Shown here: one piece after another, positions 1 through 64,000 of the stretch
Numbering within the stretch: the first letter of the stretch is position 1
Layout of the letters: each line of letters begins with the position of its first letter
Assembly (NCBI GenBank): GCA_963745075.1
Contig: CAVUWV010000008.1
Span: 160,001 to 224,000 of the forward strand
DNA: 64,000 nt
Direction of reading: 5' to 3'
DNA from: Candidatus Hydrogenedentota bacterium
GTDB taxonomy: Bacteria; Hydrogenedentota; Hydrogenedentia; Hydrogenedentales; SLHB01
Position numbers and translations under genes: made by a program
The notes under the pieces: generated by a model
The model's input: the letters and a program-made list of their open reading frames with translations, nothing else
Told to the model about the DNA's origin: nothing
Database searches by the model: none

Positions 1-1
1 C

Positions 2-484
2 CGGATTCCGGGCGATCTGGCCCCCACCGATGCGGCCGTGCTCGCCTGGGCCGAACTGGATGCGAGCGAGGAGTTTCCCGCGCGCGTGCCGATGGTGACG
101 GCAAAGTCGTACGCCAGCGGTGGCCGCGCCATCGTGTGGAACCTGGGGACGTTCGGGCACGACGATTTCGACATTCGGGAGCAGTTGAACGTGCCGGTCC
201 GGTCGGATCTGTTCAACCTGCCCAAGCAAGTCATCGATTTCCTGCGCCAGACCGCGACCGCGCCCTACCGAATGACGATCAATGCGCCCGCGCGGGTGGC
301 CACGTTTCTTTTCGACCGGCACGTCGCGTTCGTGAACTACGGCGCCGTCCCGGCCGAGGTCGAGGTGTCGGGCCTGGACTGGGTGCCGGAGTCGCTGCAA
401 TCGGATTCGCCAAAAACCGTGTGCTCGGGGAACGCCCTCTTCCTGGCGACCCGGAGTTACGGGCTGTTGGAATCGAAGCGGTAA
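2..484 (+). CDS. C-terminal part of a hypothetical protein, possibly a glycoside-hydrolase trimerisation-like domain; open at the window edge
   Basis: Frame open from base 2 with typical GC3 codon use. 'APTDAAVLAW..PMVTAKSYASGGRAIVWN' resembles beta-galactosidase trimerisation-type domains. Confidence 0.5.
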   Translation, partial: RIPGDLAPTDAAVLAWAELDASEEFPARVPMVTAKSYASGGRAIVWNLGTFGHDDFDIREQLNVPVRSDLFNLPKQVIDFLRQTATAPYRMTINAPARVATFLFDRHVAFVNYGAVPAEVEVSGLDWVPESLQSDSPKTVCSGNALFLATRSYGLLESKR

Positions 485-523
485 CGATCGGCGTATCGCG
501 GCCAGGAGCAGAAACGAGCAACC

Positions 524-1549
524 GTGCGCACTCCACTTCTTGAGTTACTTCGCTGTCCCGAGTGTATGGCTCAAAACGGGTTCGAGTTGCAGGACGCGTC
601 GTCGAACGAGACGGAGATCTATTCCGGGCACATCGAGTGCCGGCAATGCCGTGCGCGTTTCCCCGTCGTTCAGGGATGTTGCGACTTGTTGCCGCATCCC
701 TCTGCGGCGGTCGTCCGTGAACGGGAAGCCCAGGCGGGCGCTGAAGCGCGTACCCTCCAGAACGTGGACGGTTACGACGCGCTTGTTCGTGACGACCACG
801 CCATGCGCGAGTTTATTTTGAGCTTGCCGGGCGGCTATCCCGATACGGCCTTGTTGGCGCCGACGGTGGATTGTGCCGTTGCATCGCTTGGCCTGACGGG
901 CGGCGAAACCGTACTCGACGTGGGCGCGGGTATGTGTTGGACGACGGCGGCCTTTGCCGCGTGCGGGTGTCGGGCCGTGGCGCTGGATATCTCTACCCTC
1001 TATATGCCGCGCAGCCGTTTCTTCTGTGACGACGGACGGTATTTCGACCGGCTCATCGCCGATATGACTTCATTTCCGGTGGCATCGGGAAGGTTCGATA
1101 TCGTGTTTGCCAATGCCGCGATCCATCACAGCCCGGACTTGGCGAAAACATGGATGGAGATTGCGCGAGTCCTCAAACCCGACGGGCGAGCCATTCTGGT
1201 GAATGAGCCGGTTGCGGGCCGGTTTGAACGGCGCCGCGTTTGTGATTTTGGCAAGGACGAGATTGACGACGGGTTCAACGAAAACATCTACCGCCTTGGT
1301 GAATGGAAACTCGTCATTCAGGACAGCGGTCTGAACCCACGTTTTGAGATCCTTGCCGCGGGGATCGCCGAGAAGGTCAGGGCACGACGTGCCGCAGAGG
1401 CCGGGGCACCGGCGTTCCGGCGTCTGGCGCTGAGGTTGCTTGAGAATCGGGCAACCCGGTTCCTGGCACTGCTGTTGCTCCGGCCGCTCGCGCTGCGTTT
1501 CTACCCGTTCAATGTGGTCATAACGGCTCGGAAGCTGCCTTCGGAATGA
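524..1549 (+). CDS. Class I SAM-dependent methyltransferase with N-terminal Trm112-like zinc-knuckle domain
   Basis: AGGAG RBS; N-terminal LLELLRCPEC...IECRQCRARFPV; VLDVGAG motif I; FDIVF; EIARVLKPDG. Confidence 0.85.
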   Translation: MRTPLLELLRCPECMAQNGFELQDASSNETEIYSGHIECRQCRARFPVVQGCCDLLPHPSAAVVREREAQAGAEARTLQNVDGYDALVRDDHAMREFILSLPGGYPDTALLAPTVDCAVASLGLTGGETVLDVGAGMCWTTAAFAACGCRAVALDISTLYMPRSRFFCDDGRYFDRLIADMTSFPVASGRFDIVFANAAIHHSPDLAKTWMEIARVLKPDGRAILVNEPVAGRFERRRVCDFGKDEIDDGFNENIYRLGEWKLVIQDSGLNPRFEILAAGIAEKVRARRAAEAGAPAFRRLALRLLENRATRFLALLLLRPLALRFYPFNVVITARKLPSE

Positions 1550-1588
1550 GCGGGGAAGCCGGTCTGGGAACGCACACGACGACGTACC

Positions 1589-1622
1589 GAGGGGCGAGCC
1601 ATCCGTGCTCGCCCCTCTTTTC
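1589..1622 (+). terminator. Intrinsic terminator
   Basis: GAGGGGCGAGC/GCTCGCCCCTC 11-bp stem followed by TTTTT, downstream of the methyltransferase. Confidence 0.7.
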
Positions 1623-1672
1623 GGCTAATTGAAACTGGTTCCCGTTGCGCCCCGGCTGGGGGACAAACCGGC

Positions 1673-2567
1673 TTACTGCGATGCCTTCGGCTCCATTGCT
1701 TGCGCGGCCGCGGCATCCTTCGGGGTCATGACCGATGCAAAGTTTGGTTCGTCGTCCGCGGGACCTTCACCCATGGCCCAGCGAATGGCGTCCACGACGT
1801 GCTGTTGAAAGGTAGGGTTGTCCCAGAACGTCTTCGCGGTGGCCCATGGCGTTATAGAAGACGCGGCCCTTTCCGTACGCGCTGCACCAGATGACGGGAT
1901 AGGCGGGCACTTGGTATTTTTCCTGGTTGTCCCGTTCCGCACCGGGATCCATCAGCGCCAGCACGTGGATGGAGTCGGTGTTGAAATTGTGGAAGAGGTA
2001 CCATTCGTCCTTAATGTTCCACTCCTTGGGCAGGTCCGCGACGGCGGGGTGGCTGGGGTCGACCACTTTGACCGTTCCCTCGAATTGGGCGCCGTGGGTC
2101 CGGAATTCACCGCCGAGCATCGTGAGGTATGGGGTGACCGGGCCGCCGTCCGGGGTGTGAAACGTATCCGATGCACAGTGAAAGCCGACGAACCCGCCGC
2201 CATTGCCGATCCACGCGAGCAGATCGTCCACGCCGCTGGACTTCATGGGTGGCTGTTTGTCGTTCCCTTCCGTGGTGAGATCGCCGGTGGTGTAAAAGAC
2301 GACGACCTTATACTTGGCCAGATTTTCCGCGTTGATGAGGCTGGCGTCTTTCGTGCACAGAATGCTGATGCCCAACCGGCTGGTCAAGCCCTGGAGGACG
2401 TTATCCACGTAGCTGACCTTGTTGGCATCCCACTTGATGCAACTGTGTTCGTACCCGGACGATTTGCTCAAAAACATGCCGCAGTCACTCCCTTCGTCTT
2501 GCGCCGCCGACGCAGTCAAGACACCGGTTGCCAGCAACACCGCTCCAAAGACTTGAATCCATCGCAT
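1673..2567 (-). CDS. Secreted ThuA-like domain protein, with apparent +1 frameshift at ~1827
   Basis: Signal peptide; GGFVGFHCASDT, DEWY, GRVFYNAMGH motifs. Removing one base joins GHREDV to WDNPTFQQHVVDAIRWA in the next frame. Confidence 0.85.
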
Positions 2568-2921
2568 ACCAGAGATTCCTTATAGGGTAGGTAGATTAGG
2601 GATCTTGCACTTCCGGTAAGCCTACCGCTCGACCGGCGTGTCAGTCAAAACGTCACGCGTTCGACATCAACCTCGTGCACATCGTTCCTTCTCGCAATCC
2701 CGGAACTCTCACACGCACAACACACCTACCGTGTAACTTCCCCGCGCACTTCAATTTCCAACTACGACCACGGTCTTTCGATTTGACAACGTGCGGGTGA
2801 GAATTCCTCAACCGTGAGCCCTGAGTTTTTCTCGGGAGCACTTCTTGCCGCGCCCAACGGTATCGGTCCGCAAGTCGACACTCTTGGGCGGTAAGAAATG
2901 CGTACTATCCAGCGTACCGTA

Positions 2922-2950
2922 TTGAAATGGGCCATCCGAAGCCGTACTAT
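2922..2950 (+). promoter_or_regulatory. sigma70-type promoter of the hybrid kinase
   Basis: TTGAAA-N17-TACTAT. Confidence 0.6.
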
Positions 2951-3091
2951 GCTCAACGTTGTCGGTCACAGAATTTGACTTGCTCGCCGGTTGCTTCCGA
3001 ATTTTTAGGGAACTCTTCGGAGTGTCTCGGATTCAGCAGTATCGCGGACGTGCCGGCATGGGCGGAAGGGGGCGCGCGCCCGGCGTATGCA

Positions 3092-5158
3092 ATGACCAAC
3101 GCTGAATTGTCGAAAGAGTCGACCCCAAGCGACGCGGTCACCAGAATCCGGCGTGTCGTATTGGGCGCATTGGCCTTGGCGGCCTTTTGCGAACTCAGCG
3201 CGAAATTCGGTCACCAGTTCGGAATTCTCAGCGCGCCGACCGCCGACCTCGCTTCGGTTGCCGCCGTGTTTTCACTGGGTCTTTCGGGGCTTTACGCCCT
3301 GCACCGCGTCTATCGCTCCCGAACGATTACGCTGACGGTATTTACGGGTCTCATGCTTTTGTTCCTGTCCCAAGCCGTCGAAATTGCCGGTGACACGAAT
3401 TTCGCAGGGCTCGGCGACCTCCATATCCACGGCGCGGCTGTTTTCAAGATGATCATGAATACGGCCTTCATCGCGGGGCTTGCCGCCGTGCTTACGGCGC
3501 TATACCTTTCCATTTTTGAATCGCTTAAGACGCGTCTCCTTCTGGAACGGGAGCGCTCCGAGGTGTTGCGGGGAATCGAGGAGCGCGAAGGCGCCGAAGA
3601 AGCGTTGCGCGTCAGCCAGAAGCGGCTGCGGACGATTTTCGAAGGTCTTGACGACGCCCTGTTCGTCCACGATTTGGAAGGCCGGATTCTCGACTGCAAT
3701 CGCGCCGCGTGTGAAATGCTGGGGTACGCTCGCGACGAACTGCTTACGATGCGGACCGCCGACTTCGACGCCCCGGGTTTTGCCGATGGTTTCCAGGACC
3801 GCATCGCCCGCCAACTTCGTGACGGCAGCTATCGGTGTGTCGGCGAACTGGTTGCCAAGGGTGGACGGCACATCACGGTGGACATTCATACGACGCGGAT
3901 CGATTTTCAGGGGAACCCGGCCATCCTGGCGCTCAATCGAGACATTTCCGATCGGGTCAAGGCGGACCAGGAACGCCGCCTGATGGAGCAAAAACTGCAA
4001 CACGCGCAGAAGCTCGAGAGCCTCGGCGTATTGGCGGGCGGCATCGCCCACGACTTCAACAATCTCCTCGTCGGCGTGCTCGGGAATGCGAATCTCGCGC
4101 GGCTGCAGGTTCCCGAGGATTCACCGGCCCGCGAAAGCATCCAGCAGGTCGAAACCGCCGCGCAACGGGCCGCAGATTTGGCCAAGCAGATGCTGGCCTA
4201 CTCCGGGCGGGGAAAGATGGTGGTGGAGCTGGTGGATCTTGGGATGCTGGTGGACGAAATGGCCCATCTCCTCGCGGCGTCCATCTCGAAAAACGCCGTG
4301 CTGAAGCTGCGCATTGACGACGACCTGCCCGCCGTGAGCGCCGACCCCACGCAAATCCGCCAAGTGGTGATGAATCTCATTACGAATGCTTCCGACGCCC
4401 TCGGGGTTGCCGAGGGCACCATCGAGCTGACCTCGGGCACTTTGGATGTGGGACCGGACGACACCCTGGAGTCCTACTTCGACGATCGGGTGCTCCCGGG
4501 CCAATATGTATTTGTCGAAGTCGCGGACACGGGAAAGGGGATGGACCGAGATACGCTTGAACGGATATTCGATCCGTTCTTCTCAACCAAGTTCACGGGG
4601 CGTGGTCTGGGTCTGGCGTCCGTTATCGGCATCGTTCAGGGCCATGGCGGCACGATTCAGGTCAGGTCCACGCCGGACGAGGGGAGCGTGTTTCGCGTCC
4701 TTCTTCCCGCGACGGGAAAGTGTGTCCCGCCCGAGGCGGATCGGCCCGTCTTGCAGGTCAGTCCGTGCCAGGCCGGTACGATTCTGGTTGTAGACGACGA
4801 GGACTCGGTGCTTTCCGTGGCCCAGCGGACGCTGGAAATGGTTGGGTACGACGTGATCGCCGCCTCGGACGGTTCCGCCGGGCTCGATGCGTTTCGTGGC
4901 AGCTCCGATTCCATCGCGTTGGTCCTGTTGGACTGGACGATGCCGGGGCTAAGCGGCGAAGAGGCGTTCCGGGAGATTCGCGGCGTTCAACCCGGTGTTC
5001 CCGTAATTCTGTCCAGTGGATACAGCGAAACGGACACCTTAGCCCAGTGCGGGGATTTGGTTCCGGCGGGTTTTCTCCAAAAACCCTATCTGGCGACCGA
5101 GTTGATCGACTTGGTGCAGATGGTGCTGGGAACGAGCGAGGCGGATACGAGAGCTTGA
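3092..5158 (+). CDS. Membrane PAS-histidine kinase-receiver hybrid (CckA-like architecture)
   Basis: N-terminal TM helices; PAS domain; H-box LAGGIAHDFNNLL; N, G1, F and G2 boxes; C-terminal REC (VDDE, LLDWTMP, KP). Start inferred. Confidence 0.92.
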   Translation: MTNAELSKESTPSDAVTRIRRVVLGALALAAFCELSAKFGHQFGILSAPTADLASVAAVFSLGLSGLYALHRVYRSRTITLTVFTGLMLLFLSQAVEIAGDTNFAGLGDLHIHGAAVFKMIMNTAFIAGLAAVLTALYLSIFESLKTRLLLERERSEVLRGIEEREGAEEALRVSQKRLRTIFEGLDDALFVHDLEGRILDCNRAACEMLGYARDELLTMRTADFDAPGFADGFQDRIARQLRDGSYRCVGELVAKGGRHITVDIHTTRIDFQGNPAILALNRDISDRVKADQERRLMEQKLQHAQKLESLGVLAGGIAHDFNNLLVGVLGNANLARLQVPEDSPARESIQQVETAAQRAADLAKQMLAYSGRGKMVVELVDLGMLVDEMAHLLAASISKNAVLKLRIDDDLPAVSADPTQIRQVVMNLITNASDALGVAEGTIELTSGTLDVGPDDTLESYFDDRVLPGQYVFVEVADTGKGMDRDTLERIFDPFFSTKFTGRGLGLASVIGIVQGHGGTIQVRSTPDEGSVFRVLLPATGKCVPPEADRPVLQVSPCQAGTILVVDDEDSVLSVAQRTLEMVGYDVIAASDGSAGLDAFRGSSDSIALVLLDWTMPGLSGEEAFREIRGVQPGVPVILSSGYSETDTLAQCGDLVPAGFLQKPYLATELIDLVQMVLGTSEADTRA

Positions 5159-5274
5159 GGCGGCGGGAGGGGAGAGGATTTCCGACGCGGTTTCGCCTCA
5201 GTAGAGGATCGGTTACTGGATTCGCGTGGATCTCGAATTTGAGATCTCAGATACCCGAATGTCGAGAGATCGGG

Positions 5275-6150
5275 TTAGCAGGCGCCGCCGGCGGCCATGG
5301 CGCCGATCAACCCGCGTTGCTTGTCCAGGCGTGACTCAATGCCCGCGATGAAGTTCGGATCCACGTCCAAATGCTGGGCCACCACGGGTGATATTTCGCT
5401 CGAGACTTCTGCGTTCATGGCGCGGATTCCCACGCGGTTGCAGATGGCATCGGCGAGGTGGGTGGCATGGGTGAGGACATGCTTGGGCGGGGCCGCTTCG
5501 GGGGTGTGATGGTGGGCGATACTGATGACGAGATCCTCCGGCAGTTCCCAACGTTCGGCCAGCCACGCGCCGATGTCGCAATGGGTATGTCCGTCCATGA
5601 TTTCGCGTTCAGCGTCGATGACGGACACATTGTCTTCCAGTACGAGACGCGCAATCGGCGCTACCGCTTCGGGAAAATACTGGACGACGACGGCTTTGCC
5701 GATGTCGTGCAGGAGGCCCGCGATGTGGGCGCCGCTGATATCGGGCCGGCTGGCACGGTAATGGCTTTCCAGACAGCCGGCGACCACCGAACACGCCAGA
5801 CTGTGCCGCCACAACATGTGCAATGCCCGGCTGCTTTCCCGGTCCCGCCCGAACAGGTTGATGACGGAGATGGCCAAGGCCAGCCGCTCGACCTCATCGA
5901 AACCCAGAATCACCACCGCGTCCGGAATGCTGCCGATTTGACGATGGAACCCGTAGTAGCTGGAATTCACCGTGCCGAGGATTTTCATCGTCAAGGCGGG
6001 ATCGGCGGTAATCTCGGCGGCAAGGTCCAGCGCCGTGGTGGATTCATCCTGGACGACGGAGAGAATTCGGACGAGTGTAGAAGGAAGGGTAGCGAGTTCA
6101 TCGAGTGCAAAGACCCGCTCGCGGACATCGGAAACACACCCCTGTGTCAT
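5275..6150 (-). CDS. Stand-alone HDOD domain protein
   Basis: DPALTMKIL..VNS, AVVILG, LWRHS, GLLHDIGK, W.LP, HHTP motifs; GGGGAG RBS. Confidence 0.9.
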   Translation of the reverse strand: MTQGCVSDVRERVFALDELATLPSTLVRILSVVQDESTTALDLAAEITADPALTMKILGTVNSSYYGFHRQIGSIPDAVVILGFDEVERLALAISVINLFGRDRESSRALHMLWRHSLACSVVAGCLESHYRASRPDISGAHIAGLLHDIGKAVVVQYFPEAVAPIARLVLEDNVSVIDAEREIMDGHTHCDIGAWLAERWELPEDLVISIAHHHTPEAAPPKHVLTHATHLADAICNRVGIRAMNAEVSSEISPVVAQHLDVDPNFIAGIESRLDKQRGLIGAMAAGGAC

Positions 6151-6374
6151 GGTCTTCTCAACTCCCCGACTCGTTCTTGACCTGATCAGCGCCAGCGCTT
6201 CCGCAAGTCCGCGCTTAAACTATAGAATAAAACCGTGAACCTGTCAATTGAAAACGCAAGCCCGGACTAAGGTCCAACACGGATCGTATCAGCTGTCTAC
6301 TGTATGATCTGCTTTGTAACTTATTGAAGGTCAGTCGGATAGCTTGGGTTCAGATTGAAGACGACGAGGTCGCC

Positions 6375-8054
6375 ATGAGGGTATTGTCCCACGGGACGCC
6401 GTTTTTTTGCGATTATGCGCCCATTCGTTTATACGATGGGCCGCACGAAATACGCAGCGTTGGAAATTACGCGGACGCCGATTACCGGTACGATCCGATT
6501 TCGGAATCGGCGACGCAGGTTCTTGATCGGATTCGCCGTGACTGGGATCCCGAACTCCTGCTCTGTTGGATGCCCGAGGTTCATCCACCGCCCTTGGGTA
6601 TCGAGCAGGCGCCCATCCCGACGGTGGCGCTCGTGTCCGATTGGAACGTATTCCACGCGATTCTGAAGGTGAATCTCGCCCGCTACGACGTGGCACTCTG
6701 TGACCGCCCCGGCACCGTGGCGTTGGCGAGCGACCTGGTATCGCCGGTTCACCTGTTTCCGCTCTACTCCCAGATCACGCCGATCCATCGCATCTACGAT
6801 CGGCCCAAAGACCTCGATGTTGTCTTTGTCGGCAACCTGAATCATGCGTCCCATCCATTGCGGGCGAAATACCTGGAGCGGCTCGCCAAACTCTCCGACC
6901 GATACCGGATTGTGATTGCGACGGACGTGCAGGGTGAAGCTTATGCCCGATTGTTGAGCCGCGCGCGCATCGTCTTCAACCATTCCATTCGCGGCGAGGT
7001 GAACCTGCGCGTGTTCGAAACGATGGCTTGCGGTTCGGTGGCGTTTCTCGAGGAATCCAATCTGGAAGTGCGGGACTGGTTCGACGTGGAGCGGGAACTG
7101 GTTCTGTACAATTCCGGGAATTTCGAATCGCAAGTCGAATACGTCCTCGCGCATCCGGAAGAGGCAGAATCGATCGCGGCGCGAGGTCATGAAACGGTGC
7201 AGGCCTACGCGGGCGAGCGGCGATTCACGGAACTGATCGATCGGGCCGCAGCACTGCCCAGCGGCGGACGTCCGTTCCGGTCCTTACCGGCCGAGGAGCG
7301 CCTATACCAGGACTTTCTGATGTACGGCTTTTCCCAGTGGAACGTGTACCGGAAGCTCGAAGCGGGATTGCTTCCGCAACTCACGAAGGCGTTGCCGGAG
7401 GATCCGCGCGTCTGGACCGCGCTCGGCCAACATCTGGCGAACGCGTACTCGGGTTCGGTTCCGGAGGAACAACGGCAACAGCGGTATCTGAAGGCCTTCG
7501 TCAAGGCCCATCGTCTCGCGCCGGAGTCCGCTCCGTACGCGTTGAACGCCGCGACCGGTTTTCGCTCGTGCGGGCTCGAATCGCAGGAGGCGGACTATCT
7601 CAATCTGGCGCTGCTGGCCTCGGACCTGAGCGGCGCGGGCCGGATCGTGGGATCGGTGGGGAGCCCTTTTTACGTCCGATGGCACCGTGCGGTGGCGGAA
7701 AAGAACGCGTCGCTGGCTATGCTGCACGCCGAAGCGCGCAATCGTCTTGCGGTCATTCTGGCGCGTCGCGGTGAAGCCGCTCTTGCCGAGGAACACCTTC
7801 GAGAGGCGCGGGCGTTGGACCCGGCCAACCGAGGGGGTGTTTTGCTGCTCGCGGAGATTCAATGGGCGGACGGCCGCCGCGCCGAGGCGATCGAAACGCT
7901 GCGCTCGAGCCTGGCGGATATGCCCATGGACCCGGCGCCGCGGGATCGACTGTGTGCGATGTTGACGGACATCGGATATAAGCAGGAAACACGCATCCTG
8001 GCGGAGGAAACGCTCCGGATTCTGCGGGCCTGTCCGGATTCGCCGCCAGCATAA
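6375..8054 (+). CDS. CgeB-like (Glyco_trans_1_2) glycosyltransferase with C-terminal TPRs
   Basis: DVVFVG, ARIVFN, NLRVFETMACG, IAARG motifs; C-terminal TPR-like helices; GAGGT RBS. Confidence 0.8.
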   Translation: MRVLSHGTPFFCDYAPIRLYDGPHEIRSVGNYADADYRYDPISESATQVLDRIRRDWDPELLLCWMPEVHPPPLGIEQAPIPTVALVSDWNVFHAILKVNLARYDVALCDRPGTVALASDLVSPVHLFPLYSQITPIHRIYDRPKDLDVVFVGNLNHASHPLRAKYLERLAKLSDRYRIVIATDVQGEAYARLLSRARIVFNHSIRGEVNLRVFETMACGSVAFLEESNLEVRDWFDVERELVLYNSGNFESQVEYVLAHPEEAESIAARGHETVQAYAGERRFTELIDRAAALPSGGRPFRSLPAEERLYQDFLMYGFSQWNVYRKLEAGLLPQLTKALPEDPRVWTALGQHLANAYSGSVPEEQRQQRYLKAFVKAHRLAPESAPYALNAATGFRSCGLESQEADYLNLALLASDLSGAGRIVGSVGSPFYVRWHRAVAEKNASLAMLHAEARNRLAVILARRGEAALAEEHLREARALDPANRGGVLLLAEIQWADGRRAEAIETLRSSLADMPMDPAPRDRLCAMLTDIGYKQETRILAEETLRILRACPDSPPA

Positions 8055-8174
8055 TCGTTGACGCGTTTGCATTCTTCCGCCAATGGCGTACGAAACACTC
8101 ATTGCGGCGCGTTGCGCGCGCGGCTACTATGGCGGAAGGAAATGTTGCGGGACCTCGACAGCGGGAGCAGTAGC

Positions 8175-9125
8175 ATGAGCGAAGAGGCGGCGAGCGAGCA
8201 TCACGCGGTGCTGGGCCGGATGCGGGAGAATCTCTCGCGGGTCATTCAGGGCAAGGCGGATAACGTGGACGTACTGATTACGGCGTTTATCGCGGGCGGC
8301 TCGGTGCTGATCGAAGACGTGCCGGGGGTGGGCAAGACGACGCTGGCGAAGGCGCTGGCCAAATCCGTCGACGTGACATACCGGCGCATCCAGTTCACGC
8401 CGGACCTTTTGCCGGGCGATATTCTGGGGTCGTCCATCTACAATCCAATGGACGGTACCTTTGTGTTCCGGCGCGGTCCGATCTTCTGTAACGTGCTGCT
8501 GGCGGATGAAATCAACCGGGCATCGCCGCGGACGCAGTCCGCCCTGCTCGAAGCCATGAGCGAGGCCCAGGCGACTATCGAAGGGGAGACCTATTCGCTG
8601 GCAGCGCCGTTTCTTGTCATCGCGACGCAAAACCCGGTGGAATTCCACGGGACGTATCCGTTGCCGGAAGCGCAACTCGACCGTTTTGCAATTTTGTTGA
8701 GTCTGGGTTATCCCGATCCGGACGTGGAAGCGGCGATCTTGTACGCGCAAGCGGAGTCTCATCCCCTTGATTCGTTGCAGCCTGTCACGACGGGTAACAC
8801 GATAGTAGCGATTCAACAAGCGGTGCGGCGCGTGCGGGTCGACGAGAGTCTTTCCAAATACATTGTGGCGATCACGAATCGCACCCGGAGCGACACGCGG
8901 TTCAAACTTGGCGTGAGCCCGCGCGGTTCGCTGATGCTGTTTCGTGCGGCACAGGCGGCGGCGTATCTGGACGGGCGCGACTACACGCTGCCCGACGACG
9001 TGCAGAAACTTGCGCCGCACGTGCTGGCCCATCGCGTGATGCTGACGTCGAAATCCAAATACGGCGGCGTCGACAAGCGCACCGCGATCGAGGAACTGCT
9101 GAAGGACGTGACGGTTCCCACGTAG
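8175..9125 (+). CDS. moxR: MoxR family AAA+ ATPase
   Basis: EDVPGVGKT, RIQFTPDLLP, LADEINR, ATQNPVE, YPLPEAQLDRF. Confidence 0.95.
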   Translation: MSEEAASEHHAVLGRMRENLSRVIQGKADNVDVLITAFIAGGSVLIEDVPGVGKTTLAKALAKSVDVTYRRIQFTPDLLPGDILGSSIYNPMDGTFVFRRGPIFCNVLLADEINRASPRTQSALLEAMSEAQATIEGETYSLAAPFLVIATQNPVEFHGTYPLPEAQLDRFAILLSLGYPDPDVEAAILYAQAESHPLDSLQPVTTGNTIVAIQQAVRRVRVDESLSKYIVAITNRTRSDTRFKLGVSPRGSLMLFRAAQAAAYLDGRDYTLPDDVQKLAPHVLAHRVMLTSKSKYGGVDKRTAIEELLKDVTVPT

Positions 9126-9166
9126 TGGATAGTGGATTTCGGGTTGGTGATGGCTGAGGTGCCGGC

Positions 9167-10426
9167 ATGAGGATTCCATTCTCGCGGCCGTTTTGGCGGA
9201 ACGTTGTCGAGGCGTGGTACACCACGACGACGCGTGACGGCAAGATACTTGCGGCCGCAATCATCGTGTGCGGGTCGATCTCGTCGTCGTCGCTGGACAT
9301 CCCCGCTTTCAACCTGCTCAGCGGTCTCTGTACGTTCGCCATCGTCGTGTACGGAGCGGCACGCCTGTGCCGTCCCCGGGTGCAACGGGAAGGACCGGTC
9401 CCGGACAAAGCGGTCGCGGGGGCGCGGCTCGCGTTTTCTCACACGCTCGTAAACGGCAGCAAACGCAATGCGTACGACGTGACCGCGGGTTTCCTGCTGC
9501 TACCGGATGAGATTGAATCCGTAGACGAAGCGCCGCTCATCCCGGTGCTGGGACCCGAGGGCAGCGCCACGCTGACCTCGACGCTCCGGCCGTTGCGGCG
9601 CGGGTTGTATCCGTTGCCGGCGCCGCGGGTGTACTCGACGTTTCCGTTTAACGTGTACCGCGTACGCGCCCCCCGGGATCGCGCCCGGCCGCCGAGCACG
9701 CCCCTGCTGGTGTATCCGCATTTCCATGCGCTGTCCGGAATCGACGTGCCGGTGAGCGCGCGGTACCAGCCCGGCGGGATTGCACTGTCGTCGAACGTCG
9801 GCGAATCGCCGGAGTATGTCGGCAACCGGCCGTACCGGCCGGGCGACTCGCGGCGGCATCTCGATTTTCGCGCGTGGGCGCGGCTGGCACAGCCCGTCGT
9901 GCGCGAGTATCAGGAAGAGTATTACTGCCGCATCGCGCTCGTGCTGGACACGTTCGTCCCCGGTGCGCGGAAGCCGCCGGCCCAGGGTTTCCCCGATCTG
10001 GAAGCCGCGGTCAGTCTTACGGCTGCCGTGGCCGACGCCATGGCGCGGGGCGAATACATCATCGACATCTTCGCCGCGGGGCCGGCCCTGCACGTGTTTC
10101 GCGCGGGCCGCCATACAGCGCAATTCGACAGCGTGCTCGAGATTCTGGCGTGTGTGGACGCGTGCCGCACGAATCCCTTCGAGGTGGTGACGCCCGCGCT
10201 TACGGACGAGTTGGCGAATGTCTCGACGGTGATCTGCATGCTCCTCGATTGGGATGCGTCGCGGGAAGCCTTGGTGCGCGCCGCGGCGGACTGCGGATGC
10301 AGCGTGAAGGTCATCGTCCTGCGCGACGGAGAGACCTCCGCATCTTTCGCGCACCTGGCCGACGAGTGCCGCATTACGCAGTACCGTCCCGACAACGTCA
10401 CGAGCGGAAAGATCGAGTCGTTATGA
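9167..10426 (+). CDS. DUF58 domain protein
   Basis: RRGLY, LVYP, EYVGNRPYRPGDSRRHLDFRAWAR, VREY; directly downstream of moxR. Confidence 0.9.
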   Translation: MRIPFSRPFWRNVVEAWYTTTTRDGKILAAAIIVCGSISSSSLDIPAFNLLSGLCTFAIVVYGAARLCRPRVQREGPVPDKAVAGARLAFSHTLVNGSKRNAYDVTAGFLLLPDEIESVDEAPLIPVLGPEGSATLTSTLRPLRRGLYPLPAPRVYSTFPFNVYRVRAPRDRARPPSTPLLVYPHFHALSGIDVPVSARYQPGGIALSSNVGESPEYVGNRPYRPGDSRRHLDFRAWARLAQPVVREYQEEYYCRIALVLDTFVPGARKPPAQGFPDLEAAVSLTAAVADAMARGEYIIDIFAAGPALHVFRAGRHTAQFDSVLEILACVDACRTNPFEVVTPALTDELANVSTVICMLLDWDASREALVRAAADCGCSVKVIVLRDGETSASFAHLADECRITQYRPDNVTSGKIESL

Positions 10427-12456
10427 GCCGCCGGCGGTATATTGCCCTTGCGATGGTACTGCTGGATACGGGGATTGCCGGTTTCTTTTTCAAGTCCTGG
10501 GTGTTCGCGCCGGCCATCGGGGTCGCCGCAGTCGTGGGCGGGTTGGGGCGGTGGCAACTCGCAGCCAGCCGCACCCGCGACCAACGTCTCGGGCTCGCGC
10601 TGATCGTCGTCGTGGTTCTGGCTTGGCGTTTGTTCGGCGTCGAGGGTGCCGTGGCTTCCGCAGGGTTGCAGGACGGGCTCGGCTTCGCGCTCGCGCAGCT
10701 CTTTCTGGCGGTGCAGGTGTACGAGCTGTTCGTGCGTCGCGAAGGCGGTATTTCGTCGTGGTTTGTGCTGTTCGGGGCCATTGTGATGATTGCCGCCGGG
10801 GACGTGATCGTGGCCGGTTCCTGGGAACGCATTTATAACCTGGCGTACCTTGCCGCATCGCTTGTCTTCGTTACGCTCATCGCGGCGTTCTGGGTGACGG
10901 GACGCAAGACCCGTGCAACCAACGCGCGAACCCGGCGGCCTTGGGGGATTGCATTGGCAACGCTCGCGCTGTCTCTCATCCTGGGCACGTTCCTGGCCGT
11001 TGGGTTGAAGGAGAACCAGCAGGATCTGGATACGTGGTTCGCAAATCTGATTGCGCCGCGGGCCCATGCGAGGGCTCTAGGATTCCCCGATCGGGCCTAC
11101 CTGCACAGCATCGGCGATATCAAAGAACACGATGCCGCGTCGGTGTCACTGCGCATCGTGAGTAAACGCATACCGGGTTATATGAAAGGCCTCGCGTACG
11201 ACCTGTACCGCGACGGGCAGTGGACGCTGTCCGTGCAAGGGCATTCGGTGCAGCCCGAACCGCGCGCTTTGGGGCTCGGCCCTGAACGGGGAATGGAGAC
11301 CTTCGACCTGATCCCCCAACCGCCGCGTGTGGAATCGACGATGAGGGTGTGGCCGGAAGTGAACACCACCGGCGCCTTCTTTACGCCGTACGACGCGGTC
11401 CGGCTGCATGCGCCTTACGAGTCTGTGGTCATGGATGCGCTCGGCAACGTGGGAAGTCCCGACAACAGTGTGCGGGCTCCGTACGAACTCGACGAATCAA
11501 ACGAGCTGCCGACGGAAACGCTTACCAAAGCGGACCGCGCGCGGTATACCGTGCTTCCGGGAAACTTCGACCCGGCCGTGGAACAGCTTGCGGCGGACTT
11601 GTTTGCCAATGCGCCGACCGCGCAAGAGAAGGTCGCGGCGGTCGTGCAGTACTTCCAGGAGAATTACGAATACAGTCTGAAAATATCCGTGCCGAACAAT
11701 GTCGACCCACTCACCTATTTTCTCCTCGAACGTCCGCCGGCGCACTGCGAGTTCTTTGCCTCCGGCGCGGCGATTCTGCTTCGGCTCGGCGGTGTGCCGA
11801 CCCGCTACGTCACCGGTTTCGTTGCGGTGGAACGGAATACCTTCGGCGACTACTGGATCGCGCGCAACCGGGACGCGCACGCCTGGGTCGAAGCGTACGA
11901 TCCGTCGCGCGGCTGGTTTCTCGTCGAAGCCACGGTATCCGACGGCGTGCCCGCGGAAGACGCCGAGCTGGAACCTTCCCGGCTCAGTCAGGCCTGGGAC
12001 TACGCGAAGTTTCTCGTGCGCGAGGTGGTGGCGGCCTACGTGGTCGGCGGGGTTCGGGGCGTGGCCCGTTGGATTGGCGACGCTTTGGTGCGCTTCGGCG
12101 CCGGACTTCTTGCGCCGATACCTGCAACGACGATCGTTCTCCTGGCGATAGCCGTTGTCGTCTGGGAATTCCGGCGCAAACGAAGCGCGCCGGAACGGAT
12201 CGAAGTTGCGTATGTCGCGGAGTTGCGCGCGTTGCTTGCCGAGATGGACCGCTACGTCCAGCGTACGGGGATCGAGCGCGCGCCCCATGAGACCCTGTCG
12301 CACTTCGCCGCGCGTTTGTCCGGCGAAATCGGCAACGCACGCGTTGCCACCGACGTCGCTCAGTGGTACCGCACTTACGCCCGCCTGCGCTTCGGGCCTC
12401 CCCCTTCTTCGGATCAACTGACTACGTTGAGGGAAGCATTGCCCAAGCCACGTTAG
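10423..12456 (+). CDS. Membrane transglutaminase-like protein (TgpA/DUF3488 type)
   Basis: ATGA overlap with DUF58; N-terminal TM helices; HCEFFAS, GVPTRYVTGF, DAHAWVEAY, GW..VEAT. Confidence 0.9.
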   Translation: MSRRRYIALAMVLLDTGIAGFFFKSWVFAPAIGVAAVVGGLGRWQLAASRTRDQRLGLALIVVVVLAWRLFGVEGAVASAGLQDGLGFALAQLFLAVQVYELFVRREGGISSWFVLFGAIVMIAAGDVIVAGSWERIYNLAYLAASLVFVTLIAAFWVTGRKTRATNARTRRPWGIALATLALSLILGTFLAVGLKENQQDLDTWFANLIAPRAHARALGFPDRAYLHSIGDIKEHDAASVSLRIVSKRIPGYMKGLAYDLYRDGQWTLSVQGHSVQPEPRALGLGPERGMETFDLIPQPPRVESTMRVWPEVNTTGAFFTPYDAVRLHAPYESVVMDALGNVGSPDNSVRAPYELDESNELPTETLTKADRARYTVLPGNFDPAVEQLAADLFANAPTAQEKVAAVVQYFQENYEYSLKISVPNNVDPLTYFLLERPPAHCEFFASGAAILLRLGGVPTRYVTGFVAVERNTFGDYWIARNRDAHAWVEAYDPSRGWFLVEATVSDGVPAEDAELEPSRLSQAWDYAKFLVREVVAAYVVGGVRGVARWIGDALVRFGAGLLAPIPATTIVLLAIAVVVWEFRRKRSAPERIEVAYVAELRALLAEMDRYVQRTGIERAPHETLSHFAARLSGEIGNARVATDVAQWYRTYARLRFGPPPSSDQLTTLREALPKPR

Positions 12457-12485
12457 GCACTTGGAACGGTGATAATGCGCGAAGA

Positions 12486-12573
12486 CCCCGTCCCTGACCT
12501 TCCCCGTGAACGGGGACGGAAACGCGTTGCCAACCGCTAGCTAGATCTTCGTGGACTCCTCCCAGGAGTCCAC
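12486..12573. repeat. Two intergenic palindromes (REP-like or terminator-like)
   Basis: CCCCGTCCCTGACCTTCCCCGTGAACGGGGACGG at 12486-12519, and perfect GTGGACTCCT-CCC-AGGAGTCCAC at 12551-12573. Confidence 0.5.
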
Positions 12574-12644
12574 AAGGACAGCAGGGACAGTCCGACGCAG
12601 GGCGAGGTCCCCCATCTGCCCGCGATTTGCTACTATGGTTGCGT

Positions 12645-14573
12645 ATGAGCAGCAGACCGCAGATCACCGCGCACGAACGCATCAACCTTCTGAAGAAACC
12701 CGAGGCGCGCCGGAGCGCGGAGGAGTTTCTCGCGTCGTTCGACTTGGCCAAGGTGCCGGCGTCGCCGGGGTGCTACATCATGCGCGACGAGAAGGATCGC
12801 GTGCTGTACGTGGGCAAGGCCAAGCACCTGCGGTCGCGCGTGCGGGCCTATATCAACGAGAGCGATTCGCGCTACATGGTGAAGTTTCTCATGCGGCGGG
12901 TCGCGCACATCGATTTTTTGTTGACGACAAATGAGAAAGAAGCGCTGCTCCTCGAAAACAATCTCATCAAACAGCACCGTCCGCGCTACAACGTCAATCT
13001 CAAGGACGACAAGACTTACGTCAGTCTGCGCATCAACCTGCCGCACGAATTCCCGCGCATCACCGTAACGCGCAAATTCCGGAAGGACGGGTCCAAGTAT
13101 TTCGGTCCTTATTCGAGCGCGGGCGCCGTGCGGGAGACGATCAAGCAGATTCAGCGGTTGTTTCCGCTGCGCTTGTGTTCGGACAGCGTGCTGCGCAACC
13201 GGACGCGGCCCTGTCTGTATTACCAGATGAACCAGTGCAGCGCGCCCTGCGTGGGCTATATCGATCGCGAAGAATACCGCAAACTCGTCGATCAGGTCAT
13301 CATGGTGCTGGAAGGGCGAAGCGCCGACCTCGAAAAGGAACTGCTGGAGACCATTCAACAGCACGCGGACAACCTCGAATTCGAGAAGGCCGCGGAAGTC
13401 CGCGATCGCGTCTACGCGTTGCGCACGACCCTCGAACGGCAGCGGACCGTACGCGCCCATGCTGAAGGCGACCAGGACGTGTTCGGCATACACACGCAAG
13501 GCCGGTACAGCGAAATTCAGGTACTGTTCATTCGCAACGGAAGAATGACCGGCGGGCGGTCCTTTTCGTTCAACCAGCGCGAAATGCCCATCGAGGAGGT
13601 GCTGAGTTCCTTTCTTCTCCAGTACTATTCGACCGTGTCGCAGGTGCCGTCCGAGATCCTGATCCCCGTCGAAATGGAAGAGAGCGACGTGCTGGCGGAT
13701 ATCCTGAGCGAGCAGCGCGGCGCGAAAGTTTCCGTGCACTGGCCGCAGCGCGGCGAGAAGCGGGCCTTGATTGTCATGTCCGAGCGCAATGCCAAGAATA
13801 ACTTCGAGGAGAAACGGCTCGCGGAACAGGCGAACCGCGACCTCGTCGTAGAACTGAAAGTGAAGCTCCGGCTGCACAAGAATCCGCAGCGCATCGAATG
13901 TTTTGACATTTCGACGATCCAGGGCAACCAGGCGGTCGGCTCGATGGTGACCTTCGAGGGCGGCGTCGCGGCGAAGTCGCGGTATCGCCGGTTTTCGATC
14001 AAGCAGGTCGAAGGCCAGGACGATTTCGGCATGATGCGCGAAGTGCTCCTGCGGCGATTCAAACGGGCCATCGAAGAAAGCGACCTGCCGGATCTCGTGC
14101 TTATCGACGGCGGGAAGGGTCAACTCAATGTGGCGACTGCCGTGTTCAAGGACCTCGGCATCGAAGATCTGGAGGCCGTTGGCATCGCCAAGTCGCGTGC
14201 GACCGGCGACGGTTCGCACTCGCCGGAACGGTTTTTCCTGCCGGGTCGCAAAGACCCCATCATTCTGAAACAGAACTCGCCGGTGGTGTTGTTCCTCGCG
14301 CGGATTCGCGACGAGGCGCACCGGTTCGCAATCACCTATCACCGCAAACGGCGAAGCAAATCGACCCTGAGCACGACGCTGACCGAAATCCCCGGCGTTG
14401 GACCCAAACGGGCGCGGGCGCTCTTGAACGCGTTTGGATCGCTGGCTAAAGTGAAACAGGCCTCGGTCGAGGAAATCGCGGGGGTGGCGGGATTCAATTG
14501 CGCTCTCGCTGCGTCGGTTCGCGAACACCTTGCGGCGTCACCGGACGGCGTAGAACAAAGGGAGGGGTCATGA
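12645..14573 (+). CDS. uvrC: Excinuclease ABC subunit C
   Basis: GIY-YIG region (PGCYIM, LYVGKAK), ALLLE, FGPY, FEKAAEVRD, IECFDIS, PDLVLIDGGKGQ, RDEAHRFA, HhH. Confidence 0.98.
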   Translation: MSSRPQITAHERINLLKKPEARRSAEEFLASFDLAKVPASPGCYIMRDEKDRVLYVGKAKHLRSRVRAYINESDSRYMVKFLMRRVAHIDFLLTTNEKEALLLENNLIKQHRPRYNVNLKDDKTYVSLRINLPHEFPRITVTRKFRKDGSKYFGPYSSAGAVRETIKQIQRLFPLRLCSDSVLRNRTRPCLYYQMNQCSAPCVGYIDREEYRKLVDQVIMVLEGRSADLEKELLETIQQHADNLEFEKAAEVRDRVYALRTTLERQRTVRAHAEGDQDVFGIHTQGRYSEIQVLFIRNGRMTGGRSFSFNQREMPIEEVLSSFLLQYYSTVSQVPSEILIPVEMEESDVLADILSEQRGAKVSVHWPQRGEKRALIVMSERNAKNNFEEKRLAEQANRDLVVELKVKLRLHKNPQRIECFDISTIQGNQAVGSMVTFEGGVAAKSRYRRFSIKQVEGQDDFGMMREVLLRRFKRAIEESDLPDLVLIDGGKGQLNVATAVFKDLGIEDLEAVGIAKSRATGDGSHSPERFFLPGRKDPIILKQNSPVVLFLARIRDEAHRFAITYHRKRRSKSTLSTTLTEIPGVGPKRARALLNAFGSLAKVKQASVEEIAGVAGFNCALAASVREHLAASPDGVEQREGS

Positions 14574-15880
14574 GTCCTGTGTTTGTTGCCATTCTGGTTG
14601 TGCTCGGACTGGTTTTTCTATTCTACGGTTACTTCGTGCTGCTGTTGCTGCGGTACCGCGAGCCGATTCGCGCGGACGAGACATACACCGTTCTCACGGA
14701 AGACCTGTGGCAAATTAAACTGTACCGTTCGCGCCCCGCGAAAGGAAGAGGCGAACCGGTCTTTCTGTGCCACAGCTTGTCGTCGAACCACCTTAATTTC
14801 GAAATCCCCGCGGGCGAATCGCTGGTCGATGTGTTGACGGAGGCGGGCTACGACTGCTGGTCCATCGATACGCGCGCCTGCCGCAGCGCCATTGCGCCGT
14901 CCGGCACGGGCAAACTCAGCGCGACGCTGGACGATATTTTGCTGAAGGATCTCCCCACGGCCCTCGCGTACATCCAAGAAAAGACCGGGTCCAAGCGGGT
15001 GCACTGGATCGGGCATTCGCTGGGCGGCATGCTGCTCTACGCGTACGTGGCGAAGTTTGGTTCAGACCACATCGCCAGTGGGACGACCCTCGGGTCACCG
15101 CCCGGATTCAAGGATATGCAGCTCCCCAATCGCGCCGTGCTTTCTGCGATTGTGCCGTTTACTTTCGGGATCATGTCCTTCTTTTTCCGGGGGTTAATTC
15201 CCTTCGCGACGGTCATTCATCCCAAGAGCAAGCTGGTGCCCATCAATTGGGACAACGTCCATCCCGGACTGAGCAATGCGGAATTGTTCTACGCCGCCGA
15301 GATGCCGATGCCGCGCGTGGGCGGCCAGTTGAACCAGTGGTCGTCGCAGGGCGTGTGGCGCATGTGCGCGGATACGCTCGACGTGCAGGAGCGATTGCCG
15401 GAACTGGACATTCCGCTGTTCGCAATTTATGGCGGCAGCGATCCGCTGGCGACCCGCAAAGCCGGGGAAGCGTTTGTTGCATCGCTGAAGACCAAAGACA
15501 AGAAGATGATCGTGTTGTGCAAGCACGACGGGTATTCCGCGAACTACAGTCATTTGGACCTGGTATTCGCCTTGAACGGCAGGAAGGAAGTTTACGAACC
15601 TGTCGCGGAATGGATTGCGGCCCATCCCATGAAGAGCTGGCGTAGTGGCGGTGCCGCTGCGTCTCGTACCCGCACGCGCCGAAAGCCGACGCCGTCCCGC
15701 GCAAAGGCGGCTGCGAAGAAGCCCGCGGCCAAGTCGACCGCAAAGTCGAAGGCCAAAGCGAAACCGGCGCGGGCCGCTAAAGCTAAGCCCGCATCAAAGA
15801 AGAAGCCGGCCGCGAAGAAGTCTACTGCCAAGCCGAAGGCGAAAAAGAAACCCGCGGCGAAGAAACGTGGAACGCGATAG
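14570..15880 (+). CDS. Membrane-anchored alpha/beta hydrolase (PhaC-like fold) with histone-H1-like Lys/Ala/Pro tail
   Basis: ATGA overlap with uvrC; N-terminal TM helix; GHSLGG nucleophile elbow; GSDPL; YSHLDL; C-terminal KKPAA repeats. Confidence 0.85.
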   Translation: MSPVFVAILVVLGLVFLFYGYFVLLLLRYREPIRADETYTVLTEDLWQIKLYRSRPAKGRGEPVFLCHSLSSNHLNFEIPAGESLVDVLTEAGYDCWSIDTRACRSAIAPSGTGKLSATLDDILLKDLPTALAYIQEKTGSKRVHWIGHSLGGMLLYAYVAKFGSDHIASGTTLGSPPGFKDMQLPNRAVLSAIVPFTFGIMSFFFRGLIPFATVIHPKSKLVPINWDNVHPGLSNAELFYAAEMPMPRVGGQLNQWSSQGVWRMCADTLDVQERLPELDIPLFAIYGGSDPLATRKAGEAFVASLKTKDKKMIVLCKHDGYSANYSHLDLVFALNGRKEVYEPVAEWIAAHPMKSWRSGGAAASRTRTRRKPTPSRAKAAAKKPAAKSTAKSKAKAKPARAAKAKPASKKKPAAKKSTAKPKAKKKPAAKKRGTR

Positions 15881-15947
15881 CCCGATCGGCGTCTAGCGGT
15901 TTCACAGCTGCGGATGCGCGAACAATCTCGGCGAGGGAGGCGAAACG

Positions 15948-17512
15948 ATGAAACGAAATCTCTATGTGGGTTTCGGCAGTGACGTTCGCACTCGGCGCGG
16001 TTGCGCAAGACCCGTGGGAACAGGCGTCGAAGAACGGCGAATTGAACCGGCAATCTTTGCTCCATTGCTGGCGGTTTGTGGAGGGGTGGCTTCAGCACGC
16101 CGATCCCGTCACGGGCTTGATCCCGCGGAACCTGAGCAGCGACTTTTTCTGGAACGCGCGGGACTCGGCGGCGGACAATTACCCTTTCATGGTGCTGTCG
16201 ACATTTTATACCGACCGCGCGATCATTCAACGGCCGCATGAAGGACATGCTGGAGACGGAACAGCGCGTGACCAACCGCGTGGACCGGTTGCCCGACGAT
16301 TTCCTCTTTGCGACCCAGGCGTTTCGTACGCCGGAACCGGATATGGGTACGATCATCTTCGGTGCCAGCGAATACGCCAAGGATGGCCTCACGCCGGTAA
16401 CGGAACTCCTCGGGCCGAGTCCGTGGTCGGAACGCATGTTGGGCTTGCTGGACGATGTCTGGAAGCACGGTGCGGAACAGACTGAAGCGGGTGTGTTGCC
16501 GTCGACTTCCCACGAAGTGTGCGGCGAGATGATGCAGACGCTTTCGCGTATGTATTGGATGACCGGTAACGAGCAATACCGGGATGACGCCTTCGCCATT
16601 GCGGATTATTTCCTCAAGTATCACCTCCCTACCGAGGCGAAGGAGCTGCGCCTGGACGATCACGGCTGCGAAGTCATCGGCGGGTTGTCGGAGGTCTATT
16701 ACCTCGCGGCACACGTCGATCCGGACCGGCGCGAAGCATGGCGTCCGGCCATGCACAAAGTCCTGGACCGTGTCCTCGAAGTGGGCCGCGACGATACGGG
16801 CCTGCTTTACAATCTGGTGAATCCCGTGACCGGCGAGATCAAGTCCGACGAACGGACCGACAACTGGGGCTACAACTACAATGCTTTTCTCGTAGTCGCG
16901 GACCTGGATCAGGAATCGCGGTATCGCGAAGCCGTCGAATTCGTGATGGCCAATATCATTAGAGCCAAGGACTATCCCTGGGAACGGGACGGGGCGGACG
17001 GCATCGCCGATTCGCTTGAGGGTGGATTGAATCTGCTCAACCGCATCCCCGATCCGCAGGCCATCGAGTGGGCGGACTACACGGCCCAGCGCCTTTTCGC
17101 CAAGCAGCGCGACACAGGTGTTATCGAAGGCTGGCACGGCGACGGCAATTTCGCGCGCACGGTGCTCATGTATGGCCTGTGGAAGAGTCGCGGCGCGTAC
17201 GTGCAACCGTGGCGGGCGGACCTCCGTGTCGGGGCCGCGCGGGGGGACAATGGGTCCCTGTATTTCGTCGTGGAATCGGACTGGCCGTGGAAGGGCACGC
17301 TCCACTTCGACCTGCCGCGTCATGCCGAGTACTTGCAGATTCCGTCCGACTATCCCCGGCTGAACCAGTTCCCCGAATGGTTTACCGTGCCCGCCGACGG
17401 CGTGTACGCAACGGACGATGGGGAGATTAGCGCCGCGGACTTGCGTACCGGGATCGAGATTACCGTCGGGCCGGACGCACCATACAAACTGCACATCATT
17501 CCAAGGAGTTGA
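15948..17512 (+). CDS. Secreted (alpha/alpha)-barrel glycoside-hydrolase-like hypothetical protein, with two apparent +1 frameshifts (~15957, ~16223)
   Basis: AGGGAGG RBS before ATG 15948. Removing one base at each site gives MKRISMWVSAV... and ...FNGRMKDML. Trp/Asp/Glu-rich helical motifs. Function is a guess. Confidence 0.6.
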
Positions 17513-17514
17513 TT

Positions 17515-18422
17515 ATGAATCTGACCCGCCGGGATTTTCTCGCGGCTTCGCTGGCTGCGGGGGTCGCGATTACGTCGCGGTCCGCGGCGTGGGCCGCCGA
17601 AGGGCAGCGCCCACCCGTGTGCGTGTTTTCCAAGCACCTGCAGTTCATTACGGATTACGGCGACCTCGCCCGTACGGCAAAGGATCTCGGCCTGGACGGG
17701 CTGGATCTCACCGTTCGCACGGGCGGCCACGTGCTGCCGGAGAACGCAGCGACCGACTTGCCTCGCGCGGTTGAAGCCATTCGCGCGGAGGGACTCGACG
17801 TTCCCATGATTACGACGGGACTGGACGACGGAACGGACGCCGACGCCAGGCCGATCCTGGAGGCGGCGTCCAAACTGAGGGATTCGCTACGCGCGCGTCG
17901 GCGGATTGCGCTATTCCGACAACGGCGATATCATGAAAGAGCTGGATGGATTCACGCACCAGATGCAATCCCTCGCGGAGCGTATTCGGCGAATACGACA
18001 TGGTCGCGGGGTACCACAACCACTCGGGCGGCACCAACGTCGGCGCCGTCTTGTGGGACCTGTACCACATGATTCGCGCCGTCAACGCGGAGAGCTTCGG
18101 GTCCAATTTCGACGTGGGCCACGCCGCCATCGAAGGCGCCTACGCGGGTTGGCGCATTAACGCGCGGCTGGTGGCGCCGTACGTGAAGATGATGGCTGTC
18201 AAAGATTTTGTGTGGGATGGGGACCGTCCGCGCTGGGTGCCGCTGGGTCAGGGCATCGTGAAGACGACGGAATTCCTGAAGATCTTCCGTGGTGCCGGGT
18301 TCGCCGGCCCGATTTCGGTTCATTTCGAATACAAACCGGAATCTCATGATGGACTGCTGGAGGATATCCGGGCGGCAGTGATCGCAACGCGGGGCTACCT
18401 GCGCGAGGCGGGTTACACCTGA
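17515..18422 (+). CDS. Tat-exported sugar phosphate isomerase/epimerase (xylose-isomerase-like TIM barrel), with two apparent +1 frameshifts (17878, ~17980)
   Basis: MNLTRRDFL Tat motif; VFSKHLQ, DLTVR.GGHV, YHNHSG, FDVGH, VKDF, SVHFEY motifs spread over three successive frames. Confidence 0.85.
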
Positions 18423-18516
18423 CGTCGGGAATACCGGCGCGATTGCAACCATTCCCTCTTTTCAAGCATCGTATTCGCAAGGCTAATCACGTCCGATCGA
18501 TAGCCGGAAAGGACTT

Positions 18517-19059
18517 ATGGATATTCCCTGGGGAGAAATCGGCGCTACGACCTTGACCATAACAGGCTGGTCGCTGTTCGCCGTTGCCGTGCTCGTAGGG
18601 CTGGTTCTGGACCTGCTGGGACTGTTTGGCAACTGGATCATCCTGGGCGCGGTCGTCATCGCGTGGGTGGCGACTGGATTCGAACACTTCGGTTGGGTTG
18701 GCCTGCTATTTATGACGGGCCTCGCGGTTATGGGCGAAGTATTGGAAACGGCCGCCGCAGGCTACGGCGCCGCCAAGTTTGGCGGGGGGCGCGGTACGAT
18801 CATTTCCGCGCTGATCGGGTGCTTCGCGGGCGCCGTTCTCTTTACCCCCCTCATTCCGGTTCCCCTGATTGGGACGGTTATCGGGGCCTGCCTGGGGTCT
18901 TTTCTTGCTGCGGCGCTTTACGAATACATCCAGATGGAGCGCCAAGCCCACCAAGCCCTGTGGACCGGATTCGGCGCGGCCCTCGGCAAGGTGGGCGGCA
19001 TTTTCGCCAAGTTGCTCGTAGGCGTAATTATGCTGGTCATCGCCGCGATGACCTTCTGA
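18517..19059 (+). CDS. DUF456 family membrane protein
   Basis: Hydrophobic, Gly-rich; GAAKFGGG, PVPLIGTVIGA..G motifs; AAGGA RBS. Confidence 0.85.
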   Translation: MDIPWGEIGATTLTITGWSLFAVAVLVGLVLDLLGLFGNWIILGAVVIAWVATGFEHFGWVGLLFMTGLAVMGEVLETAAAGYGAAKFGGGRGTIISALIGCFAGAVLFTPLIPVPLIGTVIGACLGSFLAAALYEYIQMERQAHQALWTGFGAALGKVGGIFAKLLVGVIMLVIAAMTF

Positions 19060-19142
19060 CCCTGAAAACTGATATACTGCATCCGACGTTTCGCCCTCTC
19101 CCCCGAACCGCATTTTTGTTGTGGCGCATCTCCGTCCGGTGG

Positions 19143-19172
19143 TTGAAGTTTCCGTTCTCCGTGTGCTAGACT
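19143..19172 (+). promoter_or_regulatory. sigma70-type promoter of the ffh operon
   Basis: TTGAAG-N18-TAGACT with an extended -10 TG. Confidence 0.5.
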
Positions 19173-19245
19173 CCCCAGTCTGTCATCAGGGGCGATCTGT
19201 GCCCGTGAGACGAATTCCTGAAAAACGAGAAATCCGGGTTATATC

Positions 19246-20574
19246 GTGTTCGAGTCCTTAAGCAAAAAGCTGGAACGTGCCTTCAAGAACCTTCGCGGTC
19301 AGGGCAAACTGACCGAGAAGAACATGAAGGATGGTCTCCAGGAAATCCGGATGGCGCTGCTCGAGGCCGACGTTAACTATAAGGTCGTCAAGCAGTTCAT
19401 TGCGGACGTGCAGGAGCAGGCCCTCGGGCAGGAGGTCCTGTCGAGCCTGCAACCCGGGCAGGTCCTGGTCAAGATCGTCCACGACGAGTTGATCAAGATC
19501 ATGGGCGGGTCGAATGCCCCGCTCCAGTTAGCTCAGACCCCGCCCACGATCATCATGATGGTCGGGCTCCAAGGGCAAGGCAAGACGACGACGGCCGGAA
19601 AGCTGGCCTTACAGTTGAAGAAACAGGGCCGTCACCCCCTGCTGGTCGGCGCGGACGTGTACCGCCCCGCAGCCATCAAACAGTTGGAGGTGGTCGCGCA
19701 GCAGGCGGGCGTGGAATCGTTCAGCCTGGGCTCGGACGCGGATCCCGTGGACACCTGCGTCATGGCCCGCGGCGAGGCGCAGATGCGCAATTGCGACGTC
19801 ATCATCCTCGACACGGCGGGCCGGCTGCACGTGGACGAGCAGATGATGGGCGAAGTCCGGCGTATCCAGGCGCAGGTGACGCCCCACGAGATTCTGTTCG
19901 TGGCGAACGCCATGACCGGTCAAGACGCGGTGAATTCGGCCAAGCAGTTCCACGAGAATCTGCCGTTGACGGGCGTGATTCTGACGCAGATGGACGGCGA
20001 TGCGCGCGGTGGCGCGGCAATCAGCCTGATTCAAGTTACGGGCTGTCCGATCAAGTTCGTCGGAACGGGCGAGAAACTCGACGCGCTGCAGGCGTTTCAT
20101 CCGCAGCGCATGGCGGACCAGATCCTGGGCATGGGCGACATCGTATCGCTCGTGGAACAGGCCCAGCAGGTAGTCGACCAGGAAAAGGCCCTCGCGTTCC
20201 AGAAGAAGGCGCGCAAGGCCTCGTGGGACCTCGAGGATTTCCTCGAACAGATGCAGCAGATCAAGAAGATGGGCAATCTGGGCGACTTGGTAAAGAAGAT
20301 TCCGGGCATGGCGAAGATGCTGGGCGACCAGGAACTCGACATGGACGAACTGAAATACACGGAAGCCATCATCTACTCGATGACGAAGAAGGAGCGCAAG
20401 AATCCGAAGATCATCAACGGGAGCCGGCGTCTCCGCATCGCCGACGGCAGTGGCACGACCGTGCAGGATATCAACCGCTTGCTGAAAGACTTCGAGAAGA
20501 TGAAGAAGATGATGAAGCAAATGATGAAAGGGGGCGGCAAAGGCCGGCGTATGATGCGTATGCCCGGCATGTAG
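19246..20574 (+). CDS. ffh: Signal recognition particle protein Ffh
   Basis: ALLEADV, GLQGQGKTTT, DTAGR, DGDARGGAA, Met-rich M domain. Confidence 0.99.
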   Translation: MFESLSKKLERAFKNLRGQGKLTEKNMKDGLQEIRMALLEADVNYKVVKQFIADVQEQALGQEVLSSLQPGQVLVKIVHDELIKIMGGSNAPLQLAQTPPTIIMMVGLQGQGKTTTAGKLALQLKKQGRHPLLVGADVYRPAAIKQLEVVAQQAGVESFSLGSDADPVDTCVMARGEAQMRNCDVIILDTAGRLHVDEQMMGEVRRIQAQVTPHEILFVANAMTGQDAVNSAKQFHENLPLTGVILTQMDGDARGGAAISLIQVTGCPIKFVGTGEKLDALQAFHPQRMADQILGMGDIVSLVEQAQQVVDQEKALAFQKKARKASWDLEDFLEQMQQIKKMGNLGDLVKKIPGMAKMLGDQELDMDELKYTEAIIYSMTKKERKNPKIINGSRRLRIADGSGTTVQDINRLLKDFEKMKKMMKQMMKGGGKGRRMMRMPGM

Positions 20575-20581
20575 GCCGAAG

Positions 20582-20749
20582 AACATCCCCCTTGATCCCC
20601 CTTCAAAGGGGGAATGAAGACGGCAAGCCGCTGGCGTGGAGTGGCCGTCGTCATGGCTTAGAAGTTGAGTGTTCGGATCTCCCTAACCGGGACGCACCGC
20701 GAAGCGGGCGTACGAATTCCCCCTTTGAAGGGGGATCAAGGGGGATGTT
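20582..20749. repeat. REPIN/MITE-like element A1: 34-bp perfect inverted repeats with 100-bp spacer
   Basis: AACATCCCCCTTGATCCCCCTTCAAAGGGGGAAT at 20582-20615 and its reverse complement at 20716-20749. Confidence 0.9.
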
Positions 20750-20820
20750 GGCTCAGCAGTTATACGAACGGTGATGGATGCGCCGTAGGGCGCGATAGAC
20801 CCAGGAGAAGAGGAAACGGT

Positions 20821-21138
20821 ATGGCAACAGTGATTCGACTGCAACGCGGCGGGCGTACGCACGCGCCGTATTATCGGGTCGTGGTGATGGACTCGCGTGA
20901 TCGGACGCGGGGCCGCGTCATCGACCAGATCGGCGTGTACCACCCCTGCGCGAACCCGCAGCCCAACGACGAGATCGACACGAAGAAGGCCCTGCGGTGG
21001 CTTGGCGAAGGCGCCAAACCGTCCGACACGGCGCGGAAACTTCTGTCGAAGCACGGTGTGATGGCGGCGTTCGCGGCCGGCAAGAAGCCGGAAGACGTGG
21101 AAGTCGCCCAACCGTCTACTGAAGAAGCGACCTCCTGA
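20821..21138 (+). CDS. rpsP: 30S ribosomal protein S16
   Basis: IRLQRGG...PYYRVVVMDSR, WLGEGAKPSDT. Confidence 0.97.
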   Translation: MATVIRLQRGGRTHAPYYRVVVMDSRDRTRGRVIDQIGVYHPCANPQPNDEIDTKKALRWLGEGAKPSDTARKLLSKHGVMAAFAAGKKPEDVEVAQPSTEEATS

Positions 21139-21154
21139 CGGAGGGCCGGCGCTC

Positions 21155-21394
21155 ATGGCACAGACAAAAGAATTGGTGGAATTCATCGCCAAGAAGCTGG
21201 TCACGCACCCGGAAGACGTGAAAGTACGGGTTATCGAGAACGAAGAAGGCCAGGTTTTGGAGTTGCGGGTGAATCCGGAGGACATGGGCAAGGTCATCGG
21301 CCGGGGCGGCAAGACCGCCAAGGCGATGCGCAGCCTGTTGGCTTCGGCCACGACCAAGAGCAACACGCGGGCGGTCCTCCAGATCGTCGAGTAG
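21155..21394 (+). CDS. khpA: KH domain RNA-binding protein
   Basis: DMGKVIGRGG motif; conserved position after rpsP. Confidence 0.92.
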   Translation: MAQTKELVEFIAKKLVTHPEDVKVRVIENEEGQVLELRVNPEDMGKVIGRGGKTAKAMRSLLASATTKSNTRAVLQIVE

Positions 21395-21406
21395 CGGGGA
21401 GGCACG

Positions 21407-21934
21407 ATGCCCGGCCCGTGGATCCGAATCGGCACCGTCCGAACGGTCAACCCGGCGAGACGGGAACTGCGCGTGGATGCGGATGCAGTTCACGCGTATC
21501 AGTTCGAAGGGTTGGAATGGATCGGCGTCGGGCGTGAGGAAGCGGCTTTGACGCGATGCCGGGTGGACGCCGTTCACCGCCGCGAAAACGAGGCGACGTT
21601 CCGGCTGAGTGCGGGGGTCACTCGGGATTCCGTGGCGGCGATGCGTAAGGCGGGAGTCTACATCGAAGCGGTAGCCCGGAAAGCGCGGCCCGATGGGGAA
21701 TGGCATCCCGCGGAGTTGGTGGGCCTCACCGTGGTGGGGCCGGGCGATACGGTTCTCGGAACCGTCAAGGCGTTGATCGAGACCGGCGCCAACGATGTGG
21801 TTGAAGTGACGAAGCCGGAGGGCGGAAGCTTGCTCCTCCCGGTGATTGAACAGGTAATTGAATCCGTCGACCTGGGAACGGGTCGCGTATACCTGGGCGA
21901 CATTACGCCCTATGCGGTGGACGATGAGGATTGA
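21407..21934 (+). CDS. rimM: Ribosome maturation factor RimM
   Basis: C-terminal PRC barrel (ELVGLTV, ETGANDV, LLLP); synteny; N-domain divergent. Confidence 0.85.
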   Translation: MPGPWIRIGTVRTVNPARRELRVDADAVHAYQFEGLEWIGVGREEAALTRCRVDAVHRRENEATFRLSAGVTRDSVAAMRKAGVYIEAVARKARPDGEWHPAELVGLTVVGPGDTVLGTVKALIETGANDVVEVTKPEGGSLLLPVIEQVIESVDLGTGRVYLGDITPYAVDDED

Positions 21935-22676
21935 TGTCCTCACGATTTTCCCGGAGCTGTTTGACGCTCCCTTGAAGGTGAGCCTGCTGGGCAAAGCCGT
22001 CGAGCAGGGCATCCTGACGGTGGCCGTGACCGACATCCGGGATTTCACCAGGGACAAGCACCGCACCGTGGACGACGCGCCTTTCGGCGGCGGCGCCGGC
22101 ATGGTGATGAAGTGCGAACCGCTCTTCGCGGCGGTGGAAAGTTTAGGCGACCGAAACTCGTTGCAGCGCGTGATTCTGCTGTCCCCCCGTGGACGACCGC
22201 TGACGCAAGGCGTCGTGCGTGAACTCGCTGCCGAGCCCGATGCCGTGCTCATCTGCGGCCGCTACGAAGGCGTGGATGAACGCGTCAGCCAGGCGCTCTG
22301 TACGGACGAGATTTCGGTAGGCGACTATGTGTTAAGCGGCGGCGAATTGCCGGCCCTGACCCTCATCGAAGCGGTCAGCCGGATGCTGCCGGGAGTGATT
22401 GGCGATTGGGAGTCCGTCGAGACGGACTCGTTTTACGATGGAATACTGGGTCCGCCCCAGTACACGCGGCCACCGGTCTTTCGAGACCTCGATGTGCCGC
22501 AGGTGCTGCGGGAAGGCAACCATGCGGCGATTCGCCGCTGGCGCCGGAAAGAGGCCCTTCGCGTGACTAAGAAGCGGCGCCCGGATCTGCTCGGGGCGTG
22601 CGGCGAGGGCGATCGCGCGCTCCTCAACGAGATCGAGCAGGAAGAGGCAGGACCGGAAAGGGAGGTCGAGTCGTGA
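21924..22676 (+). CDS. trmD: tRNA (guanine37-N1)-methyltransferase
   Basis: [39 protein letters not shown]. Confidence 0.98.
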
Positions 22677-23065
22677 AAGCGCTTGAAGAACTGAAGCAGG
22701 CACAGAGAAAGCCGGCAGACAAAATTCCCCAATTCAATATCGGTGACACGGTGCGCGTGCATTTCCGTATCGTGGAAGGTGAGAAGGAACGCGTCCAGGT
22801 GTTTGAGGGCGTCGTTATTGGCCGCAAGGGCGGCGAAAGCCCGGACGCCCGGTTCACCGTGCGCCGCGTGGCCTTCGGCGAAGGCGTCGAACGCGTCTTC
22901 CCGCTCCACTCCCCGCGCATCGAGAAGGTCGAAGTGTCGCGCGAAGGCAGCGTGCGCCGTGCGAAACTCTACTATCTGCGCGAGCGGTCCGGTAAAGCCG
23001 CGCGCGTGAAGGCCAAAGAGCGTTCCACGTCGACGAAGACAAAGGCGAAGGCGAAGGCGAAATAG
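22673..23065 (+). CDS. rplS: 50S ribosomal protein L19
   Basis: GGAGG RBS with GTG start; [33 protein letters not shown]. Confidence 0.98.
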
Positions 23066-23116
23066 TGTCCACGCGGATGCCCGATTGGTAAACCGCGGGC
23101 GACATCATGCTATGCT

Positions 23117-23147
23117 TGGGGCGGACTGGTTCCGCCCCATTTTCTTT
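23117..23147 (+). terminator. Intrinsic terminator after rplS
   Basis: TGGGGCGGA/TCCGCCCCA stem followed by TTTTCTTT. Confidence 0.75.
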
Positions 23148-23174
23148 GATGCAACTAGCGCTGAGAAACGCCGC

Positions 23175-23298
23175 GGACAACAGAGACAGCAGGGACGATA
23201 TGGACGTTATGGACAAGTTGGACAGCCACGAGACAGACCGTGACGGCTTTCAGAATCCCGTGCGTTGATCCGTCCATATCATCCGTACGGTCCTTAGG
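23175..23298. repeat. Degenerate 9-bp tandem repeats (GGACnnnnn) with an inverted block
   Basis: Six units at 23175-23228 and three inverted units at 23272-23298. Confidence 0.7.
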
Positions 23299-23359
23299 AT
23301 TCCTGGCTCGGCCCTCACGTGGAACCTCAGGCATATACGGCTGCATGGAGTATTCGTTG

Positions 23360-24139
23360 GTGAAACCGACTTTGGAAGACCTTCGGGATGCCATTTCGGC
23401 GGGTCCGCCGTTTGCGGAGGAGTTGCTGGCGGCTCTGAAGTCGGACGAACGGGCGGGTGCGCGGGTCTTGTATGAACGGTGTCTGCGGGACACAGGCCGG
23501 ACCGAAGCCGAGGCCGCGCGGTTGGACGCCATGCTGGAATTTGAAACTGCCGCCCGGAAAAACGGATTCCAGCGGATCGCCGGCGTCGACGAGGCGGGGC
23601 GGGGTCCTCTGGCGGGACCGATCGTCGCCGGGGCCGTTGTTTTGAATGGGCCGGTTTCGGGTTTGAACGATTCGAAGCTATTGACCAAGGCGCAACGGGA
23701 GACCCTGTTCGACGTATTGTACGGCGGGGGCCATGACATCGGCTGCGCCGCGGTGCCGTCAGAAGAGATCGATGCCATGGGTATCCAGGCCGCCAACTAC
23801 ACGGCCATGCTTCGCGCCGTAAATGACTTACGTGAGGCGCCGGACTTCTTGCTGGTGGACGGGTTCGCCATCCCGGGATGCGCCGTGCCCCACGAACGAT
23901 TGGTGAAAGGCGACCGCCGTTCGCAGTCCATCGCCGCAGCGAGTATCATAGCGAAAGTCACGCGCGACCGCGTGATGAATGAGTTGGACGCCGCGTACCC
24001 GGGTTATGGGTTTGCCAGGCACAAGGGGTACGCAACGCGCGAACACCTGGATGCCATCGAGCGGCTGGGGCCGTGCCCCACGCATCGGATGAGCTTCGCC
24101 CCCATCGCCCGCGCCGTGGAGTCGGGCGAGCTGTTCTGA
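23360..24139 (+). CDS. rnhB: Ribonuclease HII
   Basis: AGVDEAGRGPLAGP, NDSK, VDG, KGD, IAAASIIAKVTRD, HKGY. Start at 23345 or 23360. Confidence 0.97.
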   Translation: MKPTLEDLRDAISAGPPFAEELLAALKSDERAGARVLYERCLRDTGRTEAEAARLDAMLEFETAARKNGFQRIAGVDEAGRGPLAGPIVAGAVVLNGPVSGLNDSKLLTKAQRETLFDVLYGGGHDIGCAAVPSEEIDAMGIQAANYTAMLRAVNDLREAPDFLLVDGFAIPGCAVPHERLVKGDRRSQSIAAASIIAKVTRDRVMNELDAAYPGYGFARHKGYATREHLDAIERLGPCPTHRMSFAPIARAVESGELF

Positions 24140-24196
24140 CACCGGCATGAGACCTATCGGCGCGGAGCGCGCTTTGCGAAACGAGGAACTACCTTG

Positions 24197-25876
24197 ATGC
24201 GACTGATGACGACGATCGTTCTGGCGATTTCGGCGGGTTGTGCCACGGCGCCCAGCGCGGAGCAATTCAGCAACAACTCCGTTTCGCGCGAGGCGGAGGG
24301 ATACAACCACTACCTCGCCGGCGTGTTGTACCAGCGGAACGGGCAATTCGACCAAGCGGCCCAGGAATTCCGCAAAGCGTCGGATCTGTTGCCGGATTCC
24401 ACGCTCTTGAATATCCGCCTCGTGCAGTTCTACATCGACGTGCAGGACTACGAGAACGCCGAGATCATGTGCAAACGCGTGCTCAAACGGGTGCCGGACG
24501 ACGCGAGCCTGTGGATCATCCTGGCCACGCTGTACCAGCAGGAGGACAAGCACGAGGCAGCCGCCGAGGCCATCGAGAAGGCCATGGCCTTGAAGCCGCA
24601 GACGCTGGAAGACTTTGAAGGATTGCTCCGCGTCGGCGAACTGGCCAACGATCGCATCACTACGATCGACGTGCTGCGAAAGCTCTCCGAACTCATCCCC
24701 GATTCCGCGGAAGTGTACCTGCGCTTGGGCATGAGTCTGGCCCGTATCGACAACGGCGAAGACGCGCAGGCCGCCCTCGAAAAGGCGTTGAAGTTGGATC
24801 CATCGATGGTCCAGGCGCGGTCGCTGCTGGGCATCGTGTATCTCGAAGAAGACAAAAACGAGGAAGCCGCCGAGCAGTTCCGCCTGTATCTGGACAAGAT
24901 GCCGGAGGACGACGGCAGCCGCGAGTTTCTGGCGGGCGCCCTGGCTCGAATGGGGCAATACGGCGACGCCGATTCGGAAATCAATACCATTGTCAAAAAC
25001 GGCCATCCGGAACCGATTCAGTATCTCGAACAGGTTTACCTGCTGATCCGGGCCGACCGCGCGGAGGAAGCGACGGCCGTTGTACCGACGAATGACACCC
25101 CGATCCTGGGCACGGTCTTTCGCGCCCTCGCCCGCCGCGCTGCGGGCAAACCCTACCGCCCCTTGTTGGAATCGCTCGATGGCGCGGAAGGCGATCTCGA
25201 TTTCGAATGCACCGAGTATCTCAATGGGCTGCTGTACCTCTTCGGACAAGAGAACGCGGGAGGGTATCTGATCGATGCGCTCACAGCAATGCGCACCGAA
25301 GTTCCCTCGCGGACGCTCGACCTGGTTCAAGCCCGCGCGCTGATGAGCATGGACCGGGATCGGGATGCCGCAGACATCCTGGAAACCGTGGGGGCGCAAG
25401 CGGAGGACGACAAACTGGTCCACTACTATCTGGGGACGGTTTACGAATCGCTGGATCAATACCGCGACGCGGACCGTGAGATGCGGCGGTGCCTCGCGAT
25501 CGATCCCTCCGACGCGGAAACCATGAACAATCTGGCCTACATGTACGCCGAACAGGGGATCAAGCTGGACGAGGCGGAACGCCTGCTAAAGAAGGCCTTG
25601 GAACTTTCGCCGGACAATGGGTTCTACCTCGACAGTCTCGGCTGGGTGTACTTCAAGAAAGGCAAAGCGGACCTCGCGATCGAGTACATCCGCCGCGCGA
25701 TTCTCGCCATGAACCGCGACGACGCGGTGCTCCGGGACCATCTGGGCGATGCCTATATGCTCAAGGGCGACGCCAAGAAAGCCGTGGGGGAATGGGATCG
25801 GGCCCGCCGGCTGGATCCTTCCCTCGAAGGCGTCCAAGACAAGATTGACGCCCACCGGAAAGCCTCGGACCTCTGA
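24197..25876 (+). CDS. TPR-repeat lipoprotein
   Basis: Lipobox ISAG-C; multiple TPRs (NNLAYMYA, YLDSLGWVYFK, DHLGDAY). Confidence 0.9.
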   Translation: MRLMTTIVLAISAGCATAPSAEQFSNNSVSREAEGYNHYLAGVLYQRNGQFDQAAQEFRKASDLLPDSTLLNIRLVQFYIDVQDYENAEIMCKRVLKRVPDDASLWIILATLYQQEDKHEAAAEAIEKAMALKPQTLEDFEGLLRVGELANDRITTIDVLRKLSELIPDSAEVYLRLGMSLARIDNGEDAQAALEKALKLDPSMVQARSLLGIVYLEEDKNEEAAEQFRLYLDKMPEDDGSREFLAGALARMGQYGDADSEINTIVKNGHPEPIQYLEQVYLLIRADRAEEATAVVPTNDTPILGTVFRALARRAAGKPYRPLLESLDGAEGDLDFECTEYLNGLLYLFGQENAGGYLIDALTAMRTEVPSRTLDLVQARALMSMDRDRDAADILETVGAQAEDDKLVHYYLGTVYESLDQYRDADREMRRCLAIDPSDAETMNNLAYMYAEQGIKLDEAERLLKKALELSPDNGFYLDSLGWVYFKKGKADLAIEYIRRAILAMNRDDAVLRDHLGDAYMLKGDAKKAVGEWDRARRLDPSLEGVQDKIDAHRKASDL

Positions 25877-25886
25877 AGGATTCCCG

Positions 25887-28310
25887 CTACCGATTGTTCT
25901 GGGGCGGGGCAAGCACGTAGGACTTGCCACGACGAAGGATCAGGATGTCGTCGGCCTTGGTGAGCGTTACCGTCTGCTCTTGGGGATTGAACTCGCCGGC
26001 CGACCATCCATCGAAGACGTCGTCGCCGACGGAATAGGTGCCGTCTCGCGAACGGCCGTCGGGGAGTATGACGCGAATCGAGAAAACAGCGGGTTTGCCC
26101 GGCGTCGCCATGATGCCGCGCAACTCGACTTGGGGTGCGATCTGCCGCATCAACTCTTCGGACATCCCCGTTTGCGCAGGGGCCGTTCCGCTGGACGCAC
26201 CTTGCGCGACGGATTGCGATGCTTCCTTTTCCCGCCCTTGATCTTCGATCGTAAACTCGCGCTCACGCGTCTTCTCTGGGTCCGCTGACTTCAGCAGCAC
26301 ACGGTACGTGCCCGGTTTCAAGTGATACGTCAGTTTTGCTTGCATGCCCGAGGGAATGGACATCATCTCGTTGCCGGTCATGGGGATTTTGAATTCACGG
26401 CCCGCCGCTTGCACCTTGTCCGGCGGTCCGGCATCAACCCACGACGAATCCCCTATCTTCGTATCGAAGAAGAATTCATAGGCATTTGCCATACTCGAAT
26501 TGGGCGCGAGCACCAACATTCGCGCCCCGTGGTTGACGACGGTAACGGTCGTCTCCACATTTGCGGGGTCGCCTTCGATTGCCTTGGATTCGGCGCGTAT
26601 CACGGGATCTGCGAGACGGTATCCCCCCCAGTCGGTAAAGACCCCGGCGAGCCCAAGCGCCATGACGAGGGCAACCACCGGAAACAACGCCCTTGTGTCG
26701 CGCGACGAGAGAAGCGCCATGGCAGAGGCGGTGCCGATCCCACACATGGCCAGGAGGTAGACAACAATTCCCGTTCGCTGGAGCCAGGGACCGCCCTCTC
26801 GCAGGCGTTCCGCGACAATCCCCATTCCATACTCCGACCCGTGAATGTACACCGCCGACAAAAGACCGGCGAACAGCCATATCGCAGCCAGGAACACCCC
26901 GCGGGCCGCGCGTTGGGGCATGAAAGACACGAGTGCCACGAGAATCGCCGTGACCATCGGAAAGGACACGAGCCAGTGGGCATCCGGTTCCTGGGCGGCC
27001 AGGTTGCGGAATAGGTTTAATGGCGTCGCCTGGCCCGTCACCGGCAAGAACAAGACAAAGAGCATCAGCGCCGCGGATACGAAAGCCACCCAGGATTCTG
27101 CGGGCGTGCGAGACGGCGGCCCCGGTTTCGCAAGTCGGCTGAGGAAGGTGCCACGCAACCGGGGCACTTCTTCCGAGGTATTTGCATTCAACGCGCGGAC
27201 CACCATGACCCGGGCTTTCGCGAGGTCGCTCCGCGCTTTAATGCAACGGCTTTCAATTCCGTTGAATTCGTCGCGATCGATCCGCCCGGCTTTCAATCGT
27301 CCCCGCACGTGATCGAGTTGGGCGTCGAGACCATCCGCGTCGCTCGCGTAGTCTTCGGCCAGTTGCTCCAACCGTTCGCGGCAGAACTGCACGTGAGCCC
27401 GGGCGCGCATGCGTTCTCCGTCCGCTTCAGCCCGGCACTCTTCCACGGATCGCTCGGACATGGCGGCGCCGGTTTTCATCCGTTCGGCTTCGCTCAGTTT
27501 TCGTTCAGCCAAGGCCCGCTCTTCCAGCGCCTCGCGTAGTTCGTCAACGTGCGCGTTCAGCAGGGGTTCGCCGCCGTCCGGCTCCGTGGACAGGCTTACG
27601 CGCGGCAGCGATTTTGGGGTCTGGCTCAAGGGGACGTTCTGATGGCCGCCGGCCACATGCGGATCGTCCACGGCGAGCCATCCGCGAAGATTCGTTTGCC
27701 GCCGTTCAAAGTGATCTCGCTTCTTGCGGAGACGGGTCACCTGCTCCTGGTATTGATCGAAGGCAATCTCGCCCACGCGAACGGCCAGGCTCAGTTCGGC
27801 AATTTTTTCTTGAACGGACGCCAACTCGATGGCCGTCTCCATGAGACGCTGTCGCAGTTCCTCCTCGAGATCGGATTGCAGGTTCTTGATTCGGGTGCGG
27901 TATCCGACCAGTTCCGCGCGATTCGCGTCCTTCTTACCCGAGGTCGGGCCCAGTTCGTCCAGCGCCCGAATCTGCCGGTCCACGGCGGCTTGAAGATTGC
28001 ACAGGAGACGCAACGGTTCGAGCACTTCGAACGGCGCGGTACTCTTCTTGCGCTTCCCGTCGTCGGTATCGGCGGCCGGCGAAACCTCGCGTTCGTCGAT
28101 TGGACGGTGTTTGACCTTACGAAGGAACTCGGGGTGGTCCCGGAGATAGAGTTCGGTGGTGTTGGCCGGTATTTCGTCCGGCCGCGGGATGCGGATCTTC
28201 TGTCGACAGGCCACACATTTTCCGGGGCGCCCGAACATGTCTTCGGACACCTTCATTTTTTGCCCGCAAACGCAGTAAATACGCAGTTGCGCTGCCTCGC
28301 TGCTAGGCAT
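25887..28310 (-). CDS. Membrane protein: zinc ribbon, long coiled coil, ~5 TM helices, extracytoplasmic beta domains with GspC/PilP-like C-terminus
   Basis: GGGAGG RBS; CVCG...CVAC; heptad-rich region; hydrophobic helices; C-terminal VELRGIM...YSVGD..GW. Domain names are inference. Confidence 0.7.
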   Translation of the reverse strand: MPSSEAAQLRIYCVCGQKMKVSEDMFGRPGKCVACRQKIRIPRPDEIPANTTELYLRDHPEFLRKVKHRPIDEREVSPAADTDDGKRKKSTAPFEVLEPLRLLCNLQAAVDRQIRALDELGPTSGKKDANRAELVGYRTRIKNLQSDLEEELRQRLMETAIELASVQEKIAELSLAVRVGEIAFDQYQEQVTRLRKKRDHFERRQTNLRGWLAVDDPHVAGGHQNVPLSQTPKSLPRVSLSTEPDGGEPLLNAHVDELREALEERALAERKLSEAERMKTGAAMSERSVEECRAEADGERMRARAHVQFCRERLEQLAEDYASDADGLDAQLDHVRGRLKAGRIDRDEFNGIESRCIKARSDLAKARVMVVRALNANTSEEVPRLRGTFLSRLAKPGPPSRTPAESWVAFVSAALMLFVLFLPVTGQATPLNLFRNLAAQEPDAHWLVSFPMVTAILVALVSFMPQRAARGVFLAAIWLFAGLLSAVYIHGSEYGMGIVAERLREGGPWLQRTGIVVYLLAMCGIGTASAMALLSSRDTRALFPVVALVMALGLAGVFTDWGGYRLADPVIRAESKAIEGDPANVETTVTVVNHGARMLVLAPNSSMANAYEFFFDTKIGDSSWVDAGPPDKVQAAGREFKIPMTGNEMMSIPSGMQAKLTYHLKPGTYRVLLKSADPEKTREREFTIEDQGREKEASQSVAQGASSGTAPAQTGMSEELMRQIAPQVELRGIMATPGKPAVFSIRVILPDGRSRDGTYSVGDDVFDGWSAGEFNPQEQTVTLTKADDILILRRGKSYVLAPPQNNR

Positions 28311-28690
28311 ACTGGCCTCCCTATACCTTCCCCACTGAAGGGTGCCTGATACACGCAAATGATTGCAAGCTTATCGGATAGCGGAAGTTATCCGCGCTTG
28401 CGATTCCGCCGGATGGGTCCGCGGACGGGAATTGCTGCGGCACGGTGCGGTGTGGGGTGGTTAATTCGACCACACCCGGGCAAGAACGAATCCTGGTCAA
28501 CACTGCCCAAAATCACAAAGGCAACAATTCTTCGTCACATATCTTCGTCACATATTGGTCGGTGGCTGACGAGGTCTCGTCGCTTTGACAGGTTTTTGCC
28601 GGTTCAACGCGCAGTTCGCCGGAATGGCCAGAAACGCATAAACGCAACAGACAAAGTAGTTTACAAAGAAGATGATGGCAAACCTCATGT

Positions 28691-28705
28691 TGGCACAACC
28701 ATTGC
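28691..28705 (+). promoter_or_regulatory. sigma54 (-24/-12) promoter
   Basis: TGGCAC-AACCA-TTGC with exact GG-N10-GC spacing; AT-rich upstream tract and tandem repeat. Confidence 0.8.
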
Positions 28706-28716
28706 GTTATTCTGAT

Positions 28717-29200
28717 CGTCTCGCTTAGAAGACGGAAAAGCACGGTCCCAGCAAGACCCCCGGATCCCCAGCCGGGGGTTCTTGCTGTCCGGAGCACGAG
28801 TTCACACTGCTGCTCGGACTTGGGGGGCGCACCAATCGGAGGGGAGCGTCCGCACTCCGCGGAAGAGGAACGGACATTGAAGCGGGGAATCGACTGCGTG
28901 GTTTCCTTCGCTGACCAGTCGTGGTTCACCCGGCAACCCCGTGCTGCCTACAACGAGGATTGTCGAACGAGTCGTTAGCAGCACGGACCGAGAGCACCGT
29001 GTCCTGATAACGAGTGGGCGTGCTGGCCAGCTCGGGCCAGGCGCGTCGCAGCACGGGGTTGAGGGTGAATCCGTTCGAATGCGTCGCACTTCCCAATCGC
29101 ACCATTTCCTTCCCCGGCGTTTCTCCCCACGCACCCAGTTTCCAACGCGAGTTCGGGTGCTGAACCCTGAAACAAATCTGAATTTTCGACTGGGAATGTG
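28717..29200 (+). ncRNA. Candidate large structured ncRNA of unknown family; 3' end uncertain
   Basis: Starts at the predicted sigma54 TSS; consecutive hairpins plus a perfect 14-bp long-range stem; no credible ORF; the downstream gene has its own promoter. Confidence 0.55.
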
Positions 29201-29278
29201 ACCAAGACGTGGGATGAGCCGACGCGTTCAAGGGCCGTACGAACCGCCCCGGCACCGGCCGCGCTCCAGGGCCTGACG

Positions 29279-29307
29279 TTGCCTGTGTGACTCCGACCCG
29301 ATACAAT
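29279..29307 (+). promoter_or_regulatory. sigma70-type promoter of the DinB-family gene
   Basis: TTGCCT-N17-TACAAT. Confidence 0.7.
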
Positions 29308-29361
29308 GACAGCGGGCTGCGCGGTGGCCCCGCAAAACACGTGTGAAGGCAGGAGGGCGTT

Positions 29362-29856
29362 ATGAACGCGATCGAATCTTTGATGGAGGGGTTTACCCAT
29401 GAATCGGCGGCGACCCGAAAGATCCTGGAGCGGGTGCCGGAGGAACATTTCGGCTGGAAACCCCACGAGAAATCGATGACCTTGGGGCGGCTCGCCTCAC
29501 ATGTCGCCGAGAATGCACAATGGGCGCCGTGGATTCTGACGATGGACGAATTCGTGGTGGAAGAAGGCAGCTACACGCCTTTCGACGCGAAGGATAGGGA
29601 CGACTTGTTGGCCACATTCGATCGCCATGTTAAAGAGGCCCAAAAGGCCTTCGAGGGCGCCGATGAAAGCTCACTCGAAAAGACCTGGCGGATGAAGTGG
29701 GGCGGCGCGGTCGTGGTCGACATGCCCCGGGCAGCGGTCTTGAACATGTTCCTTCTCGGCCATTTGATCCATCATCGCGGGCAGCTTACGGTGTACTTGC
29801 GGATGAAGGATGTGCCGCTCCCGCAACTGTACGGTCCCACCGCCGACGAGCGGTAG
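29362..29856 (+). CDS. DinB/YfiT-like family protein
   Basis: WKPHEKSMTLGRLASH, HLIHHRGQLTVYLR, P.LYGPTADE. Confidence 0.92.
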   Translation: MNAIESLMEGFTHESAATRKILERVPEEHFGWKPHEKSMTLGRLASHVAENAQWAPWILTMDEFVVEEGSYTPFDAKDRDDLLATFDRHVKEAQKAFEGADESSLEKTWRMKWGGAVVVDMPRAAVLNMFLLGHLIHHRGQLTVYLRMKDVPLPQLYGPTADER

Positions 29857-29909
29857 CCGAACACGCGACAAACATTCAGATCTACCGGGCAATGGGGTAG
29901 TTACACGAT

Positions 29910-30383
29910 ATGGCCTTGGAAATTGAGCGAAAGTTTCTCGTGAAACCCGACGCATGGCAACCGCCGGAGCGGTTCAAGAAGTGCAAACAGGGGTACCTCG
30001 CGGTGGGTCCGCCGGTGGCGGTTCGTGTGCGGATCATGGACGGGGTCGGCACGTTGAACGTCAAGACCGCGACCATCGATATTTCGCGCATGGAGTTCGA
30101 ATACGAAATCCCGGTGGAAGACGCGGAGGAACTCCTGCAAGAGGCCTGTCTGGGCCGGATTGTCGAGAAGACCCGATATTACGAAGACCACGCCGGCCGG
30201 CGTTGGGAAGTCGACGTTTTCGAAGGCGCTAACAACGGATTGATCGTGGCCGAGTTGGAATTGGAAAGTCCGAACCAGGAGTTCGAGAAACCGCCTTGGG
30301 TGGGTGAGGAAGTCTCGGGGGATCCGCGCTATCTGAATTCGCGCCTCTGTCTCAATCCCTATACTGCGTGGGCGAAACGATGA
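29910..30383 (+). CDS. CYTH domain protein
   Basis: EIERKFLV, QGYL, EFEYEIP, KTRY, WEVDVFEG, AELEL. Confidence 0.95.
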   Translation: MALEIERKFLVKPDAWQPPERFKKCKQGYLAVGPPVAVRVRIMDGVGTLNVKTATIDISRMEFEYEIPVEDAEELLQEACLGRIVEKTRYYEDHAGRRWEVDVFEGANNGLIVAELELESPNQEFEKPPWVGEEVSGDPRYLNSRLCLNPYTAWAKR

Positions 30384-31858
30384 GTACCGCCGGCGCCGTC
30401 GAAATAGCCATCGAATCCATCAACTTCTACATGCGCAACGTTCGGATGCGGCTGCCGTTTCGTTACGGTAAGGCCTGCCTGGTCGCCGCGCCGCTCTTTC
30501 ATGTGCGGCTGGTGGCGCGAAACGCGCACGGCGCGACGGCGTGCGGCGTCAGCGCCGACATGCTTCCCCCGAAATGGTTTGACAAGACGCCGGATACGGC
30601 GTACCGGCGCAACATCAGCGATCTCATTCTCGCGGCGAAGACCGGCGCGCAGGCCTACCGCGACGTTGGCGCGCAACTGCACACGCCGTTTGCGCTGTGG
30701 CAGGAAGCCTCCGACGTGACGATGGAAGCGGCATCGCTGGTCGGACTGAACGGGCTGACCGGCAGTTTTGGTTCCTCGATTATCGAGCGGGCGCTCTTGG
30801 ACGCGACGGGGAAATTGCTGGATATGGATTTTCACACGATGCTCCACAAGAACGTACTGGACGTCGACCCCGGCGCAATCCACGAGGAATTGCAGGGACG
30901 TTCGCTCACCGACAGCATTGCGCGGGAACCCGGTCGCAGCGTATTTGTCCGGCATACCGTGGGTCTTGGCGATCCCATCCGTGACGTGGACATTGCACCG
31001 GCTGATGGGTTGAATGATGGAATTCCACAAAGCCTGGAATCCTGGATTCGCGACGCGGGCGTCCGCTATTTCAAGATCAAAGTATGTGCCGATCTGGAAA
31101 CGGATTCCGTGCGGCTCAAGGCCATCGCGTCCTTGCTGAACGAAGCGTTGCCGGGAGACTATTCCATTACGCTCGATGGCAACGAACAGTTCCCGAGCTG
31201 CGACGCGCTCGAATCCTGGTACGCCGCCATCGAAGACGACAGCGATCTGCGCAGTCTCCTCGAACGGGTCCTTTTTATCGAACAACCCATCGAACGCAGC
31301 GCGGCACTGTCACCGGATGGCGCACACGGGTTAGACCTCGCCGTCGATCTGCCCCCCGTAATCATCGATGAATCCGACGACGCCCTCGACTCCTTCAAGC
31401 GTGCCGTCGCGCTGGGCTATTGCGGCGTGAGTGTGAAAAACTGCAAGGGCGTCTTCAAAGGACTGCTGAACAAGATGCTCGTCGATTACTACAACGGCGC
31501 CGAAGAGCACGGATACTTGTTGTCCGGCGAAGACCTGTGCAACCAGCCCATCGTGCCGCTTCAGCAGGACCTGTGCACACTCAGCGTGCTGGGGCTTACG
31601 CACGCGGAACGCAACGGCCATCAATATTGTGGCACGCTGGACCACGTGTCGCCGCGGGAATTGGACGGTTGCCTCGACGTGCACGGGAAATTGTACGAAC
31701 CGTTCCGGGACAGCGCGCGGCTGCAGATTCGCGGCGGCCAAATCGACCTGCGATCCCTTGCCCAGCCCGGTTTCGGTATTGGGATCGAAACCGATTTCGA
31801 ACACATGACGCCGCTGGCGGACTGGGAGTACGAGTCACTCGGAATCGACGAAGGGTAA
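30380..31858 (+). CDS. Enolase superfamily (mandelate racemase-like) protein
   Basis: YFKIK, LDGNEQ, FIEQP, IDES metal-ligand pattern; ATGA overlap with CYTH. Confidence 0.8.
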   Translation: MSTAGAVEIAIESINFYMRNVRMRLPFRYGKACLVAAPLFHVRLVARNAHGATACGVSADMLPPKWFDKTPDTAYRRNISDLILAAKTGAQAYRDVGAQLHTPFALWQEASDVTMEAASLVGLNGLTGSFGSSIIERALLDATGKLLDMDFHTMLHKNVLDVDPGAIHEELQGRSLTDSIAREPGRSVFVRHTVGLGDPIRDVDIAPADGLNDGIPQSLESWIRDAGVRYFKIKVCADLETDSVRLKAIASLLNEALPGDYSITLDGNEQFPSCDALESWYAAIEDDSDLRSLLERVLFIEQPIERSAALSPDGAHGLDLAVDLPPVIIDESDDALDSFKRAVALGYCGVSVKNCKGVFKGLLNKMLVDYYNGAEEHGYLLSGEDLCNQPIVPLQQDLCTLSVLGLTHAERNGHQYCGTLDHVSPRELDGCLDVHGKLYEPFRDSARLQIRGGQIDLRSLAQPGFGIGIETDFEHMTPLADWEYESLGIDEG

Positions 31859-31869
31859 CGTGGCGCGCG

Positions 31870-32733
31870 ATGGACGACGAGGCCCGCATACGCGTCGGCA
31901 CGGCTGGGTGGTCCTACGACGACTGGAAAGGGGTTGTATACCCCACTGACATGCCGCGTTCCGTTCATCCGCTTTCCTACCTGTCAAAATTCATGGATAC
32001 GGTGGAAGTCAATTCTTCGTTTTACCATCCTCCGAATCCCAAGCACGGCGAAGTCTGGATCCGAAAGGTCGAGGACAACCCCGCGTTCATGTTCACGTTC
32101 AAACTCTGGGAACGATTTACCCACCAACGGGAACGTTTTCCATCGGAAGGCAACGTCGCCACGTACCGTCATGGCATTGCGCCGGTCGTGGCCGCGGGCA
32201 AGTTGGGCGCCGTCCTGATTCAGTTTCCATGGAGCTTTCGCCGGACCCCGGAGAATCGAAAGTGGCTGGCGCGGATCCTGGACGTGTTTTCAGCGTACCC
32301 CCTCGCGCTCGAAATTCGGCACGCGTCCTGGAATGTTCCGGAAGTCTACGACGGCCTGGCCCAGCGCAAGGTCGCGTTCTGCAACATCGACCAGCCCCTC
32401 TTCACCGATTCCATCGAACCGTCGGACAAGGTCACCGCGCGCGTGGGCTATGTGCGCCTTCACGGCCGCAACGCAGCGGATTGGTTCCGGCAAGACGCCG
32501 ACCGGAACGACCGCTACAACTACCTGTACAGTCCCAAGGAATTGGAGCAGTGGTTGACCATGGTCCGGCGCATGCGCAAACGGGCCAAGGAGATCTTTGT
32601 CATCACCAACAACCACTTCGAGGGCCAGGCCATGGTGAACGCCTTCGAACTCAAGCATGCGCTCGAGGGCAAGTCCCAGCCGGTGCCGGAGTGTTTGGTG
32701 GCGAAGTATCCTCGCTTGCAAGATGTGTGTTGA
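31870..32733 (+). CDS. DUF72 (YecE-like) protein
   Basis: GTAGWSY.DW, TVEVNSSFY, LIQFP, EIRHASW, YVRLHGRN, YNYLYS. Confidence 0.93.
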   Translation: MDDEARIRVGTAGWSYDDWKGVVYPTDMPRSVHPLSYLSKFMDTVEVNSSFYHPPNPKHGEVWIRKVEDNPAFMFTFKLWERFTHQRERFPSEGNVATYRHGIAPVVAAGKLGAVLIQFPWSFRRTPENRKWLARILDVFSAYPLALEIRHASWNVPEVYDGLAQRKVAFCNIDQPLFTDSIEPSDKVTARVGYVRLHGRNAADWFRQDADRNDRYNYLYSPKELEQWLTMVRRMRKRAKEIFVITNNHFEGQAMVNAFELKHALEGKSQPVPECLVAKYPRLQDVC

Positions 32734-32772
32734 ACGCTGTGGACGTGATGGACGATATGAACGAAGACGCTG

Positions 32773-33882
32773 CTATAAGTCTTCGGCCGCGGCTTCGAAG
32801 GCCGTCGTCACATCGGCGAGATGCAGCGTCTGGTTGACGAGATGCTTGACCGGGTTCTTCTTGATGTAGGCCGTGTCCAGCTCCGGTGCGGCGAGGATCG
32901 ATTCTTTGTTGGGCCACACGGCGGTTCCACGCAGGTCGAGCATGGCATGCTTCTCGAAGTACTCGAGCGTAATCTTCACTTCGCGAGGCAAGTCGGATAA
33001 TGCGGCCTGGTCGATGAACCTGCGTTCGGAACACGCGTGAAGCGTGGCGCGCACCGCGCTCACCAGTGCACCCTGATCGATCGGCGACGGGCGGTCGTGG
33101 AGGCAATGGAGATACAGCAGCGCGGCAACCGTCATGGCCACGTTAATCTCGACAAGCTCACTCATCGCTTCCACGAGACGAAAGTCCGCGGCGCGCTGCT
33201 CGGCACGATCCGCGTCGTGCGGCAAATACTGGGGCGGGCCAAAGGCGACGACCGATCGCTTCGTGACGGGGTTGTAACTGCGGGCCATGGGCACGGCGGG
33301 CACATGCAAGTCCGGCTTCCCGCGCTGGGCTTGGGCGAGAAAGAACGTAACGCCGCCCGGCTCGTCGATGCCGTCCCGATACTCCATGAACAACCCCGAG
33401 CGCGAGCGGCTGCGCCCCGGATACATGATGAACCCGTTTCCCTCGCGCAGCAGTTTCACGAAGGGCTTTAACTGGGAGAGCTGCACGTTGTCGCGGCTGA
33501 TTTGTTGGGCGCCGAGCATGCGGAGGAGTTCGTCCACGTCGACGATGCGCAGATTCGGAATGCCCGCGAAGAAATCGTCGCGCATCATATACCGGATTTC
33601 GCAGGACCAGCCGGTCACGCGATTTACAGCCCGGTACATGATGAAGGGGTCGTCCTTCTTGGCGTGGTTCCCCGCGTAGACCACCGGTCCCATGCGAGGG
33701 CAATGCTCGCCGCCCTTCACGAAAAGCGTTCGCGGCCACCCCATGACCCGGTCGAACAGCACGACGGCTTCCGGATACAAATCCAGAAGCGTGGGGCATT
33801 CCCCCAATCCCATGCGGTACCCAAGATAGCGGAGTAACCGCCAGGACACCCTGATCCATGCGTAGAGTTCGAACATATGCAT
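32773..33882 (-). CDS. PlsC-like glycerolipid acyltransferase
   Basis: NHAKKDD (HX4D) and YPGRSRS block. Start at 33882 or 33876. Confidence 0.8.
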   Translation of the reverse strand: MHMFELYAWIRVSWRLLRYLGYRMGLGECPTLLDLYPEAVVLFDRVMGWPRTLFVKGGEHCPRMGPVVYAGNHAKKDDPFIMYRAVNRVTGWSCEIRYMMRDDFFAGIPNLRIVDVDELLRMLGAQQISRDNVQLSQLKPFVKLLREGNGFIMYPGRSRSRSGLFMEYRDGIDEPGGVTFFLAQAQRGKPDLHVPAVPMARSYNPVTKRSVVAFGPPQYLPHDADRAEQRAADFRLVEAMSELVEINVAMTVAALLYLHCLHDRPSPIDQGALVSAVRATLHACSERRFIDQAALSDLPREVKITLEYFEKHAMLDLRGTAVWPNKESILAAPELDTAYIKKNPVKHLVNQTLHLADVTTAFEAAAEDL

Positions 33883-34003
33883 GCGAATTGTAATGATGTT
33901 CCCGCAAGTCGGGCAACTCGACGCCGGCATATCATGTTTTGATTACGTTCGACAGGTGTGTACTCTGTGTGCCGTTGAACGTTTCAGCAGACAATGGGGA
34001 TTC

Positions 34004-34798
34004 ATGGAAACCGCACTATTCGCTTTGGGAATGCTTCTGCTCGGCGCCGGCGTCGGGTTGATCAGCGCCGCGCTGGGGTTGGGCGGGGGCATACTCATGG
34101 TGCCGGCCTTTATCACGCTCGTGCCCGGCATGGACGCGCACACGGCCAAAGGCACGAGCATGTTTATCATTATATTTGTCGCCGCATTGAACACGTGGCG
34201 GCTGAATCGCGGTCACGAGGACCGGCATTGGGACCTCGCCGGCGCCATGGCAGCAGGCTCCATCGTGGGCGGGTACTTTGGCGCATGGGTCACGTCGAAG
34301 TTATCCAACGATGCCGTCATTTGGATTTACATCTTCTTTTTGCTCGCGGCGGCCGTGCGCACGTTCTTCATTAAACCGATCACGATTCAGGCCGAAGAGG
34401 TGCGGCGTCGTAACGGGCTCGCGACGTTCATCGGTCTTGGCGCGGGCACGGTCGGCGGCGGGACGGGCACCGGCGGAGGATTGCTCATGGTCCCGCTGTC
34501 GCTCATGGCGGGAATCATTACGAACGAACGCGTGGTCGCACTGTCGAACACGGTGATGGTGGCGACGGCCACGGCCGGCAGCATCGCCCATGTGACGGCG
34601 GCGAAGACAACGGACTTGCCCTGGACCGTTGGGCAGATCAGTTTCGCGCTGGCGCCGCTGGTGTTTATCGGGTCGCAGATTGCGGCGCCGTGGGGGCAAC
34701 GCGTGGGACGGCACCTTACCCTGCCGCGACGAAAGGTCGTGATGGGCGCACTACTCCTGGTGATCACCGTCCGATTGGTATATCAGGTTCTTGGGTGA
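34004..34798 (+). CDS. TauE/SafE family (sulfite exporter-like) membrane protein
   Basis: LGLGGGILMVP, AKGTS, GTGGGLLMVP. Confidence 0.9.
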   Translation: METALFALGMLLLGAGVGLISAALGLGGGILMVPAFITLVPGMDAHTAKGTSMFIIIFVAALNTWRLNRGHEDRHWDLAGAMAAGSIVGGYFGAWVTSKLSNDAVIWIYIFFLLAAAVRTFFIKPITIQAEEVRRRNGLATFIGLGAGTVGGGTGTGGGLLMVPLSLMAGIITNERVVALSNTVMVATATAGSIAHVTAAKTTDLPWTVGQISFALAPLVFIGSQIAAPWGQRVGRHLTLPRRKVVMGALLLVITVRLVYQVLG

Positions 34799-36227
34799 CG
34801 AGTTCTTCCGTGGTTTCGCGGGTCACGTGAAGAACGGGATAGCGCCACACGACCAACAATCCGAGAAACGCGAAAACTCCCGCCATCGGCCCGACGAGCA
34901 GGATGCCGGTTGGATTGCTGACGGAATTGCCGAAGGTGCTCATGCACACGTTGGAAAAGGCGATGGACAACGCCTGCCCTCCCTTAATGGCCATGGCGTT
35001 GACACCGTTGTAGCTGCCTTCACGACGCCGGCCCGAGGTCTTCTCGTCGAGGTCGATAATCTCGCCAACCATGGGAGTCAGCAAGACGTACTGCATGCCC
35101 TGTCCCAGCCCGCAATACCCGAAAAGAATGGCGCCCATGACGAGTCGCGTGTGCGGTTCGAACGGCAGCACGGCGATGGGATACATCAGGGGCAGGCCCG
35201 TGCCAATGAAGACAAACGACAAGGCCAGTTGCCACTTCACGGGCATGACTTTGCCGAGCAAGGGCATCCCCGCAAAGGCCATGAGCAGCGCTGAACCGAT
35301 GAAGGGGAGCAACATCAGCGTCACGGTGCTCTCGTCGCCACCCAAGCCCACCTCGACCCAGTTCGGCAACACGCGCTGCGTTGCAAGATAGCCGAGACTG
35401 AACAGGAAGATCGCGGCGATATACCGCAGAAAGACGCGATTTTGGAATACCTCGAAGATGTCGCGATAAGCGCCGCGTAGCGTAGCCGGCTTTCGCGCGC
35501 CCCTCTCGGGTTCCCGTTCGCGGACCACCCAGACCACCATTTGAAACGTCGCCAACGCGATCAAGGAAAAGAAAATGGCCGTCCGTTGATAGCCCACGGC
35601 GGAAAACGCCGGCTCATCGCCAATCCCGGTTGATGCATGGCGAGCGGGGTCCAAGAGGTCGATCAAGGTCCCCGAGATTGCGGCGGCGAGGGCGAGCCCG
35701 AGGATCATACCGACGGCAATCCACACGCCGAGTTTGATGCGCGCCTGCTGCGACCGCGCCACTTCGGGCGCCATGGCCAAGAGGGGAACGACGGTGATGG
35801 TGAAAAATGCGAAGTGCAAACACAACATCGTGCTGCCATAAACGAAGTTAAAGAACGATGTCTCTGGAATGGGCGGGTACCAGAAGAAGATCCCGGTGAA
35901 GGTCATCAAAATCGAACCCCAGAAAATGAAGGGGCGCCGACGTCCTCGAATGGGAAAGATACGCCGCCGGCTGGGATTGGTGCGGGTCTCGTCGGACCAG
36001 ACGCCGACGAGCGGGTCGGTGACTGCGTCAAAGAAGCGTCCCACCACGAACATGGGCAGAATCAGGCCGAGAGCGATGTAGATGGTGCGGCCGCCGCCGA
36101 CCGTGGGCGAGTAGAAGTAGTGCCCGAACTGGCTGAGGAATTCGCTGCTGAGTTGCACGCCGATGGCCGAGAGGCAGAAGGCTAACCCTTCGTACCACGT
36201 GAATTCCTTCGACGCGCGTTGGCGCAT
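34764..36227 (-). CDS. MFS transporter, GPH/MelB-like
   Basis: DAVTDPLVGVWSD, GRRRPF, IDLDEKTSGRRREGSY; about 12 TM helices. Confidence 0.9.
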   Translation of the reverse strand: MRQRASKEFTWYEGLAFCLSAIGVQLSSEFLSQFGHYFYSPTVGGGRTIYIALGLILPMFVVGRFFDAVTDPLVGVWSDETRTNPSRRRIFPIRGRRRPFIFWGSILMTFTGIFFWYPPIPETSFFNFVYGSTMLCLHFAFFTITVVPLLAMAPEVARSQQARIKLGVWIAVGMILGLALAAAISGTLIDLLDPARHASTGIGDEPAFSAVGYQRTAIFFSLIALATFQMVVWVVREREPERGARKPATLRGAYRDIFEVFQNRVFLRYIAAIFLFSLGYLATQRVLPNWVEVGLGGDESTVTLMLLPFIGSALLMAFAGMPLLGKVMPVKWQLALSFVFIGTGLPLMYPIAVLPFEPHTRLVMGAILFGYCGLGQGMQYVLLTPMVGEIIDLDEKTSGRRREGSYNGVNAMAIKGGQALSIAFSNVCMSTFGNSVSNPTGILLVGPMAGVFAFLGLLVVWRYPVLHVTRETTEELVTQEPDIPIGR

Positions 36228-36230
36228 TCC

Positions 36231-37544
36231 CTATGCGCCGATATGGGCGCCGTCCGGGATCACGGCATTCTTCAGAACAATGACCACGCCATCGCGGACG
36301 GCCCAACCATCGCCGTCCGAATCGGGAAGCTCGTCCGAACCGCGAATGACGACGTTCTTGCCGATCCGCGTGTTCTTGTCGATGATGGCGTTGACGATCT
36401 CGGTCCCTTCCCCGATGGCCATGGGAATGGAAGTCTGGTATTCGCGCTCGTTTTCGTAAAAATCCGCTCCCATGACGACGCTGCGGTCGATGCGAACCTT
36501 CGGATGCACGATCGTTCGGATGCCGATGATGGATTCCGTAATGGTCGCATCCACGATGTGGGTGCCCTCGCAGATCACGGAATCCTTGATCGTCGCGTTC
36601 TGAATCCGCGCGCCGGGGAGGTAGCGTGGCCGACTGTAAATGGGTTTCCCCTCGGCATGGAAATCAAAATCCGGCTCGGACGCCGTCAACGACAGGCTCG
36701 TCTCGTAAAAAGACCGGACGGTCCCGATGTCCTCCCAGAATCCGCCGAAGACGAAGGATTGCACGTGAAGGTTGTCGAGTGATTTCGGAATAACGTCCTT
36801 TCCGAAATCGATCCAGTCGGGTTGCGAACTGAGAATGGACTCGAGGACCTGCGGTTTGAAGAGGTACACGCCCATGGACCCTAGATAGGGCCGGCCCTCC
36901 GCGTTGATACCGTACTCCGCGAAGACGCTGCCGGGGGTGACCAATCGGTCCAGGGCCTCGTTGGTCGTCGGTTTTTCGACAAACTCAATGATTCGGCCCT
37001 CGTTGTTGACGTTCAGAATGCCGAAGCCCTTGGCCTGGTCGCGGGTCACCGGTAATACCGCCACGGTGATGTCCGCATCCGTCCGCAAATGTACTGACAG
37101 CATCGCGCGGTAATCCATGCGATACAATTGGTCCCCGGAAAGAATGAGATATTGGCTGGCCTGGAGGTGATTGATTTCGCGGAGATGCTTGCGCACCGCG
37201 TCCGCGGTGCCCTGGAACCAGTCGCCGCTCTCGGCGCGTTGTTCGGCGGCAAGAATCTCCACGAAGCCTTTGGAGAAATTGTCGAACTTATAGGTGTTGT
37301 TAATGTGGCGATGCAGCGAGGCGCTGTTAAATTGAGTGAGCACAAAGACGCGCTTGATACCGGAGTGAATGCAGTTACTCAGGGGGATATCGACGAGGCG
37401 GTAGCGGCCTCCGAGAGGCACCGCCGGTTTCGCCCGTTCCGCGGTCAGGGGATGGAGGCGCGTGCCCCGTCCGCCGCCCAACACCAAAGCGATGATCTTT
37501 TCGGTTGTTTCCGCGATGGATGGTTTCTTTTTCTTGGTATCCAT
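36231..37544 (-). CDS. glgC: Glucose-1-phosphate adenylyltransferase
   Basis: LGGGRGTRLHPLT, AKPAVP, WFQGTADAV, FVEKP, SMGVY, WEDIGT. Confidence 0.98.
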   Translation of the reverse strand: MDTKKKKPSIAETTEKIIALVLGGGRGTRLHPLTAERAKPAVPLGGRYRLVDIPLSNCIHSGIKRVFVLTQFNSASLHRHINNTYKFDNFSKGFVEILAAEQRAESGDWFQGTADAVRKHLREINHLQASQYLILSGDQLYRMDYRAMLSVHLRTDADITVAVLPVTRDQAKGFGILNVNNEGRIIEFVEKPTTNEALDRLVTPGSVFAEYGINAEGRPYLGSMGVYLFKPQVLESILSSQPDWIDFGKDVIPKSLDNLHVQSFVFGGFWEDIGTVRSFYETSLSLTASEPDFDFHAEGKPIYSRPRYLPGARIQNATIKDSVICEGTHIVDATITESIIGIRTIVHPKVRIDRSVVMGADFYENEREYQTSIPMAIGEGTEIVNAIIDKNTRIGKNVVIRGSDELPDSDGDGWAVRDGVVIVLKNAVIPDGAHIGA

Positions 37545-37622
37545 AGTCGCCGCCTCTCTCGCGATAGCCGGAAGCCACCACATTCGTTGTTCCGCAGGAA
37601 TCGACGGGAGGGCGCACTTCGC

Positions 37623-38531
37623 TTAACCGTGCCCGAAGGATCTCCCACCGTATATGATCGCGATGCTCGTGAGACCCCACAAAAGCACCGTAATCAGCAG
37701 CGGCACGTCGCGCAACAGCGTTCGGCTGGGGTCGCCGCCGCCGCGTTTATGATGGACCAAATAGAGGTAACGGAACAACCCGTATACCACGAATGGAAGC
37801 GAAAGATAGAGTTTGTCCGTGCCGGTTCGTTCCACAACTTCCGGGGAACACGTATAGATCGTGTAAGTCAGCAGCGTGGCGCCCGCCAGAATCATCATGA
37901 GCGAATCCAAGTACGGCACCGTGTAGTGACCCAGGACTTCGCGATGGCGGATGGCCTCGGCGTCGAGCAGGCCGATCTCGCGACGCCGCTTCCCGAGGGC
38001 GAGAAACAGGGCGAGAAACAGCGTGCACACCACGAGCCAGTTCGTAAACCGCACGTCGAGCACGACCGCCCCGGCGATGCCGCGGATGGCGAATCCCATG
38101 GCGATGGCGATGACATCGACCAGCATGATCTTCTTGAGCGCGAAGGAATAGAGCAGGTTGAGCACCAAAAACCCGATCACGGTCAGGCAAAACTTCGGAT
38201 GCAGCGCGTATGCCGCAAGCAAACTCCCGACGGTCAGCGTCACCAGCAGCGCAACCGCCGCGGGAATGGAGACAACTCCGCTGGCGATGGGCCGGGAACG
38301 TTTGTCGGGGTGGGCGCGGTCCTTTTCCCGGTCGAGGATGTCGTTCAACACGTAGACCGCGCTGGAGGCCGCGCACAGGACCACGAACGCCGCCACGCTG
38401 CGCAGAATCTGCTCCGGCCGGGTCAGTTCGAAAGCGAACACCAACGCCGCGAAAACGACGAGATTCTTGGGCCATTGGTAGACGCGCAAGGCGCTGGTGT
38501 AGGACGCAAATATGCTCGGGTGTGTATTCAT
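37623..38531 (-). CDS. UbiA-family decaprenyl-phosphate phosphoribosyltransferase-like protein
   Basis: QWPKN, YVLNDILD..DRAHPDK.RPIASG, KRRRE. Confidence 0.9.
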   Translation of the reverse strand: MNTHPSIFASYTSALRVYQWPKNLVVFAALVFAFELTRPEQILRSVAAFVVLCAASSAVYVLNDILDREKDRAHPDKRSRPIASGVVSIPAAVALLVTLTVGSLLAAYALHPKFCLTVIGFLVLNLLYSFALKKIMLVDVIAIAMGFAIRGIAGAVVLDVRFTNWLVVCTLFLALFLALGKRRREIGLLDAEAIRHREVLGHYTVPYLDSLMMILAGATLLTYTIYTCSPEVVERTGTDKLYLSLPFVVYGLFRYLYLVHHKRGGGDPSRTLLRDVPLLITVLLWGLTSIAIIYGGRSFGHG

Positions 38532-38663
38532 AACGGCGCGGCATTCTCCCCAACGAATGAGGATCAAGTCAAGAAACCCGGTGCCCGGCGGGTTCGTTGA
38601 TCTTTTCCCGCCCATCCAGTAGCGTGGACGGCGGCGTGCGAAATCGAGAAGTGGAGAAGCTGT

Positions 38664-40430
38664 ATGGACGAATCGCTGGGGCAGTCGCTGGCCGGTTTTG
38701 ATGCCGCGTTGCGCCGCTTGCGAACCGCCTTGTCCGCCGATCCCGCGGTGCGGGAGACGGTGTTTGCCGATTCCGATGAATGGGCGAACCTCCTCGCGTA
38801 TAAACTCGTTCCGCACATGGCGGGCGAAGGATGCCTTATCGCCGCGGTCACGGGTGGCACCAATACCGGAAAATCCACCGTCTTTAATCTGCTGGTCGGC
38901 CGGGACGTCAGCCCCATGACGGCGACGGCGGCCGCCACGCGACGCCCCGTGCTGGCGGCCAATCCTTCCCGCGCCGCGGAATGCCTGGAAGGCAAGCTGG
39001 TCCCCGAGTTTCAACCTCTTCCCTTAATGGACCCGCAATCGGCCGTGGCGCGGGATACGCCCGAGGACGCCCTGTATGTGGCCGAAACAGACCGGCTTCC
39101 CGAGCGGCTCGTCCTCCTCGACACGCCGGACGTGGATTCCATCGAGCGCGAACACTGGCTCGTGGCGGACAACATCCGCGCGGCGGGGGACGTGCTGGTC
39201 GCGGTGCTGACCGGCGAGAAGTACAAAGACGACCGCGTGGTGGCGTATTTCCGGCAAGCGGCTGCTTCCGGGCGGGTGGTCGTGCCGGTCATGAACAAGG
39301 CGAACCCCGAAGATGACTACGCCGTGGCGCGCCGGCAACTCGAGGAATTTCGCGCCGACGTGCAATGTGACGGGCCGGTCTTCGTATTGCCCCATGATTT
39401 CAGTATCGCGAAGAACCTGGACTATTCCATTCAGTCACTGGATGGCGAGGAGGCACTGGGCGCATATCTGCTGGGTCTCGATGTCCCCGCCATCAAGGAG
39501 CGGGTCTATCGATCCACGGTCGATCATTTCATCGCCCGGGCGGAGACATTTCTCGAACACGTAGATTCCGTGGGCGGCGTGTTGCGCTCCGTCGCCGACG
39601 AGATGGCCGCGCGCGCGGAGAGCTACTCGCAGCGCTATGACCCCGCGCCGGGCAGTGAAGTCGGCGGGCTGTTCCACGAATATGTCCAATCGCGCCGGGG
39701 CGCCGTGTTTCGATGGATTGGCGATGGGAGTAAAGTGGTCGTCCGGGGTGCGTCAGCGGTGGGGCGCACCATCCAAAACGCGTTTCGCCGGCGCGCGGTC
39801 CTGGAAGCACCACCGCAACGGCAGACCGACAAGGAAATTCGCGACACCCACGCGCGGTCCATCGAGCGCATCACACGGGATCTCGCCGCGGATTACATTG
39901 AAACCGCGCGCAATTTGCGTGAACCGGCCGCCCACTTGGTCGAGGAACCGCTGAACCAACTGAACGTCGATGAAGCGATGGACGCGGTGGTCAAGCAGAC
40001 CCTGCATTCAGAAAGCATTTCCGAGGAGTTTCGCCGTCACGCCTACAAGATGCTCGATACCTGGTGGGAGGATCACAAGGGTAGACGCCGCATCCTGGAG
40101 GCGTTGGACGGTATTCTGGCAGTCACACCGGCGGCGATTGCCGTGCCCATTTCGTTGCATACGGGTGGATTGGGCGTCGCGGAGACGGTCGTGGTTGCGG
40201 GACCTATCGTCGAACAATTTGTGGCGCGCGTGATCGAGTACCAGTTCGGCGACGCGCTGTTCGATTTCCTGTCGCCGTGGCGCGCGGAACAGCGGCAAGC
40301 GCTCGAGCGGGCACTGCTGGACCGCTTGACGAACCCCGGCCTGCAGCGGTTGCACGAGACGCTGGAGCCCTTGGAGGGAGAACCCATGGCGGAACTGAGG
40401 AGGTGGCTGGAATCGTGTCGCACAGCCTGA
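38664..40430 (+). CDS. Dynamin-like P-loop GTPase A
   Basis: G1 GGTNTGKS, G3 DTPD, G4 NKA; helical stalk; C-terminal hydrophobic Gly/Ala segment. Confidence 0.8.
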   Translation: MDESLGQSLAGFDAALRRLRTALSADPAVRETVFADSDEWANLLAYKLVPHMAGEGCLIAAVTGGTNTGKSTVFNLLVGRDVSPMTATAAATRRPVLAANPSRAAECLEGKLVPEFQPLPLMDPQSAVARDTPEDALYVAETDRLPERLVLLDTPDVDSIEREHWLVADNIRAAGDVLVAVLTGEKYKDDRVVAYFRQAAASGRVVVPVMNKANPEDDYAVARRQLEEFRADVQCDGPVFVLPHDFSIAKNLDYSIQSLDGEEALGAYLLGLDVPAIKERVYRSTVDHFIARAETFLEHVDSVGGVLRSVADEMAARAESYSQRYDPAPGSEVGGLFHEYVQSRRGAVFRWIGDGSKVVVRGASAVGRTIQNAFRRRAVLEAPPQRQTDKEIRDTHARSIERITRDLAADYIETARNLREPAAHLVEEPLNQLNVDEAMDAVVKQTLHSESISEEFRRHAYKMLDTWWEDHKGRRRILEALDGILAVTPAAIAVPISLHTGGLGVAETVVVAGPIVEQFVARVIEYQFGDALFDFLSPWRAEQRQALERALLDRLTNPGLQRLHETLEPLEGEPMAELRRWLESCRTA

Positions 40431-42073
40431 GCACAATCCTGGCGCGGCTCGACGAGCTGGCGTCGTACGACGGTCCCTGGCGTCCGCTGCGGGACGAGAC
40501 ACCCCTGTTGCGCGCGCGACTCGCGGAACTCCGGGAACGGGAATCGCGGCTGGACGGGTTGCTGGTGGTGGCGCTGGTCGGGGGATCGGGGGTCGGCAAG
40601 TCGACGTTCCTGAACGCCCTCGCCGGTGATCAGTTGGCCGCGACCTCGGAGTACCGGCCATGCACGTCGGTCCCGACGGTGTACCAGCCCCCAGGTGCGG
40701 CCTTCGGTCCGGAATCGTGGAACCGGATCTATGGCTCCGCTCTCGAACATCTCATCATTCTCGACACGCCTGATTCGGATACCATCGTGCGCGAGCATCG
40801 CGATATGGTCATCGAAGCGCTGTCGCAGGCCGACCTCATCATGCTGTGCGGCAGCCCGGACAAGTACCTCGACGAGGCCACGTGGTCGTTGCTTCGTCCG
40901 TTGAGGGACGAACGGACGATGGTGTGCGTGGAGTCCAAGGCGGATCTCGAATCAGAGAGCGTGCGCGATCATTGGATGGGGCGGCTCAAAGAGCAGGGCT
41001 TCACCATCGCCGGGTATTTTCGGGTGAGCGCGCGGCGCACGCTCGATCGTAAATTGACCGGACAGCCGCCTGGCGACAACGAATACGATTTCCCGCAACT
41101 CGAACAATTCCTGCGGCAAGAACTTTCGATCGAGCAGGTCCGCCGTATCAAACGGTCGAACGCCTACGGATTGTTGGCGAAAACTTTGGGCACCTTGCTC
41201 GAACGTGTAGGCAACGGTGTCCCTGCGCTGGAGTCGTTGCAGGAAACCCTGTCGGAGTGCGACAAGAAGGCGACGAAGGAAACCTGCGCCATCATCGGCC
41301 GCCGCATCTTCGCGGAGCCGCATCTCTGGAACTTCGCGCTAGGCAAGGAAATCAGTCTGCGGGCGAAGGGTATCGTCGGCACGCTCTACCGCGTGCTGGA
41401 AGCCTTGCGTACGCTGCCGGCACGCATGTCGGGCTGGTTGCGTTGGACGCCGGTGTCGCCGGCCGGACGGCAGGCGGCTTCCCTGCTCACGGAACAGAAT
41501 CTGCTCTCGGAAGACATTGACATCGCCACGCCCGACGTGCAGGACAGTTACGAACAATACCACAGCGAACTGGCCGTGACGTTCGCCCGCGCGGGGTTCG
41601 ATCACGGTGACGCGGAAGCGGGATTCGAAACGTTTGCGTCAGGTGTCCGGCAACGGCTGGCCGCCTTGTTGCGCGGCGCGGCGCGCGACCGGGTCGTTTC
41701 CCGATCGCGACTGCTGACCAGTTGGCCTGCGACCTTTCTTGCCGACGCGCTGCCCATCGCGTTCGTCGCCTATGCGGGCTACCGCATCGTGGACGACTAC
41801 TTCCTGGGCATCACGCTGACGAGCGATTATTTCCTGCATGCTAGCGCGGTGCTCGCGATATTGCTCGCGGTGGAATTGCTGCTCATGTCGACGGTGGCGC
41901 GTTTCCTCGCGTGGTCCGCGCGGTCGCGGGCGACGCGCGATCTGCGGTCTGTTCTGCTCGCCGGAGGAATTGCCTTTGCTCCGGAACGGGCGGCGCTCGA
42001 TGAGGCGTTGCAGAAGGCCCGGTTAGTCGAATCGCTGCACCGGGAGCTGACCGCGGGGCAGGTGGGACCGTGA
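40415..42073 (+). CDS. Dynamin-like P-loop GTPase B with C-terminal TM hairpin
   Basis: GGAGG RBS with GTG start; G1 GGSGVGKS, G2 RPCT, G3 DTPD, G4 SKAD; two TM helices. Confidence 0.8.
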   Translation: MSHSLSTILARLDELASYDGPWRPLRDETPLLRARLAELRERESRLDGLLVVALVGGSGVGKSTFLNALAGDQLAATSEYRPCTSVPTVYQPPGAAFGPESWNRIYGSALEHLIILDTPDSDTIVREHRDMVIEALSQADLIMLCGSPDKYLDEATWSLLRPLRDERTMVCVESKADLESESVRDHWMGRLKEQGFTIAGYFRVSARRTLDRKLTGQPPGDNEYDFPQLEQFLRQELSIEQVRRIKRSNAYGLLAKTLGTLLERVGNGVPALESLQETLSECDKKATKETCAIIGRRIFAEPHLWNFALGKEISLRAKGIVGTLYRVLEALRTLPARMSGWLRWTPVSPAGRQAASLLTEQNLLSEDIDIATPDVQDSYEQYHSELAVTFARAGFDHGDAEAGFETFASGVRQRLAALLRGAARDRVVSRSRLLTSWPATFLADALPIAFVAYAGYRIVDDYFLGITLTSDYFLHASAVLAILLAVELLLMSTVARFLAWSARSRATRDLRSVLLAGGIAFAPERAALDEALQKARLVESLHRELTAGQVGP

Positions 42074-42124
42074 TCGGACGGATCCGACCGATTGGTCCGA
42101 TCCGTCGGATGGCGAGCAGTCCCG

Positions 42125-43636
42125 TCACGGAATCCATTTCTCCACTTCGCGGCGGCGCTTGCGCCATTGCTTGAGGGTGCCGTAGGGGAACAACGTCAGC
42201 ATGCGCATTCCGGCGACGGTCGAGACCTGGCGGGCGACGCGCCGCATTTCACCGAGGAGTTCCTGACGCACCAGCGATTCCTCCACTTCGCCTTCTTCCT
42301 TCACTGCGAGCAACCGGTGAAGCGCGACCAGACCCAAGACAAACGCGATGATGAATACGAAGTCGAGTCCGCGCAGGTCCACCGTCGGCAGATTGAAGGT
42401 TTCACTCGCGGTTTGCCAGTTCAACCATTCCAGTGAGATTTTAAGTTCATAAGGCATAAACCAGTCGGCCGCAAACCCCGCGAGGATGGGCGAGATCGTG
42501 GCCGCGATTCCACAGATCAGCGCGTTCACAGCGAGGTAGGCGGTCGCCTTGCCGTAGGGTGCAAGCTTAAACGCCAGGTTACCGGCGCAGAGCGTGACCC
42601 CAGCGGTAGAAATGCCGGCCAGCACGTGGATGGCGATCAACAGCGGAATGGTGAACATGTGCTGCTCGGGCAACGTTGTGAAAGGCCACAGGAGAAAGCT
42701 GAAGATGAACAGCGGACCTGATATTGCCAGGACCGACTTGTTGCTGAACCGGTCTGCGGTTCGACCCCAGAGCCGGAAGAACAGGACGTTGACCATCTGG
42801 CTGAGTACCGAAAGCCCGATAGCCCACGCCATGGAGAGTCCGAGCCGGCGCAGCAGATAGACGGCGAAAAACGGCGCTGCGAAGTTGACCGCGAAGTTCC
42901 ACAGACCAAGAAACACGAGCACGTGCCGGAAATTCGCATCGCGAAACGGTTGGCGCAGGATGTTGGCCAGTCCGCCGCCCGTGTCCGCGGGCATCGTTGG
43001 CTCGGCCATGCGTCCCAACGCAATTCCTCCGAGCAGGCCGGCGAGGGTTGCTGCGAGGAAGATCATGCTGTAGGCGGGCATCGGCGGCGTACCGTGGGTG
43101 TCGCGGTACCAGTCCACGGCGAAGGCGCCGCCCACGCTCAACACCGCTCCCGTGAAGGTTGCCACGGCCATGCGCTTGGCAAAAAAGGTGCCGAAGGTCT
43201 TGATGGGGACGACGTCGCGTATCCAGGAGTTGTAGGAACAACTCGCGACCGCACCGAACCCGTAATACGCCGCCAGCAGCAGCAGGAACAGTGGAATCCG
43301 GTATCGTTCGGCGCTCAGCAGCGGCAGTGCGGCGATTCCAATCCAGCACATCCGCCCGACCACCGCGGTGATCAGCGTGAGCATCTTGCGCAGCCGGATC
43401 CGTTCGACCAGAAAAATCGACGGAATCTGAATTATCTGAGACAGGGGGCCGACCGCTGCGATAACCCCGATTACGGTGTTTGACGCGCCCAATTCCAGCG
43501 CGAACCCGACGAGAAACGCACCGGTCGTGAACACGAGCATGGTCTGGGCCATGGCGCCGTCGTACAACAACATGCGCATGCCCTTGGCCACGTCCCCCGG
43601 TTCGAGGACATCTTTGGTTCGAAAGAAACGTAGCAT
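42125..43636 (-). CDS. MFS transporter
   Basis: About 12 TM helices; WGRTADRFSNK motif-A-like sequence; PF.D.NFR. Confidence 0.88.
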   Translation of the reverse strand: MLRFFRTKDVLEPGDVAKGMRMLLYDGAMAQTMLVFTTGAFLVGFALELGASNTVIGVIAAVGPLSQIIQIPSIFLVERIRLRKMLTLITAVVGRMCWIGIAALPLLSAERYRIPLFLLLLAAYYGFGAVASCSYNSWIRDVVPIKTFGTFFAKRMAVATFTGAVLSVGGAFAVDWYRDTHGTPPMPAYSMIFLAATLAGLLGGIALGRMAEPTMPADTGGGLANILRQPFRDANFRHVLVFLGLWNFAVNFAAPFFAVYLLRRLGLSMAWAIGLSVLSQMVNVLFFRLWGRTADRFSNKSVLAISGPLFIFSFLLWPFTTLPEQHMFTIPLLIAIHVLAGISTAGVTLCAGNLAFKLAPYGKATAYLAVNALICGIAATISPILAGFAADWFMPYELKISLEWLNWQTASETFNLPTVDLRGLDFVFIIAFVLGLVALHRLLAVKEEGEVEESLVRQELLGEMRRVARQVSTVAGMRMLTLFPYGTLKQWRKRRREVEKWIP

Positions 43637-43834
43637 AGTATCTCAAAATCAGCGAACCGCACCCCCGGGAGGATCGATCCGTCTGCCTAAGTATCCGGTT
43701 AACCCCTTCGACAAATTGCCCTAGTCTATCGCGCCGACAAACCGGGAACAAGACAAACGCACGGGAGACCGATTGGAGAATTGATCGACAGCTGTTCCGT
43801 TGACGAATGCACCGCGAGCCATTGGCACGACTTC

Positions 43835-43863
43835 TTGACAAAAAACGTCCAAACGTTTAAAGT
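43835..43863 (+). promoter_or_regulatory. sigma70 promoter predicted to give a leaderless methyltransferase mRNA
   Basis: TTGACA-N17-TAAAGT-N6-ATG; no SD sequence. Confidence 0.8.
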
Positions 43864-43869
43864 GTAGCC

Positions 43870-45024
43870 ATGAAGAGGAAACCGAAGACGCCTCCGGGTC
43901 GGGTACGCGATGCAATCCTGCAAGTGCTGTCCAAGACAGAAACGCCATTGAACGTAAAAGAGATCGAGAGCCGCGTCGGGGAGTTGATTGGCCAAGTACC
44001 AACGTCTTCGGTACGGTCGTACTTGCGGCTCAACACACCGAAAATGTTCTCAAGAGAGGGACGTGGCATCTATCAGGTTTCGAAACGACCGGTGTCCGGT
44101 TTGCAGCGCGAGTTGCCGGCGGCGCTGGATACCATACTTTCATATACGTACGGCAATGCCACACTGTTTCATGCGGATTGTCTTCAGTGGTTGGAATCAC
44201 AGCCCGACAATTCAGTTCATGCCGTGGTGACCGACCCGCCGTACGGATTGCAGGAATACACGCCGGTCGAACAGGCCAAATTGCGAAACGGTAAGGGTGG
44301 GGTGTGGCGCATTCCGCCCTCTTTTGACGGTCACGAGCGCTCGCCATTGCCCCGGTTTACAACGCTCAAAGACAAGCATATTGCGGAACTCCGCGCTTTC
44401 TTCTATGACTGGGCTACGGCATTGCTGCCGAAGCTAGTGCCGGGTGCGAATGTCGTCGTGGCGTCAAATCCACTATTATCGTATGTTGTTTCCGGTGCAT
44501 TGACGGAAGCTGGCCTGGAACGGCGCGGCGAAATTATTCGCCTAGTCATGACCATGAGGGGAGGCGATCGTCCGAAAGCGGCACACAAGGAGTTTTCCGG
44601 CGTAAGCGTCCTTCCCCGCTCGATGTGGGAACCATGGCTGCTGTATCGTCGGCCAGTAGAGGGTCGGGTTCAAGACAATCTCCGAAACTGGGGAACCGGC
44701 GGCTTCCGGCGGCCCGGCAAAGACAAGCCTTTCGGGGATGTCATCCAATCGGCCCCGACGCGCAAGGTCGAAAGAGAACTTGCGCCCCATCCGAGCTTGA
44801 AACCTCAAGCCTTTCTTCGGCAACTTGTGTACGGCGTGTTGCCACTGGGGAAAGGCATGGTGCTCGATCCATTCGCGGGGTCAGGGTCCACACTTTCGGC
44901 CGCGGAAGCCGTGGGATATACCAGCATTGGTATTGAAAAGGACGAGCATTATTTCGAGATCGCGCGAAAGGGACTCCCCCGTCTAGCAAAGCTGAGGACG
45001 GACAACTTGGATTACACACGATAA
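43870..45024 (+). CDS. Beta-class N4/N6 DNA methyltransferase with N-terminal winged-HTH
   Basis: TDPPY precedes HPSLKP and LDPFAGSGST; N-terminal ~70 aa HTH-like. Confidence 0.93.
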   Translation: MKRKPKTPPGRVRDAILQVLSKTETPLNVKEIESRVGELIGQVPTSSVRSYLRLNTPKMFSREGRGIYQVSKRPVSGLQRELPAALDTILSYTYGNATLFHADCLQWLESQPDNSVHAVVTDPPYGLQEYTPVEQAKLRNGKGGVWRIPPSFDGHERSPLPRFTTLKDKHIAELRAFFYDWATALLPKLVPGANVVVASNPLLSYVVSGALTEAGLERRGEIIRLVMTMRGGDRPKAAHKEFSGVSVLPRSMWEPWLLYRRPVEGRVQDNLRNWGTGGFRRPGKDKPFGDVIQSAPTRKVERELAPHPSLKPQAFLRQLVYGVLPLGKGMVLDPFAGSGSTLSAAEAVGYTSIGIEKDEHYFEIARKGLPRLAKLRTDNLDYTR

Positions 45025-45614
45025 ACCCAATTTGCGCGAAGCTTTTGAACGCCTTCCCGGTGCAGCGTCGCGGTGCGGGTTCCGAGTTCGCCTCTCGAGT
45101 TTTTGCGGAAGTCCTTCGTTTCGACCTTGCCAATGTACACTTCTTTGAATATTATCGGACGGCGATCCCGCGCCGGCTCAGTTTGGGAGTCAACCTCGTA
45201 GACAAACACGCACATCCATTGTTCTCGCGCCCCATGTGTATCGACCGCGCCGCCGGACTTCCGCGTAGTCTTGATCTCTACCCCCTCGCTGCCGGCTTTA
45301 GTCGCGTTGTTGGGATAAACTCCTTGAACGATTAGATCGGGATGACCGTTATGGTATTGGTTTTCCGTAAGGGTACGGGAATGCTTTGCGATGCTGGCCG
45401 TCAGCATATCGGAAATTACGCCGGACATGATGGCGGGTCGCAACATGTCGTCCAGCCGCTGAAGCCCCTTCTTAATCAAACCGGAATTCACATCATAGAA
45501 GAAGTCGTAAACGTCTTGCATGGCGATTTCAAAGTCTTGAAGACGCAACTCGTACGGCAGATCCGCTTGAGGATTAAAGCTCGCACTATCCACGGTCGAC
45601 TTTTTTAACGTCAT
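45012..45614 (-). CDS. Putative type II restriction endonuclease (PD-(D/E)xK)
   Basis: HPDL...GVEIKT; convergent with the MTase and overlapping it by 13 bp; lower GC. Confidence 0.7.
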   Translation of the reverse strand: MTLKKSTVDSASFNPQADLPYELRLQDFEIAMQDVYDFFYDVNSGLIKKGLQRLDDMLRPAIMSGVISDMLTASIAKHSRTLTENQYHNGHPDLIVQGVYPNNATKAGSEGVEIKTTRKSGGAVDTHGAREQWMCVFVYEVDSQTEPARDRRPIIFKEVYIGKVETKDFRKNSRGELGTRTATLHREGVQKLRANWVYRV

Positions 45615-45822
45615 TCTATGCCCTTCGGTCTTGATATACTCATTGGCTGTGACAACGGTATTCAATGAGAAAAGTGTTGTCAACTACGTGAGGGCAACTC
45701 TCGTGACCCTCGGCCGCGTCACCGCAGTATTTTCGTGGGTGATCTTGTGGAACGTGCCGACATGCAAATCGACCGGTGCTGTATTTACTTTACAGCGCCG
45801 AAACCGGATACGGAGAGCCACC

Positions 45823-46992
45823 ATGAAAACACCATTCTTCCTAACGATTGCCCTTTTGTCCATGGTCGGTGGCAGCCCTTTCGGTATCGCCGAAACACCC
45901 GGTGAGTCCAGGACTGTGACGGACGCAAAGACCATCCGAAACCTCGGCCTCCGCGCGCGTGTGTATCCCGAGGAACGGGAAGCAGACGTGCGGCGGCTGG
46001 CGAAATCGATCGCCGTGCTTGCGGCGACCGACAAGACGGCGTTGCACGATCGGCAGAATGACTTCCAGGAAGCACTGTTGCTGATGTGCGACCGGGGAAT
46101 TTACGAGACGTTGTCGACGGGAACGATTGCGGCGCTAGACGACGCCCTCGAAGGCGTCTTCACCATGGACGACATCAAGCGGGATACGGAGTGGGAACCG
46201 CTGATCTACGTCTACGGATTTTTCAATCGCGATACCAACGCCAAGGCGATTATTCGCATTCACGATTGGTGGATTAAGATCCCTCCCGAGGAACGAGAAC
46301 CGTATTACCCGACGTACCCGCACGCGATCGATGCGGTCACGAAGCCGTTAGCCATGGGACCCCTGTTCAATCGGATGGAGACCGGCCCCGCGTTGGACGT
46401 AGCGGTTCCCCAGCTCCGGAGCATGTTGCTCCAACCGCCCTTGCCGGGGCGCGGATTTCATATCCCGAGCCACGCGGCGCTCGTGTTGGGGCCGCTCTAC
46501 GAACGGTGGGCCAACGACCCCGAGTATGGACCGCACGTGAAGACGTATCTGGGAACGCGCGACGAGTTCGAGGCCTTGCTGGCCGGACAGTTGATCGGCG
46601 CGCTGCCGGGCACATCGGACTTGCCGGACTTCGCGTACGGATTCTACGCCTACACGGGCCGGTACATTGCGAACGGCCTGGCCCGGCTCGATGCGCGCCT
46701 GGCGCTGCCCGCGCTTCGTCAATCGTTGGAAATCTATCAAAAACACAACGCGCCGGATTCCACGATCGCGTATACGCGCCGCGCACTCGCCGCGTTGGGT
46801 GATGAGGCGGAACGCGGGGCGTTGGAACAATCGTTGGCATCGGGCGACGAACCGGCCTTGGCCACGGTGGTGTGGCTCTGCCGCAACGCCCAAGGCGAAG
46901 GACAGACGTACGCCGAGGATTTGCTGGGGAAACAGCTTGGCGTTCCGGCCCACGACGCGCTGGAAACGTGGTTTAAGAAGCAGTTGGGGTAA
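45823..46992 (+). CDS. Secreted hypothetical protein with HEAT-like C-terminal helices
   Basis: GGAGAG RBS; signal peptide; ALPALRQSL and ALAALGD repeats. Confidence 0.65.
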   Translation: MKTPFFLTIALLSMVGGSPFGIAETPGESRTVTDAKTIRNLGLRARVYPEEREADVRRLAKSIAVLAATDKTALHDRQNDFQEALLLMCDRGIYETLSTGTIAALDDALEGVFTMDDIKRDTEWEPLIYVYGFFNRDTNAKAIIRIHDWWIKIPPEEREPYYPTYPHAIDAVTKPLAMGPLFNRMETGPALDVAVPQLRSMLLQPPLPGRGFHIPSHAALVLGPLYERWANDPEYGPHVKTYLGTRDEFEALLAGQLIGALPGTSDLPDFAYGFYAYTGRYIANGLARLDARLALPALRQSLEIYQKHNAPDSTIAYTRRALAALGDEAERGALEQSLASGDEPALATVVWLCRNAQGEGQTYAEDLLGKQLGVPAHDALETWFKKQLG

Positions 46993-48502
46993 CCGCGCCC
47001 GGCCAGGGGACGGGTTTCCCCGTGTCTTTCTGCACCGGCATCAGCGCGTGCATGGCGCGCAGTTGTTTGCCCAACTCGTCGGCCAGCCGTTGTGCGATCT
47101 CCTGACGCTCCTCGTGGAGGTCATGGGCTTCGCTGATGTCCTCCACGATGTTGTAGAGTTCGTAGCGCTGGTCGGTGTGGAAGTAGATCAGCTTCCAGTC
47201 GCCCTGGCGAATCACGCTGTACGGCGGGTCGTGGTAGTTATGGGGAAAATGCCAGATGAACACCCGGTCGCCCCAGTCCACCGATTCGCCCCGCAACAGG
47301 GGTACAAAACTTCGGCCGTCGATTACGCCGCCAATCTGTTCTTCGTCCGTCACGCCGGCCATGGCGAGGATCGTGGGGAACAGGTCCTCGATGATGAAAT
47401 CCTGGTCGCACACCGAACCGGCCTTGGTTACGCCCGGCCACCTCACGATTGCCGGCACGCGAATGCCGCCTTCGTAGGGGCTGAGCTTCGCGCCCCGCAA
47501 AGGCAAATTCCGATCCACGTCGGGCGCGGCGCCGTTGTCGCTCATGAAGATCAGGATCGTATCGTCCTCGATACCGTGCCGAGCCAACGCGGCCCGAATG
47601 TCGCCGAGCGACTTGTCCATCCCTTCGATCATGGTGGCGTACGTCGCGTCAAAATCGTCCAACCCCGCGTCCTTGTACGCCTGGTAGTACCGGTCGTCCT
47701 CTTCCCAGGGCGCGTGAATCGCGTAATGGGACATGTACAGGTAGAACGGCGTATCGTCGGCCACCGCTTGATCGATGGTCTTGATGGTCTCGCGGGTGAG
47801 CGCTTCGGTCAGAAAAATCTCCTGACCATAGTATGCCTCCAGATCCGGCACGTCCCAGATACGGTCGCCGTCGCGCCAGGCCGCGCTGAAATTGTGGGTG
47901 CCGTGGTAACTGCCCGGTCCACCCGCCGCGTGTCCGGCGATGTTCGCGTCGAAGCCGAGATTCAAGGGGTCCTCGCCGGGTGTGTCTTTCGCGCCCCAGT
48001 GCGCCTTGCCCACGTGGATCGTGCGATACCCCGCCTCCTGGAGAAACATGGGCAGCGTCTTCGCGTAGACCGTGTGCTCGATGCCGGGCACCGGACTCAG
48101 GCCGTTCACGTTCCAGTCGGGCATGCGCAGCGTTGGATGTTCCCGATCCGGCGACTCGTTCTTCCGCAAGGTCCAGTTCGTCACGCGGTGGCGCGCCGCG
48201 TTGAGTCCGGTCATCAGACTCACGCGCGTCGGCGAGCACAGCGGGCAGGCGTAGGCCTGGGTAAACTTCAGCCCTTCATCCGCCAGGATTTCCATATTCG
48301 GCGTGTGATAGCGCCGGTTCAGATCGGTCACTTCGGTGTAGAAGGGCTCCGACGTGTCCTGCCATCCCATGTCGTCGACCAGGAAGAAGACGATGTTGGG
48401 TTTGCGTTGCGTGGCCGCCTCGGCCAGGGCGCGGATGGGATTCGCATAATACGCGACGACACCGAGTGCGCTGAGGCGTTGCAGGAATTGGCGTCGGTTC
48501 AT
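46973..48502 (-). CDS. Tat-exported formylglycine-dependent sulfatase
   Basis: MNRRQFL; PNIVFFLVDDMG; CSPTR; SDNG; YEGGIRVP. Confidence 0.96.
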   Translation of the reverse strand: MNRRQFLQRLSALGVVAYYANPIRALAEAATQRKPNIVFFLVDDMGWQDTSEPFYTEVTDLNRRYHTPNMEILADEGLKFTQAYACPLCSPTRVSLMTGLNAARHRVTNWTLRKNESPDREHPTLRMPDWNVNGLSPVPGIEHTVYAKTLPMFLQEAGYRTIHVGKAHWGAKDTPGEDPLNLGFDANIAGHAAGGPGSYHGTHNFSAAWRDGDRIWDVPDLEAYYGQEIFLTEALTRETIKTIDQAVADDTPFYLYMSHYAIHAPWEEDDRYYQAYKDAGLDDFDATYATMIEGMDKSLGDIRAALARHGIEDDTILIFMSDNGAAPDVDRNLPLRGAKLSPYEGGIRVPAIVRWPGVTKAGSVCDQDFIIEDLFPTILAMAGVTDEEQIGGVIDGRSFVPLLRGESVDWGDRVFIWHFPHNYHDPPYSVIRQGDWKLIYFHTDQRYELYNIVEDISEAHDLHEERQEIAQRLADELGKQLRAMHALMPVQKDTGKPVPWPGAVTPTAS

Positions 48503-48642
48503 GCGTGTGCTCCCCTCAACCAGCAAACCCCATTTACAAAGATACACCGCAGCGAGCGGCGGCGATCCTTGCGTGTAGATGTCTGCCCGGAGTCAGTTTT
48601 ATGGGCTCTGATTGTAGCGGTCTAACTCGAAAACAGGGCAGT

Positions 48643-48846
48643 TTAGTGTGTTTTCTCTTGCAATTCTTTGCCCATTGTTTTGCGCAGATCCTCGACGGCC
48701 TGCTGTTGTTCCGGCGGAAGTTTTTCCGCGGCTTGCGCCTCTTGGTCCTGTGTTCCGACCTCTACTTTCTTTGACCCACACGCGAACGTGAGACAAGGCA
48801 GAAGCACAAGCGTGAAGAGAAGAAGGTTCTTGAGTAGCTTGGACAT
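48643..48846 (-). CDS. Small lipoprotein (67 aa)
   Basis: AAGGAG RBS; lipobox TFA-C-GSKK; own promoter. Confidence 0.75.
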   Translation of the reverse strand: MSKLLKNLLLFTLVLLPCLTFACGSKKVEVGTQDQEAQAAEKLPPEQQQAVEDLRKTMGKELQEKTH

Positions 48847-48913
48847 GGAGGATCTCCTTTTCCCCGATTTCCCATATGAACTCGCCGGCGACCGTCACCA
48901 GTGGGTTTGATGC

Positions 48914-48979
48914 AGTATGAAGGAGGTAATTGGCGGCGTCAACCCGTCGTTTGCTTTTGACACCCGTCGTTTGCTTTTG
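48914..48979 (-). promoter_or_regulatory. sigma70 promoter with an abutting 18-bp direct repeat
   Basis: TTGACG-N17-CATACT on the minus strand; ACCCGTCGTTTGCTTTTG at 48942-48959 and 48962-48979. Confidence 0.65.
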
Positions 48980-48995
48980 TTTGTGGTCCGTGATG

Positions 48996-49156
48996 CGGAA
49001 GACCACAGCCGGGGGCGGCTGTGCCACACTCGCTTGCCCAGCATTCGTGTCCGCTATTTCGGCCGTGGTCTTGGGCGAATACGCCGTCATGGATGATAAA
49101 GCCACCGTCGGTCGAGCTAACCGTGTGGCACAGCCGCCCCCGGCTGTGGTCTTCCG
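48996..49156. repeat. REP doublet B: 34-bp perfect inverted repeats with 93-bp spacer
   Basis: GTGTGGCACAGCCGCCCCCGGCTGTGGTCTTCCG at 49123-49156 and its reverse complement at 48996-49029; each is GTGG plus a hairpin. Confidence 0.9.
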
Positions 49157-49208
49157 GCGATCGCCACCTTGGTGCATCTTGTCCATATCTTCCATACCGA
49201 TCTTCCCG

Positions 49209-51534
49209 TCAACTCCCTTCAAATCGTTGTTCAAAATGCCCGTCCGTCACCGCAAACTCGTGCGTCTTGAGCACCACGCGGCCGGTTCCCTCGTCCAGTT
49301 CCACAGCCACAACCTGCGCACCATCACCCGACGACTCGACGCTGACCTCCACCGGCGCTTGGTCCGGCGTGTCGAGGATCTCAATCACCGTGAGAAACTC
49401 CCGCGTCTTCGCCTTCTCCCGGCAATCCGCCGTAAGGTGCCATTCGTTGAGCCTGAAGTGTGCCCAGTCCGCCGGCGGCGGATCGAACTGATCCGTCTGG
49501 CTCAGTACTAGCCCCCGCGGTTCGAGGAACCGCACGCGCACGTTTCCCGGATCGCCGGACCAGGTAACTTCGTTTTCGCCGAGTTCGAAGGGACCGGCGC
49601 CGTGGAGATTCCACTGAAACGTGGATGGTTCCGGCGCTTCAAGCAGGTCGTGTATCACGATAAGGTTCGGCTTGAAGAAAACAATGCGCCGCGTCCATCG
49701 GTCGAGGTTCTTGTAAGATGCGCCCGCTTCGCCCGCGACCACGTCGACCGTGCCCGACGTGGCAAAGGCGGTGATCCGGCCTGTGGCCGAAGCGCTGTGT
49801 TTCATTTCCCCCTCGCCGTTCACCAGGATCGCGTTGTCGGAGCGGCTGTCCCACATCCAATTCTGGTGATGGGGACTGCCGTAAACGTCGCGCTTCCCCG
49901 TACGCAGGAACACGCGCTGCCCGTTCAGGTGCAGGAGGAACGCGTTGTTGGCGTTGTACCCGTGGCTCTGCCGGCCCATGGGACTGCTTTTGAAAATGAG
50001 CTGGTGATTCGTCGTACCATCGAGCAAGTTCGTATTCAGCACCGCCACATCCGTGCCGTGGAAACAGGTCGACGATGGGTGGTCCGTGGGCGGTTTCGCT
50101 TCGAGGTCTTGCGCGTGGGCCGCGGCGAGAAAACCCACATAACCGCCGCCGATGTCCGCGCCCGCGGCATCGGCATACCATTTCCAGTACGGGTTGCGCG
50201 CCCCCGCGGCGAATGTCGCCATCAACGGTCCGATACTCCGCGACGTCATGGGCGGTGCCTGGTCGCCGAACCCGCCCGTCTTGGTGCCGGGCGGCAACAT
50301 GTACATGCCGTAGTCGCCCACGCGTTGGAAGAAGGGCCGCTCGAACACGTCGATGCCAAATGCCCCGCGCATCGCCTGGGCCCAGTACATGAACCGGCCC
50401 ATGTAGCTCGACCAGTACGCAACGCCCTCGTGCCAGCCTCCGTCCGAATCGCTCCACACCGGGTAGGCGGTGTAGAAAACCGTCATGGCGAAATCGAGCC
50501 AGCGGTCCGCCTCGGGGATGTCGCCCTGGAACGCGATGGCCACCTCGCCCAGGAAATGCCAGGCCCGATTGCTGTGACTCGAATAGGGCCGCCAGAGGTG
50601 GTTGCCGTGAAGATGCCTAAAGCACTGCCCGCCGCGAGTCCGCATCATCTCGATCATCGCGTTTCGGTCGGCTTCGGACAACGCCGGATACGCCCAGTCG
50701 TACGCGCGGGACGTCATGTATAAGAGCGGCATGGCGGCTTCGTCGTTGTAGCGATACTGCGTCGAGCCTTCTGGGTCCCACGTGGTCAGGGCCACCAGCA
50801 AGTCGCGCGCGCCCTTCGCGTACTTCTCGTCAGCCACTGAGCCGATAGACAAAACCCAACGTGGCGGCGCTGTCCGCTACGGCGATGGCGCGGCGCCGGT
50901 TTCCCCACCAGATCTTCTTCCATTCCGCGCCACGGGGTTCGATGTCCTTCGGGTACTTGGGCGGTTCGGAAGTATCCGGTGGGTTTTCCAGCAGTTTGTC
51001 CGCCTGATCGACCAGCGATTGCCACCGATCGTTGAGGGGTCCGTCGGCCAGTGCCTGGAGATGCCCGATATCTTCCGGCCGGAAGAACAGGCGCGGATGA
51101 CCGTCGGGCATGCGCTTCAACAGCTCCGGCAACGCCGGCTGCGGAAATGCCACGGCATCCACCGGAACCGAGAAGGAACGCACCGTGCTCCACGCCGTTT
51201 CGCTGCCCGAATCCGCCACGCCGCGATACCGCCAGTAATACGGGCCGGGCTTCAACAACGCATCGGTACGATATGCGCTCCAGGGAATTCCGGTCTGTTC
51301 GCGGACGACGTGCGCGAACGCCTCGTCGGTCGCGATTTGGACGGTGTAGATGCGAATCCCGTCCGTCGGCCGCCACGAAAATCCGGGCGGATTTACCGGG
51401 GTCGTCTCGCCGTCCCCCGGCCGGTACCCCCAGTCGCCGGGTCCGGCGGGCGCCTGGTTGAGATCAAGCGCCGAGCAGGGCCAAACCATCAACAGCGCCA
51501 TATAGACCAGCCAAGAGTTTCTCGGCAGCAACAT
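49209..51534 (-). CDS. DUF4962 plus heparinase II/III-like polysaccharide lyase, with apparent +1 frameshift at 50832
   Basis: Signal peptide; NPPGFSW, YYWRY, HPRLF, DGGWHEGVAYW, FGD, SH..AN.F, NAILVNG. Removing A50832 gives YRLSGDEKYA. Confidence 0.85.
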
Positions 51535-51682
51535 TGTTTCGCGCGACAGAACAGAACGTGCCATTCGCTGTAACCCTCCAACAGCAACGGTACATCATAT
51601 TAGCGGGATCGCATCTGACGTTCCAACGAGAGACCGGCTCGTTCGACTTACCGGTCTGGCACAAGAACGTAGCCGCCGAACA

Positions 51683-51720
51683 AAGGGGGGACGAAACGCC
51701 AATGCGTTTCGCCCCCCCTT
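51683..51720 (-). terminator. Intrinsic terminator after pilin-like gene 1
   Basis: AAGGGGGG-a-CGAAACGC/GCGTTTCG-c-CCCCCCTT stem; TTTGTT on the minus strand. Confidence 0.7.
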
Positions 51721-51740
51721 CAACGGGATTTGGAAAATAC

Positions 51741-52706
51741 TTAGCTCGACACAAACAATCCGATTATGAGCGCCTTTGTTTTCGAGAATGGGTACTCTGA
51801 CGGATACTTGATGAACTTGACATGACCATCCATGTACAAACAATTTCCGCCACCGGGAACGTGGTTGAATTCTTTGGTAATTCCCTGCGACGATACCGTG
51901 TCGTAAGCCACGACGATCTCGGTTTGGGCCTTGTTCGAAGCAGCCGGGTTATTGATATCCGTGATAAAGAACCGCTCGATTCCTTCCCGCGTTCGAAGAA
52001 CCTGGTACGGTTCGATTGCTGCACTACCCAGTTCGGTCAGGATATCGGTTTCCGATTCCGGCTGGGTTGAGTATGTCACTTTGTAACTGTCGTAATCGGT
52101 GTCATTATTCTTGAAATTGCCCAGATCCGGCATGAACCCTCCAAGGCCGAGACCCGAGACTATCGCTTGAATGTCGGAATCGCCGGTCCAGATATACGCG
52201 CCGAGCGCCGTCAAGATATTAAAGTCAGTGTCGCTACTACTGGCCCACCCGCTATACTCGTAGCAGATGGCCGGGAAACGCGGCAGGACAGAACCGTCGG
52301 CACACGTACGATGCAAACTACCGTTCTCCAGAACAGAACCCGCACTGAACGCGTCAACCCCCTCGGTATCCGACGGGCACGCCATGACGCCGAAGCCGGT
52401 CAGGTACTCTGGGTAGACGCTTGGCCCGTCCCACATGGGATACAATGCGCCATCGCAGCCCGCTTTTTCCGTCGGGCTAGGCGCGCATTCACATTTGCCG
52501 TTACCCTGGGGTGGGAACTTCTCTCCCGGACTCTCATTGGAGTACATCTTACATACAAGTCCAATTTGCTTGAGATTGTTCTGGCAACTCGCACGGCGTG
52601 CAGCCTCCCGTGCACGGGCGAGGGCGGGTAATAAGATTGCGGCCAGGATACCAATGATCGCAATAACTACGAGTAATTCGATTAACGTAAAACCACGTTT
52701 CTTCAT
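51741..52706 (-). CDS. Prepilin-type N-terminal cleavage/methylation plus H-X9-DG (DUF1559-like) protein 1
   Basis: [39 protein letters not shown]. Confidence 0.95.
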
Positions 52707-53010
52707 GGTATTTCTTGCTCCTCGATGGTTAAGTTATTCGTCATGGTTTACTGATTACTGCGGTTCTTCTTACCCAAACGATGAATGCATTGAACCGTAA
52801 GAAAATCCACCTCCTTTCGTAGAAAAGTCGTACGGACGATAAGATCACGTATGGGATGATCGCGGCCCTCGAACCCCACACGTTAGCTTGTTGTGCGTCT
52901 TCCCGACGGAACGACCGCCCCGGATTCCCTTAATCGCGTTCCCCTATCTTAAATGCGAGTCGCGCTTGAGAACGGTTTAGTCACGTCGTTGCAACCCTAT
53001 CCTATGTGTT

Positions 53011-53039
53011 ACTTTACACGCATTATTCGGTTCTGGCAA
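53011..53039 (-). promoter_or_regulatory. sigma70 promoter of pilin-like gene 1
   Basis: TTGCCA-N17-TAAAGT with an A-rich UP-like tract. Confidence 0.7.
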
Positions 53040-53147
53040 CCCTTTTTTCGTTTGCCCAGCAATCGTTGAGGGCCGCACGAGAACCGGGCGTGTAGTGCGG
53101 CAAACGGGAAACTGCCGCAGGGTGATCTATTATTGGCCGCGCGCAGC

Positions 53148-53187
53148 AAAAAAATGCAGCAGCAGGCGGTTACCCGCCTGCTGCTGC
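53148..53187 (-). terminator. Intrinsic terminator after pilin-like gene 2
   Basis: Perfect 14-bp stem GCAGCAGCAGGCGG/CCGCCTGCTGCTGC plus T7 on the minus strand. Confidence 0.9.
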
Positions 53188-53219
53188 TTCCTAACCAATC
53201 TCAGGATGCTGACAGGTGG

Positions 53220-54215
53220 CTACAGCGACTGCAAAATCGCCATCTGCGCGTTGACGGGCCACTTAGCAGGATACTTGATAAAGCTCACGTGCCCGTCCAT
53301 GTACAACACGTTACTGCCACCGGGTTGGTGGTTGAACTCCTGGCCTAGGTCCGAGCTGACCCAGTCGTCCATGATCCAGATCTCGCTCTGGCCCTTGGCC
53401 GATCCGGCGGGATTGTTGATATCGGTGATCATGAATCGCTCGATACCTTCCCGAAGCCGCAACACCTTGTAGTTCTCCGACAAGGCCGGGTAGCCGGCTT
53501 CGCCGAGCCAGTGGTTGACATCCAGGTCGCCGTCCAGGGCGCTTTGCGGTTCGAGATTATTGGATACGTACGTGCCGACGGTGGTAATCGCAACAAGCGA
53601 GGCCACCAGTGGATAGTTGCCCGCTTGCAGGGCCGCCGCATTGGCGTCCGGGTCCGGCGTCGTCCAGCTCGGGTCATCCGGAAGGTCGGTGACGCCTGCC
53701 TTGTACAGGGCCCATCCAACATACAGGTAGCTACACGTACCGTTCCACGGCTCACAAGGGAAGAATTGACCTTTGTAGTTGGGCGCCAGTCCCGTTCCAC
53801 CCGCGTTGTTAATGACGATCGTCGGCGGGTCACTGAGATCCCCACCTGCAATCCGCTCCTCGATTTCGCTATAAACATCGGGGACACTGTTCCCGGTCGT
53901 TGCGGAAGGGCACAGGGAGATGGCCGGGTCCGTCAAATACTCGGGATAGACTTGCATGAAGTTCGGAATGAACTCCGCATCATTATGTTCCCCGGGCACG
54001 CATCTCCACTCCTGTTGCCGCGGGTACAATTCGCCCTTGGACTCGTTGGAATACATCTTGTAGACGAGACCCCATTGTTTCAGGTTATTCTGACAGCTTG
54101 CACGGCGTGCAGCTTCGCGTGCACGGGCGAGCGCCGGGAGCAGAATCGCTGCCAGAATGCCGATGATGGCAATCACCACCAGTAACTCAATTAGTGTAAA
54201 TCCACGTTTCTTCAT
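53220..54215 (-). CDS. Prepilin-type N-terminal cleavage/methylation plus H-X9-DG (DUF1559-like) protein 2
   Basis: First 47 aa identical to protein 1; [17 protein letters not shown]. Confidence 0.95.
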
Positions 54216-54397
54216 CGTAATTCGCGCTCCTCAATCCTCTAAATGCGTGTCGTTTGAGAAATGAATTATTACACGACTATCGGGAATAATGATTGGGATA
54301 TGGGTTGCCCGCCTGCACCACCTCCCTTCCTCGTCCGGATGGGAATACCACGGTCGCACTGACGAACTCGGATCCCCTCGAATCCGATTACCCCGTC

Positions 54398-54415
54398 ACC
54401 GACAACGTTGTCGGT
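54398..54415. promoter_or_regulatory. Perfect 18-bp palindrome, LacI-family-operator-like
   Basis: ACCGACAACGTTGTCGGT. Confidence 0.5.
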
Positions 54416-54520
54416 AACGTCTTATGTCGTAAGAGTTTAACCGTGGGACCCGAAATCACGACACCCTCGAATAAATTCTGCACCGATATTACCTAATCCT
54501 GTGCAGCGACTCCTCGTTAT

Positions 54521-54549
54521 AGTGTACAGGCAATCGTGGAATCTGGCAA
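54521..54549 (-). promoter_or_regulatory. sigma70 promoter of pilin-like gene 2
   Basis: TTGCCA-N17-TACACT. Confidence 0.7.
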
Positions 54550-54586
54550 GTCTATTTTGACAAGGACTGGGCCGGCCAGGAGTTTC

Positions 54587-54615
54587 TTGACACGGATTCC
54601 AGCGCCGAGTAGGAT
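54587..54615 (+). promoter_or_regulatory. sigma70 promoter of the MBL hydrolase
   Basis: TTGACA-N17-TAGGAT. Confidence 0.7.
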
Positions 54616-54741
54616 CGCGAAGTATCGTGTTTCTAGGGACTTGTGCATTCTGTCGGTGACCAACGTGCGGTTTACTGGTCGCATCCGGTGCACCAAGTCC
54701 GACTCGCCCAATATTTGACCTGTCATGCTGAGGAGACCGCC

Positions 54742-55357
54742 GTGGACATTATTCCAGTGCCCATGACGCCGTTCGTGACCAATTGCTATGTCTTGCGCGA
54801 TGGAAACACCGCGCTGATCGTCGACCCCGGCGACATGACCCAGGAACTTCTGGACACCATCGACGGATACACCGTAAAGACCGTGGTCAATACGCACTGC
54901 CATTGCGACCACTGCGGCGGCAACGCGGCGGTCCTCGATCACACTGGCGCGGAATTGGTCTGCCACGAGGCGGAACTTCCTTTGCTGCACTCGCTGGAAC
55001 AACAGGGCATGATGTTTGGCGTGCCGTTTTCACCGTCGCCGGAACCGGACCGGTTCCTGAATGCGGGCGACACCGTGGAGGTGGGTGACGTGAAACTGGA
55101 TGTGCGGCTCGCGCCAGGGCATTCACCGGGCCATTTGGTCCTGGTTGGCGACGGCTTCGTGGTCAGTGGGGACGTCTTGTTTGCGGGGTCCATCGGGCGG
55201 ACGGATTTGCCCGGCGGGAATTACGCGCAATTACCTCGAGTCGATCCGCACCCAATTGCTGACCTTGCCGGACGCTACCATCGTCTACAACGGCCACGGC
55301 CCGGAGACCACTATCGGTGTCGAGCGGCGCACGAATCCGTTTTTGGAGGGACTATGA
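54742..55357 (+). CDS. MBL-fold metallohydrolase (glyoxalase II/YcbL-like), with apparent +1 frameshift at ~55234
   Basis: THCHCDH, PGHSPG, GDVLFAGSIGRTD; C-terminal GHGPETTIG.ERRTNPFL lies in the next frame. Confidence 0.9.
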
Positions 55358-55388
55358 GGTTCACTCGAACGCGGCGTTGCCGCAACCA

Positions 55389-55768
55389 AAATCGAAACCC
55401 GAAGCACGAAATCCGAAACAAATCCTAATGTTCCAAACGGGAAATGACCGAAACGCCGGCAAGTCGAACCGGAGTTCATTTCAGTGGGATGGCGCAGGCA
55501 GTTGTGCGTTCTCGTGGCTTGGGCGTCCTCGCCCAGGGTCCCTGCGCGTTGGCTGGCCATGTAACGAGACTCCTTGGGCGGGGACGCCTGCGCTACATTC
55601 GCCACACCTCGCCGATATCCCACTTTTGAATCAGACTCTAATGACCAAATACCAAAACGGGAGAGGAAGACAATGACCTTGGCATCCCATCGTTTGTCGC
55701 GGATTTCGGTCATTCTGGTTTCGGTGGCTTGTGCTGGTTTCGCGTTTCGACTTTCGCGTTTCGAATTT
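55389..55768. repeat. Compound repeat: inverted heptamer-rich arms around a GTRG-type REP doublet (55514-55596)
   Basis: AAnnCGA heptamers on the left, TTTCGnn on the right; AATGACCGAAA/TTTCGGTCATT; GTGGCTTGGGCGTCCTCGCCCAGG ... CCTTGGGCGGGGACGCCTGCGCTAC. Confidence 0.7.
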
Positions 55769-57589
55769 GGTATTGGCCACGCCGCAACAAATGCGCCGGC
55801 CATCGACGTAACGTTCGCCCCCGATCAGCCCGTCCCGTTTGTGTATGTCGACGATCCGCTCATCGTCGAGTTCGTGTCCGATTCCGATACCGGCCTGACC
55901 GGCGAAATCGAGTTCATCGGCAACGACGGCACGAAGACCCGCGTTGAAGTGCCGGAGTGCCGGCTGCGCGCACAGGGAGAATTCTGGCTTCCGCTGAACG
56001 GCGCCCCCCGCGACAAGGGGCTCTACCGGGCACACGTAACATTGGATGCCGGTGGCGCACCGGTCGAATTGGACCGGGCGTTTTGCCGGATCGAACGTCC
56101 CCGACGGGGTCCTCGTCCGTCCGTATGCGTGCGGCTGAAAACCCCGGATCGGGCGAGCCTGCTGGCTTACCGGGGGATTCCCATACGCGCCGTGGAACTT
56201 GACGCGGCGGCCCCGGATGCAACCGAATCAGCAGAGCTTGCCGAATCGCAGGATTACCGGGTGTCGCTCTCGGCTCGGCTTGCGGATTTGGGCGACGCCG
56301 AAACCACCCTCGAATCCATGGCAAAAACGTTGGGCGAACGGGCCGCCGCGTGGTCGCTGGATGCGGACGGCGACCCGGGCGCGTTCGATGCGGCGGTGAA
56401 CGCGATCCGGCGAGGGGGGTCGCGCGCGCCGATCGCGGTCACGGTGGACGACGCGGCGGCGCTCGAACCGTATCTTGCAAATGGCTCGGCGCGGAATATC
56501 GCCGCGGCGACACTGGCCGGACATGAAGCCGTTGGCGAATCACTGACGCAGGTGCACCGGGTCGCGGAAGAAGCCGGTTACGAAGGGTTTTCTGTATACG
56601 TATCCGGAGTCGGCGGGCGCGCGGATGAACCCGTTGTGCGCCAGTGGGTTGAATGCGTGGCCGCCGGCGCGCAGCGCTGCAATCTCGAACCAGCCCAGAT
56701 CTTTGCGGACGGTCAGTTCGGGCCGGCGTATGTGGAACTCAGCGCGCTGCTTCGCAACATAGACGGGAGCGCCTATGTGGGTGACATGGTACGCGATGGG
56801 ACCGTCCGGGCCGCGGTGTTTCGCGACGGTTCCCGGTGGACGATTGTCGCGTGGGCGCGAGACGAAGCCCAGACCAAGGGGTTTCCCCTTGGCGCGGCGT
56901 CAAACCTGGTGGAATCCGACGACTGCGGCAATCCGATGGAAACTCCCGCGCTGGAAGACGGAAATGTCAACCTGGCGCTCGGCGTGGAACCGCACTATCT
57001 CAGCGGCGACGGGGGAAACGTCATCGCGCTGGCCGCGCGTGCCGCCGCAAAGCGCGAAGCCGACGGCTTTCTCGGCGATGACGCGTTCCAGGACGCCCTT
57101 CCCGCAGAACTGACCGACCTGGTTAAGACCATTGCAGATTCGAAGACCGGCCGCACGGATCGGTTGAACTTTTTCGGGCTGCTGCGCATGTTTCCCTTTC
57201 TCGAGCAACAATGGCACGATGGTACGATCCCGAAGGCCGTAGCGATTCCGGCGATGGCGTCGTTGGCGCGGTTGGTGCGGTCGTTGTGTATCCTGGAACA
57301 AGAAGCGGGCGAACCGTTTATCGAGCTGTTGCAGGAAACGCTGGCGCGTTCGGGCGAATACCAATCCCAGTACCTGACCGGCACGGGGGGTGCCAAGGAC
57401 GGTCACGAACGGGCGGACTGGCTTTCCGCCGAGGTGGGCCGGCTCATGGCCGAGGCCAAAAAGCTCGCCGAACAGGACCGGGAAATCGAGGCCGTGGGGG
57501 TGGCATCTTTGGCCGAGTGGCGGGCGCGGTCGCTGGAATTTGCCGCGCGCGCCGAACCCACAACCGAACCGGAAACCACGGGGGAGTAG
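55673..57589 (+). CDS. Exported hypothetical protein (Ig-like N-domain, possible degenerate TIM barrel)
   Basis: GAGGAAG RBS; hydrophobic N-terminus; long ORF with typical codon use. Confidence 0.65.
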   Translation: MTLASHRLSRISVILVSVACAGFAFRLSRFEFGIGHAATNAPAIDVTFAPDQPVPFVYVDDPLIVEFVSDSDTGLTGEIEFIGNDGTKTRVEVPECRLRAQGEFWLPLNGAPRDKGLYRAHVTLDAGGAPVELDRAFCRIERPRRGPRPSVCVRLKTPDRASLLAYRGIPIRAVELDAAAPDATESAELAESQDYRVSLSARLADLGDAETTLESMAKTLGERAAAWSLDADGDPGAFDAAVNAIRRGGSRAPIAVTVDDAAALEPYLANGSARNIAAATLAGHEAVGESLTQVHRVAEEAGYEGFSVYVSGVGGRADEPVVRQWVECVAAGAQRCNLEPAQIFADGQFGPAYVELSALLRNIDGSAYVGDMVRDGTVRAAVFRDGSRWTIVAWARDEAQTKGFPLGAASNLVESDDCGNPMETPALEDGNVNLALGVEPHYLSGDGGNVIALAARAAAKREADGFLGDDAFQDALPAELTDLVKTIADSKTGRTDRLNFFGLLRMFPFLEQQWHDGTIPKAVAIPAMASLARLVRSLCILEQEAGEPFIELLQETLARSGEYQSQYLTGTGGAKDGHERADWLSAEVGRLMAEAKKLAEQDREIEAVGVASLAEWRARSLEFAARAEPTTEPETTGE

Positions 57590-57697
57590 TATGGACCGAC
57601 ACGGACGCACACGGACGGATGAACGCGAGTGCTGGTTTGCCCGTGTAGGTCCGTGTAAGTCTGTGTTCTTCCCGCATTAACTTGAGGGGCACGATCG

Positions 57698-58669
57698 ATG
57701 AAGCGCATTGGGGTTTTGACCAGTGGGGGCGATTCGCCGGGAATGAACGCCGCCGTGCGGGCGGTCGTCCGGACCGCCGTGTACCACGGGCTGGAAGTCT
57801 TTGGCATCGAACGAGGGTACCAGGGACTCCTCGATAACAAACTGCGCCCGCTCGGCCCGCGGTCCGTCAGCGGCATCATCAATGAAGGCGGGACCATCCT
57901 CCACACGGCCCGCTGCTTGGCCTTTTACGAACCGGAAGGGCGGGCCAAGGCCGCCGAGACCCTGAACGCCCACGGCATCGACGGGCTCGCAATCATCGGC
58001 GGCGACGGTTCCTATCGGGGCGCGCTGGCCTTGCACGCGGAACACGGCATCCGCTGTATCGGGTTACCTGGCACCATCGACAACGACATTGGCGGCACCG
58101 ACTACACCATCGGCTACGACACCGCCCTCAATACGGCCATGGAGGCCATCGACCGCATCCGCGACACGGCCCAATCCCACGACCGGCTGTTCTTCGTGGA
58201 GGTTATGGGACGGCACAGCGGCTACCTCGCCATGATGAGCGGCATCGCCGGCGGCGCCGAGGACATCCTCGTGCCGGAAACCCCGACCAACGTCAACGGG
58301 CTCACCGAACACCTTCGGAACGGCGCGAAGGCCGGTAAAGTGTCGGCGATTGTCGTCGTCGCCGAAGGAGACGAAGCCGGCAACGCCTTTGAAATCGCGA
58401 AGAAGGTGGCCGAGACATCCGAGTTCAAGGATTCCCGCGTCTCCGTCATCGGGCATTTGCAGCGCGGCGGCCGTCCCACCGCCTTCGACCGTGTCCTCGC
58501 CAGCCGTCTCGGGGTGCACGCCGTCGAGGCGCTGCTCGAGGACCAGACCGGCCAAATGGTCGGTGTCAGCGCCAACAACGTCGTGCTCCGCCCCCTTGAA
58601 GAGGCCTGGGAATGCCGCACCCAGTTCGATCCGAAGATTCTACGGGTCGCGCATATCCTGGCGACGTAA
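57698..58669 (+). CDS. pfkA: ATP-dependent 6-phosphofructokinase
   Basis: LTSGGDSPGMNAA, GGDGS, PGTIDND, EVMGR, GHLQRGG. Confidence 0.98.
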   Translation: MKRIGVLTSGGDSPGMNAAVRAVVRTAVYHGLEVFGIERGYQGLLDNKLRPLGPRSVSGIINEGGTILHTARCLAFYEPEGRAKAAETLNAHGIDGLAIIGGDGSYRGALALHAEHGIRCIGLPGTIDNDIGGTDYTIGYDTALNTAMEAIDRIRDTAQSHDRLFFVEVMGRHSGYLAMMSGIAGGAEDILVPETPTNVNGLTEHLRNGAKAGKVSAIVVVAEGDEAGNAFEIAKKVAETSEFKDSRVSVIGHLQRGGRPTAFDRVLASRLGVHAVEALLEDQTGQMVGVSANNVVLRPLEEAWECRTQFDPKILRVAHILAT

Positions 58670-58690
58670 CAGGGTTGTACCAAAGCGAAA

Positions 58691-58909
58691 TTACTCGAAT
58701 TCCGAGCGATTGACACCCGATTGGCGAATGATCGACTGAAGTGTGCCGATTCGAAGCTCTTTATGGTCCGGAACGGGAACCGTGACGGTAGTTTCGCACA
58801 AGTGTCTCTACATCACGATATGGCTGCCGCGCCGTCTGACCTCTTCGAATCCATGGGCAGCCAGTATTTCGCAGACCTCTTTCCCTGACAAAACGCGCAG
58901 TTTACCCAA
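58691..58909 (-). pseudogene. hicA: HicA-family mRNA interferase with in-frame TAG at codon 34
   Basis: MGKLRVLSGKEVCEILAAHGFEEVRRRGSHIVM*RHLCETTVTVPVPDHKELRIGTLQSIIRQSG; TTG start overlaps the hicB stop. Confidence 0.88.
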
Positions 58910-59123
58910 CGACGATGTCCACTTGGGTTACATAGACTTCGCTCTGCAGGCGGGACTCAATTTCTTTCGGCGTAGCAGTTTCAAAAAAGAGTTCCAAGGC
59001 TTCCTTCAGATTAGACCGTGCTTCCTCGATTGAGTCTCCCTGACTGGCAACATCAACCTCCGGACAGAGTGCGACGTACCCGTTACCCTCACGTTCGATA
59101 ATGGCAGTCAGTTGCCGGTTCAT
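58902..59123 (-). CDS. hicB: HicB family antitoxin (short form)
   Basis: AGGAG RBS; YVALCPEVDVASQGDSIEEARSNLKEALELF. Confidence 0.93.
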   Translation of the reverse strand: MNRQLTAIIEREGNGYVALCPEVDVASQGDSIEEARSNLKEALELFFETATPKEIESRLQSEVYVTQVDIVVG

Positions 59124-59216
59124 GGGCTGGCTCCTACTTGAAAGCGTGTCTAATGCTTGTGAGTTCACAGTATAACACGGAACGAGTCGGCTGGCTCGAC
59201 AGAGTGGATTCGGCGA

Positions 59217-60392
59217 TTAGAACGCCCGATCTGTATCTTCCGCTGCCCTTCCCGTCCGCAGCCGATCCACTAGCTTGGGCAATATCTGGAGCACGCGGTC
59301 GGTCTCCGCGTCGGTAGTACCGATGCCGAGACTGAATCGCACGGCGCTTTGTGCCGTTTCGTGCGACTGCCCCATGGCCAGGAGCACATGGGACGGATCG
59401 AGCGATCCGGAGGTGCACGCCGCACCGCTGGACACGGCGATGCCTTCCATGTCGAGTCCGAGCACCATCGATTCGCCTTCGACGCCATCGAATCGAATAT
59501 TCAGCAGGCCCGGCAGCCGTTGGTCCAACGGGCCGTTGACAGCGGTGCCGGGAACGCGTTCGAGAATGCCGGATTGCAGCCTGTCCCGAAGTCGCGTCAG
59601 CTGCGCAGCCGTCGTTTCCATCTCGTTGCGCGCGAGGTCGCAGGCTTTCCCAAGCGCCACGATGCCGGCCACGTTCTCCGTCCCGGCCCGGCGTTCGCGT
59701 TCCTGGAACCCGCCGACGGATTGTGGCGCTACGTCGATCCCTCTGCGGATGAAACACGCGCCGACGCCTTTTGGGGCATACAGTTTATGTCCCGAAATCG
59801 CCAGCATCGCTATCGGGGGCTTGCGCACGTCGATAGGGAGTTTTCCCACGGATTGTACGGCGTCCGTGTGAAAGGGCACACCCCGTTCGGCGCACAACGC
59901 CGCAATGGATTCGATCGGTTGAATCGCCCCCGTCTCGTTGTTGGCGTGCATGACGGAAACCAGCACGGTGTCGTCGTCGATCCGCGCGGCGATCTCGTCA
60001 ACGTCGACGAGCCCTTCCGCGTCGACATTGACAACGTCCACGACAACGCCATGGCGCCTTCGCGCGTACTCGGCGGCGTGCAGGACCGCGTGATGCTCGA
60101 CGGCGGTCGTGATGACGCGGCGCCGCGTTCGTTCGCTCGCCAGCGGAATGCCGCGCAACGCGAGGTTGTCGGACTCCGTGCCGCCTGACGTAAAGACGAT
60201 CTCGCGCGGGTCCGCGTGAATAAGCGCGGCAACCTGTTCGCGCGCGTCGTCCACCGCCCGCCGGCATTCGCGTCCGAACCGGTGGATCGAACCTGCATTA
60301 CCAAACCGGTCGCGAAGATACGGAACCATCGCCGCAAACACGTCGTCGCGAATCGGTGTGGTCGCGCTATGGTCGAGGTAGATAGATTCCAT
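59217..60392 (-). CDS. iscS: Cysteine desulfurase (IscS/NifS type)
   Basis: YLDHSATTP, FTSGGTESDN, HTDAVQ, SGHK, RAGTEN, SSGAACTS. Confidence 0.95.
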   Translation of the reverse strand: MESIYLDHSATTPIRDDVFAAMVPYLRDRFGNAGSIHRFGRECRRAVDDAREQVAALIHADPREIVFTSGGTESDNLALRGIPLASERTRRRVITTAVEHHAVLHAAEYARRRHGVVVDVVNVDAEGLVDVDEIAARIDDDTVLVSVMHANNETGAIQPIESIAALCAERGVPFHTDAVQSVGKLPIDVRKPPIAMLAISGHKLYAPKGVGACFIRRGIDVAPQSVGGFQERERRAGTENVAGIVALGKACDLARNEMETTAAQLTRLRDRLQSGILERVPGTAVNGPLDQRLPGLLNIRFDGVEGESMVLGLDMEGIAVSSGAACTSGSLDPSHVLLAMGQSHETAQSAVRFSLGIGTTDAETDRVLQILPKLVDRLRTGRAAEDTDRAF

Positions 60393-60417
60393 GTCCGTCC
60401 AATCTTGTGAACCGCCT

Positions 60418-60659
60418 GGAAGAACATCCCCCTTGATCCCCCTTCAAAGGGGGAATTGGACACGCGTTGCGTGCCGAGTACCGGGGAGCCCCTCTGCGGT
60501 ACGCTTGGCGCCAATTGGCCTCGCACAACTGCAGGGATTTCGCGCCAACGAGCTGAATCAGCGTGCGGCTCGAAGCGAAACGCGTCGGGTAGAACCGCGC
60601 GAGACGAAGTCGAGCGCGTAGTTCCCCCTTTGAAGGGGGATCAAGGGGGATGTTCTTCC
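60418..60659. repeat. REPIN/MITE-like element A2: 38-bp perfect inverted repeats with 166-bp spacer
   Basis: GGAAGAACATCCCCCTTGATCCCCCTTCAAAGGGGGAA at 60418-60455 and its reverse complement at 60622-60659; same arm as A1. Confidence 0.9.
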
Positions 60660-62096
60660 TATTTCGTTGATTGTTGCACATGCAGAATCCAATCGCCGGC
60701 GTCGGGTTTCGTTACGGTAAGTAACGCCTCGTTTTGGATAGCCGGCATCTTCTCCAGCCACGCGCCGCTTCGCGGATTGAACAAGCGAATCGACTGCACT
60801 TCACCCCGGCCAAGTAAGGTGAGCGGGATCGAATCGCCACCTTTGGCCATGGAGTATACGATGTATTCCCGTCCGGGATCGGCGAGACAGAATGCGCCGT
60901 CGCCGGTCAATTCGTTGTGTGGCATCATCCCACTAAGGTTTTGCACTGCCTCGTTGAAGAAACGGGACGCATACCCCAGCCATTCCCGACGCGGCTGGCC
61001 GGTATCGTGGCCGGGCACCTTCGGGTCGTAGCCCATGATCCCGGTGTGGATGGTTTCCTGCCCGGCGTCATCGTGATACACGTAATTCCCACCGCCCACG
61101 AGCGTGGTCCAGATGGCGGCTCGCGCGCCATCGCCCAGGTACGGTCCGCCTTCGAGAATGATGAAAGGCCGCCGTGGCTCGCGCAGCACCATTTCAACGG
61201 TGCCCTGGTTCTTACCGGATTCCTCGCGGTAGGGGATGTCGGCGAACACCATGTCGACCGAGTCGCGACGCTGGTCCCAATCCACCCACAGCGCGCCGCG
61301 TTCTTGGAAAAAGTCGCGGAAGTGATCGCCGCCGTTGCCTTCGTCGTAGGAATGTTCGTCCATGAACACGAAGAATACGTTGCCGTACGGCGCCGTCTCA
61401 TCGACGAGCTTCTTGGCGAAGCGCTCCCAGTGCCACTGGGTCTTCTTCGCGACGTCCCAATCGTCCGAGTAGGGTTCTTGCCAGACCTCCTGGCCGGGCG
61501 TGGCGATATGCTGCACTTGGGACGCATGGATGCGGACCTCTTCCGTCACGGGGCCGCCGTTGCGGCTGTTGAACGGGTGGTACTCCCAATCCGTGGGATG
61601 TTTGGGCCATCCCCAGAATACGGTGATCCCGAGCACGAGGTTCCGCTCCTTCGCATGCGCGCACAAGTCCCGCAGCCGCGGCCAGTAATGGGCGGGATCG
61701 TCGCCTTCGTCCCAGGTAAAGAGGTCCCACTGATAGCCGCCGTCCGCGGCGCGCGGTCCGTCCGTCTTCCGGGCCCACGGAGTGATCCCCGGGATAGACG
61801 TAGCCGTACCGATTCTCCACGTCGCTGCCGTCAAGATGTTGGCGTGGGGCGACAAAGGACCAGATATGCACGCAGTTGAGCCCCGCCTTGGCGCAGTCGT
61901 CGATCCACCGGCGGTAGTCCAGATTGGTGTTTTGCATGACGCACTGGGTTCCACTGTCTCCGACGAGCACAACGGGACGGTCGCGGAAGGTCAGATACCG
62001 CCCCTCCGGAGTTCGGGACAAGTCGGCCGACGGTTGAGCCCCCGAGAACGCGGCCAGCCAGACCGCCAATACGCCAAACACCGTCACAGGCTTCAT
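60659..62096 (-). CDS. Secreted DUF4038-like glycoside-hydrolase-fold protein with C-terminal 'collagen-binding'-type domain, with apparent +1 frameshift at 61787-61790
   Basis: Signal peptide; Trp-rich TIM-barrel-like core; C-terminal CLADPGREYIVY...FNPRSG...DWILHV. Removing one base gives YVYPGITPWAR. Confidence 0.7.
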
Positions 62097-62247
62097 GGGT
62101 ACAACCTTCCATCCCCCGGCACTACAGCGGGTTGTTGCGAGTTCAACTATCAACAGTGGAGAATATCCGCGTCAGTATACGTGTCAACGGCGCCGCACTG
62201 GAACCCCGGTATCCGGGTCGGTGTTTAATGTAGTGGAGGTGTGTGTC

Positions 62248-63135
62248 ATGACAGGTGCCAAAATCGCTATTGCCGCCATTATTGCGCTCGGCGTGGGCCT
62301 CGCCGGAGGCATGTACACCGTACAGGCCCGCTTGAGTCCACAACTGGACCAGCTCGCTCAGGAGCGGGAAGTCGCCCTTGCAAAGGCCGCTGAATTGCGT
62401 AAGTCCGCGTCCGATACGCTCGCGTTGAAACAAGAAAATGCCCGGCTGCGGGACGAACTCGAGCAACTGCGGGAACAGCCGAAACCTTCCGCCGACACGG
62501 CGCAGGCGCCCGATGAAGCGACCGAAGCGCCATCGTTCAACCTCGAAGAGGCAACCGACGCCCTTTCGGCTGCCCTCCAATCCGGCAACCGGGACCGGGG
62601 CCGCGGCTGGGGCGACCGGGAACCGCCAAAAGAGGGCACGCCCGAATACGAGGCGTGGCAGAAACGGCGCGAAGAATGGCAGAAGGAACGGGAGCAGCGG
62701 TCTGCGGAGTTTCGCGGCCGTATGCAGGGCTTCTTTGACGAAGCCATGCAGAAAACAAACGACCCGGCAGCGCAAAATCGAATCGCCGCCATCAACGAAT
62801 ACACCAATTATACGATGGACCTCATGCGCGCCATGCACGACGCGGGCACGGACGAAGAGCGGGATCAAATCCGCCAGGATCTCGCCATCACGTTTGACGA
62901 AACTCGGTCCCTGGTCCGCGATCAACAGAATTACCTCATCAGCGAGACCCTCAAAGAGAACGGCGTCACCAACCCGCAGCAACAGCAGGCGCTGGTCGGC
63001 GCGGTCCGTGAGACGATGGAGGATCCGTTCTTCCGCATGCCCGGCGGCGGCGGCGGTCCGCCTGTGTGGGGCTGGGGCGGCGACCGCGGCCGTGGCGGGT
63101 CACGCGGTGGCGACCGCGGCGGTAACGGCGGATAG
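62248..63135 (+). CDS. Membrane-anchored coiled-coil hypothetical protein with RGG-rich tail
   Basis: GGAGGTG RBS; N-terminal TM helix; heptads; C-terminal GGDRG repeats. Confidence 0.75.
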   Translation: MTGAKIAIAAIIALGVGLAGGMYTVQARLSPQLDQLAQEREVALAKAAELRKSASDTLALKQENARLRDELEQLREQPKPSADTAQAPDEATEAPSFNLEEATDALSAALQSGNRDRGRGWGDREPPKEGTPEYEAWQKRREEWQKEREQRSAEFRGRMQGFFDEAMQKTNDPAAQNRIAAINEYTNYTMDLMRAMHDAGTDEERDQIRQDLAITFDETRSLVRDQQNYLISETLKENGVTNPQQQQALVGAVRETMEDPFFRMPGGGGGPPVWGWGGDRGRGGSRGGDRGGNGG

Positions 63136-63164
63136 GCTTCCGAATTCTTTGTCGGAGGCGTCGG

Positions 63165-63998
63165 CTATTTCGACTGCATACGAAGTGTCACGGACACGGG
63201 AGTCTCGTCTTCCGGAACGGTGCAGAAGGCGCTGCCATATAACTCTACCCGGCCCGACGAGTTCGACAGCCACGCAAAGACCGTATATTCGCCCGGCGGC
63301 ACCGCGGAAAATGCAAACGCCCCGGGGCCCCGCACCATGGTACCTGCAATGGAATCTTGCGACACGGCAAGGACGGTTTCGAGGGTCACTTCGCCGAGAT
63401 CAACGATACCCTTGAGGAGCGCGATGGGGAGTTGCCGGTCCGCGGGTACGCCGCTTACCGTCCCGCGAACTGTCCCGCGCGCATCAAAGTTGATGTCGCG
63501 ATAAACCGCTTCGCCGGGAGTGATTTCAAACTCCAGAGTCTGGCTCACGCTGGAGAACGGCGCTTGGGTGACGACTGAAGTCCGCAACGTAGCGTGGCCC
63601 GCAGCGAGGGGGGCGATTACGTAGGACCCGTCCTCCGCGACTTGCGCCATGTGTGTCTGTTTCCCCTCGGGCGATTCCAGCGTGAGGAGGACAAAGCCCT
63701 GCGAAATGGGTTCGCCATGGACGAGTACGCGCCCCTCAACCGAGGATTCCTCGGGCGGAAGATCGAGCAACACCTCGGTTTCCACACCGGATTCGACGGC
63801 AATTCGTTGGGTCAGATTTCGTCCCATGGGACTAACGACGTTTGGCTTGCCAATGGTTACGGAGACGTTGTACTCCCCTTCGGGCACGTCGTTGAAACGG
63901 AATACCCCATCCTCCTTGATGCGACGGTTCGGCGAGCCAAACGCGGCAGCTTCCGCCGAGAGCATTTTGACCGGCATGAGGCTGACCTGCGCATCCGA
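63165..63998 (-). CDS. C-terminal part of a carboxypeptidase-regulatory-like (beta-sandwich repeat) protein; open at the window edge
   Basis: Repeated DG.F.F..VP.GEY.V and V.G.V motifs. Confidence 0.8.
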   Translation of the reverse strand, partial: SDAQVSLMPVKMLSAEAAAFGSPNRRIKEDGVFRFNDVPEGEYNVSVTIGKPNVVSPMGRNLTQRIAVESGVETEVLLDLPPEESSVEGRVLVHGEPISQGFVLLTLESPEGKQTHMAQVAEDGSYVIAPLAAGHATLRTSVVTQAPFSSVSQTLEFEITPGEAVYRDINFDARGTVRGTVSGVPADRQLPIALLKGIVDLGEVTLETVLAVSQDSIAGTMVRGPGAFAFSAVPPGEYTVFAWLSNSSGRVELYGSAFCTVPEDETPVSVTLRMQSK

Positions 63999-64000
63999 AG

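What the first reader, a model, noticed from the sequence alone, without database searches (positions are those of the whole stretch)
28691..29220. sigma54 promoter driving a ~500-nt, ORF-free, highly structured candidate ncRNA
Seen: a consensus -24/-12 promoter TGGCAC-N5-TTGC (28691-28705). A hairpin starts exactly at the predicted +1 (CGTCT 28717-21/AGACG 28730-34). Back-to-back stems follow: 28749-63/28772-87 (15 bp, one bulge), 28788-96/28811-18, 28848-52/28871-75, 28881-91/28900-12, a perfect 14-bp long-range stem (28934-47/29048-61) extended by TTCACCC/GGGTGAA, and 29131-36/29155-60. Ten GGA trinucleotides fall in the first ~180 nt, and a C/U-rich tract lies at 29087-29136. No ORF here looks like a protein, and the next gene has its own sigma70 promoter (29279-29307). 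Known: Pseudomonas CrcZ is a sigma54-dependent protein-sponge RNA, CsrB/Rsm RNAs use GGA motifs, and staphylococcal RNAIII uses C-rich loops against SD sequences. Inference: this is a stand-alone regulatory RNA. I do not recognise it as tmRNA, RNase P, SRP, 6S or a riboswitch.
Basis: partly seen in the sequence, partly recalled or inferred. Interest (0 to 1): 0.82.

Follow-up and report, generated by a model that had tools for sequence, protein, structure and literature searches.

The report
Small RNA extended by dead gene
A conserved 70-base regulatory RNA of a little-studied bacterial group has, in one lineage, apparently gained a folded tail made from the backwards copy of a neighbouring gene that died, a rare snapshot of how RNAs acquire new parts.

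Summary
The promoter and stems are real, but this is two things, not one 500-nt RNA. (1) 28717-~28790 is a ~70-nt sigma54-type sRNA: 5' hairpin, single-stranded seed, terminator hairpin with a C-rich loop. It has no Rfam match. Covariance models hit 37, then 61, of 135 Ca. Hydrogenedentota genomes, mostly at the same locus, and the stems covary. Hfq was found in 0 of 135. Most likely it pairs with ribosome-binding sites; no target was found. (2) 28802-~29096 is the antisense of the 3' end of a dead glycoside-hydrolase gene. Intact copies converge on the same sRNA in three relatives; no intact copy was found in the four genomes carrying the relic. The relic is not decaying neutrally: 94% identity where synonymous sites show 72%, no codon signature, and a 150-nt domain folding far better (z -4.8 to -7.5) than 28 intact orthologues (mean -0.6). 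The same four genomes lost the terminator U-run. Best reading: read-through recruited the pseudogene's antisense strand as a structured 3' domain (~355 nt). The GGA/CsrA-sponge idea and the 29087-29136 tract are not supported. No expression data; only two deep lineages.

The parts
28533..28590 (+). Four TGAC/GTCA half-sites, candidate upstream activator (bEBP) sites
   Evidence: Positions. Similar repeats lie about 90-140 nt upstream in most of 25 homologues. This promoter ties for the most half-sites among 96 intergenic sigma54-like sites in G000. Role inferred.
28691..28705 (+). sigma54 -24/-12 promoter
   Evidence: Conserved in homologues while flanks diverge; RpoN present in the genome.
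28717..28734 (+). sRNA 5' hairpin; predicted +1 at 28717
   Evidence: Invariant from 28717 in 8 of 8 aligned genomes; 6 of 7 pairs show two-sided changes across 30 homologues, on a model-fitted alignment.
28740..28749 (+). Single-stranded seed GCACGGUCCC
   Evidence: This seed or one of two close variants in 22 of 30 homologues; unpaired probability 0.77 in the short form.
28749..28787 (+). Terminator-type hairpin with C-rich loop AUCCCCAG (28764-28771); the U-run is replaced by GCUGUCC in this lineage
   Evidence: 99.3% of cells paired, 6 of 9 pairs with two-sided changes; C-rich loop in 27 of 30, and at least 4 T in 8 nt after the stem in 26 of 30 but only 3 here.
28802..29096 (-). Relic of the 3' end of a glycoside-hydrolase gene (GH65 C-terminal domain protein), frameshifted; probable old stop at 28802-28804
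   Evidence: tblastn E 4e-8; nhmmer E 1.4e-15 over about 28916-29082; Pfam Glyco_hydro_65C E 1.5e-7 in the intact protein and E 0.12, below cut-off, in the relic frame. Homology of 28802-28915 and the stop are inferred from position and weak similarity.
28841..28870 (+). Purine-rich block kept in all long forms (GGGGAG...GGAAGAGGAA), without a conserved fold
   Evidence: Near-identical in G000, G004 and G005; segment z about 0.
28922..29070 (+). Derived structured domain: long closing stem of about 22 bp (28925-28947 with 29048-29069) enclosing hairpins
   Evidence: z -7.5, -4.8 and -5.6 in G000, G005 and G004; kept across 27 substitutions better than simulations.
29071..29150 (+). C-rich, G-poor stretch; sequence not conserved; possible Rho site ending the long RNA
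   Evidence: C/G counts 35/13, 29/17 and 27/18 in the three genomes; Rho present; role inferred.
29279..29307 (+). sigma70-like promoter of the next gene (DinB family, 29362-29856)
   Evidence: the site is also conserved in G003-G005.
25887..28310 (-). Divergent ~810-aa gene of unknown function; the positional marker of the sRNA
   Evidence: Beside the RNA in 20 of 30 R1 loci, 12 of 20 further R2 loci and 4 of 4 more.

Best explanation
An ancient ~70-nt sigma54-driven sRNA of Hydrogenedentota, switched on by an enhancer-binding protein, most likely represses mRNAs without Hfq by pairing its seed and C-rich loop with G-rich ribosome-binding regions (inferred; targets unknown). Ancestrally a glycoside-hydrolase gene converged on its terminator. 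In the ancestor of G000 and G003-G005 most of that gene was lost, the U-run was mutated, and transcription ran on into the antisense of the gene's last ~290 nt. That sequence gained a long closing stem and has since been kept by selection as RNA, giving a ~355-nt sRNA. Most likely job of the tail: a protective 3' structure after Rho-type termination that also tunes access to the seed (seed unpaired 0.77 in the short form, 0.27-0.57 in long forms). Shown here: conservation, origin, constraint, structure gain. Inferred: transcription, read-through, function.
For: Short RNA; Hfq in 0 of 135 genomes. Origin of the tail. Intact gene convergent on a sigma54 promoter plus short RNA in 3 of 30 gene loci (G007, G013, G116). 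The four long-form genomes form one clade (100/99) sister to G001/G002, which have the short form and the gene elsewhere; the relic is closest to their gene. Constraint: G004-G005 relic 289/307 identical against 409/567 at four-fold sites and 81% and 85% in the flanking intergenic DNA (Fisher p 2e-16, 1e-6, 9e-4). G000-G005 identity by codon position is 34/30/31 of 38, against 79/86/46% in three neighbouring genes. Structure gain: 28 intact orthologous segments have mean z -0.57, sd 1.15, best -3.18. Random placement of the same 27 substitutions reached the observed energy in 0 to 3 of 1000 runs. The + strand folds better than the - strand in 3 of 3.
Against: No expression data in hand. Only two deep lineages, so just 3 of 120 consensus pairs show a two-sided change. 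Enrichment of substitutions in unpaired sites depends on the reference fold (p 0.03 and 0.003 with G000's fold, 0.64 and 0.66 with G005's). The G004-G005 simulation is weak (p 0.25 and 0.03). The inner hairpins differ between single-sequence folds. The domain's borders were chosen on the stem, which favours it over the controls. The minus strand also keeps structure (p 0.03 and 0.004). Weak U-runs also occur in short forms (G113, G016), so U-run loss does not prove read-through. The drop in seed access also appears when G002's unrelated downstream DNA is folded in (0.32). No conserved target was found.
Confidence: 0.55

Rival explanations
1. The sRNA still ends at ~28790. The relic is a separate structured element, for example an RNA made on its original minus strand from a promoter near the dinB promoter, possibly antisense to or sponging the sRNA.
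For: The minus strand also folds better than shuffles (z -5.1, -3.1, -3.9) and survives the simulation test. The purine-rich block reads as a C/U-rich anti-SD on the minus strand. This would parallel OxyS, which arose on the coding strand.
Against: The + strand scores better in all three genomes; substitutions in the long stem give G-U pairs on +; no minus-strand sigma70-like promoter in 28300-29500; the U-run loss coincides with the relic within the genus.
Confidence: 0.15
2. The relic is a non-functional pseudogene. Its similarity is left over from recent, separate gene losses or from recombination, and the long stem arose by mutational perfection of a quasi-palindrome.
For: It is clearly coding-derived; lesions differ between G000 and G003-G005; only 4 genomes carry it.
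Against: G004 and G005 share the internal stop yet are 94% identical there against 72% at synonymous sites (79-80% in the nearest gene parts: zf823 start 58/72, dinB 55/72, CYTH 55/67). Third positions are far above the saturated G000-G005 level (31/38 against 46%, p 9e-6). Both relics end at the same place.
Confidence: 0.12
3. The long RNA is a sigma54-driven leader or attenuator controlling read-through into the dinB-CYTH genes.
For: dinB and CYTH follow on the same strand in all four long-form genomes and in none of the other 26 loci tested.
Against: dinB has its own conserved sigma70-like promoter; about 200 poorly conserved nt separate it from the domain; no alternative folds are shared.
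Confidence: 0.08
4. The RNA is a CsrA sponge, and the tail was kept because it adds GGA sites.
For: CsrA is in G000 and 104 of 135 genomes. Family f11 (CsrA in 1 of 23) and G011 lack CsrA and a convincing RNA. Long forms carry 11-12 GGA, about 7 of them at shared positions.
Against: 1 of 30 short forms has two or more ANGGA and 6 of 30 have no GGA. Only 3 of 12 GGA in the G000 long form are unpaired above 0.9. Many CsrA genomes have no detected RNA, and kin are not independent.
Confidence: 0.07
5. The relic is kept because the + strand now encodes a small new protein.
For: In G004 against G005, 4 of the 5 changes in the 38-codon block fall at third positions of the + frame and are silent there (read).
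Against: G000 is frameshifted in that frame; G004 and G005 share neither start nor end; several frames were looked at.
Confidence: 0.03

Closest known systems
Hfq-independent C-rich sRNAs: Xanthomonas sX13 (PMC3771888), S. aureus RsaE and RNAIII UCCC motif (PMC2790875)
   Same: 5' hairpin, terminator, and unpaired UCCC/CCCC motifs in the most conserved parts; no need for Hfq.
   Different: No sequence relation shown; sigma54-type promoter; a different phylum; pairing and targets untested.
Campylobacter FlmE/CJnc230 (PMC11187230)
   Same: Two stem-loops flanking a short single-stranded anti-SD stretch; expression depends on RpoN.
   Different: FlmE is processed from the flgE mRNA; this RNA has its own promoter and no flagellar target was predicted.
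OxyS, born from a peroxidase mRNA 3' end (10.1101/2021.10.18.464853)
   Same: The 3' fragment of an eroded protein gene survives as RNA.
   Different: OxyS and the 62 overlaps in that paper map to the coding strand and keep the gene's regulon. Here the antisense strand appears to be added as a domain to an older, independent sRNA.
CsrB/RsmY/RsmZ and CrcZ protein sponges (recalled)
   Same: sigma54 promoter (CrcZ); some GGA; CsrA present.
   Different: No repeated ANGGA loops or CA repeats; Hfq not found in the phylum.
sigma54-transcribed sRNAs GlmY/GlmZ and Qrr (search listing; details recalled)
   Same: sigma54 promoter with upstream activator sites and a stand-alone short RNA.
   Different: No Rfam match; the GlmZ and Qrr systems need Hfq (recalled).

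Membership tests
Any Rfam 15 family | Score at or above the gathering threshold | tested here: not met
   0 hits in the window; only chance hits at E up to 10; in 10 homologue loci the only hit over an RNA was 23.7 bits against 80.
tmRNA, 6S, RNase P, SRP | Being the genome's copy of that RNA | tested here: not met
   All four found elsewhere in G000.
Csr/Rsm sponge RNAs | Many ANGGA motifs in loops | tested here: not met
   1 of 30 with two or more ANGGA; 3 of 12 GGA unpaired in the long form.
Csr/Rsm sponge RNAs | CsrA encoded in the genome | tested here: met
CrcZ-type Hfq/Crc sponge | Hfq present | tested here: not met
   0 of 135 genomes; controls ring in 5 of 14.
C-rich anti-SD sRNAs | Conserved unpaired C-rich motif | tested here: met
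   Loop C-rich in 27 of 30; loop unpaired 0.99.
C-rich anti-SD sRNAs | Conserved pairing with target ribosome-binding sites | tested here: inconclusive
   No recurrent target among 20 fetched of several hundred pattern matches; G000 scan unremarkable.
C-rich anti-SD sRNAs | Repression of translation in vivo or in vitro | not testable with these tools
   Needs reporter or toeprint assays.
sigma54-dependent transcripts | Conserved -24/-12 site, RpoN and upstream activator sites | tested here: met
   activity not measured.
sRNAs derived from eroded genes (OxyS type) | Homology to the 3' end of a gene found intact at the same locus in relatives | tested here: met
sRNAs derived from eroded genes (OxyS type) | RNA on the coding strand, under the old gene's promoter | tested here: inconclusive
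   Folding and G-U pairs favour the opposite strand; strand not measured.

The most novel reading that the evidence does not exclude
An old sRNA gained a new ~290-nt 3' part, with a 150-nt folded domain, by losing its terminator and taking over the antisense strand of the dead gene next door. Selection then rebuilt that coding relic into a multi-stem RNA that controls the sRNA's stability or access to its seed: domain accretion in a bacterial RNA, with the protein-coding ancestor still readable and the before-state alive in sister species.
Probability: 0.5. Interest if true: 0.78.

Novelty: new variant of a known kind. Interest (0 to 1): 0.62.

Why it matters
How large structured bacterial RNAs gain domains is rarely traceable because the source sequence is lost. 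Here the ancestor (a convergent gene), the unextended RNA (sister species) and the extended RNA can all be compared, so the steps are testable. It also yields a conserved regulatory RNA family for a phylum in which Hfq was not found. As a warning for scans, ORF-free structured DNA behind an sRNA can be the antisense of a pseudogene, and such relics should be tested for constraint and not simply dismissed.

Tried and rejected
Expression: no RNA holder listed, which is no evidence either way; read laying was not used. Targets: duplex scan of the seed over my crude set of 5,529 gene calls, flagellar and sigma54 clusters, and an exact-complement pattern in 54 family genomes, of which 150 of 364 matches were listed and 20 fetched. 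These were unrelated, mostly coding matches; one SD-like site in G013 stood alone. Extra long forms: none beyond G003-G005 among 135 genomes; of the weaker hits, those of G001, G002, G043, G048 and G115 fall in intact copies of the gene and the rest are short and were not examined. The exact 19-mer scans gave 10 genome and 4 metagenome loci; the long forms among them repeat the G003-G005 sequences, and one metagenome hit (L026) shares only the 19-mer. The region upstream of the marker gene in 40 genomes (39 without an R2 hit) gave 2 matches, G122 (already hit) and G032, so the family looks patchy, or too diverged in f3, f5, f11 and f13. The weakest R2 hits (G048, G049, G079) look like bare terminators without the promoter and are not counted as members. 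A clean palindromic activator motif was not found. The intact glycoside hydrolase had no NCBIfam or PDB match. Earlier scan findings: nothing in 3 look-ups. Literature: searches listed no paper on this RNA, or on an antisense pseudogene domain added to an sRNA; subscription papers and supplementary motif tables were not searched.

Full report
Setting. Named records sharing the RNA's first 19 bases are mostly titled Ca. Hydrogenedentota or Hydrogenedentales (8 of 10). The element lies between a divergent ~810-aa gene of unknown function and a DinB-family gene. The window has no Rfam hit. The genome's tmRNA, 6S, RNase P and SRP RNAs lie elsewhere.

Observation. TGGCAC-N5-TTGC occurs 38 times in the genome. 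Here it is conserved while its flanks diverge, and conservation of the body starts exactly at 28717. RpoN is present.

Part one: a ~70-nt sRNA. BLAST hit 9 of 41 genomes. In G001, G002, G012 and G015 the match stops after ~70 nt, at a hairpin followed by a U-rich run. Covariance model R1 hit 37 of 135 phylum genomes and R2 hit 61 of 135; both models include the promoter, and a few of the weakest R2 hits are bare terminators. The hit is beside the same marker gene in 20 of 30 loci, 12 of 20 further loci and 4 of 4 more, in families f1, f5, f8, f10 and f12, so these are positional orthologues. On the 30-sequence model-fitted alignment, 92.9% of cells pair and 16 of 20 pairs change on both sides, above all 500 shuffles and all slid controls; the main terminator helix is 99.3% paired (a fitted alignment leans toward its structure). 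The loop is C-rich in 27 of 30, the seed or a close variant is in 22 of 30, and only 1 of 30 has two or more ANGGA. Hfq was found in 0 of 135 genomes and CsrA in 104 of 135. This anatomy matches Hfq-independent C-rich sRNAs: sX13 (PMC3771888, passages read), RsaE/RNAIII (PMC2790875, passages read) and FlmE (PMC11187230, passages read). I infer pairing with ribosome-binding regions. No target survived comparison.

Part two: a dead gene, read backwards. Weak BLAST hits in G001 and G002 lay inside a minus-strand gene. The C-terminal 201 residues of that protein, searched against all of G000, hit only window 29096-28962 (51% of 45 aa, E 4e-8). The protein has a Glyco_hydro_65C domain and has matches in 70 of 135 genomes, but was not found in G000 (90% complete), G003 (99%), G004 (72%) or G005 (91%), the four genomes with the extension. 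A DNA profile from 16 intact genes hits the region at E 1.4e-15. In 3 of 30 gene loci (G007, G013, G116) the intact gene converges on a sigma54 promoter plus a homologue of the short RNA, which I take as the ancestral arrangement. On a tree of 18 marker proteins the four long-form genomes form one clade (100/99), sister to G001/G002, whose gene is the relic's closest relative among 16 (55% against 53% or less).

The relic is under constraint. G004 and G005 share an internal stop and a frameshift, yet the relic is 289/307 identical, against 409/567 at four-fold sites in three neighbouring genes and 81% and 85% in the flanking intergenic DNA. Between G000 and G005, four-fold sites are saturated (43%), but the relic is 78% identical in gap-free columns (alignment z 20.8 against 6.5 and 1.7 for the flanks). 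Its identity by old codon position is 34/30/31 of 38, unlike the genes' 79/86/46%. So most divergence happened without protein constraint but under nucleotide constraint. The 28922-29070 domain folds at z -7.5, -4.8 and -5.6, while the same segment of 28 intact genes (of 30 loci; two did not yield the segment) gives a mean of -0.57 and a best of -3.18. Placing the same 27 substitutions at random reached the observed energy in 0 to 3 of 1000 runs, and the observed arm duplex in 0 to 7 of 1000. Within the genus, the U-run is intact in G001/G002 and replaced in the four relic genomes.

Results against this reading. There are only two deep lineages, with 3 two-sided changes in 120 consensus pairs. 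The paired/unpaired test depends on which fold is the reference. The G004-G005 simulation is weak, and the minus strand also keeps structure. The domain's borders were picked on the stem. The proximal 136 nt are conserved but not unusually folded. Some short forms have weak U-runs too. Nothing here shows transcription.

Mechanism. Shown: conservation, ancestry, constraint and gain of structure. Inferred: activator-dependent sigma54 transcription from 28717; read-through past the weakened terminator; ending in the C-rich stretch after 29070 (C/G 35/13; Rho present); and protection or tuning of the seed by the new domain (with the caveat that unrelated downstream DNA gives a similar drop). Overall confidence 0.55. 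The short sRNA alone is about 0.9, and a functional role of some kind for the relic about 0.8.

Comparison. Gene erosion as a source of sRNAs is known from OxyS (10.1101/2021.10.18.464853; I read the abstract, introduction and first results, part 1 of 4, and ran a word search). There the RNAs map to coding strands, and the words antisense, opposite strand and convergent do not occur in the text. Six searches (listings and abstract starts) and passages of a 2026 review (PMC13501541) showed no report of this RNA, or of an antisense pseudogene domain added to an existing sRNA. Subscription papers and supplementary motif tables were not seen and could hold the short RNA. CsrB, CrcZ and Qrr features are recalled.

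Verdict. The short RNA is a new family of a known kind. The extension is a new variant of gene-to-RNA exaptation, well supported in sequence, thin in sampling and untested in expression. Interest 0.62.

Noticed in passing
L063:1071-1252 (-), G015: A 6S RNA (57.9 bits, over the cut-off) lies divergently about 250 nt upstream of the short RNA's promoter in this genome.
   Followed up: no
window 25887-28310 (-): ~810-aa protein with an N-terminal CxCG motif, coiled coil and membrane segments; matches in 124 of 135 phylum genomes, with no Pfam family over the cut-off and no NCBIfam hit.
   Followed up: partly
L030 (G001:C98), L048, L050: Matches to the glycoside-hydrolase gene contain one stop each in G001, G079, G078 and G037. 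In G001 it is internal, suggesting decay or an assembly error; in the others it may just be the gene's end.
   Followed up: no
L014:1341-3110 (-): The ~730-aa glycoside-hydrolase-like family is widespread in the phylum, but only its last domain matches Pfam and it has no PDB relative by sequence.
   Followed up: partly
G014 contigs C9, C10, C14, C17, C18, C19: An identical 24-nt stretch recurs 11 times in the pattern search, probably a repeat or insertion-sequence family.
   Followed up: no
G000 C17:66260 (-); C15:148569, C21:93168, C30:46829; C10:255657; C28:126292; C34:93842: sigma54-type sites precede rpoN itself, three near-identical pilin-like genes and several chaperone-like genes (names recalled from the N-terminal sequences), hinting at a broad sigma54 regulon.
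   Followed up: no
Family f11 genomes: CsrA was found in only 1 of 23 genomes of this family, against 104 of 135 overall; Hfq in none of the phylum.
   Followed up: partly
L105-L110 (families f10 and f12): Several distant homologues carry CUCCU or CUCC in the terminator loop, an exact anti-Shine-Dalgarno word, and some a C-rich 5' hairpin loop.
   Followed up: partly
L026:1416-1434: A metagenome contig shares the first 19 bases of the RNA but lacks the promoter, seed and terminator.
   Followed up: no
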